From Rhodobacter capsulatus SB 1003 (GTDB lineage Bacteria > Pseudomonadota > Alphaproteobacteria > Rhodobacterales > Rhodobacteraceae), in NCBI RefSeq assembly GCF_000021865.1, contig NC_014035.1, forward strand, positions 1 through 32,000: 32,000 nucleotides of DNA. Direction: 5' to 3'. The notes beneath the pieces are model-generated. The model was not told where the DNA came from and ran no database searches. It saw only the letters and a list, made by a program, of their open reading frames with translations. Positions 1 through 32,000 of the stretch are shown piece after piece (within the stretch, counting starts at the first letter, position 1; each line of letters begins with the position of its first letter). The translations under genes and the position numbers were made by a program.

Positions 1-60
1 CGCGGGGCGCAGGGCGCCCGGCGAGGGGGAGGTCGGAACGGAAAGTGCGGGGGGTCACGG

Positions 61-801
61 TCAGGCCCGCGTCTGCAGCCTGGCCCCGAGGTCGCGGGCC
101 TGTGCCTCCAGCCGGGTGTCGTCGCCGGGCGCATAGGGCCGCAGGAAGTGGCGTTCGATCCGGCCCCCGATCAGCGAGATCAGCGTGCAAAGCGCGAAAT
201 AGACGACGAGGATCGAGCCGTAGACCAGATAGGCCGGGCTGCCGCCGCGCAGGATCGTGGTCTGTTCGATCACCACCTGCCCCGAGCGCAGCAGTTCCTG
301 CGCCCCCACCACCGCGCCAAGCGACGTCGCCTGCACCAGCGCCGTCAGCAGGCTGACATAGGGCGGAATGATCACCGGCATCGCCTGCGGCAGGGTGATC
401 AGCAACAGCCCCTTGAGCGGGCTGAAGCCGAAGGCCGCGGCGGTCTCGCGCTGGCCCGCGCTGACCGAGGTCAGCCCCGCCCGCAGGATCTGCGCGCCAT
501 TCGCCCCGCCCCAGATCGAGATCGCCGCACAGCAGGACCAGAACGGGTCAAGGTTGAGCCCGGTCATCGGCAGCATGAAATACACGAGCAGCACCGTGAC
601 CATCAGCGGCAGATCGCGCAGCACTTCCATCAGCGCAAAGCCGATCTGGCGCAGGATCCGGGTCTTGGCCAGCACCGCCGCGCTGATCGCAATGGCGCAA
701 AGCGTCCCGCCGATCGCCACGACGAGCGACATCTTCAGCGTTTCGATCAGCCCCGCGATCAGGAAGACGCGATATTCGTAAATCAGGTCCATCGGGGTCA
801 C
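61..801 (-). CDS. Polar amino acid ABC transporter permease (HisM/GlnP-type)
   Basis: 246-aa multi-TM ORF with the permease EAA-like loop (AAAFGFSPLKGLLLITLPQA). The GTG start overlaps the stop of the upstream permease (GTGA). An alternative ATG lies at 792. Confidence 0.9.
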   Translation of the reverse strand: MTPMDLIYEYRVFLIAGLIETLKMSLVVAIGGTLCAIAISAAVLAKTRILRQIGFALMEVLRDLPLMVTVLLVYFMLPMTGLNLDPFWSCCAAISIWGGANGAQILRAGLTSVSAGQRETAAAFGFSPLKGLLLITLPQAMPVIIPPYVSLLTALVQATSLGAVVGAQELLRSGQVVIEQTTILRGGSPAYLVYGSILVVYFALCTLISLIGGRIERHFLRPYAPGDDTRLEAQARDLGARLQTRA

Positions 802-1466
802 CGTGCCGCATAGGGGCGGTTGAGGCGTTTTTCCAGCCGCCGCCCAAGCGCCGAAACACCGAGGATCACGACCAGATAGATCACGCAGATCGACAGGAAC
901 ATCTCGATCGAGCGGAAATCCTGCGCGATCCGGTCCACCGCGACGAAGGTCAGCTCGACCAGCCCGATCGCCTGCAGATAGGCCGAGTTCTTGATCGTGC
1001 CGACGACCGTGTTGAGCGTGGAGGGCAGCGCCGAGCGCAGCGCGATCGGGATCACCACCAAAAGCGCATGCTGCCAGGGGCGCAGGCCCAGCGAGGCCGA
1101 GGCATTGCGGATGTCGCGGCTGACCGAGGACAGGCCGGCGCGGAAGCTTTCGACATGAAAGGCGCTGGCCCAGACCGTCAGCGCCAGCACGCCCGACCAG
1201 AAGATCGACAGTTTCACGCCAAGGCTGGGCAGGCCGTAGAAGATGAAGAAGATCTGAACCAGATAGGGCGTGCCGCGGATGAACTCGACATAGGCCGCCA
1301 CCGCCCAGGCCGCGGGCCGCAGCCGCGAGACGCGCAACACGCAGCCGATCGCCCCGAGCGTCAGCGAAAGGAGGATCGCCAGGCCGCTGACCAGCAGCGT
1401 CATGCCCAGACCTCGCATCAGGTCCGGCCCGGCGTTCAGGATATAGGCCCAGTCAAGAAAGCTCAT
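798..1466 (-). CDS. Polar amino acid ABC transporter permease
   Basis: 222-aa multi-TM ORF of the same family (ASASLGLRPWQHALLVVIPIALR). ATG at 1464-1466. Confidence 0.9.
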   Translation of the reverse strand: MSFLDWAYILNAGPDLMRGLGMTLLVSGLAILLSLTLGAIGCVLRVSRLRPAAWAVAAYVEFIRGTPYLVQIFFIFYGLPSLGVKLSIFWSGVLALTVWASAFHVESFRAGLSSVSRDIRNASASLGLRPWQHALLVVIPIALRSALPSTLNTVVGTIKNSAYLQAIGLVELTFVAVDRIAQDFRSIEMFLSICVIYLVVILGVSALGRRLEKRLNRPYAAR

Positions 1467-1494
1467 CGTCGGTCCGATGCATGAGAAGGAACGG

Positions 1495-1520
1495 GCGGGC
1501 CGGAGAAGACCCCGGCCCGC
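1495..1520 (-). other. Intercistronic GC-rich stem-loop between the binding-protein and permease genes
   Basis: Perfect 9-bp arms gcgggccgg (1495-1503) and ccggcccgc (1512-1520) with an 8-nt loop, no U-run. Placement matches mRNA-stabilising hairpins downstream of ABC binding-protein genes. Confidence 0.4.
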
Positions 1521-1526
1521 AGAGGA

Positions 1527-2363
1527 TCACAGCTGCGGCGGCGCTTCGAGGAAGCCGCGTTTCATCACCTCGGCCACGGCGGGTTCCTTGACGAATTCGG
1601 GGATCACCCGCTCATAGAACCCGTCCTTGCGCAGTTCGTCCAGCGCGGCATCGACAAAGGCCTTCAGCTCGGGCTCGTTCTTGCGCAGGCCGATGCCGTT
1701 CACGCCCAGGTCGAGCCCCTCTTCCACCACGCGCGTCTCGGGATAATTGCCCGCCAGCGTGTAGACCAGCCCGCCGTCGCCGACAAAGCCGTCGGCGCGG
1801 CCCTGCTTGAGCGCCTGCACCCCGTCGGCGGTGGTGTTCAGCTGCAAGATCTCGATGCCGGGGATGTTGGCCTCGAGCCATTTGATCTGCGTCGCGCCCT
1901 TGACCACGATGACGGTCTTGCCCGACAGGTCCGCAAGCGTCTTCACCGGGCTGTCGGCCGGAACGAGCACGTTCGAGCTGCCCCAGAAATAGATGTCGGA
2001 ATAGTCGATCACGTCCATCCGCGCCGGGGTCCGGCCCAGCGTCGCCAGGATGAGGTCAAGCTTGCCGGAATTGAGCGAGGGGATCCGCGCCTCGGAGGTG
2101 ACGCAGGAAAGCTCTGCCCCCGCTTCCGAACCGAAGGCGAATGTGCCGATCTTCCGGGCCATCTCGATCTCGATGCCGAGCGGCTTGCCGTCGGGGCCCG
2201 AGGCGCCGAAGGGCGGGCTGTCGCATTTCACGCCGATGCGGATCTTGCCCGCCTCCTTGATCGCCGCGGGCAGCGGCGGGAAGTCCTGCGCCTGGGCGGC
2301 GCCGGACAGGGCCGTCACCCCCGCCAGCAGCAGCGCGCCGAGGGTCGTGTTGACGTTGAGCAT
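1527..2363 (-). CDS. Amino acid ABC transporter substrate-binding protein (family 3)
   Basis: 278 aa with an N-terminal signal peptide (LLLAGVTALSGAAQAQD) and a periplasmic binding-protein fold pattern. Sits between the ATPase and permease genes. Confidence 0.9.
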   Translation of the reverse strand: MLNVNTTLGALLLAGVTALSGAAQAQDFPPLPAAIKEAGKIRIGVKCDSPPFGASGPDGKPLGIEIEMARKIGTFAFGSEAGAELSCVTSEARIPSLNSGKLDLILATLGRTPARMDVIDYSDIYFWGSSNVLVPADSPVKTLADLSGKTVIVVKGATQIKWLEANIPGIEILQLNTTADGVQALKQGRADGFVGDGGLVYTLAGNYPETRVVEEGLDLGVNGIGLRKNEPELKAFVDAALDELRKDGFYERVIPEFVKEPAVAEVMKRGFLEAPPQL

Positions 2364-2420
2364 CCGATGTACCTTTCCGTTGGGGTTGGTCGATTGGGGC
2401 CTGCCGGTCCTTCTGCGGGA

Positions 2421-3173
2421 TCAGTGCAGGATCTGGCTGAGGAACAGCCGCGTGCGTTCCTCGCGCGGATTGCGAAAGAAGTCGTCGGGGGCGGCGCTTT
2501 CGACGATGGCGCCGCGGTCCATGAAGATCACCCGGTCGGCCACCTGACGGGCAAAGCCCATCTCGTGGGTGACGCAGATCATCGTCATGCCGTCTTCGGC
2601 CAGCGAGACCATCGTGTCGAGCACCTCGCGCACCAGTTCGGGGTCGAGCGCGCTGGTCGGTTCGTCAAACAGGATGATCTCGGGCTGCATGCACAGCGAC
2701 CGCGCGATGGCGACGCGCTGTTGCTGACCGCCCGAGAGCTGGCTGGGATATTTGTGCGCCTGATCGGGGATGCGGACCCGCTCCAGATAGTGCATCGCCC
2801 GTTCCTCGGCCTCGGCGCGGGGGATGTTGCGCACCCAGCGCGGCGCGACGGTGCAATTGTCCAGGATGCTCAGATGCGGATAAAGATTGAAGTTCTGGAA
2901 CACCATGCCGACCTGACGGCGGACCTGATCGACGTTGCGGCGCTGGTCGTTCACCTCGACCCCGTTCACGGTGATCGTGCCGGACTGATGTTCCTCAAGG
3001 CGGTTGATGCAGCGGATCATCGTCGACTTGCCCGACCCCGAAGGGCCGCAGACCACGATCTTTTCGCCCGGTGCGACCGAGAAGCTCACGTCGCGCAGGA
3101 CATGCATCCGGCCATACCACTTGTTGACCTTGTCAAAGGTGATCCCGAGAGCCCGCGTCATTGGCAATGCCAT
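2421..3173 (-). CDS. Amino acid ABC transporter ATP-binding protein (GlnQ-like)
   Basis: Walker [10 protein letters not shown], signature [15 protein letters not shown], Walker [13 protein letters not shown]. The ORF-track start at 3218 is a TTG. ATG at 3173 or 3161 is more plausible. Confidence 0.9.
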
Positions 3174-3206
3174 CTCCCTGCAGCCGGTTGCGTCAGCTTG
3201 TGCCAA

Positions 3207-3219
3207 CTTGTCTGACAAG
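3207..3219. promoter_or_regulatory. Perfect inverted repeat CTTGTC-T-GACAAG, candidate GntR/HutC-type operator
   Basis: 13-nt palindrome in the A/T-richer divergent control region between the ABC importer operon and the asparaginase/GntR operon. A half-conserved second copy lies at 3337-3347. Confidence 0.4.
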
Positions 3220-3336
3220 TATTAACTTGATGCGGGCGCCGCCTGTCAACAGAAAATACATCTACGGATCATATTCACCTATAAGCCCGTATTTGCGTTG
3301 TTTTATCAGGTGGACTTGTGCAAATCACGCCTGTAT

Positions 3337-3347
3337 CTTGTCAGACA
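3337..3347. promoter_or_regulatory. Second CTTGTC-A-GACA motif copy
   Basis: cttgtcagaca lies about 50 nt upstream of the asparaginase-family start codon. The left half is identical to the 3207 palindrome and the right half matches partly. Confidence 0.3.
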
Positions 3348-3399
3348 TCATGGACGGCCGGGGCGCAAAACGCGACCGGCCCGGCATTGAAAGGACAAG

Positions 3400-4401
3400 A
3401 TGATGCCCCGGAACGCGCCCCCGCTGCCCCGAATCGCCGTCATCGCGGGCGGCGGCACGCTGACCGCGCTGGCGCTGGATCCCTTCGAGATCTGCGATTA
3501 CGGACAGGCGGGCAGTCTTGACGCGCAGGCGCTGATCGCGCGCTGCGGCCCAATGCAGACGCGCTTCGCGCTGCATCCCGTCCCCTTCACGCCGCTGCCC
3601 AGCTTCGACATGGGCCCGCCGCAATGGCAGGAGATCCGGAGGCTCTGCACGGCAATGCTGCAGGCTGTGCCCGATCTGTCGGGTTTCGTGCTGACCCATG
3701 GCACCGGCTCGCTCGAGGAGACGGCGTTCTTCCTGTCCTGCACCTGGGATCTGCCGGTGCCGCTGGTGCTGACCGGGGCTCAGCGCCCGGCCTCGGCGCT
3801 CGGCAGCGACGGCTACATGAATTTCTTTCAGGCCGCCTGTGTCGCGGCCTGCCCCGAGGCGGGGGCGCATGGCGTGCTGGTCGTCACCCATGGCGAGATC
3901 CACCTGCCCGCCGAGGTGACGAAGACGCTGAACTTCGGGCTCGACACGTTCCGCGCGCCGGTGCTGGGACCGGTGGGGTTGGTGACGGGCGAGACCGTGC
4001 GTTTTCATCGTGCCCCGGCCGCGGCGCGGCGGATCTGGCGCGTTCCGGCCGATCCCTCCGCGCTGCCGCGGGTCGACATCGTGCTGTGCCACACCGGCGG
4101 GGATGCGGTGGCGATCGAGGCTTTCCTTGCGGCGGGGGCGCGCGGGATCGTCGTTGCGGGCTTTGCCCCGGGCTATGCCACCGGCGTGCAGGCGCGCAGG
4201 CTGGAGCGCTGGATCAAGGAGGAGGGCGGCCTTGTCGTCATCGCCTCACGCGCGCAGGGGATGGTGATGCCCAACAGCCGCAACGACGGGCATGGCTTCC
4301 TCCCCGCCGGTCTTCTGAGCCCGCAAAAGGCGCGGATCATGCTGCAATTGGCGCTGGCCTGCGGGATGAAACCGCCGCAGATTGCCGATGTGTTCAGGTG
4401 A
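3400..4401 (+). CDS. L-asparaginase/glutaminase family protein (divergent active-site motif)
   Basis: 333 aa. Motif 1 is IAVIAGGGTLTA, motif 2 is LTHGTGSLEETAFFL (canonical HGTDT) and the conserved Lys context is EVTKT. An aaagga SD precedes the ATG. Confidence 0.85.
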   Translation: MMPRNAPPLPRIAVIAGGGTLTALALDPFEICDYGQAGSLDAQALIARCGPMQTRFALHPVPFTPLPSFDMGPPQWQEIRRLCTAMLQAVPDLSGFVLTHGTGSLEETAFFLSCTWDLPVPLVLTGAQRPASALGSDGYMNFFQAACVAACPEAGAHGVLVVTHGEIHLPAEVTKTLNFGLDTFRAPVLGPVGLVTGETVRFHRAPAAARRIWRVPADPSALPRVDIVLCHTGGDAVAIEAFLAAGARGIVVAGFAPGYATGVQARRLERWIKEEGGLVVIASRAQGMVMPNSRNDGHGFLPAGLLSPQKARIMLQLALACGMKPPQIADVFR

Positions 4402-4421
4402 GCCGGAACAGGAGTGACGAG

Positions 4422-5147
4422 ATGGAAAAGCCTCGGGAAAGCAACATCGAGCGCCTGCGCACCGCGCTTTTGGAGATGATCCGTGAGTTGAACCTGTCCC
4501 TCGGCGACAGGCTGCCCACCGAAAAGGAGATGGCCGAGCGGTTCCAGGTGTCGCGCCCGACGCTGCGCGAGGCGCTGAAGCTTCTGGAACAGGAAGCGGT
4601 GATCGACGTGCATCAGGGCAAGGGGCGGTTTCTGGCGGCGGGGGCCAGCCTGAGCATCGCGCGGCCGATCACCAAATTCGAAAGCGTCTCGCAGATGGTG
4701 GCCAGCCATGGCTACAAGGCGCAGACCCGGGTTCTGGGCTTTGCCACCGTGCCCGCCCCGCCCGAGATCGCCGCCAAGCTTGATCTGGCCGAGGGGGCGG
4801 CGGCCTTGCGCATCGAACGGCTGCGCAGCAGCGGCGGGCAACCGCTGATCTATTCGATCGACTGGCTGCCGCGCGATCTGATCGTGACGGACGGCGAAAC
4901 CGCCCCGGACTGGAGCGGCTCGATCGTCGGGCTGCTGGCGAAGCTCGACCGCAACCCGGTGGCCTCGACCGCGAATGTCATGGCGACGCTGCTGCCGCCC
5001 GAGGTCGCCGCGATGCATGGGCTCGAGGCTTTCGGCCCGGCGCTGCTGATCGAGGAGATCTGCTATGCCGCCGATGGCAGCCGGGTGATCTATGCGCTGG
5101 ATTATCACCGCGGCTCGGCCTTTTCCTTCAGCTTCGTGCGGAAATAG
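4422..5147 (+). CDS. GntR family transcriptional regulator, HutC/UTRA subfamily
   Basis: The in-frame ATG at 4422 is preceded by GGAG. The N-terminal winged HTH is LPTEKEMAERFQVSRPTLREALKLLEQEAVI and the C-terminal half is UTRA-like. The 3624-4421 part of the track ORF is an artefact overlapping the asparaginase gene. Confidence 0.9.
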   Translation: MEKPRESNIERLRTALLEMIRELNLSLGDRLPTEKEMAERFQVSRPTLREALKLLEQEAVIDVHQGKGRFLAAGASLSIARPITKFESVSQMVASHGYKAQTRVLGFATVPAPPEIAAKLDLAEGAAALRIERLRSSGGQPLIYSIDWLPRDLIVTDGETAPDWSGSIVGLLAKLDRNPVASTANVMATLLPPEVAAMHGLEAFGPALLIEEICYAADGSRVIYALDYHRGSAFSFSFVRK

Positions 5148-5159
5148 CCCGCTTGCCCG

Positions 5160-5185
5160 GGACGGGGGCTCATGCCCCCCCGTCC
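5160..5185. terminator. GC-rich hairpin between the convergent GntR and kinase genes
   Basis: 9-bp stem (5160-5168 / 5177-5185) with an 8-nt loop, overlapping the kinase stop codon. No clear U-run, so terminator function is uncertain. Confidence 0.3.
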
Positions 5186-6033
5186 GCCGCGCCGATCACA
5201 TCGGCGTATTTGTCCAGCAGCCAGACCGGGATCGGGATGAGCGGCTGCGGAAAACCGCCCTCGTGCTGACAGGTTTCCGCCGCGGCCAGAGTGGCCAGCT
5301 GCAAGGCCTCCGGCCCCGGGCGGTGCGCGCCGATCAGCGCGGCCAGAAAGGTCGCGATGAAACTGTCGCCCGCCCCGCAGGTGTCGCGCACCGCGATCTT
5401 GCGCGCCGCGACGCTGCAGACCGTGCCGCCGTCGTCGAAAAAGGCGCCGCGGCTGCCGCAGGTCACCACCGTGCGCCGCGCGCCCCGGGCGCGAAAGGCC
5501 GCAAGGACCGGCTCGATCGGCTCGGCCGGATCCTCGGGGCCCGAGGCGAAGACGAGGGGCACGCCCGCAAGCGGCAGATCCGCATGGCGGGTGGAGACAT
5601 CGATGCTGAACCCCACCCCCGCCTCCAGCAGCCAGCGCAGCAGCCCCGGATCGGCATTGGTGCCCAGATGCACCCAGCGTGCCGCTTGCAGCGCGGCCTG
5701 ATGCGCCGCGTCGGGCCGCCAGCCATCGCCGACGCCCAGATCTTCGAGCAGGAAGCGCCGGTCGCCATGATGATCGCGGATCAGCGTCACCGCGGTATTG
5801 CCCGGGCGCCGTTCGACATCGGCCGGATCAAGCCCGACCCCGGCCAGCGCGTCGAGGATCACCGCGCCCTCGGCATCGGGGCCGACCACGCCCAGATACC
5901 GCGCCGCAAGCCCCTTGCGCCGCCATTGCGCCGCGACGTTCAGCGCATTGCCGCCCACGGCCATGTGCCCCTTGGTCAGATAGACATCAAGGCAGTTGTC
6001 GCCCACGGCGATCAGATCGGAGACGACAGTCAT
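5170..6033 (-). CDS. PfkB-family carbohydrate kinase (fructosamine/ketose kinase-like)
   Basis: Start taken at MTVVSDLIAVGDNCLDVY (ATG 6031-6033). C-terminal PfkB signature DTCGAGDSFIATFLAAL. The start overlaps the stop of the upstream isomerase (ATGA). Confidence 0.85.
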   Translation of the reverse strand: MTVVSDLIAVGDNCLDVYLTKGHMAVGGNALNVAAQWRRKGLAARYLGVVGPDAEGAVILDALAGVGLDPADVERRPGNTAVTLIRDHHGDRRFLLEDLGVGDGWRPDAAHQAALQAARWVHLGTNADPGLLRWLLEAGVGFSIDVSTRHADLPLAGVPLVFASGPEDPAEPIEPVLAAFRARGARRTVVTCGSRGAFFDDGGTVCSVAARKIAVRDTCGAGDSFIATFLAALIGAHRPGPEALQLATLAAAETCQHEGGFPQPLIPIPVWLLDKYADVIGAADGGA

Positions 6034-6902
6034 GCAAGGGCCTTTCCGGGAGCGAGATGGGCCGCGATGGCCTGCATGTTGTGCCGCCACGCGCGCATCG
6101 GATCGAGCGCATAGCTGCCATCGCCAAAGGGTTCGAAGGACAGCGCACCGCGATAGCCCGCCTGCGCCAGATCCTGCAGATATTGCGCCAGCGGCAGCAC
6201 CCCCTCGCCCCAGATCAGATGGCCCGAGGGGGTGCCGTCGACCAGATGCACATGCGCCAGCCGGTCGCCGAACAGCCGCACATAATCGGCCACGCTGTCG
6301 CCGGCACAGGCCATCGCCACCGTATCAAGCACCACATCCATCGTTTCGGCATCCACCATGTCAAGCAGAAGGCGCAGGTCGGCGGCGCTGTGGGCGATGT
6401 TGCTTTCGCGCCGTTGCAGCGGTTCGAGCAGGCAGCGCAGCCCGCGGTCGGCGGCATGGGCGGCAATGATCCGCAGCGCCTCGGCCGAGCGGTCCCAGGC
6501 CCGGCTGGCGGGTTCGGATTCAAAGCCTCGCCCGGGGGTCAGGAACAGATGACGCGCCCCCAGATCCGCCGCGATCTCGGCCGCGCGGCAGAACCGCGCG
6601 ATGCTGGCCTGCCGATAGGCCTCGTCGCCCGAGGCGATGTTGATCGGGTAAAGCACCTGTTCGGGCGTCAGGCAGCGCAGCTTCAACCCGGTTTCCTCCA
6701 ACACCCGCCGCACCCCGTCGATCCGCGCGGCATCGGCGTGAAACAGATCAAGATGCGGCGCGATGCCCCAAAGCTCGATTTCGGTCATGCCAAAGCCCTG
6801 CATGGCGCGGGCCACATCGGCAAGGGGCCAGTGCTGAAAGCTGAAATTCGCGCCAATCAGCTGATCGGTCGACAGGCGCGGGGGAGGGGTCGTCATCTGC
6901 AT
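6030..6902 (-). CDS. Sugar phosphate isomerase/epimerase (xylose-isomerase-like TIM barrel)
   Basis: Start taken at MQMTTPPPRLS (ATG 6900-6902 or 6894-6896). Family pattern GFGMTEIELWG ... LLEPLQRRESN ... HVHLVDG. The longer track ORF to 7094 would overlap the lacI-type gene. Confidence 0.8.
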   Translation of the reverse strand: MQMTTPPPRLSTDQLIGANFSFQHWPLADVARAMQGFGMTEIELWGIAPHLDLFHADAARIDGVRRVLEETGLKLRCLTPEQVLYPINIASGDEAYRQASIARFCRAAEIAADLGARHLFLTPGRGFESEPASRAWDRSAEALRIIAAHAADRGLRCLLEPLQRRESNIAHSAADLRLLLDMVDAETMDVVLDTVAMACAGDSVADYVRLFGDRLAHVHLVDGTPSGHLIWGEGVLPLAQYLQDLAQAGYRGALSFEPFGDGSYALDPMRAWRHNMQAIAAHLAPGKALA

Positions 6903-7065
6903 CTCTTTCGGTCTGGGCGCAGCGGGGGTGCCGCCGCAACCGGAACCGGAACGGCGCCGATCCCGGATGTCTTGGGAAAGGATCGGTCGACTGCATGAGA
7001 GACCGATCTCACATCGATGTAACGCATGGCCGCCCCGGTCTGGCAAGAGGTTTTTGCGCCATTTC

Positions 7066-8115
7066 TCAGCAGGCGGAATCCGTCGCGGCCGCACCGCCTC
7101 CGGGCGGCGCCACCGATCCGCGCCGGATCAGCCGGGTGGGAAGCTGAACATGGCGCGGCGGCTCGGTGCTGCCGCGCATGCGCTCAAGCAGCATCCGGAC
7201 CGCCAGCGGACCGATCTGCGCGACCGGCTGCGCGACAACCGTGATCTGCGGCTCGGTGAAGGTCGCCAGATCGAAATCGTCAAACCCCACCAGCGAGACA
7301 TCGCGCGGCACCGACAGACCAAGCGCGCGCAGGCCCAAAAGCGCCCCCTTGGTCATCAGGCTGTCGAGGGTGAACAGCGCGGTGGGCGGATCGGGTTGGC
7401 GGAAGAGCCGGATCGTTGCCTCGGTCGCCTGCGCGACAGTGGATTGCGCCACCGCGATCAGCCGCGCATCAAGCGCGATCCCGTGATCGGCCAGCGCCCC
7501 CGCATAGCCCGCCAGTCGGTCCCGCGCGGTCACGATCCGCTGATCGTCGTGGATCACCGCCACCCGACGATGTCCGGCCGCGATCAGGCAGCCGACCGCC
7601 GCCCGCGCGCCGCCCGCATTGTCGACCGAGACACAGTCGCAAGGCAGACCCTCCACCGCGCGGTCGATCAGCACCAGCGGCACGCCCTCGTGCAAGAGCG
7701 CCTCCAGATGCGGGCGGGTCGGACTTGCGGCGGGGGCGACGATCACCCCCCGCACGTTCAGCGCGCGGAAGCTTTCGATCAGGTCGCGCTCCTGCGCGAC
7801 GCTTTCGGCGCTGCTGGCGATCAGCAGGCTTTGACGGCTCTGGCGCAGCTGCGCGTCGATGTCATGGGCGATCTGCGCGAAGAAGGGGTTTTGAATGTCC
7901 CCGGGCACGAAGCCCACAAGCGGCAATTGCCCGCCCCGCAGCGCCTGGGCGACGCGGTTGCCGCGATAGCCCAGCTGGGCCGCGATTTCGATCACCCGCT
8001 CGGCCGTCGCGGCGCCGACATAGCCATAGCCGTTGAGCGCCCGCGCCGCCGCCGCCCGCGACACGTTTGCGGCAGCGGCGATATCCTTGAGCGTCACGGT
8101 TTTTCTGGGGGCCAT
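7066..8115 (-). CDS. LacI family transcriptional regulator
   Basis: 349 aa. N-terminal HTH is VTLKDIAAAANVSRAAAARALNGYGYV and the body is periplasmic-binding-protein-like. Confidence 0.9.
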   Translation of the reverse strand: MAPRKTVTLKDIAAAANVSRAAAARALNGYGYVGAATAERVIEIAAQLGYRGNRVAQALRGGQLPLVGFVPGDIQNPFFAQIAHDIDAQLRQSRQSLLIASSAESVAQERDLIESFRALNVRGVIVAPAASPTRPHLEALLHEGVPLVLIDRAVEGLPCDCVSVDNAGGARAAVGCLIAAGHRRVAVIHDDQRIVTARDRLAGYAGALADHGIALDARLIAVAQSTVAQATEATIRLFRQPDPPTALFTLDSLMTKGALLGLRALGLSVPRDVSLVGFDDFDLATFTEPQITVVAQPVAQIGPLAVRMLLERMRGSTEPPRHVQLPTRLIRRGSVAPPGGGAAATDSAC

Positions 8116-8261
8116 TGCCGCCTCTTCCGGTGGAGCGAAACTGCCGGGCAGCCGCGTCTTCAGCTAACAGGGCCGCGGCGGAACTTTCAAGCGCAGAGGC
8201 CGACAGTCCCGGCGCCGCGAGGAGGTGCTGCCGGGCATGGGTGTGGTCCTTTCAGGCAAAG

Positions 8262-8285
8262 AAAAACCCCGCCGGAAGGGTGGGG
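8262..8285 (-). terminator. Rho-independent-like terminator after the small ORF
   Basis: On the minus-strand RNA: CCCCACC-CUUCC-GGCGGGG (7-bp stem with one C.A mismatch) followed by UUUUUCUUU. Confidence 0.4.
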
Positions 8286-8307
8286 CACAGGGCGGTCTGG
8301 GTGGGGT

Positions 8308-8454
8308 TCAACCTGCAATGAATGGGTCAGGCGGCGGGTTTTGCGCCTCTCGGGCGGCGGCCAGTTCGGCGGCGAAAAGCGCGCAGCGTTCCGAAAGGAT
8401 CGCGATCTGCTGGCGCAGTTCGGCGATGTAGGCGGCCGATGCGGCGGGGGACAT
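8308..8454 (-). CDS. Small hypothetical protein (48 aa), absent from the ORF track
   Basis: ATG 8452-8454 is preceded by AAGGAG. Product is MSPAASAAYIAELRQQIAILSERCALFAAELAAAREAQNPPPDPFIAG. TGA at 8308-8310 is followed by a terminator-like hairpin. Confidence 0.4.
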   Translation of the reverse strand: MSPAASAAYIAELRQQIAILSERCALFAAELAAAREAQNPPPDPFIAG

Positions 8455-8502
8455 GGAGGCTCCTTTCAGGGTCAGAAGTCGGTCTCGCGGGAATGCGCCC
8501 TG

Positions 8503-9528
8503 TCAGCCTGCGGCGCGGCGCAGAAACGCGACGATCCGGGCGGGAACTTCGGGGGCCAATGTCTGCGGGATGCGGGCGTAATTTTGCGGATCGCCGGTCG
8601 GATCTGCTTGGAACAAATGGTTCAGACCCGCCATGACGTCGACCTGCATCCCAGCTGTCCGGGCCAGATCGCGCAGGGCGGCGGCGTTCTCGGTCGCATC
8701 GACCTGGGTGTCGCTGCCGCCGTAAAGCGCCAGAACCGGACCGTCAAACGCCCCGATCAGGGCCAGCGGATCGGGGCGGGCGGCATCAAACCCCCAAGGC
8801 GTGGCCAGAACGGCGGCATAGGTCCTGCGCACCTCGGGCGGCAACGGGGCCAGCGCGGCCGTGAGCCGGGGGCGGGCCGCGGCAAGGTCGGGCGCCGCGC
8901 GCAGGGCGGCAAAGCTGGCCGCAAGCGCCTCATCAAGCGCCGCGATCCGGTCCGCGGGGGCGCCTTGCAGCGCGGCGATGGCGCGGGTCTGATGGCGCAG
9001 CACCTGTTCCATCGGCACTGCGGGACCGGCCAGAAGCACCAAAGCCGCCACCTTGCGCCCGCGCGCGGCAAGGGGCGCGGTCAGCCCGCCTTCGGAATGG
9101 CCAAGGATCGCGATGCGCGCCGGGTCGATCTCGGGCCTTGCAGCAAGGGCGTCGAAGGCCGCCCCGGCGTCACGGGCGAAATCCGAAATCGTGGCGGTGG
9201 CGAAATCGCCGGCGCTTCCGCCCACCCCGCGTTTGTCATAACGCAGGCTGGCAATCCCCGCCCGGGCCAGCGCATCTGACAGCACGAGGAAGGGCCGATG
9301 CCCCGCCACATGCTCGTCGCGGTCCTGCGGCCCCGAGCCCGCCAGCAACAGCACGGCGGGAAAGGGACCGGGGCCTGCGGGCAGCACCAGGTCACCCGCC
9401 AGCACGCCTGCAGGTCCAGCGATGTGCAGGCTGCGATGCGGATCGGGGCGGAAGCGGGGATCTTGCGGCCGCAGGCAGGCCATCAGCGGCAAGACGCCCA
9501 GAAGGACAAGAAAGGAACGACGGGTCAT
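8503..9528 (-). CDS. Alpha/beta hydrolase, probable lipoprotein
   Basis: Start taken at MTRRSFLVLLGVLPLMAC (lipobox-like LMAC). Nucleophile elbow ILGHSEGG. The 9529-9867 part of the track ORF is probably not coding. Confidence 0.8.
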   Translation of the reverse strand: MTRRSFLVLLGVLPLMACLRPQDPRFRPDPHRSLHIAGPAGVLAGDLVLPAGPGPFPAVLLLAGSGPQDRDEHVAGHRPFLVLSDALARAGIASLRYDKRGVGGSAGDFATATISDFARDAGAAFDALAARPEIDPARIAILGHSEGGLTAPLAARGRKVAALVLLAGPAVPMEQVLRHQTRAIAALQGAPADRIAALDEALAASFAALRAAPDLAAARPRLTAALAPLPPEVRRTYAAVLATPWGFDAARPDPLALIGAFDGPVLALYGGSDTQVDATENAAALRDLARTAGMQVDVMAGLNHLFQADPTGDPQNYARIPQTLAPEVPARIVAFLRRAAG

Positions 9529-9557
9529 GAAAGCCTCCGGGGTTTTGCCCGGATCTC

Positions 9558-10676
9558 TCAGCCTTGCGCGCCCTTTGCGACCGGGCCGATGGGGCCGGAC
9601 GCCCGCCAGGCACTGGGCGTCATGCCCGTGCGCTTGAGAAACGCCGCATTGAAGGTGGATTTGGCGTTGAACCCTGTGGCATGGGCGATGTCGAGCACGG
9701 TGTGATCGGTCGCGCGCAACAGCGCCTGTGCCTCGCTCACCCGCCAGCCGTTGACGTAGTCGTAAAAGCTTTCGGCCCGCCCCTGATTGAGCGCCTGACT
9801 GACGTAGAAGGGCTTCGCCCGGGCGGCCTCGGCCAGATCGGCCAGCGAGAGGCCCGGGGCACGCCACAGGCTGTCGCGCCGCATCGCCGCGTCGATCCGG
9901 GTCAAAAGCTGCGCCATCGCCTCGGGATCAAGCCCCGAACGGGCGTAGCTTGGCGGCGCCGCAGGAACCTCGGTGGCGGCGATCACCGCATCGGCCCAGT
10001 CGGGCCAGTGCATCTTCAAGGTCAGCCCGTGCAGCGCCGTCCCAAGGATCAGCGCGAACAGGAACAGGTCCGAGAGCGGCCCGATCAGCACCCGCCCGAG
10101 CGACAGAAGGTCCAGAAGCTGGATCGCGAACAGCGCGACAAGACAGGCGCCCAGCAGGGCAACACCGCTGAGCCGGGGCGTGGGCGGCGCGGCGATGATC
10201 TGCGCCAACGCCTTGGCGTGACGGCGCAGCGCGCGCAGGATGCCGATCCCGGCCAGAGCCGTTCCAAGGCAAAGGGCGAGCCAGTAAAGCCCGACCCCGG
10301 CCAGAGCCGCCAGCAGCCAGCCCGGTGCAAGCGTCGGCACCTGTCCCGCCTCGATCGCGGCGCGGGCCGCGGCGGGCAACAGAAGGAAAGGCAGACACAG
10401 ACCTCCGCTTGCCGCCAGCGCGGCCTCGATCCGTGGCCAGCGTGCAGGCCCCGCCAAGCTGCGGACGTGTTGGGCAAGGAGGATCGGCAACAGCGGCAGA
10501 ACCAGCACCTGCCAATCCTCCCAGGGGCCGCCGTCAAGCCCCAGAAACACCGCCAGCCCCAGCGCAAAAAGCGCAAGACATCCCACAGCCGGGGTCAGCC
10601 GCGCATCTGCGCCACGCCCCCGCAACCAGATAGCCAGCGCAGCCATCGCCGCCATTCCCGCGAAAATTCCCGCCAT
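9558..10676 (-). CDS. AraC family transcriptional regulator with a multi-TM N-terminal domain
   Basis: Start taken at MAGIFAGMAAMAALAIWL. About 250 aa of hydrophobic helices are followed by the AraC HTH (VLDIAHATGFNAKSTFNAAFLKRTGMTPSAWRA). Confidence 0.8.
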   Translation of the reverse strand: MAGIFAGMAAMAALAIWLRGRGADARLTPAVGCLALFALGLAVFLGLDGGPWEDWQVLVLPLLPILLAQHVRSLAGPARWPRIEAALAASGGLCLPFLLLPAAARAAIEAGQVPTLAPGWLLAALAGVGLYWLALCLGTALAGIGILRALRRHAKALAQIIAAPPTPRLSGVALLGACLVALFAIQLLDLLSLGRVLIGPLSDLFLFALILGTALHGLTLKMHWPDWADAVIAATEVPAAPPSYARSGLDPEAMAQLLTRIDAAMRRDSLWRAPGLSLADLAEAARAKPFYVSQALNQGRAESFYDYVNGWRVSEAQALLRATDHTVLDIAHATGFNAKSTFNAAFLKRTGMTPSAWRASGPIGPVAKGAQG

Positions 10677-10812
10677 CCGTTCCCCCGCGCCAAGGCAGAA
10701 TGCGGGGAAGTCGGACCGGGTGCAAGCGCGGCCCGGCGTCCGGCCCCTTTGGATCGGTCGCCCTGCGCGCCGGATCCGCCGAAGATCGCGGCACATCCAG
10801 CCCGGAGGTCCC

Positions 10813-11595
10813 ATGACAGCCCTTTTTCGCGCCCCCCTGCTTCACGCAGCGCTTCTTGTGCCGCTGCTTTTCGCCTGTGCCCCGCCCGGGCCCGAAGTCA
10901 CCCATGCCAAAGGCCCGACGGTGATCTTCGAAGCGGGCCTTGGCGATACTGCCACCGTCTGGGACCGCGTCGACATGCCCCCCGGCCTTGGGCGATTTGC
11001 CTGGACACGGGCGGGATATGGGCTCGGCGCCGATCTGGTCGCCGGTCAATCCTGGCCAGGCGATGCCGATGGCCGCCGCACCGGGGCCGAGGTGACAGCC
11101 CAGCTGGAGGCGGCCCTGACCCGGGTGCAGGCAAGGCCGCCCTATATCCTTGTCGGCCATTCGCTCGGCGCGCTTTACGTGCTTGATTTCGCCCGCAGCC
11201 ATCCCGATCAGGTCAAGGGCATCGTCCTTGTCGATCCGCGCCTGCCGGGGTTCACCGCGCGCTGCAAGGCCGAGCAGCTGCGCGGCTGCGAAATCCCGCC
11301 GCTGTTGCGCCTGACGCTTACGAATGTCGAGCGGCTCGAGTTGGGCGGGGTTCCCGAGACCGAGACGGCGCTGCGCGACCTTGGCGCCCTGCGCGACATT
11401 CCGCTGACGATCCTTTTGGCCGAAAAGGCAGGTCTTGGCGAGGATCCGCGCTGGCGCGGGGTCTGGGCCGCGCATGCCGAGGCTTTTGCCTCGGATTTCC
11501 GCCAGACCAGTGTGATCCCGGTTGCAAGCGGCCATTACATCCAGACCTCTGCCCCCGAGCAAGTCACGGCCGCCATCGCGGCGGTTGGAAGATAG
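10813..11595 (+). CDS. Alpha/beta hydrolase, probable lipoprotein
   Basis: Start taken at MTALFRAPLLHAALLVPLLFAC. Nucleophile elbow LVGHSLGALY. Divergent from the AraC gene. Confidence 0.8.
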   Translation: MTALFRAPLLHAALLVPLLFACAPPGPEVTHAKGPTVIFEAGLGDTATVWDRVDMPPGLGRFAWTRAGYGLGADLVAGQSWPGDADGRRTGAEVTAQLEAALTRVQARPPYILVGHSLGALYVLDFARSHPDQVKGIVLVDPRLPGFTARCKAEQLRGCEIPPLLRLTLTNVERLELGGVPETETALRDLGALRDIPLTILLAEKAGLGEDPRWRGVWAAHAEAFASDFRQTSVIPVASGHYIQTSAPEQVTAAIAAVGR

Positions 11596-11846
11596 CATCG
11601 CCGGACCGGAAGCGCGGAGTGATATTCGTCCGGACTTCGGCCGCTGAATGGTACAGGTGACAGGCTGTTTGGTGAGGAGCCGGGCGATGGGAGGCAACCG
11701 CAGTCAAAGTCGAAATTGAATCCCGATCTGCCCGCAAGGCGAGTTATAAAAGCGGGTTCTCACCATGGAAAAATGACTGCTTTGCGGAAGAGGGCATTGG
11801 CAAATGCCTGAGCTACTCCCCGATCCTTGGACAGGTTTCCGGGTGA

Positions 11847-12229
11847 TTTAAGCTACAGGCCCCCGAAATCCGCACCACCAAAGGCGCGGGCACCAAGATC
11901 ACCAACTTCAGCCTCGCCACCTCGCGCCCCCGCCTCTCGGAAGGTCGCGTCCTGCGCGACGAGAATGGCTACCGGATCATGGACACGGAATGGCACCGCA
12001 TCACCTGCTTCAACGGTCTCGGCAAGACGGTCGCGGAGCATTGCGAAAAGGGCATGAAGGTCCTCGTCCACGGCCGCATCCACTACATCAAGTGGACCGA
12101 CAGCATGGGGAACGACCGCTACAGCTGCGAGATCATCGCCGAGAAGGTCGACTTGCCTCAAGCCGCCCGAAAGCGGCCGAGAACGAAAACCCCGAGTTCA
12201 TCGATCGCGACGACGAGATCCCGTTCTGA
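11847..12229 (+). pseudogene. ssb: Single-stranded DNA-binding protein, 5'-truncated and frameshifted
   Basis: The OB-fold part (APEIRTTKGAGTKITNFSLATS ... TEWHRITCFNGLGKTVAEHCEKGMKVLVHGRIHYIKWTD) opens right after a stop at 11844-11846 and lacks the first ~15 codons. The acidic tail (EFIDRDDEIPF stop) is in another frame, with the shift near 12150-12160. Confidence 0.8.
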
Positions 12230-12301
12230 GAACGGGGTCTCCCCCTCGGGCCCGGCGGGGAAACCCGCCGGGTTCGCGGCATTAGTTTTTTAGTTGCCAA
12301 T

Positions 12302-12613
12302 TCACTGCTCCGGGTGGAAGGCGACGAGGACATCGCCATTCAAGAGCAGCTTTCGTCCTGGAAAGGACTCGAAGAAGGCAAGCATGGCCTCTCGGGCCTG
12401 CACGGTATGGTCTTTCGAGTGTCGTGTGAAACATTCGCTCTTGAAGCCCTCTCCAACACCATACTCGGCCATGATTTCCAGATGGAACGGCCCCAGGTCG
12501 TCACTTGCGCTCCAAGCCTCCCAGACGTCACCGGCACTCCTCGCTGCTGCGTCCAGTCGCTGCATGAGGTCAGGTAGGTCTAGATCGGAATAGGCGTTGT
12601 AAAATATCGCCAT
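12302..12613 (-). CDS. Small acidic hypothetical protein (orphan immunity-like)
   Basis: 103 aa from MAIFYNAYSDLDLPDLMQRLD. Lower GC by eye. No TM segment or signal peptide. Last gene of the minus-strand cassette. Confidence 0.55.
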   Translation of the reverse strand: MAIFYNAYSDLDLPDLMQRLDAAARSAGDVWEAWSASDDLGPFHLEIMAEYGVGEGFKSECFTRHSKDHTVQAREAMLAFFESFPGRKLLLNGDVLVAFHPEQ

Positions 12614-12674
12614 CGAAATCACCGTATGATGCCGTCCCAGACCTTGGTTTTTCTTTATCCGGTGGGAACACCGG

Positions 12675-13019
12675 TCACCCCTTGGACGGTGGCACCTCTG
12701 CCCACACCAGGTATTGGTATTCCCCGCCCTCGCTCGACGCGCGGCGCACGATGTCGCGGATATTCGCGGCAGATCGCTGTGGATCGAGAAATATCTGCCA
12801 TTCTTCCTCGTAGCCCGGGCCCGCGTTTGCCAGGAAATCGTACTCGAAGGTGCGCCCGGTTCGACTGCCGCCCTGAACTCTGACGACCTCCAGTCGCGCA
12901 ACGCTGTAGCCCCGGGATGCCATATATTCGTTGAACTCGAGCATTACGCTCGACGGCTCAACATACACGAATTTGCCAGCTTCGAGTTGCTCCAGCATCT
13001 TTTCAAACTCGTCGCGCAT
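12675..13019 (-). CDS. Small hypothetical protein (immunity-like), coupled to the upstream ORF
   Basis: ATG 13017-13019 is preceded by GGAG and lies 2 nt after the upstream stop (an alternative GTG at 13025 overlaps it). Product MRDEFEKMLEQLEAGKFVYVE..., 114 aa. Confidence 0.6.
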   Translation of the reverse strand: MRDEFEKMLEQLEAGKFVYVEPSSVMLEFNEYMASRGYSVARLEVVRVQGGSRTGRTFEYDFLANAGPGYEEEWQIFLDPQRSAANIRDIVRRASSEGGEYQYLVWAEVPPSKG

Positions 13020-13021
13020 GT

Positions 13022-13726
13022 TCACTCCAATGGCCTGATGATCGGGTCTGGTTCATTTTCCGTTTCCCAAAGGGGGCGGTTCCGATTGCTTACAGCGACG
13101 ACGCGCCCCTCCGGGCTCAAAAGAACCCAATACCCATCCTGACCGGTCAACAAGGTCATCTCCTGGCCCTTGTATCGACCACGTCCGGCGACGATTCCGC
13201 TAAGATCGGGCCGGGGATTGGCGATGATTTCATCGATTTGCCCGGCAGTGTGCCCTTTTCCTGTGACGTATTCCAGCCCGTCGCCCTTGCCGCCGTGGTC
13301 GTCAATCGTATTCCCGCCAGGGGTGGTGAACGCCTCATCCCGACGTGCCTCGACAATGTTCGGCCCCGCTTCATCCGGGATCGGCGTGGAGATGATGTTA
13401 CCGTCAGGATCCTCGACGGGCAGCGAACCCGTGTGGTTCGGCAGACCAAGGGTCTCGGCCGGATAGGTTTCCAGCCACTGGTCGATGCGTTCCGGCGTGA
13501 AGCCGGGAAGTTCACCCAACCGGCGCTCGCCGCCAGTGAGTTCCGGGAAAACCTTGACCCAACCTTGGGCAATTGTGCCGTGCTGCCGCCGCAACCGGCT
13601 TTCCGCGAATGCGTTGTAGGCTTGCTGCACGAAGTCTCCGAGGGCAAGTTGGGCGGCAGGATCCCCTTCGACGATCCTCGAGGCCCGGGACATCCTTGGC
13701 CGATACCTCAGCCAGAACCCGGTCAT
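13022..13726 (-). CDS. Hypothetical protein resembling an orphan polymorphic-toxin C-terminal module
   Basis: 234 aa with no signal peptide or TM segment. A P/G/T/E-rich linker (ELPGFTPERIDQWLETYPAETLGLPNHTGSLPVEDPDGNIISTPIPDEAGP) precedes a compact C-terminal domain (LEYVTGKGHTAGQIDEIIANP ... GYWVLLSPEGRVVAVSNRN). The start is uncertain (ATG 13726 or 13693). I cannot assign a family. Confidence 0.5.
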   Translation of the reverse strand: MTGFWLRYRPRMSRASRIVEGDPAAQLALGDFVQQAYNAFAESRLRRQHGTIAQGWVKVFPELTGGERRLGELPGFTPERIDQWLETYPAETLGLPNHTGSLPVEDPDGNIISTPIPDEAGPNIVEARRDEAFTTPGGNTIDDHGGKGDGLEYVTGKGHTAGQIDEIIANPRPDLSGIVAGRGRYKGQEMTLLTGQDGYWVLLSPEGRVVAVSNRNRPLWETENEPDPIIRPLE

Positions 13727-13766
13727 CGGCAGCTGGCAAGCGCTGCTCGACTATTGCGCGCTCACC
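13668..13766 (+). pseudogene. radC: Short RadC/JAB-family fragment
   Basis: The frame reads STILEARDILGRYLSQNPVIGSWQALLDYCALT. This matches the conserved segment (..V.SSW.AL.DYC..) just upstream of the RadC JAB domain. There is no start codon and no JAB domain. It lies antisense to the 5' end of the 13022-13726 ORF. Confidence 0.45.
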
Positions 13767-13770
13767 CGCC

Positions 13771-14425
13771 CACACCGTTTCCCAGACCGCCCATGCGCTC
13801 GAAGAGCTGCAGCTCTACGGCTACCGCCCCTTCGACGAACCCGATCCGCGCCCGATGCCCGATGCGCAGCGCCTTGCGGTTGCCGTCGCCGACATCTTCG
13901 ACGCCCTCGTCGCCACTCTCGAGGACACCCGCATGGAACCCGACCTCGAAGAGGTGCTCTGGGGCCAGGTCAACCTCTTCCACCGCGCCACCGCCCGGAT
14001 CGAGCGGTCGCTTGACGAGAACGAGCAGGCGCAGCGCCGCCTTCAGCGCGAGCAAGACGGCTCCGAGGTGAAGTCGACCGAACTCGAGCGCCTGACGGCG
14101 GAAGGCCTGACCCCCATCGAGCGGCGCAACTGCATGGACATGATGCGCGATCACGCCGCGACCGAATTCTCTCATCACACGGGATCGACCTGGCGGCCCC
14201 GCCCCGGCTCGATGGTGAACCGCCGGCACATGACCGCAGCGCTGATCGACAGCCGCGATTTCCTGGCCGCCAAGCGCCGCGCGGAAACCGAGGTGATGCT
14301 GCCCGTGGGCCCCAAGGTTGCCCTCACCGGCGGGACCGATTTCAACGATCACCACCTGATCTGGGGCAAGCTCGATCAGGTCCGGACCAAGCATCCCGAC
14401 ATGGTGCTTCTGCACGGGGGCAGCC
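13771..14425 (+). pseudogene. Conserved ICE/plasmid protein with a C-terminal DUF2493 (SLOG-like) domain, truncated at both ends
   Basis: SQTAHALEELQLYGYRPFDEPDPRP ... LTGGTDFNDHHLIWGKLDQVRTKHPDMVLLHGGSP matches, from memory, a protein common on alphaproteobacterial conjugative elements. No credible start codon. Similarity ends right after LHGGSP, where a foreign fragment begins. Confidence 0.65.
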
Positions 14426-14427
14426 CC

Positions 14428-14712
14428 GCCGCGGCCTGCAGCGCCTCTTCATGCGGGGGGGCGGTGCCAAGCCCGGCATTGGCGCGGCCGTCGGTCATCA
14501 CGATGACCAGCGGCAGGACATTCGGGTCCCTGCGCTGAACCTGACGCAGCACATTGGCCGCTTCGCCAAGCCCCTGGGTCAGCGGCGTGCGGCCGCCCAC
14601 CTCGAGCTCGGCCAGCAGCCGTGCCGCGCGATCGACCGAGCCGGTCGGCGGCAGCACCACTTCGGCGCTGCGGTGCCGAAACACCACCATCGCCACCTTG
14701 TCGCGCTTTTGA
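14428..14712 (-). pseudogene. VWA-domain fragment (Mg-/Co-chelatase BchD/ChlD/CobT-like)
   Basis: YQKRDKVAMVVFRHRSAEVVLPPTGSVDRAARLLAELEVGGRTPLTQGLGEAANVL ... LVIVMTDGRANAGLG is the central part of a chelatase-type VWA domain. Both ends are missing. Confidence 0.65.
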
Positions 14713-15456
14713 TATCCGCATTCGGCCGGGCTGGAACAGATCGACCTGATCCTGACCGATCCCTACCTGCGCCCCGAAGACCCGCGCCTGCTGATCGAAC
14801 GTCCCTTCGAGATGCCCGAAACCTGGGTCAGCCTGTCGCGGATGTTTGCGCCCCATGAGATTGCCGAACGCACGCCGCAGTCTCGCAAGGGGCATCTGAC
14901 CTTTGGCACTGCGAACAACCCCTATAAATACACGCCCGCCTGTCTGGATGCCTGGGCTGCGGTGCTGCGCACTGTCCTCGGATCGCGCTTCGTTTTCCTG
15001 CGCCCCGAAGGCGGCGTCGAGAGTTTCCGCGCCAATGCCCGCGCGGCATTCGCGCGCCGCGATGTCGACCCCGACCGGCTTGATTTCATCGGCGTGCGTG
15101 GCGATCACATGCGCCATTACAACGAGATCGACATTGCCCTTGATACCCTGCCGCATGTCGGTGGCACGACGACCTGCGAGGCGCTCTGGATGGGGGTGCC
15201 GACTGTCAGCCTGATCGGCCCGGGCTTTGCCGAACGGCTGAGCTGTTCGAACCTGTCGAATGCGGGGCTTGGCGATCTGGCCGTGCGCTCGGTCGCCGAT
15301 TATGTCGCCAAGGCGGCGGAACTGGCTGCCGATCCGGCGCGCCGTGCGGCGCTGCGGGCCGGTGCGCGGGCGCAGATCGCGGCCAATCCGCTTGGCCAGC
15401 CCGCGCGGTTCACGAAGAACTTCTATGACCTTGCGCGAAAGGTGGCCAGCCAATGA
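14713..15456 (+). pseudogene. GT41-like (SPY/O-GlcNAc-transferase-type) glycosyltransferase, C-terminal part only
   Basis: The frame opens after a stop at 14710-14712 with YPHSAGLEQIDLILTDPYL, followed by TFGTANNPYKYTP ... IALDTLPHVGGTTTCEALWMGVPTV. The TPR and N-terminal catalytic lobe are absent. The first ATG is at 14812. The stop overlaps the rfbF start (ATGA). Confidence 0.7.
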
Positions 15457-16223
15457 AAGCCGTGATCCTTGCGGGGGGACGTGGAACGCGGCTTTCCGAA
15501 GAAACCGGGCGGCGGCCGAAACCGATGGTGGACATCGGCGGGCAGCCGATCCTGTGGCACATCCTGAAGATCTATGCCGCGCATGGGGTGAACGAGTTCG
15601 TGCTCTGCCTTGGCTATCGCGGCTGGCAGATCAAGGACTACTTCCTGAACTCCGCGCGGCTCTCGTCGGATCTGACGGTCGATCTCGCCTCGGGCGTCGT
15701 CGAGATGCTGCGCCCGGCGTCCGAGCCGTGGAAGATCCATCTGATCGACACTGGCGAAGACACCCAGACCGGCGGGCGGCTGAAACGGGTGGGGCATCTT
15801 CTGCGTGACGACGATGCCTTTTGCCTGACCTATGGCGACGGTCTCGGCGATGTCCATATCACCGCCGCGATCGCTTTTCACCGCGCCCATGGCAAGGCTG
15901 CGACCGTGACGGCGGTAGTGCCGCCGGGCCGCTTCGGCGCGCTCGACCGGCAAGGCGACCGGGTTTCGGCCTTTGTCGAAAAGCCCGCAGGCGATGGCGG
16001 CACGATCAACGGCGGCTTTTTCGTGCTGTCGCCGTCGGTACTTGACCGGATCGAAGGCGATGCGACGGTCTTTGAACAGGAGCTGCTCAAGGGCCTTGCG
16101 CGCGATGGCGAATTGCGCGCCTTTGACCATCGCGGTTTCTGGCAACCGATGGACACGCTGCGCGACCGCGACCATCTGCAGGCACTTTGGGACGGGGGGG
16201 CGGCACCGTGGAAGATCTGGTAA
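15453..16223 (+). CDS. rfbF: Glucose-1-phosphate cytidylyltransferase
   Basis: 256 aa. MKAVILAGGRGTRLSEETGRRPKPMVDIGGQPILWHILKIYAAHGVNEFVLCLGYRG is the characteristic RfbF N-terminus. Appears full length. Confidence 0.9.
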   Translation: MKAVILAGGRGTRLSEETGRRPKPMVDIGGQPILWHILKIYAAHGVNEFVLCLGYRGWQIKDYFLNSARLSSDLTVDLASGVVEMLRPASEPWKIHLIDTGEDTQTGGRLKRVGHLLRDDDAFCLTYGDGLGDVHITAAIAFHRAHGKAATVTAVVPPGRFGALDRQGDRVSAFVEKPAGDGGTINGGFFVLSPSVLDRIEGDATVFEQELLKGLARDGELRAFDHRGFWQPMDTLRDRDHLQALWDGGAAPWKIW

Positions 16224-16385
16224 GGCGGCCTGATCCGGGGGTCTGGGCCGGGAAGCGGGTGCTGTTGACCGGCCACACCGGCTTCAAGGGCGCTTGGGCC
16301 GCACGGATGCTGACCCTGCTGGGTGCAGAGGTGACGGGGCTGGCGCTCGACCCGGCGCCCGGGCCTTCGGCCTTTGCGGCGCTGG
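16208..16385 (+). pseudogene. rfbG: CDP-glucose 4,6-dehydratase, first ~60 codons only
   Basis: GTG 16208, then EDLVRRPDPGVWAGKRVLLTGHTGFKGAWAARMLTLLGAEVTGLALDPAPGPSAFA matches the RfbG N-terminus (FW.GKRV.VTGHTGFKG.W). The frame then degenerates and stops at 16474. Confidence 0.7.
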
Positions 16386-17232
16386 CGGTCGGGCAGTGCT
16401 GGCCGAACTGGTCGCGCGCGGCATTCCCGTTCACGCGACCGCCCGTTCCCCCGGCTCCGCGCAACCCGGCGTGATCTGGCACACGGCCGATCTGCGCGAG
16501 GGCGCCGAGCGCGCCCGCCTGCTGGCGGGGTCCCCGGCCAAGCAGCTTCTGCATTGCGCCTGGGAGATCGAGCACGGCGCGTTCTGGACCGCGCCCGCGA
16601 ATGATCTGTGGCGCAGGGTGTCCTGCGATCTGGCGCGCGAGTTTCTTGCGGCGGGCGGAGAGCGGGTGCTCGCGCTGGGAACCTGTGCCGAATACGATCC
16701 GCTCGCGCCCAGTGCGCTGGCCGCGGTCCGTCTTGTCGCGCCGATCACGCCTTATGGTCAGGCAAAAGCATCCTTGCATGAGGAGCTTGGCCGGATCTGC
16801 GGGCCGAGGCTGATCTGGGCGCGGCTCTTTCACCTTTACGGTCCCGGCGAAGACCGCCGCCGCTTGGTCCCTTCGCTCATCGACGCGGCTCGCGAAGGCC
16901 GCCCGGCCGAGGTGCGCGCCGCGGGTCTGATCCGCGATTTCGCCTCCAGCGCGCATGTCGCCCGCGCCCTTGTCGGGCTGATGGACAGCGGCGCAACCGG
17001 GGCATTCGACATAGGATCGGGGCAGTCCCGCAGCCTGGGCGCGCTGGCACGGATCATCGCCGAGGCGGCGGGCAGGCCCGACCTCTTGAGGTTGTCGCAT
17101 ACGCCCGGCCCGCAGGATCCGGCGGAACTCACCCCGCACTTTGCCGCTCTGGCCGCCGTGAGCGGTTTGAAACCGGAGCACCCGTTGCAAGCCCTGACCG
17201 AACATGTCCGCCGCGAAATCGGCGCGGCTTGA
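16294..17232 (+). CDS. NAD-dependent epimerase/dehydratase family protein (start uncertain, possibly defective)
   Basis: Rossmann-like GLCGAGGRAVLAELVARGIPVHATARS, catalytic-region PYGQAKAS, and a C-terminal substrate domain. The only upstream in-frame start is TTG 16294, inside the rfbG fragment in another frame. Confidence 0.6.
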   Translation: MGRTDADPAGCRGDGAGARPGARAFGLCGAGGRAVLAELVARGIPVHATARSPGSAQPGVIWHTADLREGAERARLLAGSPAKQLLHCAWEIEHGAFWTAPANDLWRRVSCDLAREFLAAGGERVLALGTCAEYDPLAPSALAAVRLVAPITPYGQAKASLHEELGRICGPRLIWARLFHLYGPGEDRRRLVPSLIDAAREGRPAEVRAAGLIRDFASSAHVARALVGLMDSGATGAFDIGSGQSRSLGALARIIAEAAGRPDLLRLSHTPGPQDPAELTPHFAALAAVSGLKPEHPLQALTEHVRREIGAA

Positions 17233-17547
17233 TCAAGGGCAGCTTAGACACCTTCGAACGGCGGCTTTCACGGTTTGGTGCGCCGCCGACTCGGCACCAT
17301 TACAGGCGTCAGCCCACCGTCATACCTGCGCGAAGCCTTCCGCCGCGCCCCGCACGAGCGGCTGCTCGGCCCCGTTGCCGCGGTTCGCTCGAAGGGCCGG
17401 TTCGAAGCATGGCGGTCAATGATGCGACCGTCGGCTGAGGGCCGGGACGCGCGATACTGTATCGTGTCGCAGCTCTACTGGGGGACGGCGCTGCCCGACG
17501 CCTGCCAGAGCCGCGACGCGATCACCCGGCGGGGACGATGACCAAGC

Positions 17548-18006
17548 TCAAGTGGCGATTTCGGCCCCCTGTCGGGCGAGTTTCGCGACATCGCGGCTCA
17601 GCGCAAGATCCCCTGCCTCCAGCGCATGGAGCGGGAACCAGCGGGCTTCCAGAGCATCATCCCCGGCCACCGGCTCGCCGGAAACCCAGGAACAGAGGAC
17701 GGCCACCAGGACATGATGATGGCGCAGGGCTCCGGCCTCGTCCCGGTCGAAAGCATCGAGCGCGGTGAAGACCCGCTCGGCCCGCGCTTCGATGCCGGTT
17801 TCTTCGAAAAGCTCGCGAAGCGCTGCCTTTTCAAGGGGTTCCCCAAGCTCCACCTTGCCGCCGGGAAAGCCCCATGTGCCGGCATCCGGCGGATTTGCGC
17901 GGCGCACGAGCAGCACATGGCCGTCCCTGAAAACCGTTGCGATCGTCGCGACGATCGGGCGGGCCGCCGCTTGCGCCGACGAAAGGCTGGTCTTGTCCGC
18001 TGACAT
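17548..18006 (-). CDS. NUDIX hydrolase
   Basis: Start taken at MSADKTSL (ATG 18004-18006). Nudix box GFPGGKVELGEPLEKAALRELFEETGI. Confidence 0.85.
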   Translation of the reverse strand: MSADKTSLSSAQAAARPIVATIATVFRDGHVLLVRRANPPDAGTWGFPGGKVELGEPLEKAALRELFEETGIEARAERVFTALDAFDRDEAGALRHHHVLVAVLCSWVSGEPVAGDDALEARWFPLHALEAGDLALSRDVAKLARQGAEIAT

Positions 18007-18109
18007 GCAAACCCTCTGGCAAAGACTGGTCCGAACCTGCCCCGACGGAAAAGGGCCGCTGGCATAGAGGCGCAAGCGGTCAGGAATGACAAGGGGGGCA
18101 CCGCGGCGG

Positions 18110-19000
18110 TCATGCCCCCGCGCGCTGCCGCGCCAGGGCGAGGAAGGCCGTGAACCCGGCCGAAGCATTGCGCCGCCCGGGGTAATAAAGGCTGAAGCCG
18201 GGGCGGTTCGGCGTCCAATCCGCCAGCAGCCGCACCATCCGCCCGGCGGCGATGTCCTCGGCCACATCCGCTTCGATGAAATAGCCGATGCCTGCGCCGT
18301 CGAGCACCGCGGCGCGGGCGATGGCGGGGTCATCCACCGTCAGCCGACCCCGGGCCTCGAAGGGCAGCGCCCGGCCGTCCTTTTCGAACGGCCAGCGCAG
18401 CAGCGCACCATTGGGCAGACGCACGCGCAGGCAATGGTCGGGGTCCAGATCGGCGGGCGAGAGCGGGGAGGGATGCCGCGCCAGCCAGCCGGGCGCCGCC
18501 ACCACGGCATGGCGCGCGGGGGCGCCCAGCGGCAGCGCGATCATGTCGCGCGGCACCAGATCGGCGGGGCGGATGCCCAGATCGAAGCCCTCGGCGACGA
18601 TATCGACCAGCCGCCCCTCGGTCACCAGATCGACCTGCATCTGCGGGTGGCTGTTCAGGAACTCCAGCACCAGGGGCGCCACGGCCCGCCCGCCCTGCGC
18701 CGAAGCATTGATCCGCAGCCGCCCCGAGGGGGTGTCGCGCTGCGCCCGGACCCTCTCCATCGCGGCGCGGATCTCGGCCAGCGCGGGGGCAGTGCGGGCG
18801 GCGAAATCGCGCCCGGCCTCGGTCAGCGACACGCTGCGGGTGGTGCGGTTGAACAGCCGCACGCCCAGATTTGCCTCCAGCCGCGCGATGGTCTGCGACA
18901 GCGCCGTGGTGGACAGCCCCAGATCCAGCGCCGCCGCGCGGAACGACCCACGCCGCGCGATCGCCTGCACCGCCTCCAGCGCCTTGAGCCCGGCCTCCAT
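18110..19000 (-). CDS. LysR family transcriptional regulator
   Basis: Start taken at [42 protein letters not shown] (ATG 18998-19000), with a LysR substrate-binding domain. Divergent from the SnoaL/SDR pair. Confidence 0.9.
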
Positions 19001-19098
19001 GATTGTCCCGATTCTGTCATCAGCAGATGCTGGATTATCCCGATTATCGGGCGGCGCGTCGAGGCTTATGCTGCGGTCAGACAGCACAGGAGCCCCCG

Positions 19099-19425
19099 AT
19101 GATCCCCCTTCCCGCCCCGATCCGGACCTATTTCACCGCGCAGGCACCGCAGGAGGCCGCGGCCTTTGCGGCGGCCTTTGCCCCCGAGGCCACCGTCGAG
19201 GACGAGGGCGCCCGCCATCACGGCCCCGAGGCGATCCGGCAGTGGTGGCTGGCCACCAAGGCGAAATACCGCCACAGCGCCGAACCGCTGGAGATCACCG
19301 AGGAGGGCGACAAGACCGTGGTCCGCGCCCGTGTCAGCGGCGATTTTCCGGGCAACCCGGTGGTCTTGCGCTTCCGCTTCGGCCTGACGGGGGAGCGCAT
19401 CCGCGATCTGAGGATCGGCGGATGA
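19099..19425 (+). CDS. SnoaL/NTF2-like small protein
   Basis: ATG 19099 follows AGGAG. 108 aa ([37 protein letters not shown]...). The stop overlaps the SDR start (ATGA). Confidence 0.7.
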
Positions 19426-20201
19426 CCGGCTTTCTTAACCTGCGGGGCAAACGCGCCCTGATCACCGGCGGCACCCAGGGCGCAGGCGCGGCCACCGTGG
19501 CGCTGTTTCGCGATCTTGGCGCGCAGGTGCTGACCACTGCCCGCAACCGACCCGAGACCCTGCCGGAGGCGATGTTCGTCGCCGCCGACCTGAGCACGGT
19601 TCAGGGCTGCGAGAGGGTCGCCAGGGCGGTGCAGGACCGCATGGGCGGGGTGGATGTTCTGGTCCACATGCTGGGCGGGTCCACCGCGCCGGGCGGCGGC
19701 TTTGCCGCCCTGGGCGAGGCCGAATGGCAGGCCGAGCTGAACCTGAACCTGATGCCCGCGGTGCGGCTTGACCGCGCGCTTCTGCCCGGCATGGTGGCGC
19801 AGCGGGCGGGGGTGGTGGTGCATGTCACCTCGATCCAGCGGCTGATGCCGCTGCCCGCCGCCACCACCGCCTATGCCGCCGCCAAGGCCGCGCTGTCGGT
19901 CTACAGCAAGAGCCTGTCGAAGGAGGTGGCGCCCGCGGGGCTGCGCGTGCTGCGCGTGGCGCCGGGCTGGATTGCCACCGCGGCGTCGATCCGGCTGGCC
20001 GGGCGGCTGGCGGAGGCCGCGGGCACCGACCTTGAGGGCGGCAAGCGGATGATCATGGACAGCCTCGGCGGCATCCCGCTGGGCCGCCCCTCGACCCCGG
20101 AGGAGATTGCAAGCCTGATCGCCTTCCTCGCCTCGGACCGCGCCAGCAGCATCACCGGGACGGAACATGTGATCGACGGGGGCACGGTGCCGACGGCCTG
20201 A
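19422..20201 (+). CDS. Short-chain dehydrogenase/reductase (SDR)
   Basis: [14 protein letters not shown] cofactor motif and YAAAKAAL catalytic motif. 259 aa. Confidence 0.9.
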
Positions 20202-20287
20202 GAGCTGGCGGCCCCGTGCGACGCTTCGTGTCGAAGACGCCACGGGCAAAGGCCGCATCACGCCTGACAAACCGAAAGGGGGCGACG

Positions 20288-20632
20288 TTACGCCGCCAGA
20301 TCATCCAAGCTCACGCCAAGCGCGTCGGCCAGAGCGCGCAATGTTGCGATCGAGCCCTGCTTTCGGCCGGTCTCGATCTCGGCCACGGTGACCCGATTCA
20401 CGCCCGATTTTTCCGCCAGCGCAGCTTGCGTCAGACCGCGCAGATCGCGGTAGACGCGCAAGGCGCTTTCGCCATTCAGAAGGCGGTTCGCATAGTCCGC
20501 CGGGATCAACTCGTCCTCTCCCGCCGCAAGCCGCGCCTTGGCGCGGTCATAGCTTTGCAGGTCGGCCAGATCCTCCGCGGCAGCAAGCAGGCGGTCATAT
20601 TCTTCGCGCGGGATCGTCACCATCTCGGTCAT
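20288..20632 (-). CDS. XRE-family HTH antitoxin
   Basis: 114 aa with the HTH LRGLTQAALAEKSGVNRVTVAEIETG. The ATG overlaps the stop of the upstream RelE/ParE gene (ATGA). Confidence 0.85.
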   Translation of the reverse strand: MTEMVTIPREEYDRLLAAAEDLADLQSYDRAKARLAAGEDELIPADYANRLLNGESALRVYRDLRGLTQAALAEKSGVNRVTVAEIETGRKQGSIATLRALADALGVSLDDLAA

Positions 20633-20895
20633 CTCAAGCCCTTTCCGTCGCAGACGCCGCCGCGCGGCCCGATATCGAGAAGGACCAGAACATTGCCCTG
20701 ATCATCCATGATCACCCGCGGGTCCCCCACCCTGAGCCGAATACCCTCCCGGCCTTTCAAGGGCTTCACGTTATTGGCCTGCGCGCTTGGGTCTTGCGCG
20801 TAAGCTTCGATCTTGGCGCGGATCAGCGCAGCGGTCGTCGAGGGCATCCGCCGCAAGGCCTTGATCGCGGCTTTCGTGGTGCTGATCTGCTTCAT
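20629..20895 (-). CDS. RelE/ParE-family type II toxin
   Basis: Start taken at MKQISTTKAAIKALRRMPSTTAALIRAKIEAYAQDP. Core is IRLRVGDPRVIMDDQGNVLVLLDIGPRGG. 88 aa. Confidence 0.8.
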   Translation of the reverse strand: MKQISTTKAAIKALRRMPSTTAALIRAKIEAYAQDPSAQANNVKPLKGREGIRLRVGDPRVIMDDQGNVLVLLDIGPRGGVCDGKGLR

Positions 20896-20985
20896 GATGT
20901 AGCTTTGGGCGACATTTCGGCCAAAGTCAAGCATAATGTCGCCCTGCGCGACATGCCTGGCCGACAGGCGCCGGCCAGGCAAAGG

Positions 20986-21620
20986 TCATAGATCAATCCC
21001 TTCCGACAGCGTCAGCGCATCCTCCAGATCGACCCCCAGATATCGAACTGTGCTGTCCATCTTGGGTCGTGGCCCAGAAGCAGCTGCACGGCGCGAAGAT
21101 TTCCGGTCTTCTTGGTGATCTGCGCAACTTTCGTGCGCCGCATCGAATGCGTGCCATAGGCACTGGGCTCGAGCCCGATCGAAAGAACCCAGTCGCGCAG
21201 GGTCCGGGCATATTGGCGCGTCGAGAGGTGCGGGCTGGCGTGAACGCGGCTGGGCCAGAGATAGTCGTTGCCGATCATCTCGGGATCCTTGATCCACCGT
21301 TCAAGAGCCAGGCGCGTGATCTCGGTGATCTCGAAGCGGACGGGTTTTCGGGTTTTGCTCTGGGTCACCGAGGCACGTTCCTTGACGTGACCGGCGGCAT
21401 AGATGTCATTCACCCTGAGGCCGACCAGATCGCAGCCCCTGAGTTTGCTATCGACGGTCCTGTTGAACAGGGCGAGGTCGCGCCGATTGTCGGCCATTTC
21501 CAATCGCAAGCAGATGGACCAGACGTGTTTTGGCTGCAGCGGAAGCTTTTGGCCGACGATGCGGCCCTTGTTCCACGGCGCGTGGGTCGGGCGAAGAGCG
21601 GGCAAGGTTTCAATGGCCAT
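20986..21620 (-). pseudogene. Small tyrosine recombinase/integrase, frameshifted near the C-terminus
   Basis: MAIETLPALRPTHAPWNKG ... YGTHSMRRTKVAQITKKTGNLRAVQLLLGH is in one frame. The expected continuation KMDSTVRYLGVDLEDALTLSEGIDL, carrying the catalytic Tyr, is in another. The shift is at about 21062-21072. Confidence 0.8.
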
Positions 21621-21951
21621 GACGGTACTCCCCTCCACCACGCCCGCCACATCCTCGGCTCCGCCGATCCGGAAGTGTAGCACCGATCCATCCGTCGTTT
21701 CGATCGATCGAGTGGGCGGGGAGCGGCTTGTGAGGGCGCGGCATCGTCCCGCGGCAATCGGCGATAGCGGCCGTTCGCGAGGTGGCTCGGGGAACGGCGC
21801 ACTGCGCAGAGAACAGGCATGGCGCGCGGGACGGCACGCTTGGCGCGGCTGACGTGGGGCGCCTCAAAGCTGCCTTTCAACTGCGATCCGGCATTGGCCC
21901 GCACCTCAGTTCCGAACCTCGGCGAGGGTCTTTTCCACGGCCTTCCCGAGA

Positions 21952-22155
21952 ATGCGTATCAGCGTCTTGCAGCCTCCCGAGTCTGCGGCTGAGGGTGTTC
22001 GAGCCGGTTTTTCCACGCGACGGGCATCGGGCGGCACCGGCATGGGCCTTGCGGTCGTGCGCAACCTGCTGTCCGCCCATCGCGGCGGGATCAGCCTTGC
22101 GACCTCCCGCCCGACCCGCTTTCGCATCACCTTTGACGCCGATCCGCGCATCTGA
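21952..22155 (+). pseudogene. Sensor histidine kinase HATPase_c tail fragment
   Basis: RISV..PPES.AEG...FSTRRASGGTGMGLAVVRNLLSAHRGGISLATSRPTRFRITF retains the G2 box but lacks the G1 box. The VFEPVF stretch reads in a different frame. Confidence 0.6.
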
Positions 22156-22236
22156 CCCCACACTGCGCAGGGCCGGGCTTTTGCTCCGCCCCGCCCCGTG
22201 CCAGACTGGCGCCTCAGACACTCAGCCGAGGCCAAG

Positions 22237-22740
22237 ATGTTCATCGCCCACCTGCCTGCCGGCTATCTTCTGTCGCGCCAGATCGCCAAGTCCCATCCTG
22301 CCAAAGGCGCCTTGATCGCGACCGGGCTTCTGGCCTCGGTCCTGCCTGATACCGATCTCTTCTGGTTCTATCTGGTATCGGACCGCCAGAGCGTGCATCA
22401 CGGCTATATGTTCCACTGGCCGCTGTTTTGGGGGCTTATCGCAGCCCTTTCCTGGGGGCTTTCCCGCGCGCTGGGAGCACACGGCGCCGGTTCCTTCATC
22501 CTTGTGGCGCTGGCCAACCTGTTGCTGCATCTGGCGCTGGATTCCGTCGCGGCCGGGGTGGGCTGGTTGCGCCCCCTTTCGACCATCGAGGTCAACCTGG
22601 TCGAAGTGCCCGCACGTCACAACTGGTGGGTCTGGAACTTCGTGCTGCACTGGACCTTCGGCCTTGAACTTGCGATCATCTTGGCGGCGGGGCTGACGCT
22701 GCGTCGGGATCTCCTCCGCAGGCGCCCCGCAACCCCATGA
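22237..22740 (+). CDS. Membrane-bound metal-dependent hydrolase-like protein (YdjM/DUF457-like)
   Basis: Start taken at MFIAHLPAGYLL. 167 aa, multi-TM, with His-rich motifs (PDTDLFWFYL..HHGYMFHWP). Family assignment is from memory. Confidence 0.6.
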   Translation: MFIAHLPAGYLLSRQIAKSHPAKGALIATGLLASVLPDTDLFWFYLVSDRQSVHHGYMFHWPLFWGLIAALSWGLSRALGAHGAGSFILVALANLLLHLALDSVAAGVGWLRPLSTIEVNLVEVPARHNWWVWNFVLHWTFGLELAIILAAGLTLRRDLLRRRPATP

Positions 22741-22874
22741 TCGCGTTCTGACCTGACGCAGCCCGACCCCGGCCGAGGGAAGGATGACCTCGCGAGGCGG
22801 CCGATCTCGGAAACGGTTCAGACGACAGACCGATGCTGCTGTCGCCGAGGCAACCCGTTCCGGCAAGCGGCGAC

Positions 22875-23123
22875 ATGGAGAAACTGGCCCACGCGCTCGA
22901 CCGGTTGGGGGTCGCCTATTCCTGGCACAAGGTCGTGCCCTTCGTTGGCGATCTGATCCCCGAGCCTGAGGTGCGCAACCCGGGCTACGCGCCCGCCTAT
23001 GTCATGGATATCTGCAGCACCGAGACCGGCTTGAAACTTCTGGAAACGAATTGCATCAATGCCGCCGGGTTCTATGCGGCCGATGTGATGAAGCTGGCGG
23101 CGGCGATCGACGCGCTTGGCTGA
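22875..23123 (+). pseudogene. R2K-clade ATP-grasp (DUF4343-like) remnant with a large in-frame internal deletion
   Basis: An N-terminal piece (MEKLAHALDRLGVAYSWHKVVPFVGDLIPEPEV) is joined directly to the C-terminal piece (YAPAYVMDICSTETGLKLLETNCINAAGFYAADVMKLAAAIDAL). The ATP-grasp core between them is missing. Confidence 0.6.
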
Positions 23124-23142
23124 GCGGTCCGGGAGGGGCGAG

Positions 23143-23601
23143 ATGGGTTTTGTCTTGCGGCATCTGCTGTTGTTCTTCCTGCCGATCGTGCTGGCGGTTG
23201 GGCTTGATGTTGCCACCGCACCGTTGCGGCGGCAGCTTTATCAGCAATCGGGCGTGTTTCTGCGCGATCTGTTCTCCAACGACCCGGAGCGTGTTCGGAC
23301 AACGCTTGAGAGCCTAGGCCAGGGCGGCATCAGCCTGTCGGAGAGTCTTGACTGGGGCCTGCGCGCTGCTGTCGTGATCGGGTTTCTTGCCTTTTCACTG
23401 CTGATCCCGAAATCGGCCTCGTCACAAAGCGCCGTCAATTTTCTGACCACGCTTTGCGTCGGCTTCGGCTTTGCGAAACTCAATGGCGGCTTTGCCGGGC
23501 TGGACTGGGTTGAGCTGGGCCTTTGTCTGATCATCGGGCTGTGTCTCGCCGTTGTGGCGCTGACCCGAAGGCTGACATCTCTGGCCAGACCCGCCCGCTG
23601 A
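23143..23601 (+). CDS. Hypothetical membrane protein
   Basis: ATG 23143 follows GGGAGG. 152 aa with about 4 TM helices, lower GC by eye, no recognisable family. Confidence 0.6.
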   Translation: MGFVLRHLLLFFLPIVLAVGLDVATAPLRRQLYQQSGVFLRDLFSNDPERVRTTLESLGQGGISLSESLDWGLRAAVVIGFLAFSLLIPKSASSQSAVNFLTTLCVGFGFAKLNGGFAGLDWVELGLCLIIGLCLAVVALTRRLTSLARPAR

Positions 23602-23612
23602 GCGCGTGGATC

Positions 23613-24362
23613 TTACAACTGGATGTGGATGTGATCGTCGTGCCGGGCGGCGGCGCAGCCCTGAAAGCGGATCTTGGACGCGCCCGCCCCGAATTTCGCC
23701 GCCAGATGCGGTTCCAGGAAGATCTTTCCGATCCGGGGATCGCGCGACAAAAGCCGCAATGCAAGGCGCATCCGCTCGGGCTCGGGGGCGTAATCGGGCC
23801 AGAGCGGTTGCAGCCAGTCAAGATCCCAGCGCAGGGTCGGAAAGCGCGGCGGGCAGGTTCTGGGCCCCGGCTCGAACGCGAAATAGCCCAAGGGTGACCG
23901 GGTCTGCCCGGGCAGGTAGCGGCCGTGATCGGCGTAATAAAACGCCAGGTCGAGTTTGCGGCCATCCTTGTGCGACAGATGCGGCAGAAGCGGAAAGCCG
24001 TTCAAAAACGGGAAGTTGCCATCAAGGGCAAGGGTCACGGTGCCGGGATGGGTCCGGGCCATTTCGGTCGCCATGTCCGTGGCGGCGGCCTTGAGCTCGG
24101 GGGCGACGTAATTGCGGTTCGCAAGGCAAAAGACCCAGGAGCGCATCCCCAGCGGCCCCTCGCCATGGCAGGTGATCGGCACCCGCCTGAAGTGCGGTGC
24201 GATCATCAGCGCCCCCAGCCAAAGCGCGGCGTACAGCAGCGCAAAGGCAAGAAGCTTGCGCCGAAACAGACGGCTGATCAGCCACGCCAGCCCGCCCAAC
24301 TGCGTCAGCACCGTCAGCACGGCAGCCAGCGCCAGATGCCGGGCGGCGCGTCCGATCCTCAT
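23613..24362 (-). CDS. Membrane-anchored LAS-type zinc peptidase-like protein (MepA/M74-like motifs)
   Basis: Start taken at MRIGRAARH. Two N-terminal TM helices, then the HLSHKDGRKLDL motif and a terminal RHDDHIHIQL, resembling the H-x-SH..G..D and H.DH.H zinc motifs of murein endopeptidase MepA. The ATG overlaps the ligase stop (ATGA). Confidence 0.65.
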   Translation of the reverse strand: MRIGRAARHLALAAVLTVLTQLGGLAWLISRLFRRKLLAFALLYAALWLGALMIAPHFRRVPITCHGEGPLGMRSWVFCLANRNYVAPELKAAATDMATEMARTHPGTVTLALDGNFPFLNGFPLLPHLSHKDGRKLDLAFYYADHGRYLPGQTRSPLGYFAFEPGPRTCPPRFPTLRWDLDWLQPLWPDYAPEPERMRLALRLLSRDPRIGKIFLEPHLAAKFGAGASKIRFQGCAAARHDDHIHIQL

Positions 24363-24985
24363 GCGTCCCTCAGCCCGTTCGGCACCAGCGCCGCCTGCAT
24401 CCAATGCGTTTCGCTTTGCACATGGCCCGCGCGGACATATTTGCCCATCCGGCGCGGCATCTCGGCCTCCGAAAAGGCCGTTGCCACCCGCGCGACAAAG
24501 CCCTCCTGCCGCACCGGATCAAGCCCCGCCGCGATGGTTTCAAAAAGCCCCGGACGCCAAGGTCCGCGCCAGAGCACCGGCACCGGGGTGATGCCCAGCT
24601 CCTCGAACCGCATCAGGGTCAGATCCCAGGGTTGCACCTCGTCGCCCCGGATCCAGGCAAAGCCCAGAAACCACGCGGGCAGCGTGTCGTAGCCCACCGA
24701 ATGGCGGGCATAAAGGTTCTCGCCGACGATCCGCTCGCCCTCGGCCAGCTGCGGCGCGATACCCGCGGCAAAGGCCTTGAGCCAATCGCGCGAGGGGTGG
24801 TTGCGGCTGTCGGGGCTGCGCGCATGGCACCCGCCGCGGTGCAGCGTGGTGTTCTCGCCGTCCATCTTTTCGGTGATCACCAGATCGTCGCAGATCAGCC
24901 CCTCGAGCGAGTTCATGATCTTGTCGTCGCTGCTGGCGCCGGGCGAGATCGGCAAATGAAAGGTGCGGGGATATTTCTTCGTCAT
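24359..24985 (-). CDS. RNA ligase family protein (nucleotidyltransferase KxDG motif)
   Basis: Start taken at MTKKYPRTFHLPISPGASSDDK. Motif I is ITEKMDGEN, with further motifs GENLYARHS and EGFVARV. 208 aa. The remainder of the 497-aa track ORF is an artefact. Confidence 0.8.
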   Translation of the reverse strand: MTKKYPRTFHLPISPGASSDDKIMNSLEGLICDDLVITEKMDGENTTLHRGGCHARSPDSRNHPSRDWLKAFAAGIAPQLAEGERIVGENLYARHSVGYDTLPAWFLGFAWIRGDEVQPWDLTLMRFEELGITPVPVLWRGPWRPGLFETIAAGLDPVRQEGFVARVATAFSEAEMPRRMGKYVRAGHVQSETHWMQAALVPNGLRDA

Positions 24986-25026
24986 GCGGCCAGAGTATCC
25001 GGATGCCACGAGGGCGGAAAGAGGCC

Positions 25027-25839
25027 TCAGAACGGCGCGAGCGTGGCAAGGAAACTCGGTTCGGGCGTGCATTCGCTTCCCGCGCGCTCGGTCAGCCAGT
25101 CGGGATGGGGCAGCGGGGTGAACCCCATCGCGCCAAAGGACCAGTTCCAGACCGACCAATCGGCATCGGCCTCGACGATCAGCACGGCGTGCAGATACCA
25201 GTGCGAGGTGCTCTTGAAGCCGGTCCGGGTGGTGTAAAGCGACAGGCCGCGCAGCTCGGCCCAGCTGTCGATGGGATGAGTATCCCCGTGGCGCGCGATG
25301 CAATAGGGATGGCCCGCCGCAATTTTCAGCGCCGAAACCGCGGCGGCAGGGACCGTCGCGAGCGACCAAAGGGCCAAGAGCGTCGGCAAGGCCATCAACA
25401 GGGCCGCGAGTTCGCCCGCCTCGGTGGCGCGGCCCAGCATCTGCAGGCCACCCACGACGGCAAGGGTCAGCATCAGCCCCTCGAGGAAGGCAAGGGCCGA
25501 TCCGCCATCCATCATCGCGGCAAGAGTGAGCAAGACCCCCAGCACCGCGCAGCAGACCGTCAATGGCACGAGCACGAGGCCCGGCAGTCGCAGCCGCGCG
25601 TAACGCGCCAGAAGCGCAGAGACCAGCGGCAGGACGGGCGCGGCGACGATCGCGGCCACAGCCGCGGCGATGTCTCCCGGGACGCGCGGTCTGTGCAGCA
25701 AAGACAGCGGCGCCAGATCGGCATAGCCCGCGGCGATCAGCCCCGCCATGGCAAGGGGGATCCATCCCGTTCGGTGCTGCGCGGGAGCGGTCACAGCACC
25801 CGCCGCCCGGAAACAAGCGTGGCGTCGCCCGGGGTCCAA
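25027..25839 (-). CDS. Hypothetical membrane protein with a C-terminal Cys/His/Trp-rich domain
   Basis: 270 aa (the start may be the internal MAGLIAAGY at 25749). About 6 hydrophobic helices precede GHPYCIARHGDTHPIDSW ... HWYLHAVLIVEADADWSVWNW. No family recognised. Confidence 0.55.
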   Translation of the reverse strand: MDPGRRHACFRAAGAVTAPAQHRTGWIPLAMAGLIAAGYADLAPLSLLHRPRVPGDIAAAVAAIVAAPVLPLVSALLARYARLRLPGLVLVPLTVCCAVLGVLLTLAAMMDGGSALAFLEGLMLTLAVVGGLQMLGRATEAGELAALLMALPTLLALWSLATVPAAAVSALKIAAGHPYCIARHGDTHPIDSWAELRGLSLYTTRTGFKSTSHWYLHAVLIVEADADWSVWNWSFGAMGFTPLPHPDWLTERAGSECTPEPSFLATLAPF

Positions 25840-26162
25840 AGATCAAAGGCAAGCATCGGGGAAAGGGTGAAAATCGGCCAATCCGGCACGAAGCGGGGCG
25901 TGGCGCCCCCGGCGGCGATGAGGCGGCGGATGCGTCCGCCGCACCAGAGCCCGACCGCCCCGGGAAGGATGAGACGGATCGGCTGCTTGAACACCACGAA
26001 GGCCGCCATCGCCGGGAAGATCAGGAAGAGATGCGGGATCAGGCGCCGGAGATCCGCTTCGGGCAGCTTGCCAAAAGGCCGGTAAAGGGGCGGAAATCCG
26101 CCCAGCAGCTGGAGGGAGAGGATCAGGACCATCATCCCGAACATCAGGGCCGTTCCGAACAT
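25791..26162 (-). CDS. Small hypothetical membrane protein
   Basis: Start taken at MFGTALMFGMMVLILSLQLL (ATG 26160-26162). 123 aa, 2-3 TM helices. First gene of the minus-strand operon. Confidence 0.5.
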   Translation of the reverse strand: MFGTALMFGMMVLILSLQLLGGFPPLYRPFGKLPEADLRRLIPHLFLIFPAMAAFVVFKQPIRLILPGAVGLWCGGRIRRLIAAGGATPRFVPDWPIFTLSPMLAFDLWTPGDATLVSGRRVL

Positions 26163-26320
26163 CGCACGCCTTTTCAATCCGTTACAGTCCTTGAAACCTC
26201 CCATGCCCCGCGCCAAAGTGCAATGCGGCTGATGCGATCGCGGATTGGCTTGCGGCCCGACCCTGCGGAATGTCGCTCCGCCGGGGCGTTTCACGGGCCA
26301 TTGTGCAAAGGAACCGCGCG

Positions 26321-26530
26321 ATGACACCTTACGCCGGCTGTCTGCTCTCGACGTTTTTCGACCCCTACGGCTGGGGGTCTGTCCTGATCGGGCTGGCCTT
26401 TGCTGTCGGCTTGGCCCGACGCGGCAGAGGGACGCTTTCGCTGATCTCGGTGCTTCTCGGGGTCGTCGCCGGGGCGTTGCTTGCAGCATTTCATTACAAT
26501 CTCAACTGCGTGGAACTGTATCCCGGTTAG
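26321..26530 (+). CDS. Small hypothetical membrane protein
   Basis: Start taken at MTPYAGCLLSTFFDPYGWGSVLIGLAFAVGL. 69 aa, 2 TM helices. Divergent from the 26162 operon. Confidence 0.4.
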   Translation: MTPYAGCLLSTFFDPYGWGSVLIGLAFAVGLARRGRGTLSLISVLLGVVAGALLAAFHYNLNCVELYPG

Positions 26531-26681
26531 GGGCAAACCCGGCTTCGGTCGCTTCGCCTCGCCCGTTCGCGCGGCCGCAGACCGCGCCGGTTTGGAAAAG
26601 GCTTGTCGCGCAGGCAGGATCGGGTCATCCTCGGTCCCTCAGAACGTCCTGTGCGGAATTGATTTCAAAAGGTCTTTTGCA

Positions 26682-27713
26682 ATGTCCCCCGCGCCCCTGT
26701 TCTGGATCACCGTCCTCGGCCTGCTGGCGGGCCTGCTCGGCCTGTCGGTAGCGGGCTGGCGCCATGCAAAGCCGGTGCAACAGATCGTGCTTGGGCTCGC
26801 CGGGCTTTTGGGCATCATGCTGACGCTGTCGTTCCTGTTTGCGCCGCTTGGCCTGCCGGTGGCAGCCTGTGCGCTGGTCACCTATGTCGCCTGCCGCCTC
26901 GTCGCGGGGCTGGCCAGCCGCGCGGCGCGGCTTGTGGCGGCGCCTCTTGCGTTTGGTTTGATTGCGGCCCCCTTCGCCGAACGGATCAGCTTCGAGATCC
27001 GCACGGCAAGCGCGCGGGGAGCCTATGCGCGGGGCTGGGCGGACCTTGCGCGGAAGCCGCTTGCGGTGCAGTTCGGCACGTTACGGCTGCAGCTGCCCTT
27101 TTCCCCCCAGATCCACGTGGCAACACCCTGCCCGCCCGGCGCAGCGGCCGCGCCCGGGGTCTGCGTCATCACGGCGCTCGACGCCCGGCCGCAGGCCCAT
27201 GATCTGCTGCAGGGCGGTCCGCCCCCCGCCGCGCCGGGCCAACCGGCGCGGCTCGACCGGATCACGCTCGATGCCACGGACCCGGCGGGGCGGTTCGGGG
27301 TTGTCCCGGTTTCGTCGCTCGAGACAGCTCCGCCTGAAAGCCGGGCGCAATCGTGCGCGCGCCACCCCGAGGCCTTGGTGAGCCCCTGGTGCGCCGCGCC
27401 CCTTTCGCGCAGCGTGACCCTGCGCCCGGCGCCCCGCGAACCAGACATTGAAGAGATCTTGCTGCGCGACCATCTCCCCCTCGAGGGGATCACGCTGCCG
27501 CCCGATGCCACCGGCACCCCGGCACGGTTCACCTGTTCCGCCACGCGCGATGCGGCACGGCGCAACGACCCGACGCGGATCCGTTTCCGTCTGTGCCGAC
27601 TGAGCTACCAGCCCCTCGCGGGGCTTGAGGCTGTCGTGGAATTTGACGGCATCGCGGATGCGGAGTTGCATGAAGCGGCGCCGAGGCTGATAGGAGAGTT
27701 TGGGCGTGGTTGA
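26682..27713 (+). CDS. Hypothetical membrane protein with a Pro/Ala-rich C-terminal domain
   Basis: Start taken at MSPAPLFWITVLGLLAGLLGL. 343 aa with about 4 TM helices, then a ~230-aa domain containing several Cys. No family recognised. Confidence 0.55.
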   Translation: MSPAPLFWITVLGLLAGLLGLSVAGWRHAKPVQQIVLGLAGLLGIMLTLSFLFAPLGLPVAACALVTYVACRLVAGLASRAARLVAAPLAFGLIAAPFAERISFEIRTASARGAYARGWADLARKPLAVQFGTLRLQLPFSPQIHVATPCPPGAAAAPGVCVITALDARPQAHDLLQGGPPPAAPGQPARLDRITLDATDPAGRFGVVPVSSLETAPPESRAQSCARHPEALVSPWCAAPLSRSVTLRPAPREPDIEEILLRDHLPLEGITLPPDATGTPARFTCSATRDAARRNDPTRIRFRLCRLSYQPLAGLEAVVEFDGIADAELHEAAPRLIGEFGRG

Positions 27714-27840
27714 ATGCCGCCCTCGGGGACCGGGGATGATCCCCGCAAGCGGAACAGATTTTTGGTCGCACTACCTGTACGCACGACCGCGCCACACATG
27801 GTCAGGGGTGGCTTTGTGTTCTCCACCCATATTCCTGCAT

Positions 27841-28629
27841 TCATCGCGCCGCAGAGGGTGCCTCTACCTCCGGCTTGCGGGCAAGCAGGATGAAACGCGT
27901 GTATACCCTCGTCCTCAGGCGGTTGCGCAGGCCATTGGAGCGGCGTTGAGCCTTTGCGATCGGCTCATGCGGGATCTGCATCAGATCGACGAACCCCGCC
28001 GAACGCAGCATCGGCTCAAGCGCCTCAAGCGTCAGCCCGGCGCCAAAGGGCAGACGGCGCATGATCCCGGCGTGCCGATCGCCAAGTGCGCCGTGGTAGG
28101 TCGGATCGGGCGACAGCCGCTCCCACAGCGCCAGGAGCCCGGCCGCCCAATACCCGCGCGGATCGGGTTGCGCCCAGTTGCCGTCGTAGATCAGCAACCG
28201 CCCGCCCGGGCGCAAAACGCGAAACCAGTCCGCAAAAGCCTCCGCCGGGCGCGTCAGTGTCCAGACGAGGTGACGGCACAGGATCGCATCCTGGCTTTGC
28301 GCAGGTTCCATCGTGGCGTGAGCATCGGCGAGACGGAACCGCAACCGCGGTTTGCCCGCGTGCTTGGCCCGTGCGACGGCGAGCATCGGCTCGCAGAAGT
28401 CGAGCGCGGTGACCTCGTGGCCAAGATCGTGCAAAAGCCGCGTCACCTCGCCCGTGCCGCAGGCAAGCTCCAGCACCCGTTGCGGCGCGTCGCCAAGCCG
28501 GTGCATCGGGACAGCCCAGGCCTCGGCCTCGGCGCCGGGGGCGATCCGGTGGCCGAAAGCCAGGTCGAAGGTCGCGGCGCGCAGCCCCCAATAGGCGCGG
28601 ATCTCCTCGGACAGATCAAAGTTGCTCAT
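27841..28629 (-). CDS. Class I SAM-dependent methyltransferase
   Basis: Start taken at MSNFDLSEEIRAYW (ATG 28627-28629, overlapping the pseudoazurin stop as ATGA). Motif I VLELACGTG, post-I ALDFCEPML, and VLRPGGRLLI. Confidence 0.85.
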   Translation of the reverse strand: MSNFDLSEEIRAYWGLRAATFDLAFGHRIAPGAEAEAWAVPMHRLGDAPQRVLELACGTGEVTRLLHDLGHEVTALDFCEPMLAVARAKHAGKPRLRFRLADAHATMEPAQSQDAILCRHLVWTLTRPAEAFADWFRVLRPGGRLLIYDGNWAQPDPRGYWAAGLLALWERLSPDPTYHGALGDRHAGIMRRLPFGAGLTLEALEPMLRSAGFVDLMQIPHEPIAKAQRRSNGLRNRLRTRVYTRFILLARKPEVEAPSAAR

Positions 28630-29051
28630 TGCGGATGCGTCGCGAGGATCGCCTCGAAACGGCTGCGCGCCCGCGCGGGCAGATCGGCGGGCAGCACCGG
28701 CGCGGGGGCGTCGCCCACCTTGATCAGCATGACCATGCCCATGGCGAAATGCGGGCTGCATCGGATGCCATAGCTTCCGGGAACGGTCAGGGTGACGCTG
28801 AAGGTTTCGTTGATCTTCGATTTGAACGGGATGGCGCCTTCGGGGATCATCCCCTCGATCGTGGCGGCGTTGTGACCGGGCTGGGCCGGAAGAAATCGCA
28901 CCGTATCGCCCGGGGCAATGTGCAGGAAGGCGGGCTCATAGGCCATCGCCCCGCTCTCGGCGCGGTTGTACATCTTCACGTCATGTGTTTCGGCCAGCAG
29001 CGGGGCGGCGAACAGAAGCAGCGCAACGGCCGGGATGGCGGCAAGTTTCAT
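28626..29051 (-). CDS. Pseudoazurin (type 1 blue copper protein)
   Basis: 141 aa with signal peptide MKLAAIPAVALLLFAAPLLA. The mature protein ETHDVKMYNRAESGAMAYEPAF has copper ligands in the GHN and CSPHFAMGM motifs. The ATG lies 3 nt after the ABC ATPase stop. Confidence 0.9.
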   Translation of the reverse strand: MKLAAIPAVALLLFAAPLLAETHDVKMYNRAESGAMAYEPAFLHIAPGDTVRFLPAQPGHNAATIEGMIPEGAIPFKSKINETFSVTLTVPGSYGIRCSPHFAMGMVMLIKVGDAPAPVLPADLPARARSRFEAILATHPQ

Positions 29052-29054
29052 CGA

Positions 29055-29822
29055 TCAGTCCTCAAGACAATGGAAACGGAACAGGTTTGTGTTATCGGCG
29101 GGATCGGTCAGCACGGTGGCGCCGACCCGGAAGATCCGCGCCAGCCGCTCGGGCGTCAGCACCTGCCGCGGCGGGCCGCAGGCGATCATCCGACCCCCGG
29201 CCATCACCCCCAGACGGTCGCAGCCGATCGCCTGATTGAGGTCATGAAGCGCCACGATCACCGTGACCGGCAGGCGGGTCATCAGCCGCAGCAGCGACAA
29301 TTGGTGGTGGATGTCGAGATGGTTCGTCGGCTCGTCGAGCAAGAGCAGCCGCGGCTCCTGCGCCAGTGCGCGGGCGATATGCACCCTCTGACGTTCGCCC
29401 CCCGACAGGGTGGACCAGAGCGCCGCGCCCATCTGCGCCATGCCGACCGCGGTCAGGGCCCGATCGACGATCGCACCATCCCGGGGGCCGAACGGATGCA
29501 ACGCTGACAGCCAGGGGGTGCGGCCCAGCTCGACCGCATCGCGCACGGTCAGCGCCGCATCGGTCTCGGCCTGCTGCTCGACAAAGGCGAGCTTGCGGGC
29601 CACCTCGCGCCGTGACTGCCGGGCCAGCGGCACGTCATCAAGCCGCACCTCGCCCCTCGGATGCGGCAAGAGCCCGGCGATCAGCCGCAGCAGGGTGGAC
29701 TTGCCGGAGCCGTTCGGACCGACCAGCCCGAAGGTCTCGCCCGGACGGATATCCAGCGTGACGCCCTCGACAATCGGGCGCCCGGCGCTGGCCCAGCCCA
29801 GATCCGTCGTGGAAACCTTCAT
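29055..29822 (-). CDS. ABC transporter ATP-binding protein (FecE/BtuD/HmuV type)
   Basis: Start taken at MKVSTTDLGWA. Walker A GPNGSGKST, signature LSGGERQRVHIARAL, Walker B LLLLDEPTNHLD. The ATG overlaps the permease stop (ATGA). Confidence 0.9.
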   Translation of the reverse strand: MKVSTTDLGWASAGRPIVEGVTLDIRPGETFGLVGPNGSGKSTLLRLIAGLLPHPRGEVRLDDVPLARQSRREVARKLAFVEQQAETDAALTVRDAVELGRTPWLSALHPFGPRDGAIVDRALTAVGMAQMGAALWSTLSGGERQRVHIARALAQEPRLLLLDEPTNHLDIHHQLSLLRLMTRLPVTVIVALHDLNQAIGCDRLGVMAGGRMIACGPPRQVLTPERLARIFRVGATVLTDPADNTNLFRFHCLED

Positions 29823-30859
29823 CTGCGCCCCCCGTTGCGGATCAGGATAAGGGCGAAGCCCGGGGCGCCGACGAGCGCGGTCACGACCCCGATGGCGACG
29901 ACCTGCCCGGGGATCAACATGCGCGAGGTGATGTCGGCCGCGATCAGGAACACCGCGCCCGCCAGCGCCGCCCCCGGCACCAGCGCCCCGTGCCGCGCCC
30001 CCACGGCAAAGCGCACCGCATGCGGGATCACCAGACCGACGAAGCCGATCGAGCCGACAAGGCTGACCATCGTCGCGGTCATCAGCGTCGTCGCGCCGAT
30101 CAGCACCAGCTGCACCCGACGCACCGCAATGCCAAGCGCCGCCGCCGATTGCGCGCCGAATACAAAGGCATCCATCGCCCGGACATGCCAGAGACAGACC
30201 AGAAACCCCAAGGCCGCCGCAGGCGCGGCCAGCGCCACATCCGGCCAGCGCACCCCGGAGAGATTGCCAAGAAGCCAGAACATGATCCCCCGCGCCTGTT
30301 CGGCATTGGCCGATTTCGCGATGAAGAAACTCGTCAGGGCGTTGAAGAGCTGCGATCCCGCGATCCCGGCCAGCACCAGTTGCGCGGGCCCCCCTCCGGC
30401 GGCCCGGGCCAGCGCCGCGACCAGCCCGAAGGCCAGAACCGCGCCGACGAAGGCGCCCCCGGACAGGCCAAGCGCGCCTCCGCCCACGCCAAGGATGGTC
30501 ACCGCCACCGCCCCGGTCGACGCGCCGGCCGACACGCCCAGCAGGTAGGGATCGGCCAGCGCATTGCGGATCAGCGCTTGCAGCACGACGCCCGAAAGCG
30601 CCAGCCCGGCGCCGCAGCCCGCCGCCACCAGCGTGCGGGGCATCCGGTAGTTCCAGATGATCGCCGCATCGATCGGATCGACGGGATGGCCCGCGTTCCA
30701 AAGCTCATTGGCCAGAACCGCCGCCACCGTCGAAACCGGCAGCGGCGTTTCGCCGATGACGACCCCCGCAAGGATCGCCATCGTCAGCACGGCAGCCCCA
30801 AGCATCCCTCGCCACAGGAGAGACCGGGCACGCCAGCCGGAAGCTGCCGCCGCCATCAT
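29819..30859 (-). CDS. FecCD-family ABC transporter permease
   Basis: 346 aa, about 9-10 TM helices, with a typical FecCD/BtuC pattern (RTLVAAGCGAGLALSGVVLQALIRNALADPYLLGVSAGAS). Confidence 0.9.
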   Translation of the reverse strand: MMAAAASGWRARSLLWRGMLGAAVLTMAILAGVVIGETPLPVSTVAAVLANELWNAGHPVDPIDAAIIWNYRMPRTLVAAGCGAGLALSGVVLQALIRNALADPYLLGVSAGASTGAVAVTILGVGGGALGLSGGAFVGAVLAFGLVAALARAAGGGPAQLVLAGIAGSQLFNALTSFFIAKSANAEQARGIMFWLLGNLSGVRWPDVALAAPAAALGFLVCLWHVRAMDAFVFGAQSAAALGIAVRRVQLVLIGATTLMTATMVSLVGSIGFVGLVIPHAVRFAVGARHGALVPGAALAGAVFLIAADITSRMLIPGQVVAIGVVTALVGAPGFALILIRNGGRR

Positions 30860-31866
30860 TTCAGACCGAATGCCGGCAGGGCTTCAACCAGCGTCTCGAG
30901 CGCGGTGACGTTGCGGATCGAGGGATCCATCGCATGGGCATCCAGAATGACGATCCGGTTGTTCTTCACCGCATCCATCTGGCGCGTCACCGGATCGGAT
31001 TTCAGGAAGGCGAGTTTCTTTTCGTAATCATCCGCCTCGAAGCGGCGCCGGTCCATGCGGGCGATGACGATCACCGAGGGATTCGCCCGCGCGATGGTTT
31101 CCCAGCTTACGGTCGGCCATTCCTCGTCGCTCTCCACGACATTCTTCAGCCCCAGTTTCTCCATCATGTAGCCGGGCGGCCCTTTGCGGCCCGCAACATA
31201 GGGGTCGACATCCATCTCGGCCGAGGAAAACCAGAACACCGCCGACGCGTCATGCAGATCGAGCGCCCGGGCCTTTTCGATCGCCACGGCCTCGCGCGCC
31301 TTCAGATCGGCGACAAGCGCATCGGCCCGGTCCGAAACGTCGAAGATCTGCCCCAACTGGGTCACGCCCGCATGGATCGAGGCCATCTCGAACATCGCGC
31401 TGCGGGTGCCGTCGGAGCCGGTGCTGTTGTCCTTTTTCCAGCAATCGGCGGGCAAGACATAGGTGGGGATGCCGACATCGGCGAACTGTTCCCGCGTGGC
31501 GACGATGCCTTGCGGCCCCACATGCCATTCGTATTGCACGGCGACCAGTCCCGGCTTTTTCGCCACGACCGATTCAAAGCTCGGGTCATTGTCGGCCAGC
31601 CGCGCGACGCGGGCATTCGTCTCGCGGAACTCCGGAAGGACCTCGGTGAACCAGACCGAGGTGCCGGTCACCTTGTCGCCAAGGCCAAGCGCATAGAGGA
31701 TCTCGGTCGCGGCCTGCCCCACGGTCACGACGCTGTCGGGCGCCTTCTGAAAAGTCAGATCGACACCGCAGTTCTTCAGCTGCAGGGGATAGGTGGTTTC
31801 GGCCATGACGGGCGACGCGAAGCCGGTCGCGCAGGCAAGCGCGACAGTCAGGGAACGGACAAACAT
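30856..31866 (-). CDS. ABC transporter periplasmic binding protein (Fe-siderophore/cobalamin-type class)
   Basis: 336 aa with signal peptide MFVRSLTVALACATGFASPVMA. GGAG SD 8 nt upstream. The stop overlaps the permease start (ATGA). Confidence 0.85.
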   Translation of the reverse strand: MFVRSLTVALACATGFASPVMAETTYPLQLKNCGVDLTFQKAPDSVVTVGQAATEILYALGLGDKVTGTSVWFTEVLPEFRETNARVARLADNDPSFESVVAKKPGLVAVQYEWHVGPQGIVATREQFADVGIPTYVLPADCWKKDNSTGSDGTRSAMFEMASIHAGVTQLGQIFDVSDRADALVADLKAREAVAIEKARALDLHDASAVFWFSSAEMDVDPYVAGRKGPPGYMMEKLGLKNVVESDEEWPTVSWETIARANPSVIVIARMDRRRFEADDYEKKLAFLKSDPVTRQMDAVKNNRIVILDAHAMDPSIRNVTALETLVEALPAFGLK

Positions 31867-31967
31867 GAAAAGTCTCCGGATGTCAGGGCAGCCGGGGACA
31901 GATCAGGAAAGGTCGGCCATGGCGTGTTCCTGCGGCACCCCTGCGGGCCGCGCACGAACTGGCTGGA

Positions 31968-31985
31968 GGGTGCGCAAACGCACCC
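31968..31985. promoter_or_regulatory. Perfect 7-bp inverted repeat GGGTGCG-N4-CGCACCC upstream of the importer operon
   Basis: Seen directly about 100 nt upstream of the binding-protein start. There is no adjacent U-run on either strand, so it is more likely a protein-binding site or RNA stem than a terminator. Confidence 0.25.
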
Positions 31986-32000
31986 AAGGGCAAAAGTCAT

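Follow-up and report, generated by a model that had tools for sequence, protein, structure and literature searches.

The question raised by this locus, carried on a ~133-kb replicon of Rhodobacter capsulatus, is what the three co-directional ORFs found there, with products of 234, 114 and 103 aa, derive from and which of their parts still work. Scans of the three proteins against Pfam, NCBIfam and PHROG gave no significant match, and an exact look-up of protein P0017 retrieved no entry. The window, i.e., the whole stretch of DNA analyzed, was 32,000 nucleotides long. A first-pass annotation, made from the sequence letters, had read the ORFs as a displaced module consisting of the C-terminal domain of a polymorphic toxin with two immunity-like genes, inside a decayed conjugative element. 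The three minus-strand ORFs proved to be real, with 111, 25 and 39 database homologues for the 234-, 114- and 103-aa proteins, respectively, and a dN/dS of 0.07–0.31 against the closest relatives in all four segments, a measure unable to separate the window lineage from its functional relatives. The A/T-richness, previously judged by eye, agreed with the windowed computation, in which the GC content was 0.57–0.60 across about 11400–13400 and 0.66–0.70 on either side. The low-GC block reached farther left than the three-gene cassette, into an ssb fragment.

The cassette is very probably the remainder of a truncated MuF toxin with a colicin-E5-like tip, of which a cognate and a spare immunity gene were kept. 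The two immunity genes were the only intact genes between 11856 and 14427, where the following features were delimited:

11856–12293, plus strand: ssb fragment, 5'-truncated and frameshifted.
12302–12613, minus strand: 103-aa gene, intact, predicted orphan immunity gene (PF28203, CDI_Immunity_Comp).
12675–13019, minus strand: 114-aa gene, intact, predicted cognate immunity gene.
13022–13726, minus strand: 234-aa ORF with an ATG start, 13022–13674 being its sole ancestral toxin part.
13025–13345, minus strand: toxin tip (aa 128–234 of the 234-aa ORF), divergent colicin-E5-like, predicted RNase, with its stop codon at 13022–13024.
13346–13674, minus strand: conserved pre-toxin region (aa 18–127 of the 234-aa ORF).
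13674/13675, no strand: deletion junction, joining the toxin remnant to the radC piece.
13675–13766, plus strand: radC fragment, 92 nt of the 5' part of radC, truncated at both ends.
13764–14427, plus strand: DUF2493/YAcAr gene fragment, aa 2–228 of 311 kept.

The frame of the second gene at 12675–13025 (minus strand) gives 116 aa from a GTG; its homologues begin at the ATG at 13019, corresponding to 114 aa. The 103-aa ORF is nested within a 199-aa ORF with a TTG start. The tight stop–start coupling described in the first pass could be read directly off the sequence: the TGA of the 234-aa ORF (13024–13022) is followed after 2 nt by the ATG at 13019, which has its own GGAG 5 nt upstream.

Comparison with the homologues showed that the 234-aa ORF represents the last 218 codons, at the 3' end, of the gene for a ~540-aa MuF-family polymorphic toxin of Rhodobacterales. 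Full-length members were organized, in order, into an N-terminal region, a Phage_Mu_F core, a helical linker, the conserved pre-toxin region and a variable tip. Phage_Mu_F (PF04233) scored 43–50 bits in these proteins (Pfam cut-off 29.6), and the full-length orthologue P0176 (538 aa) matched the PHROG 'head morphogenesis' at 4.9e-27. Residues 321–538 of P0176 aligned to aa 17–234 of the window ORF, in which no MuF domain match was found. Since the MuF domain is missing and homology begins at residue 321 of P0176, the window copy is best read as a remnant of a MuF polymorphic toxin and not as a functional member. There was no full-length toxin of the same family in the window, and the only R. 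capsulatus homologue retrieved was the truncated window copy itself. All confirmed loci of the toxin family belonged to Rhodobacterales, except two from probably mis-binned MAGs.

The stretch from aa ~17 to 127 was common to the 111 homologues, which diverged immediately past GPNIV, where at least six tips were found. This pre-toxin region ends with ...STPIPDEAGPNIV and is closed by the demarcation motif NIISTPIPDEAGPNIV, past which the family members diverge. It had been described as a P/G/T/E-rich linker but is not a loose one: with its invariant alignment columns, the pre-toxin region is the best-conserved stretch of the whole protein family. Alternate tips at the same position were assigned by Pfam to CdiA_C (66 bits) and EndoU_bacteria (51 bits). 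A Rhodobacterales branch of MuF toxins is thereby documented, characterized by a strongly conserved pre-toxin region that is new.

The loss of the N-terminal part was traced to a deletion. Collinear DNA homology stops exactly at 13674|13675, and in the coordinates of locus L013 this junction links 8086 to 10605, with 2.5 kb removed. With this segment went the start of radC, a DUF932-like gene and, from the toxin gene, its promoter, its start codon and ~320 codons that covered the MuF domain. In 21 loci the toxin gene is preceded by a conserved stretch of 80 nt with GGGAGG-N-ATG, which is missing at the window copy. On the other side of the junction, 13675–13766 (plus strand) reads ...ILEARDILGRYLSQNPVIGSWQALLDYCALT and has 87–92% DNA identity to the 5' part of the radC genes in L013 and L015, the radC ORF of L013 matching RadC PF04002 at 1.6e-40. 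The 234-aa ORF begins with 52 nt that run antisense to the radC fragment, and its ATG is therefore not ancestral; the earlier claim that an antisense radC-like fragment had supplied a non-ancestral N-terminus and start was confirmed to the base.

A second possible start is the GTG at 13630, with a GGAG 5 nt before it; the R. capsulatus annotation has the corresponding 202-aa product. Translated from this internal GTG, the stump and the 114-aa gene could form a free-standing toxin–antitoxin (addiction) pair that stabilizes the replicon or aborts phage infection. Such a pair would fit the 218 ancestral codons that are still open, the fortuitous GGAG, the tight translational coupling to the immunity gene and the location on a ~133-kb replicon, and BECR-fold RNases such as RelE do serve in toxin–antitoxin systems (PMC3482391). 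It is nevertheless considered unlikely, given that the start codon and promoter would be accidental products of the deletion, with no promoter-like site found, and that the gene order is toxin-first with no hint of an unstable antitoxin. The promoter and terminator scan returned neither a sigma-70-like promoter nor a useful terminator. Moreover, the truncated form is not a recurrent conserved unit elsewhere, orphan copies being cut at different points. The free-standing toxin–immunity pair that the first-pass annotation had offered as an alternative was not supported.

The tip retained by the truncated toxin is a divergent colicin-E5-like domain and a predicted RNase. The window tip scored 14.1 bits on Pfam Colicin_E5 (E = 0.06), under the cut-off of 25, and the homologous tips of P0182 and P0208 scored 31 and 26.5 bits, respectively. 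Graded alignment connected the window tip to colicin E5 with the tips of relatives as intermediates. Aligned with hhalign, the tip family matched the colicin E5 RNase domain with P = 6e-4 and a probability of 28% over 64 columns, and for one relative's tip colicin E5 provided the top four PDB sequence matches. The similarity to the colicin E5 tRNase domain (PF12106; 2dfx, 2fhz), a family marked by cleavage of tRNA anticodon loops, is distant and extends from a (K/R)G(H/W)T helix to the C-terminal ...G.WVVVND.TG.V.QV.D strands, but colicin E5 is without the extra conserved HG.KG.G.EY segment and the ...ENEPDPIIRPLE tail of the tip. As the invariant HG...KGH segment of the tip family is absent from colicin E5, the chemistry and target of the tip may differ from those of colicin E5. 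Residues H24, K37, H39 and R95 (numbering of alignment A2) were invariant. The predicted order of secondary structure, helices followed by a 4-stranded sheet, was BECR-compatible by eye only. When the tip model (pLDDT 88) was searched with Foldseek, neither the PDB nor BFVD yielded a match below E = 0.2, and neither colicin E5 nor an RNase was retrieved; against the PDB, the best E-value was 0.57 and the E5 RNase fold was not retrieved. The designed beta-trefoil repeats returned by a PDB sequence search with the tip profile were dismissed as spurious matches.

A search for full-length homologues with the same C-terminal domain on delivery N-termini, as suggested in the first pass, recovered both MuF and Rhs proteins: among 1.84 billion proteins, the tip profile was found at the C-terminus of Rhs proteins (394–1697 aa) and of MuF proteins. 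Tox-ColE5 is likewise listed on Rhs proteins (PMC3482391). MuF is absent from the delivery routes given for Tox-ColE5 by Zhang et al. (2012), and alpha-proteobacteria are not listed in its distribution (PMC3482391); the colicin-E5-like tip on a MuF carrier is thus a pairing absent from that list.

The 114-aa gene is the predicted cognate immunity gene of the E5-like tip. A homologue, with an identity of 35–95%, was located 5 nt after the tip in all 25 of 25 tip copies. The AlphaFold model of the protein (pLDDT 90.5) had as its best PDB match 2fhz_A, the colicin E5 immunity protein ImmE5 (E = 0.011, prob 1.00, TM 0.50/0.53), so that the predicted fold is closest to that of ImmE5, at a modest E-value. 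ImmE5 is acidic, and both proteins are small and acidic, yet the best fold match came without sequence similarity: hhalign of the 114-aa family against ImmE5 gave no sequence signal (probability 0.1), and a PDB sequence search with the 114-aa profile returned nothing.

These results bear on a further explanation, in which the 234-aa product would be a non-toxic structural or accessory fragment of a phage or mobile element and the small ORFs unrelated accessory genes. The lack of significant Pfam, NCBIfam or PHROG matches for the three proteins and the empty Foldseek search with the tip are what such a fragment would lead one to expect. Paralogues, however, hold known nucleases (EndoU, CdiA_C) at exactly the same position, Rhs toxins end in the same tip, every copy of the tip is accompanied by the immunity gene (25/25), and the immunity protein has ImmE5 as its best fold match, which leaves the non-toxic explanation scarcely credible. 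The displaced toxin and immunity module of the first pass, in contrast, was supported by at least six C-termini on a shared N-terminal half, by the presence of the tip on Rhs proteins and by the 114-aa gene in 25 of 25 cases.

The 103-aa gene is a predicted orphan immunity gene, cognate to the CdiA_C tip found on other members of the toxin family. Its homologues began at the stop codon of PF18451 CdiA_C-tipped toxins in nine loci (L007, L011, L012, L017, L020–L023 and L026). The match to PF28203 was weak for the window protein (precomputed) and was listed for 22 of the 39 homologues; no solved structure matched in a PDB sequence search with the 103-aa profile. The gene is an orphan here because its usual partner, the CdiA_C-tipped sister toxin, is missing from the window. 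In L014 and L015, the succession of tip, 114-aa gene and 103-aa gene recurred with toxins of full length, at 90% DNA identity. The relationship resembles that of CdiA-CT/CdiI pairs (PF18451/PF28203), as 103-aa homologues with PF28203 directly follow PF18451-tipped toxins, but the carrier there is CdiA, whereas the partner toxin of the 103-aa family is carried on MuF. Reading the second small ORF as an orphan immunity gene was likewise supported, its homologues belonging to a different tip of the same toxin family. Both small ORFs were conserved and co-occurring, the one with the tip (25/25) and the other behind CdiA_C tips (9 loci), and the idea of unrecognised families gave way to a MuF delivery family (PF04233), a colicin-E5-like tip and a PF28203 second immunity gene.

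Two more known systems are comparable. As in MuF polymorphic toxins (PMC3482391; PMC5576092), the full-length orthologues have PF04233 on the N-terminal side, a variable C-terminal toxin and a small downstream immunity ORF; they differ in that the family genes do not adjoin portal or terminase genes, and the window copy is without the MuF domain. With the orphan CDI/Rhs modules of Poole et al. (2011), to the extent that these are described in PMC5576092, the window shares a 5'-truncated toxin with a kept pre-tip region and an intact immunity gene, alongside which stand further toxin-less immunity genes. Arrays of this kind were found in relatives at L007, L014, L023, L028 and L042. In contrast to the modules as described there, the window copy has no full-length toxin gene ahead of it; it arose through a deletion in place that took neighbouring genes as well, and it sits among gene fragments.

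Judging from the relatives, the ancestor would have been a locus like L013, L014 or L015, encoding a ~540-aa toxin with a MuF core and an E5-like tip, followed by its immunity gene and spare immunity genes, the whole lying between radC and the DUF932-like gene at one end and ssb at the opposite end. The 2.5-kb deletion took the promoter, the start codon, the first ~320 codons and, with them, the MuF domain that would define delivery. The toxin stump would be neither packaged nor delivered; if it is translated at all from the fortuitous GGAG–GTG at 13630, the 114-aa protein would neutralize it intracellularly, by analogy with ImmE5 through binding and occlusion of the RNase. The working parts would be the two immunity genes that are intact, protecting against E5-like and CdiA_C-tipped toxins of related Rhodobacterales. 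Should a full-length copy enter the cell, the ~330 nt of pre-toxin sequence in the stump could act as an arm for recombination by which tips are exchanged. What had been three 'hypothetical proteins' would thus be a defunct toxin remnant, the antidote to it and one spare antidote. That only the immunity genes are intact is the signature expected of selection for protection, not attack.

The genomic contexts of the relatives were also compared. Jamet et al. (2017) found MuF toxins to be exclusively associated with temperate phages (PMC5576092). Three of the 23 relative loci lay within a lambda-like prophage, placed between its head and tail genes but in the opposite orientation, and at 16 of the 23 no recurring phage structural family was present among the nearest neighbours. 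Full-length copies were mostly solitary chromosomal genes with their own conserved ~80-nt upstream region; strains with such solitary full-length genes include Sulfitobacter sp. JB4-11, Lutimaribacter pacificus DSM 29620 and Celeribacter baekdonensis DSM 27375. A CtrA box in this region was considered and dropped: the TTAAC half-site at -48 occurred in 8 of 21 loci, and there is no case for the box since the full TTAA-N7-TTAA was present in one locus only. The mostly phage-gene-free contexts bear on the delivery and purpose of MuF toxins, a question raised in PMC12226406. A literature search brought up no relevant work on MuF toxins in Rhodobacter or the wider Rhodobacterales, nor on a link between these toxins and gene transfer agents. 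Gene transfer agents are widespread in Rhodobacterales, and it is conceivable, if highly improbable, that the full-length family is no ordinary phage weapon and that its MuF-headed toxins load into capsids encoded elsewhere, either gene transfer agent particles or those of a resident prophage. If so, spare immunity genes like both genes here would be a defence against particle-delivered toxins.

Among the flanking fragments, that of ssb accompanies the cassette, being the same 3' neighbour in L013, L014, L049 and L051, and the ancestral context of radC, DUF932-like gene and ssb could stem from either an ICE or a phage. Decay of a mobile fragment, with nothing but the immunity genes left intact, accounts for the low-GC patch. 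The decayed conjugative element proposed earlier was supported in part: the ssb, radC and DUF2493 fragments and the plasmid-like nature of the last agree with it, but the scanned window parts contained no transfer genes, and the ORFs scanned at 21–32 kb yielded an integrase fragment and iron-transport genes. Phage structural genes were likewise absent from the scanned parts. A place for DUF2493 in the ancestral toxin locus was rejected, as it was absent from all related loci and matched plasmid backbones; the DUF2493/YAcAr fragment is, on these matches, a predicted piece of a Rhodobacterales plasmid backbone from outside the toxin locus. A search of PLSDB gave no full match to the region and recovered the DUF2493 piece only, which was 91–96% identical to many Rhodobacterales plasmids, 27 of 85 being typed as conjugative.

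The block comprised three co-directional minus-strand ORFs, present where the first-pass annotation had placed them:

13022–13726, minus strand, first ORF, 234 aa, putative toxin remnant ("stump")
ATG at 13019 (supported by homologues; listed from GTG at 13025), minus strand, second ORF, 114 aa, predicted immunity gene
12302–12613, minus strand, third ORF, 103 aa, predicted immunity gene

The ATG at 13019 was the start used by all homologues of the second ORF, yielding the 114-aa product, and the proposed toxin-immunity coupling (stop codon, 2-nt gap, ATG of the second ORF with a preceding GGAG) was read in the sequence as claimed. The A/T-richness, originally judged by eye, was borne out by calculation, with a GC of 0.57–0.60 over about 11400–13400 and 0.66–0.70 on both sides. 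Database homologues numbered 111, 25 and 39 for the 234-, 114- and 103-aa ORFs, respectively, and dN/dS was 0.07–0.31 against the nearest relatives of the window genes; all three ORFs are real genes. The 202-aa product read from the GTG at 13630 has an exact counterpart in Rhodobacter capsulatus, annotated as hypothetical, on contigs of 132,949 and 132,961 bp, sizes that agree with the ~133-kb plasmid of R. capsulatus.

Residues ~17–127 of the 234-aa ORF were common to >100 proteins, which diverged completely directly after a fixed motif, ...NIISTPIPDEAGPNIV. This stretch had been described as a linker, a view that has to be abandoned, as it is the best-conserved part of the whole family; we call it the putative pre-toxin region, and the Pfam scan found no model covering it. 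At least six unrelated tips (variable C-terminal toxin domains) were counted behind the motif.

Tips behind the fixed motif in the family
CdiA_C (PF18451), 66 bits
EndoU_bacteria (PF14436), 51 bits
Three tips without family assignment
Putatively colicin-E5-like, the tip of the window copy (13025–13345, minus strand), one of the at least six

Longer relatives carried Phage_Mu_F (PF04233) at 43–50 bits (cut-off 29.6) and matched the PHROG "head morphogenesis" (4.9e-27). As read from genomic loci, the complete toxin is ~540 aa long with the N-terminus MQHSFSDFLRHGG..., and residues 321–538 of P0176, a full-length orthologue of 538 aa, correspond to window residues 17–234. The family thus has the architecture of the MuF polymorphic toxins described by Zhang et al. 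(2012, PMC3482391) and by Jamet et al. (2017, PMC5576092).

The window tip alone scored only E = 0.06 on Pfam Colicin_E5; of 14 aligned family tips, five hit this model, the best at 1.2e-6. A tip profile run against 1.84 billion representative proteins gave 55 matches, including Rhs proteins of 394–1697 aa with the domain at the extreme C-terminus, and MuF proteins with Colicin_E5 above the cut-off (P0182, 31 bits; P0208, 26.5 bits). The four best PDB sequence matches of one relative's tip were colicin E5 (E about 0.03), hhalign of the tip family with the E5 RNase domain of a ColE5-type plasmid gave P = 6e-4 over 64 columns, and in an alignment the window tip graded into colicin E5 through a series of intermediates. 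Two observations genuinely count against this assignment. Foldseek with the confident AlphaFold model of the tip (pLDDT 88) retrieved neither E5 nor any RNase, and the family tip conserves two features missing from colicin E5, an HG.KG.G.EY segment and a ...ENEPDPIIRPLE tail. On balance, the sequence comparisons lead us to lean towards a colicin-E5-like tip and predicted RNase. With known nucleases in this position in relatives and copies of the tip on Rhs proteins, we consider a non-toxic reading of the remnant very unlikely.

In related loci, a tblastn search showed that a homologue of the 114-aa gene (35–95% identity) followed 5 nt after the tip in all 25 copies of the window tip, a strict toxin-immunity pairing. 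This included Ruegeria pomeroyi DSS-3, where the toxin was cut by an IS630-type transposase and the immunity homologue still followed the tip. The 114-aa family had no relatives in Pfam or by PDB sequence search. The best PDB fold match of its model (pLDDT 90.5) was 2fhz_A (E = 0.011, prob 1.00, TM 0.50/0.53), whose identity as the colicin E5 immunity protein was confirmed by querying with the corresponding gene from a ColE5-type plasmid. This immunity-side evidence from a modeled fold was obtained independently of the toxin side and points the same way.

Homologues of the 103-aa gene, many of them carrying PF28203 (CDI_Immunity_Comp), began at the stop codon of CdiA_C-tipped toxins in nine loci (L007, L011, L012, L017, L020–L023, and L026). 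Because no such partner toxin occurs in the window, the gene is best interpreted as an orphan immunity gene, as first proposed. L014 and L015, whose toxins are full-length, showed the same order (E5-like tip, 114-aa gene, 103-aa gene) at 90% DNA identity, so the cassette was inherited as a block.

Collinear DNA homology to the related loci L013, L014, and L015 ran from window position 13674 downwards, to 12008 in L014 and 11856 in L013, and 13675–13766 matched the 5' part of radC in L013 and L015 (RadC score of the L013 ORF, 1.6e-40). These pieces, adjacent in the window, lie 2,518 bp apart in L013, which makes 13674|13675 a simple deletion junction. The ATG at 13726 is thus an accident, in line with the earlier view that the start codon and N-terminus are not ancestral. 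The L013 interval shows what went missing: the radC start, a DUF932-like gene (phrog_1362), the conserved region upstream of the toxin and the first ~320 toxin codons; only 92 nt of radC remain.

The surroundings were also decayed, the two immunity genes being the only intact genes in 11856–14427. The usual 3' neighbor of the cassette, ssb (L013, L014, L049, and L051), lacked its first ~63 codons in the window and was frameshifted. Its remnant lay over two plus-strand frames (11979–12293 and 11990–12229), one encoding the OB-fold part, the other the acidic ...DRDDEIPF tail. Between this remnant and the convergent 103-aa gene, a G+C-rich inverted repeat at 12251–12272 (cccggcggg ttt ccccgccggg) may be a bidirectional terminator; as it has no T-run, the terminator scan passed it over. 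The DUF2493/YAcAr ORF (13764–14538, plus strand) was a fragment, matching a 311-aa plasmid protein over residues 2–228 only. Its DNA was 91–96% identical to >80 Rhodobacterales plasmids, ending at 14427, and it comes from a source other than the toxin locus, namely a plasmid backbone. In a Fuscovulum plasmid, the intact DUF2493 gene was preceded by strawberry-notch and toprim genes. A short 223-aa Phage_integrase-family ORF (21012–21683, minus strand) lay about 7 kb from the cassette, and a 96-aa ATP-grasp (R2K_3) fragment at 22833–23123 suggests further decay of mobile DNA.

With the parts identified and the deletion located, the principal interpretation of a displaced toxin/immunity module stands, and its families, previously considered unrecognised, can be named as MuF, colicin-E5-like and PF28203. 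In this family, the MuF domain presumably loads the protein into a capsid; because it is gone, the stump would be undeliverable. The 114-aa protein would presumably neutralise any stump product made from the fortuitous GGAG-GTG at 13630. The main rival, a present-day role of the stump and its immunity gene as an addiction module, seems improbable to us. We favor immunity against two toxin versions made by neighbors as the selected function of the locus, and the 330 nt of pre-toxin sequence kept could offer an arm for recombination. Overall, this is an ordinary relic of conflict between bacteria.

It is what remains of a MuF polymorphic toxin locus, a known kind of feature; the window copy lacks the defining MuF domain owing to the deletion only. 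Modest novelty lies in the Rhodobacterales branch, with its previously undescribed conserved pre-toxin region and its colicin-E5-like tip on a MuF carrier. The MuF + Tox-ColE5 pairing is absent from Zhang et al. (2012), where alpha-proteobacteria are not among the Tox-ColE5 distribution, and the literature that we searched contained no account of such toxins from Rhodobacterales. Genomic context is a further modest novelty, as Jamet et al. (2017) found MuF toxins in temperate phages only, mostly beside portal or terminase genes, whereas the 23 loci with long flanks differed. Three (the L014/L019/L033 group) lay in a lambda-like prophage, with the toxin between the head and tail genes but on the other strand; in L014:9100–15475, the array sits between DUF6441 with capsid genes and the tail terminator, a moron-like rather than the usual portal-adjacent position. 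Four (L013/L015/L043/L051) had radC, DUF932-like and ssb genes as neighbors. Among the nearest neighbors (≥120 aa) of the other 16 (within L020–L046), crude ORF calling of about four genes each side gave no phage structural family that recurred. Their recurring and directly scanned neighbors were of housekeeping type (identified: TonB receptor, PaaX, ATP synthase, and AMP-binding enzymes), and in L028 a TniQ (transposon) gene adjoined the toxin. We regard this phage-poor context as a lead rather than a result.

A conserved 80 nt upstream of the toxin start was seen in 21 loci (e.g., L031:9561–9640 and L014:9561–9640) and accompanied the toxin gene in every genomic context. It included ...CG.ACGGT..., TT(T/A)ACC (about -48), TA.AA (about -25) and, ahead of the ATG, GGGAGG; among these 21 loci, a full CtrA-type TTAA-N7-TTAA box was found in L029 only. 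L007, L014, L023, L028, and L042 held arrays in which several toxin stumps and immunity genes were combined. At L007:556–927, a 123-aa immunity-like ORF ended in ...EPDPIIRPLQ, the conserved C-terminal tail of the E5-like tip, and so resembles a scar left by recombination during module exchange. L014 and L011, whose records are titled Exiguobacterium profundum MAG and Burkholderiaceae MAG, respectively, contained DNA 84–90% identical to the Rhodobacter window, and L014 also carried a Rhodobacterales-type prophage; both taxonomic labels are probably binning errors.

Follow-up and report, generated by a model that had tools for sequence, protein, structure and literature searches.

Do four closely packed genes of Rhodobacter capsulatus SB 1003, one encoding an RNA ligase and another a cell-wall-type peptidase, form a single functional system? 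The genes occupy positions 23613–26162 of the window, by which we mean the whole 32 000-nt stretch of DNA analyzed, and follow one another on the same strand in the order g1, g2, RNA ligase and g4 (Table 1). The first-pass annotation had described them as minus-strand genes at most 41 nt apart or overlapping, and had proposed an RNA-repair, counter-toxin or abortive-infection module. The coordinates and spacing were confirmed: 41 nt separates both g1 from g2 (counted from the ATG start of g2) and g2 from the ligase, and the reported sharing of ATGA by the ligase stop and the peptidase start was also seen, with GAGGGA just 5′ of the g4 start. A TTG start at 25839 would extend g2 to 270 aa (25027–25839); public annotations instead begin g2 at the ATG of position 25749.

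Table 1. Positions of the genes and associated features in the window
Feature	Position	Strand	Description
g1	25791..26162	-	123-aa small membrane protein with 2–3 transmembrane segments
g2	25027..25749	-	240-aa polytopic membrane protein, ATG start
Spacer	24986..25026	-	41 nt upstream of the ligase, largely conserved in every cassette carrier (six-locus alignment)
RNA ligase	24359..24985	-	208 aa, nucleotidyltransferase domain alone, contains ITEKMDGEN
ATGA overlap	24359..24362	-	4 nt shared by ligase stop and g4 start
g4	23613..24362	-	249-aa MepA-like (M74/LAS) zinc peptidase, predicted to be anchored in the inner membrane
Convergent gene	23116..23601	+	membrane protein of 152/161 aa, outside the operon, accompanies the cassette in several strains

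The GC3 of all four genes was 0.81–0.83, the same as that of local coding sequence, and their dN/dS against orthologues was 0.13–0.51, so that these are four real genes and not chance open reading frames of high-GC DNA. The ligase and g4 were both under purifying selection, with dN/dS of 0.13–0.22. The spacer upstream of the ligase may contain its ribosome-binding site or a promoter, as judged from conservation; scanning for promoter consensus sequences gave no sigma-70-like site. Terminator-like matches were set aside because all of them lay inside coding sequence. Elsewhere in the window, a methyltransferase gene and a pseudoazurin-like gene also overlap by 4 nt, and the ATGA overlap is therefore weak evidence for a system.

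The assignment of the 208-aa product to the RNA ligase family held. It matched PF09414 with E = 1.8e-24 (87.2 bits against a cut-off of 27, profile positions 2–171 of 171), and all nucleotidyltransferase motifs were conserved: K40 (EKMDGEN), E89 (GENL), E161-G162 (EGFVAR), K182 (GKYVR) and FLGFAWI were invariant or nearly so among 18 homologues. The motif numbering used here (I, III, IIIa, IV and V) follows that of the superfamily, and we take K40 to be the lysine nucleophile of motif I. An AF2 model of modest confidence (pLDDT 65) matched T4 Rnl2 (2hvr, 1s68), NgrRnl (6vtf) and archaeal Rnl3 (5d1o, 2vug) with a Foldseek probability of 1.0 and E values of 2e-4 to 1e-3, while the profile built from the ligase alignment, run against PDB sequences, returned only noise, no solved structure being detectable by sequence. 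Like the T4 Rnl2-type ligases, including NgrRnl/DraRnl (‘Rnl5’) and the archaeal ‘Rnl3’, the window ligase has the KxDGxN lysine, the Glu, Gly and Lys positions and the predicted fold, but it lacks the C-terminal domain of Rnl2, the N-terminal domain of Rnl5 and the dimerization domain of Rnl3. It ends ∼20 residues past motif V, thus leaving no C-terminal domain of the canonical T4 Rnl2 kind, and a hydropathy scan found no transmembrane segment. By profile, motifs and predicted fold, it is a single-domain ATP-dependent RNA ligase.

The closest relatives of the ligase form an uncharacterized subfamily of ∼205 aa whose members occur solo, both in alphaproteobacteria and among jumbo phages (for example XacN1, CcrSC and RsoM2USA). 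Two PHROG families were matched, phrog_34045 (E = 1e-54) and phrog_24030, annotated ‘RNA ligase’ (E = 6e-49), and 189 relatives were found on viral contigs. Searches of the literature on PF09414, on RNA ligases with gene neighborhoods and on pRCB133 gave no account of this small subfamily.

The g4 protein contains HLSHKDGRKLDL, ends in RHDDHIHIQL and agrees with the LAS zinc-ligand pattern of H-x(3-6)-D and H-x-H. Among 24 homologues, H128/H131...D138 (H131-x6-D138), H244-I-H246 and four cysteines were invariant. The protein itself had no PF03411 match at E ≤ 0.1 and reached no Pfam threshold; 17 of the 24 homologues matched PF03411 at E ≤ 1 (best 2.9e-6), and the precomputed PF03411 call was carried by only some database members of the family. 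The sole PDB sequence match was to MepA (1tzp, E = 0.29), with the HxSHxxGxxxD motif aligned and the first zinc motif of g4 placed against GHASHQTGLDVD of MepA. The AF2 model of g4 (pLDDT 81, pTM 0.79) had the Escherichia coli penicillin-insensitive murein DD-endopeptidase MepA (M74; 1u10/1tzp) as its best and only significant structural match, extending over ∼206 residues (Foldseek E = 3e-6 (3.3e-6), probability 1.0, 208 columns), followed by Hedgehog N-domains. The two proteins have in common the H-x-S-H-x-x-G-x-x-x-D motif, the C-terminal H-x-H and conserved cysteines, at a sequence identity of 16–17% and a TM-score of about 0.45. The earlier call of a LAS peptidase thus stood as far as the invariant zinc motifs and the MepA fold match carry it, but not at the level of the Pfam profile, as the window protein falls below the PF03411 threshold.

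MepA is a soluble periplasmic enzyme, whereas g4 appears to be anchored by two N-terminal transmembrane helices, which the first-pass annotation had already noticed and which our hydropathy scan placed at residues 11–29 and 37–55. These helices carry an invariant LTxLTQxGGxAW motif. The most positively charged loop of the protein is the one between them, the predicted cytoplasmic loop being of ∼7 residues, and from hydropathy, charge distribution and the conserved cysteines the catalytic domain is predicted to face the periplasm. By fold and motif, we assign g4 as a membrane-anchored MepA-like LAS peptidase.

The two remaining genes are rare and lineage-restricted. The g1 product, with its two to three transmembrane segments found by hydropathy, had no match in Pfam, NCBIfam, PADLOC or PHROG and only 18 representatives among 1.84 billion proteins; its dN/dS was 0.24–0.41 and its GC3 0.82, and among the related loci it occurred only in L009, L010 and L011. 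In g2 (dN/dS 0.38–0.51), four to five transmembrane segments are followed by a soluble His/Trp-rich tail of ∼100 aa, and only six clusters were found among 5.8 billion proteins. The one distant g2 relative, in Roseibium, had neither the ligase nor g4 nearby. None of the four proteins of the locus matched NCBIfam.

We then surveyed the neighborhoods of both enzyme families. The peptidase adjoined the ligase in 5 of 80 genomic ligase loci (L007, L008, L009, L010 and L072), all from Rhodobacter or Sinirhodobacter and all with a ligase identity of at least 84%, and a sixth locus, L011 of strain SP36, held only a peptidase remnant. An 81%-identical ligase was found solo, and none of the other 74 ligase loci (62–77% identity) had g4, g2 or g1, as searched by tblastn within 8 kb and by profile within 5 kb. 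Conversely, the ligase lay beside the peptidase in 0 of 83 peptidase loci, of which 60 hold at least 700 nt upstream, and three further peptidase loci (63–67% identity) looked up singly were also without it. In 80 viral ligase loci examined, g4, g1 and g2 were never nearby. A conserved ligase partner was sought across lineages and no gene family was found to fill that place. Outside the Rhodobacter/Sinirhodobacter clade, the ligase and g4 families each stood alone in the loci surveyed, and the adjacency was limited to this one clade and did not recur in phylogenetically independent genomes. The literature searches likewise gave no account of the pairing. The first-pass annotation had named missing co-occurrence elsewhere and missing ligase motifs as findings that would count against its proposal; the first of these was largely borne out, as no co-occurrence was found outside the narrow clade, and the ligase motifs were all present.

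Within the clade, the genes were lost separately. R. capsulatus SP36 has kept the ligase while its g4 is reduced to MSLGRAALHDDHIHIQL, and R. aestuarii has kept g4 together with a ligase that lacks codons 1–37, including motif I. All four genes were intact in only two of eight contexts, the window type and L009, and five (R. maris, R. viridis, R. capsulatus SP18 and SP36, and GCA_000506525.2) had a deleted or truncated g2, with 3′ remnants persisting in most of them. The ligase–g4 pair with its ATGA was intact in six of the eight contexts despite changing flanks, and the overlap was kept in L007, L008, L009, L010, L072 and L257. The cassette flanks differed between genomes while dS to other species was only 0.2–0.6, which suggests that the cassette arose once and was then transferred. 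The convergent gene on the opposite strand, for which no family match was found, adjoined g4 in L010, L011, L072, L257 and L258. As the pairing is confined to a few close relatives and each partner has been lost independently, these patterns argue for a local gene juxtaposition and not for a new RNA-repair or defense system.

The island context described by the first-pass annotation was recovered, in that an integrase fragment (PF00589) and a 96-aa R2K_3 fragment lie near the four genes; the putative toxin-antitoxin pair consists of an HTH_3 gene and, ahead of it, a gene of 101 aa for which no family was matched. The proposed role in RNA repair, toxin counteraction or abortive infection fared worse, since its distribution is contrary and no known defense model was matched: PADLOC gave no match for the four genes or four neighbors at E ≤ 0.01. 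RNA-repair modules pair the ligase with end-healing enzymes, namely a kinase, phosphatase, cyclase or methyltransferase (PMC7824862). According to precomputed Pfam annotation, no polynucleotide kinase, phosphatase or cyclase is encoded within ∼10 kb to either side of the locus, and Rhizobium and some viral loci were the only places where metallophosphoesterases adjoined the ligase. The locus resembles T4 Pnkp with Rnl1/Rnl2, Pnkp/Hen1 and RtcAB in holding an RNA ligase, here too in a mobile, conflict-type neighborhood, but differs from them in that the partner is a cell-wall peptidase and the partnership is not conserved. A megablast search of the region against PLSDB plasmids gave no match.

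We consider it probable that a single juxtaposition event created a small cassette that was passed between Rhodobacter species, with the two enzymes acting independently in different compartments. The region would then be a strain-variable accessory islet of R. capsulatus in which two unrelated conserved enzymes share one transcription unit. The ligase would be adenylylated at Lys40 in the cytoplasm and seal RNA breaks with 3′-OH and 5′-phosphate ends, and g4, held in the inner membrane by its N-terminal helical hairpin, would cleave peptidoglycan cross-links with a catalytic domain presumably in the periplasm. The two genes would have been joined once in the ancestor of the cassette, which later moved between Rhodobacter and Sinirhodobacter genomes, and would be co-expressed without depending on each other; g1 and g2 would be lineage-restricted membrane proteins dispensable for the ligase–peptidase pair. 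As a counterpoint, the intact pair in six of the eight contexts and its dN/dS of 0.13–0.22 would also be consistent with a two-gene unit under selection.

Such a unit, consisting of the ligase and g4 without g1 and g2, might be a functional cassette mobile among Rhodobacter species that links cytoplasmic RNA repair to peptidoglycan remodeling, for instance in response to phage or bacteriocin attack damaging both RNA and the envelope. Besides its dN/dS, the pair has the ATGA overlap and the GAGGGA ribosome-binding site conserved in all carriers, the DNA block common between species is essentially the ligase and g4 with unrelated flanks, and the islands concerned hold integrases and toxin-antitoxin-like genes. 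We nevertheless regard this reading as unlikely, because the pairing has a single evolutionary origin and was absent from the other 74, 86 and 80 loci, either gene was lost while the other was retained, the enzymes are predicted to lie in different compartments with only the short g4 loop on the cytoplasmic side, and neither an end-healing enzyme nearby nor a PADLOC match was found. That the translationally coupled pair would be a selected, horizontally mobile Rhodobacter module functionally tying the joining of RNA ends in the cytoplasm to the cleavage of peptidoglycan in the periplasm, for example against phages or bacteriocins, seems to us distinctly unlikely. To our knowledge, no described system ties these two activities together; if functional, such coupling of RNA repair to cell-wall remodeling would be without precedent, but the evidence points the other way.

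An origin from a phage or another integrative element, with the ligase as a phage anti-defense RNA-repair gene and g4 as a phage-type lysis or wall-penetration peptidase, would agree with the abundance of the ligase family on viral contigs and in jumbo phages, its two PHROG matches, the treatment of such ligases as phage tRNA-repair enzymes in comparative work (PMC7824862) and the integrase directly adjoining the cassette in L257. It is quite improbable, however, given that the bacterial ligases are 62–92% identical to one another and only 41–51% to viral ones, that no phage structural genes lie nearby, and that g4 is elsewhere a solitary gene on chromosomes or large contigs, with housekeeping genes around it. 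The g4 family had only one match in 2.9 million viral contigs and none in PHROG, and g4 as a phage lysis enzyme was rejected because of this near absence. The least credible reading joins all four genes into a single system for RNA repair, toxin counteraction or abortive infection, with the membrane proteins as signal sensors or transducers. The common strand, the spacers of at most 41 nt and the island context had suggested it, and an ancestral order of g2-ligase-g4 is suggested by the 3′ end of g2 that survives 5′ of the ligase in several genomes. Yet the losses of g2 number at least four or five and differ in their breakpoints, several carriers have no g1, the complete set is the exception among the contexts, both membrane proteins are almost without relatives anywhere, the Roseibium relative of g2 stands apart from either enzyme and no defense model was matched; a four-gene system is thus largely refuted by distribution.

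The main value of the single-juxtaposition explanation is negative, in that a system cannot be inferred from close gene spacing and an ATGA overlap within an island alone. The analysis also brought out two families as by-products. One is a well-populated, uncharacterized family of membrane-anchored MepA-like peptidases in Rhodobacterales and relatives, with about 3,700 clusters, most of them below Pfam thresholds. The other is the highly conserved family of ∼205-aa single-domain RNA ligases, common to alphaproteobacteria and jumbo phages and always stand-alone.

The window (GC ∼67%) belongs to a replicon that we take to be plasmid pRCB133 of strain SB1003. Plasmid pRCB133 is named in PMC3924369. 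The four minus-strand genes reported at 23613-26162 by the first-pass annotation were confirmed: g1 and g2 (membrane proteins), the RNA ligase and g4 (the peptidase) are separated by two spacers of 41 nt each (g1-g2 and g2-ligase) and by an ATGA in which the ligase TGA overlaps the g4 ATG, with GAGGGA upstream. Because third-position GC was 0.81–0.83 and dN/dS 0.13–0.51 over all four, we regard the genes as genuine. Hydropathy gave 2–3 transmembrane (TM) helices for g1, in line with its earlier description, 4–5 for g2, two for g4 and none for the ligase. An alternative TTG start at 25839 would extend g2 to 270 aa. Exact copies of the ligase protein are present on Rhodobacter capsulatus assemblies.

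Coordinates of the four genes, their surroundings and related features at other loci (L-numbers, loci fetched around relatives)
Feature	Sequence	Position	Strand	Remark
g1	window	25791-26162	minus	123 aa
g2	window	25027-25749	minus	240 aa from ATG of public gene calls
RNA ligase	window	24359-24985	minus	208 aa
g4	window	23613-24362	minus	249 aa
Polar TM motif of g4	window	24275-24335		g4 residues about 10-29; alignment A2 of the g4 family
Phage-type integrase	window	20986-21683		223-aa and 103-aa ORFs; PF00589, E=1.8e-12
101-aa gene, then HTH_3 gene	window	about 20288-20934		
R2K ATP-grasp fragment	window	22833-23123		96 aa
Membrane-protein gene	window	23116-23601		152/161 aa
SAM-methyltransferase gene	window	27841-28629	minus	
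Pseudoazurin-like gene	window	28626-29051	minus	
g4 remnant, SP36	L011	8624-8677		17 codons
Truncated ligase, R. aestuarii	L072	8001-8516		
R2K ATP-grasp gene, R. aestuarii	L072	9749-10558		269 aa; PF14243, E=2e-16
PF00149 gene beside Rhizobium ligase	L027	7125-7772		example from loci L020-L038
PF00149 gene beside viral ligase	L216	2700-3491		example

The RNA-ligase call proved sound. The protein matches PF09414 (E=1.8e-24), and K40 (EKMDGEN), E89, E161/G162 and K182, presumably nucleotidyltransferase motifs I, III, IV and V of the superfamily, are invariant across 18 homologues. No solved structure was detectable by sequence search; T4 Rnl2, Naegleria Rnl and archaeal Rnl3 were all found as matches, at probability 1.0, to the predicted structure, which is of modest confidence (pLDDT 65). 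At 208 aa, the ligase consists of the catalytic domain alone, and public annotation already names it ‘RNA ligase family protein’. The family is very strongly conserved throughout Rhodobacterales and Rhizobiales (62–92% identity), matches two PHROG families, has relatives on 189 viral contigs (41–51% identity) and occurs in jumbo phages such as XacN1, CcrSC and RsoM2USA. Such phage ligases are treated as tRNA-repair enzymes working with kinases and phosphatases (PMC7824862).

The single-domain form of ∼205 aa is found widely on viral contigs (L173-L252), some of them of jumbo-phage size, and in phage records AP018399.1, NC_048048.2 and MG752970.1; there, as in alphaproteobacteria, it is always solo. 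Identity between Rhodobacterales and Rhizobiales ligases (62–77%) is unusually high given the patchy distribution. Some genomes carry two copies, namely Paracoccus caeni (L016 and L085) and R. maris (L007 and L022), the latter with a cassette-type copy beside the peptidase (92% identity) and an ordinary solo copy (74%). A calcineurin-like metallophosphoesterase gene (PF00149) adjoins the ligase in 8 Rhizobium and 10 viral loci and could be an RNA end-healing partner of those ligases; the window has no PF00149 metallophosphoesterase gene.

The description of g4 as a membrane-anchored LAS-type peptidase (the MepA-type zinc class) was also upheld by two TM helices, zinc-ligand motifs and a MepA fold match. 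Profile support, by which both enzymes were to be checked, was obtained for the ligase, whereas g4 itself matched nothing in Pfam. Its family (3734 clusters at E<=0.001) invariantly keeps H128/H131-x6-D138, H244-x-H246 and four cysteines, and 17 of 24 members weakly matched Peptidase_M74, the MepA family. The sole PDB sequence match of g4 was MepA, in an alignment spanning the first zinc motif, and its good model (pLDDT 81) matched MepA over ∼206 residues (E=3e-6), followed by Hedgehog LAS domains. Together these identify g4, on sequence and model, as a divergent MepA-like LAS peptidase. The positive charge of the loop between its helices, together with the conserved cysteines, leads us to infer a periplasmic catalytic domain. 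Existing catalogues list M74 domains for Rhodobacter, Paracoccus and Sulfitobacter (PMC6403190). The first TM helix of the family bears an invariant polar motif, L-T-x-L-T-Q-x-G-G-x-A-W, at which the helix is interrupted in the g4 model; a passive membrane anchor would not usually look like this, and a role inside the membrane is hinted at.

Neither g1 nor g2 matched a family in Pfam, NCBIfam, PADLOC or PHROG, and their relatives were rare (18 representatives among 1.84 billion proteins for g1, 6 clusters among 5.8 billion for g2). The only distant g2 relative, in Roseibium sp. (L172, 117-4789; 35% identity), has Amidase_2 and GH19-like genes less than 3 kb away on the opposite strand and, 3 kb off, a second 262-aa gene that equals it in length.

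For the neighbourhood survey called for at first pass, which we regard as decisive for whether the genes belong together, we searched 80 genomic ligase loci with the g1, g2 and g4 proteins and a g4 profile. The peptidase adjoined the ligase only in R. maris, R. viridis, Sinirhodobacter huangdaonensis, R. capsulatus SP18 and R. aestuarii, all with ligase identity of at least 84%, and was present as a remnant only in R. capsulatus SP36. The four-gene co-occurrence was not borne out elsewhere: g1, g2 and g4 were absent from the remaining 74 loci (including Rhizobium, Mesorhizobium, Devosia, Paracoccus, Ruegeria and Sulfitobacter) and from 80 viral ligase loci, and none of 83 peptidase loci, 60 with at least 700 nt of upstream sequence, contained the ligase, g1 or g2. 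Three further peptidase loci (63–67% identity to g4) had no ligase, and flanking-ORF clustering found no gene kept beside the ligase across lineages. A metagenomic ligase of 81% identity was solo among housekeeping genes, and in Paracoccus caeni members of both families share one 537-kb contig but are separated by more than 8 kb.

Between species, the common DNA is essentially the ligase–g4 cassette (window 25065-23548) with unrelated flanks; by eye from translations, the R. maris pair sits between Rrf2-like regulator and moaA-like radical-SAM genes, and another R. capsulatus strain has an integrase immediately beside the pair. Synonymous sites have diverged by only 0.2–0.6 from those of other species, which fits recent transfer of one cassette rather than assembly on separate occasions. 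Individual parts have been lost independently of each other. g2 is precisely deleted in SP18, reduced to a ∼60-nt remnant in R. maris and SP36, and left as a 3′ fragment of 73–79 codons in R. viridis and GCA_000506525.2. In SP36, g4 has collapsed in frame to MSLGRAALHDDHIHIQL downstream of an intact ligase, apparently by deletion between two short AARH-coding repeats near its start and end. The R. aestuarii ligase lacks codons 1–37, motif I lysine included, and ahead of it stands unrelated sequence that contains a stop codon; the g4 downstream is intact. Ligase and g4 are both intact in six of eight contexts.

The locus is probably a lineage-specific juxtaposition: the two enzymes would have come to lie together in a decaying accessory islet of one lineage, each doing its own family's job independently. 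The single origin, the cases in which one gene was lost and its neighbour kept, in both directions, and the stand-alone occurrence of both everywhere else argue against a mechanistic partnership, as does their placement in different compartments, with a g4 cytoplasmic loop of ∼7 residues. The main rival, a real two-gene module of ligase and g4, keeps some weight since several changes of context have left both the pair and its overlap in place under purifying selection, but it is unlikely in view of the same three observations, and neither an end-healing enzyme near the ligase nor a match to a known defense model was found. The ATGA, from which translational coupling had been proposed, is not diagnostic, because the pseudoazurin-like and methyltransferase genes likewise overlap by 4 nt (28626-28629) and, where bacterial genomes are compact, no other kind of overlap is as frequent. 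That all four genes form one system, suggested as an RNA-repair, counter-toxin or abortive-infection module, is very improbable: they are intact together in only two of eight contexts and do not co-occur at the surveyed loci outside Rhodobacter/Sinirhodobacter. Both enzymes are of known kinds; we found no description of their pairing in the searched literature, and this undescribed pairing does not behave like a system. Genes joined by 4-nt overlaps in this window carry family annotations of unrelated function.

The island setting was confirmed: the integrase split over two frames, the 101-aa and HTH_3 genes and the R2K fragment point to a decayed mobile island. The 152/161-aa membrane-protein gene, without a family match, is convergent on g4, ending 11 nt from its stop; it lies downstream of the R2K gene in the same orientation and accompanies the cassette in several strains. 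At the R. aestuarii locus, the R2K ATP-grasp gene is intact.
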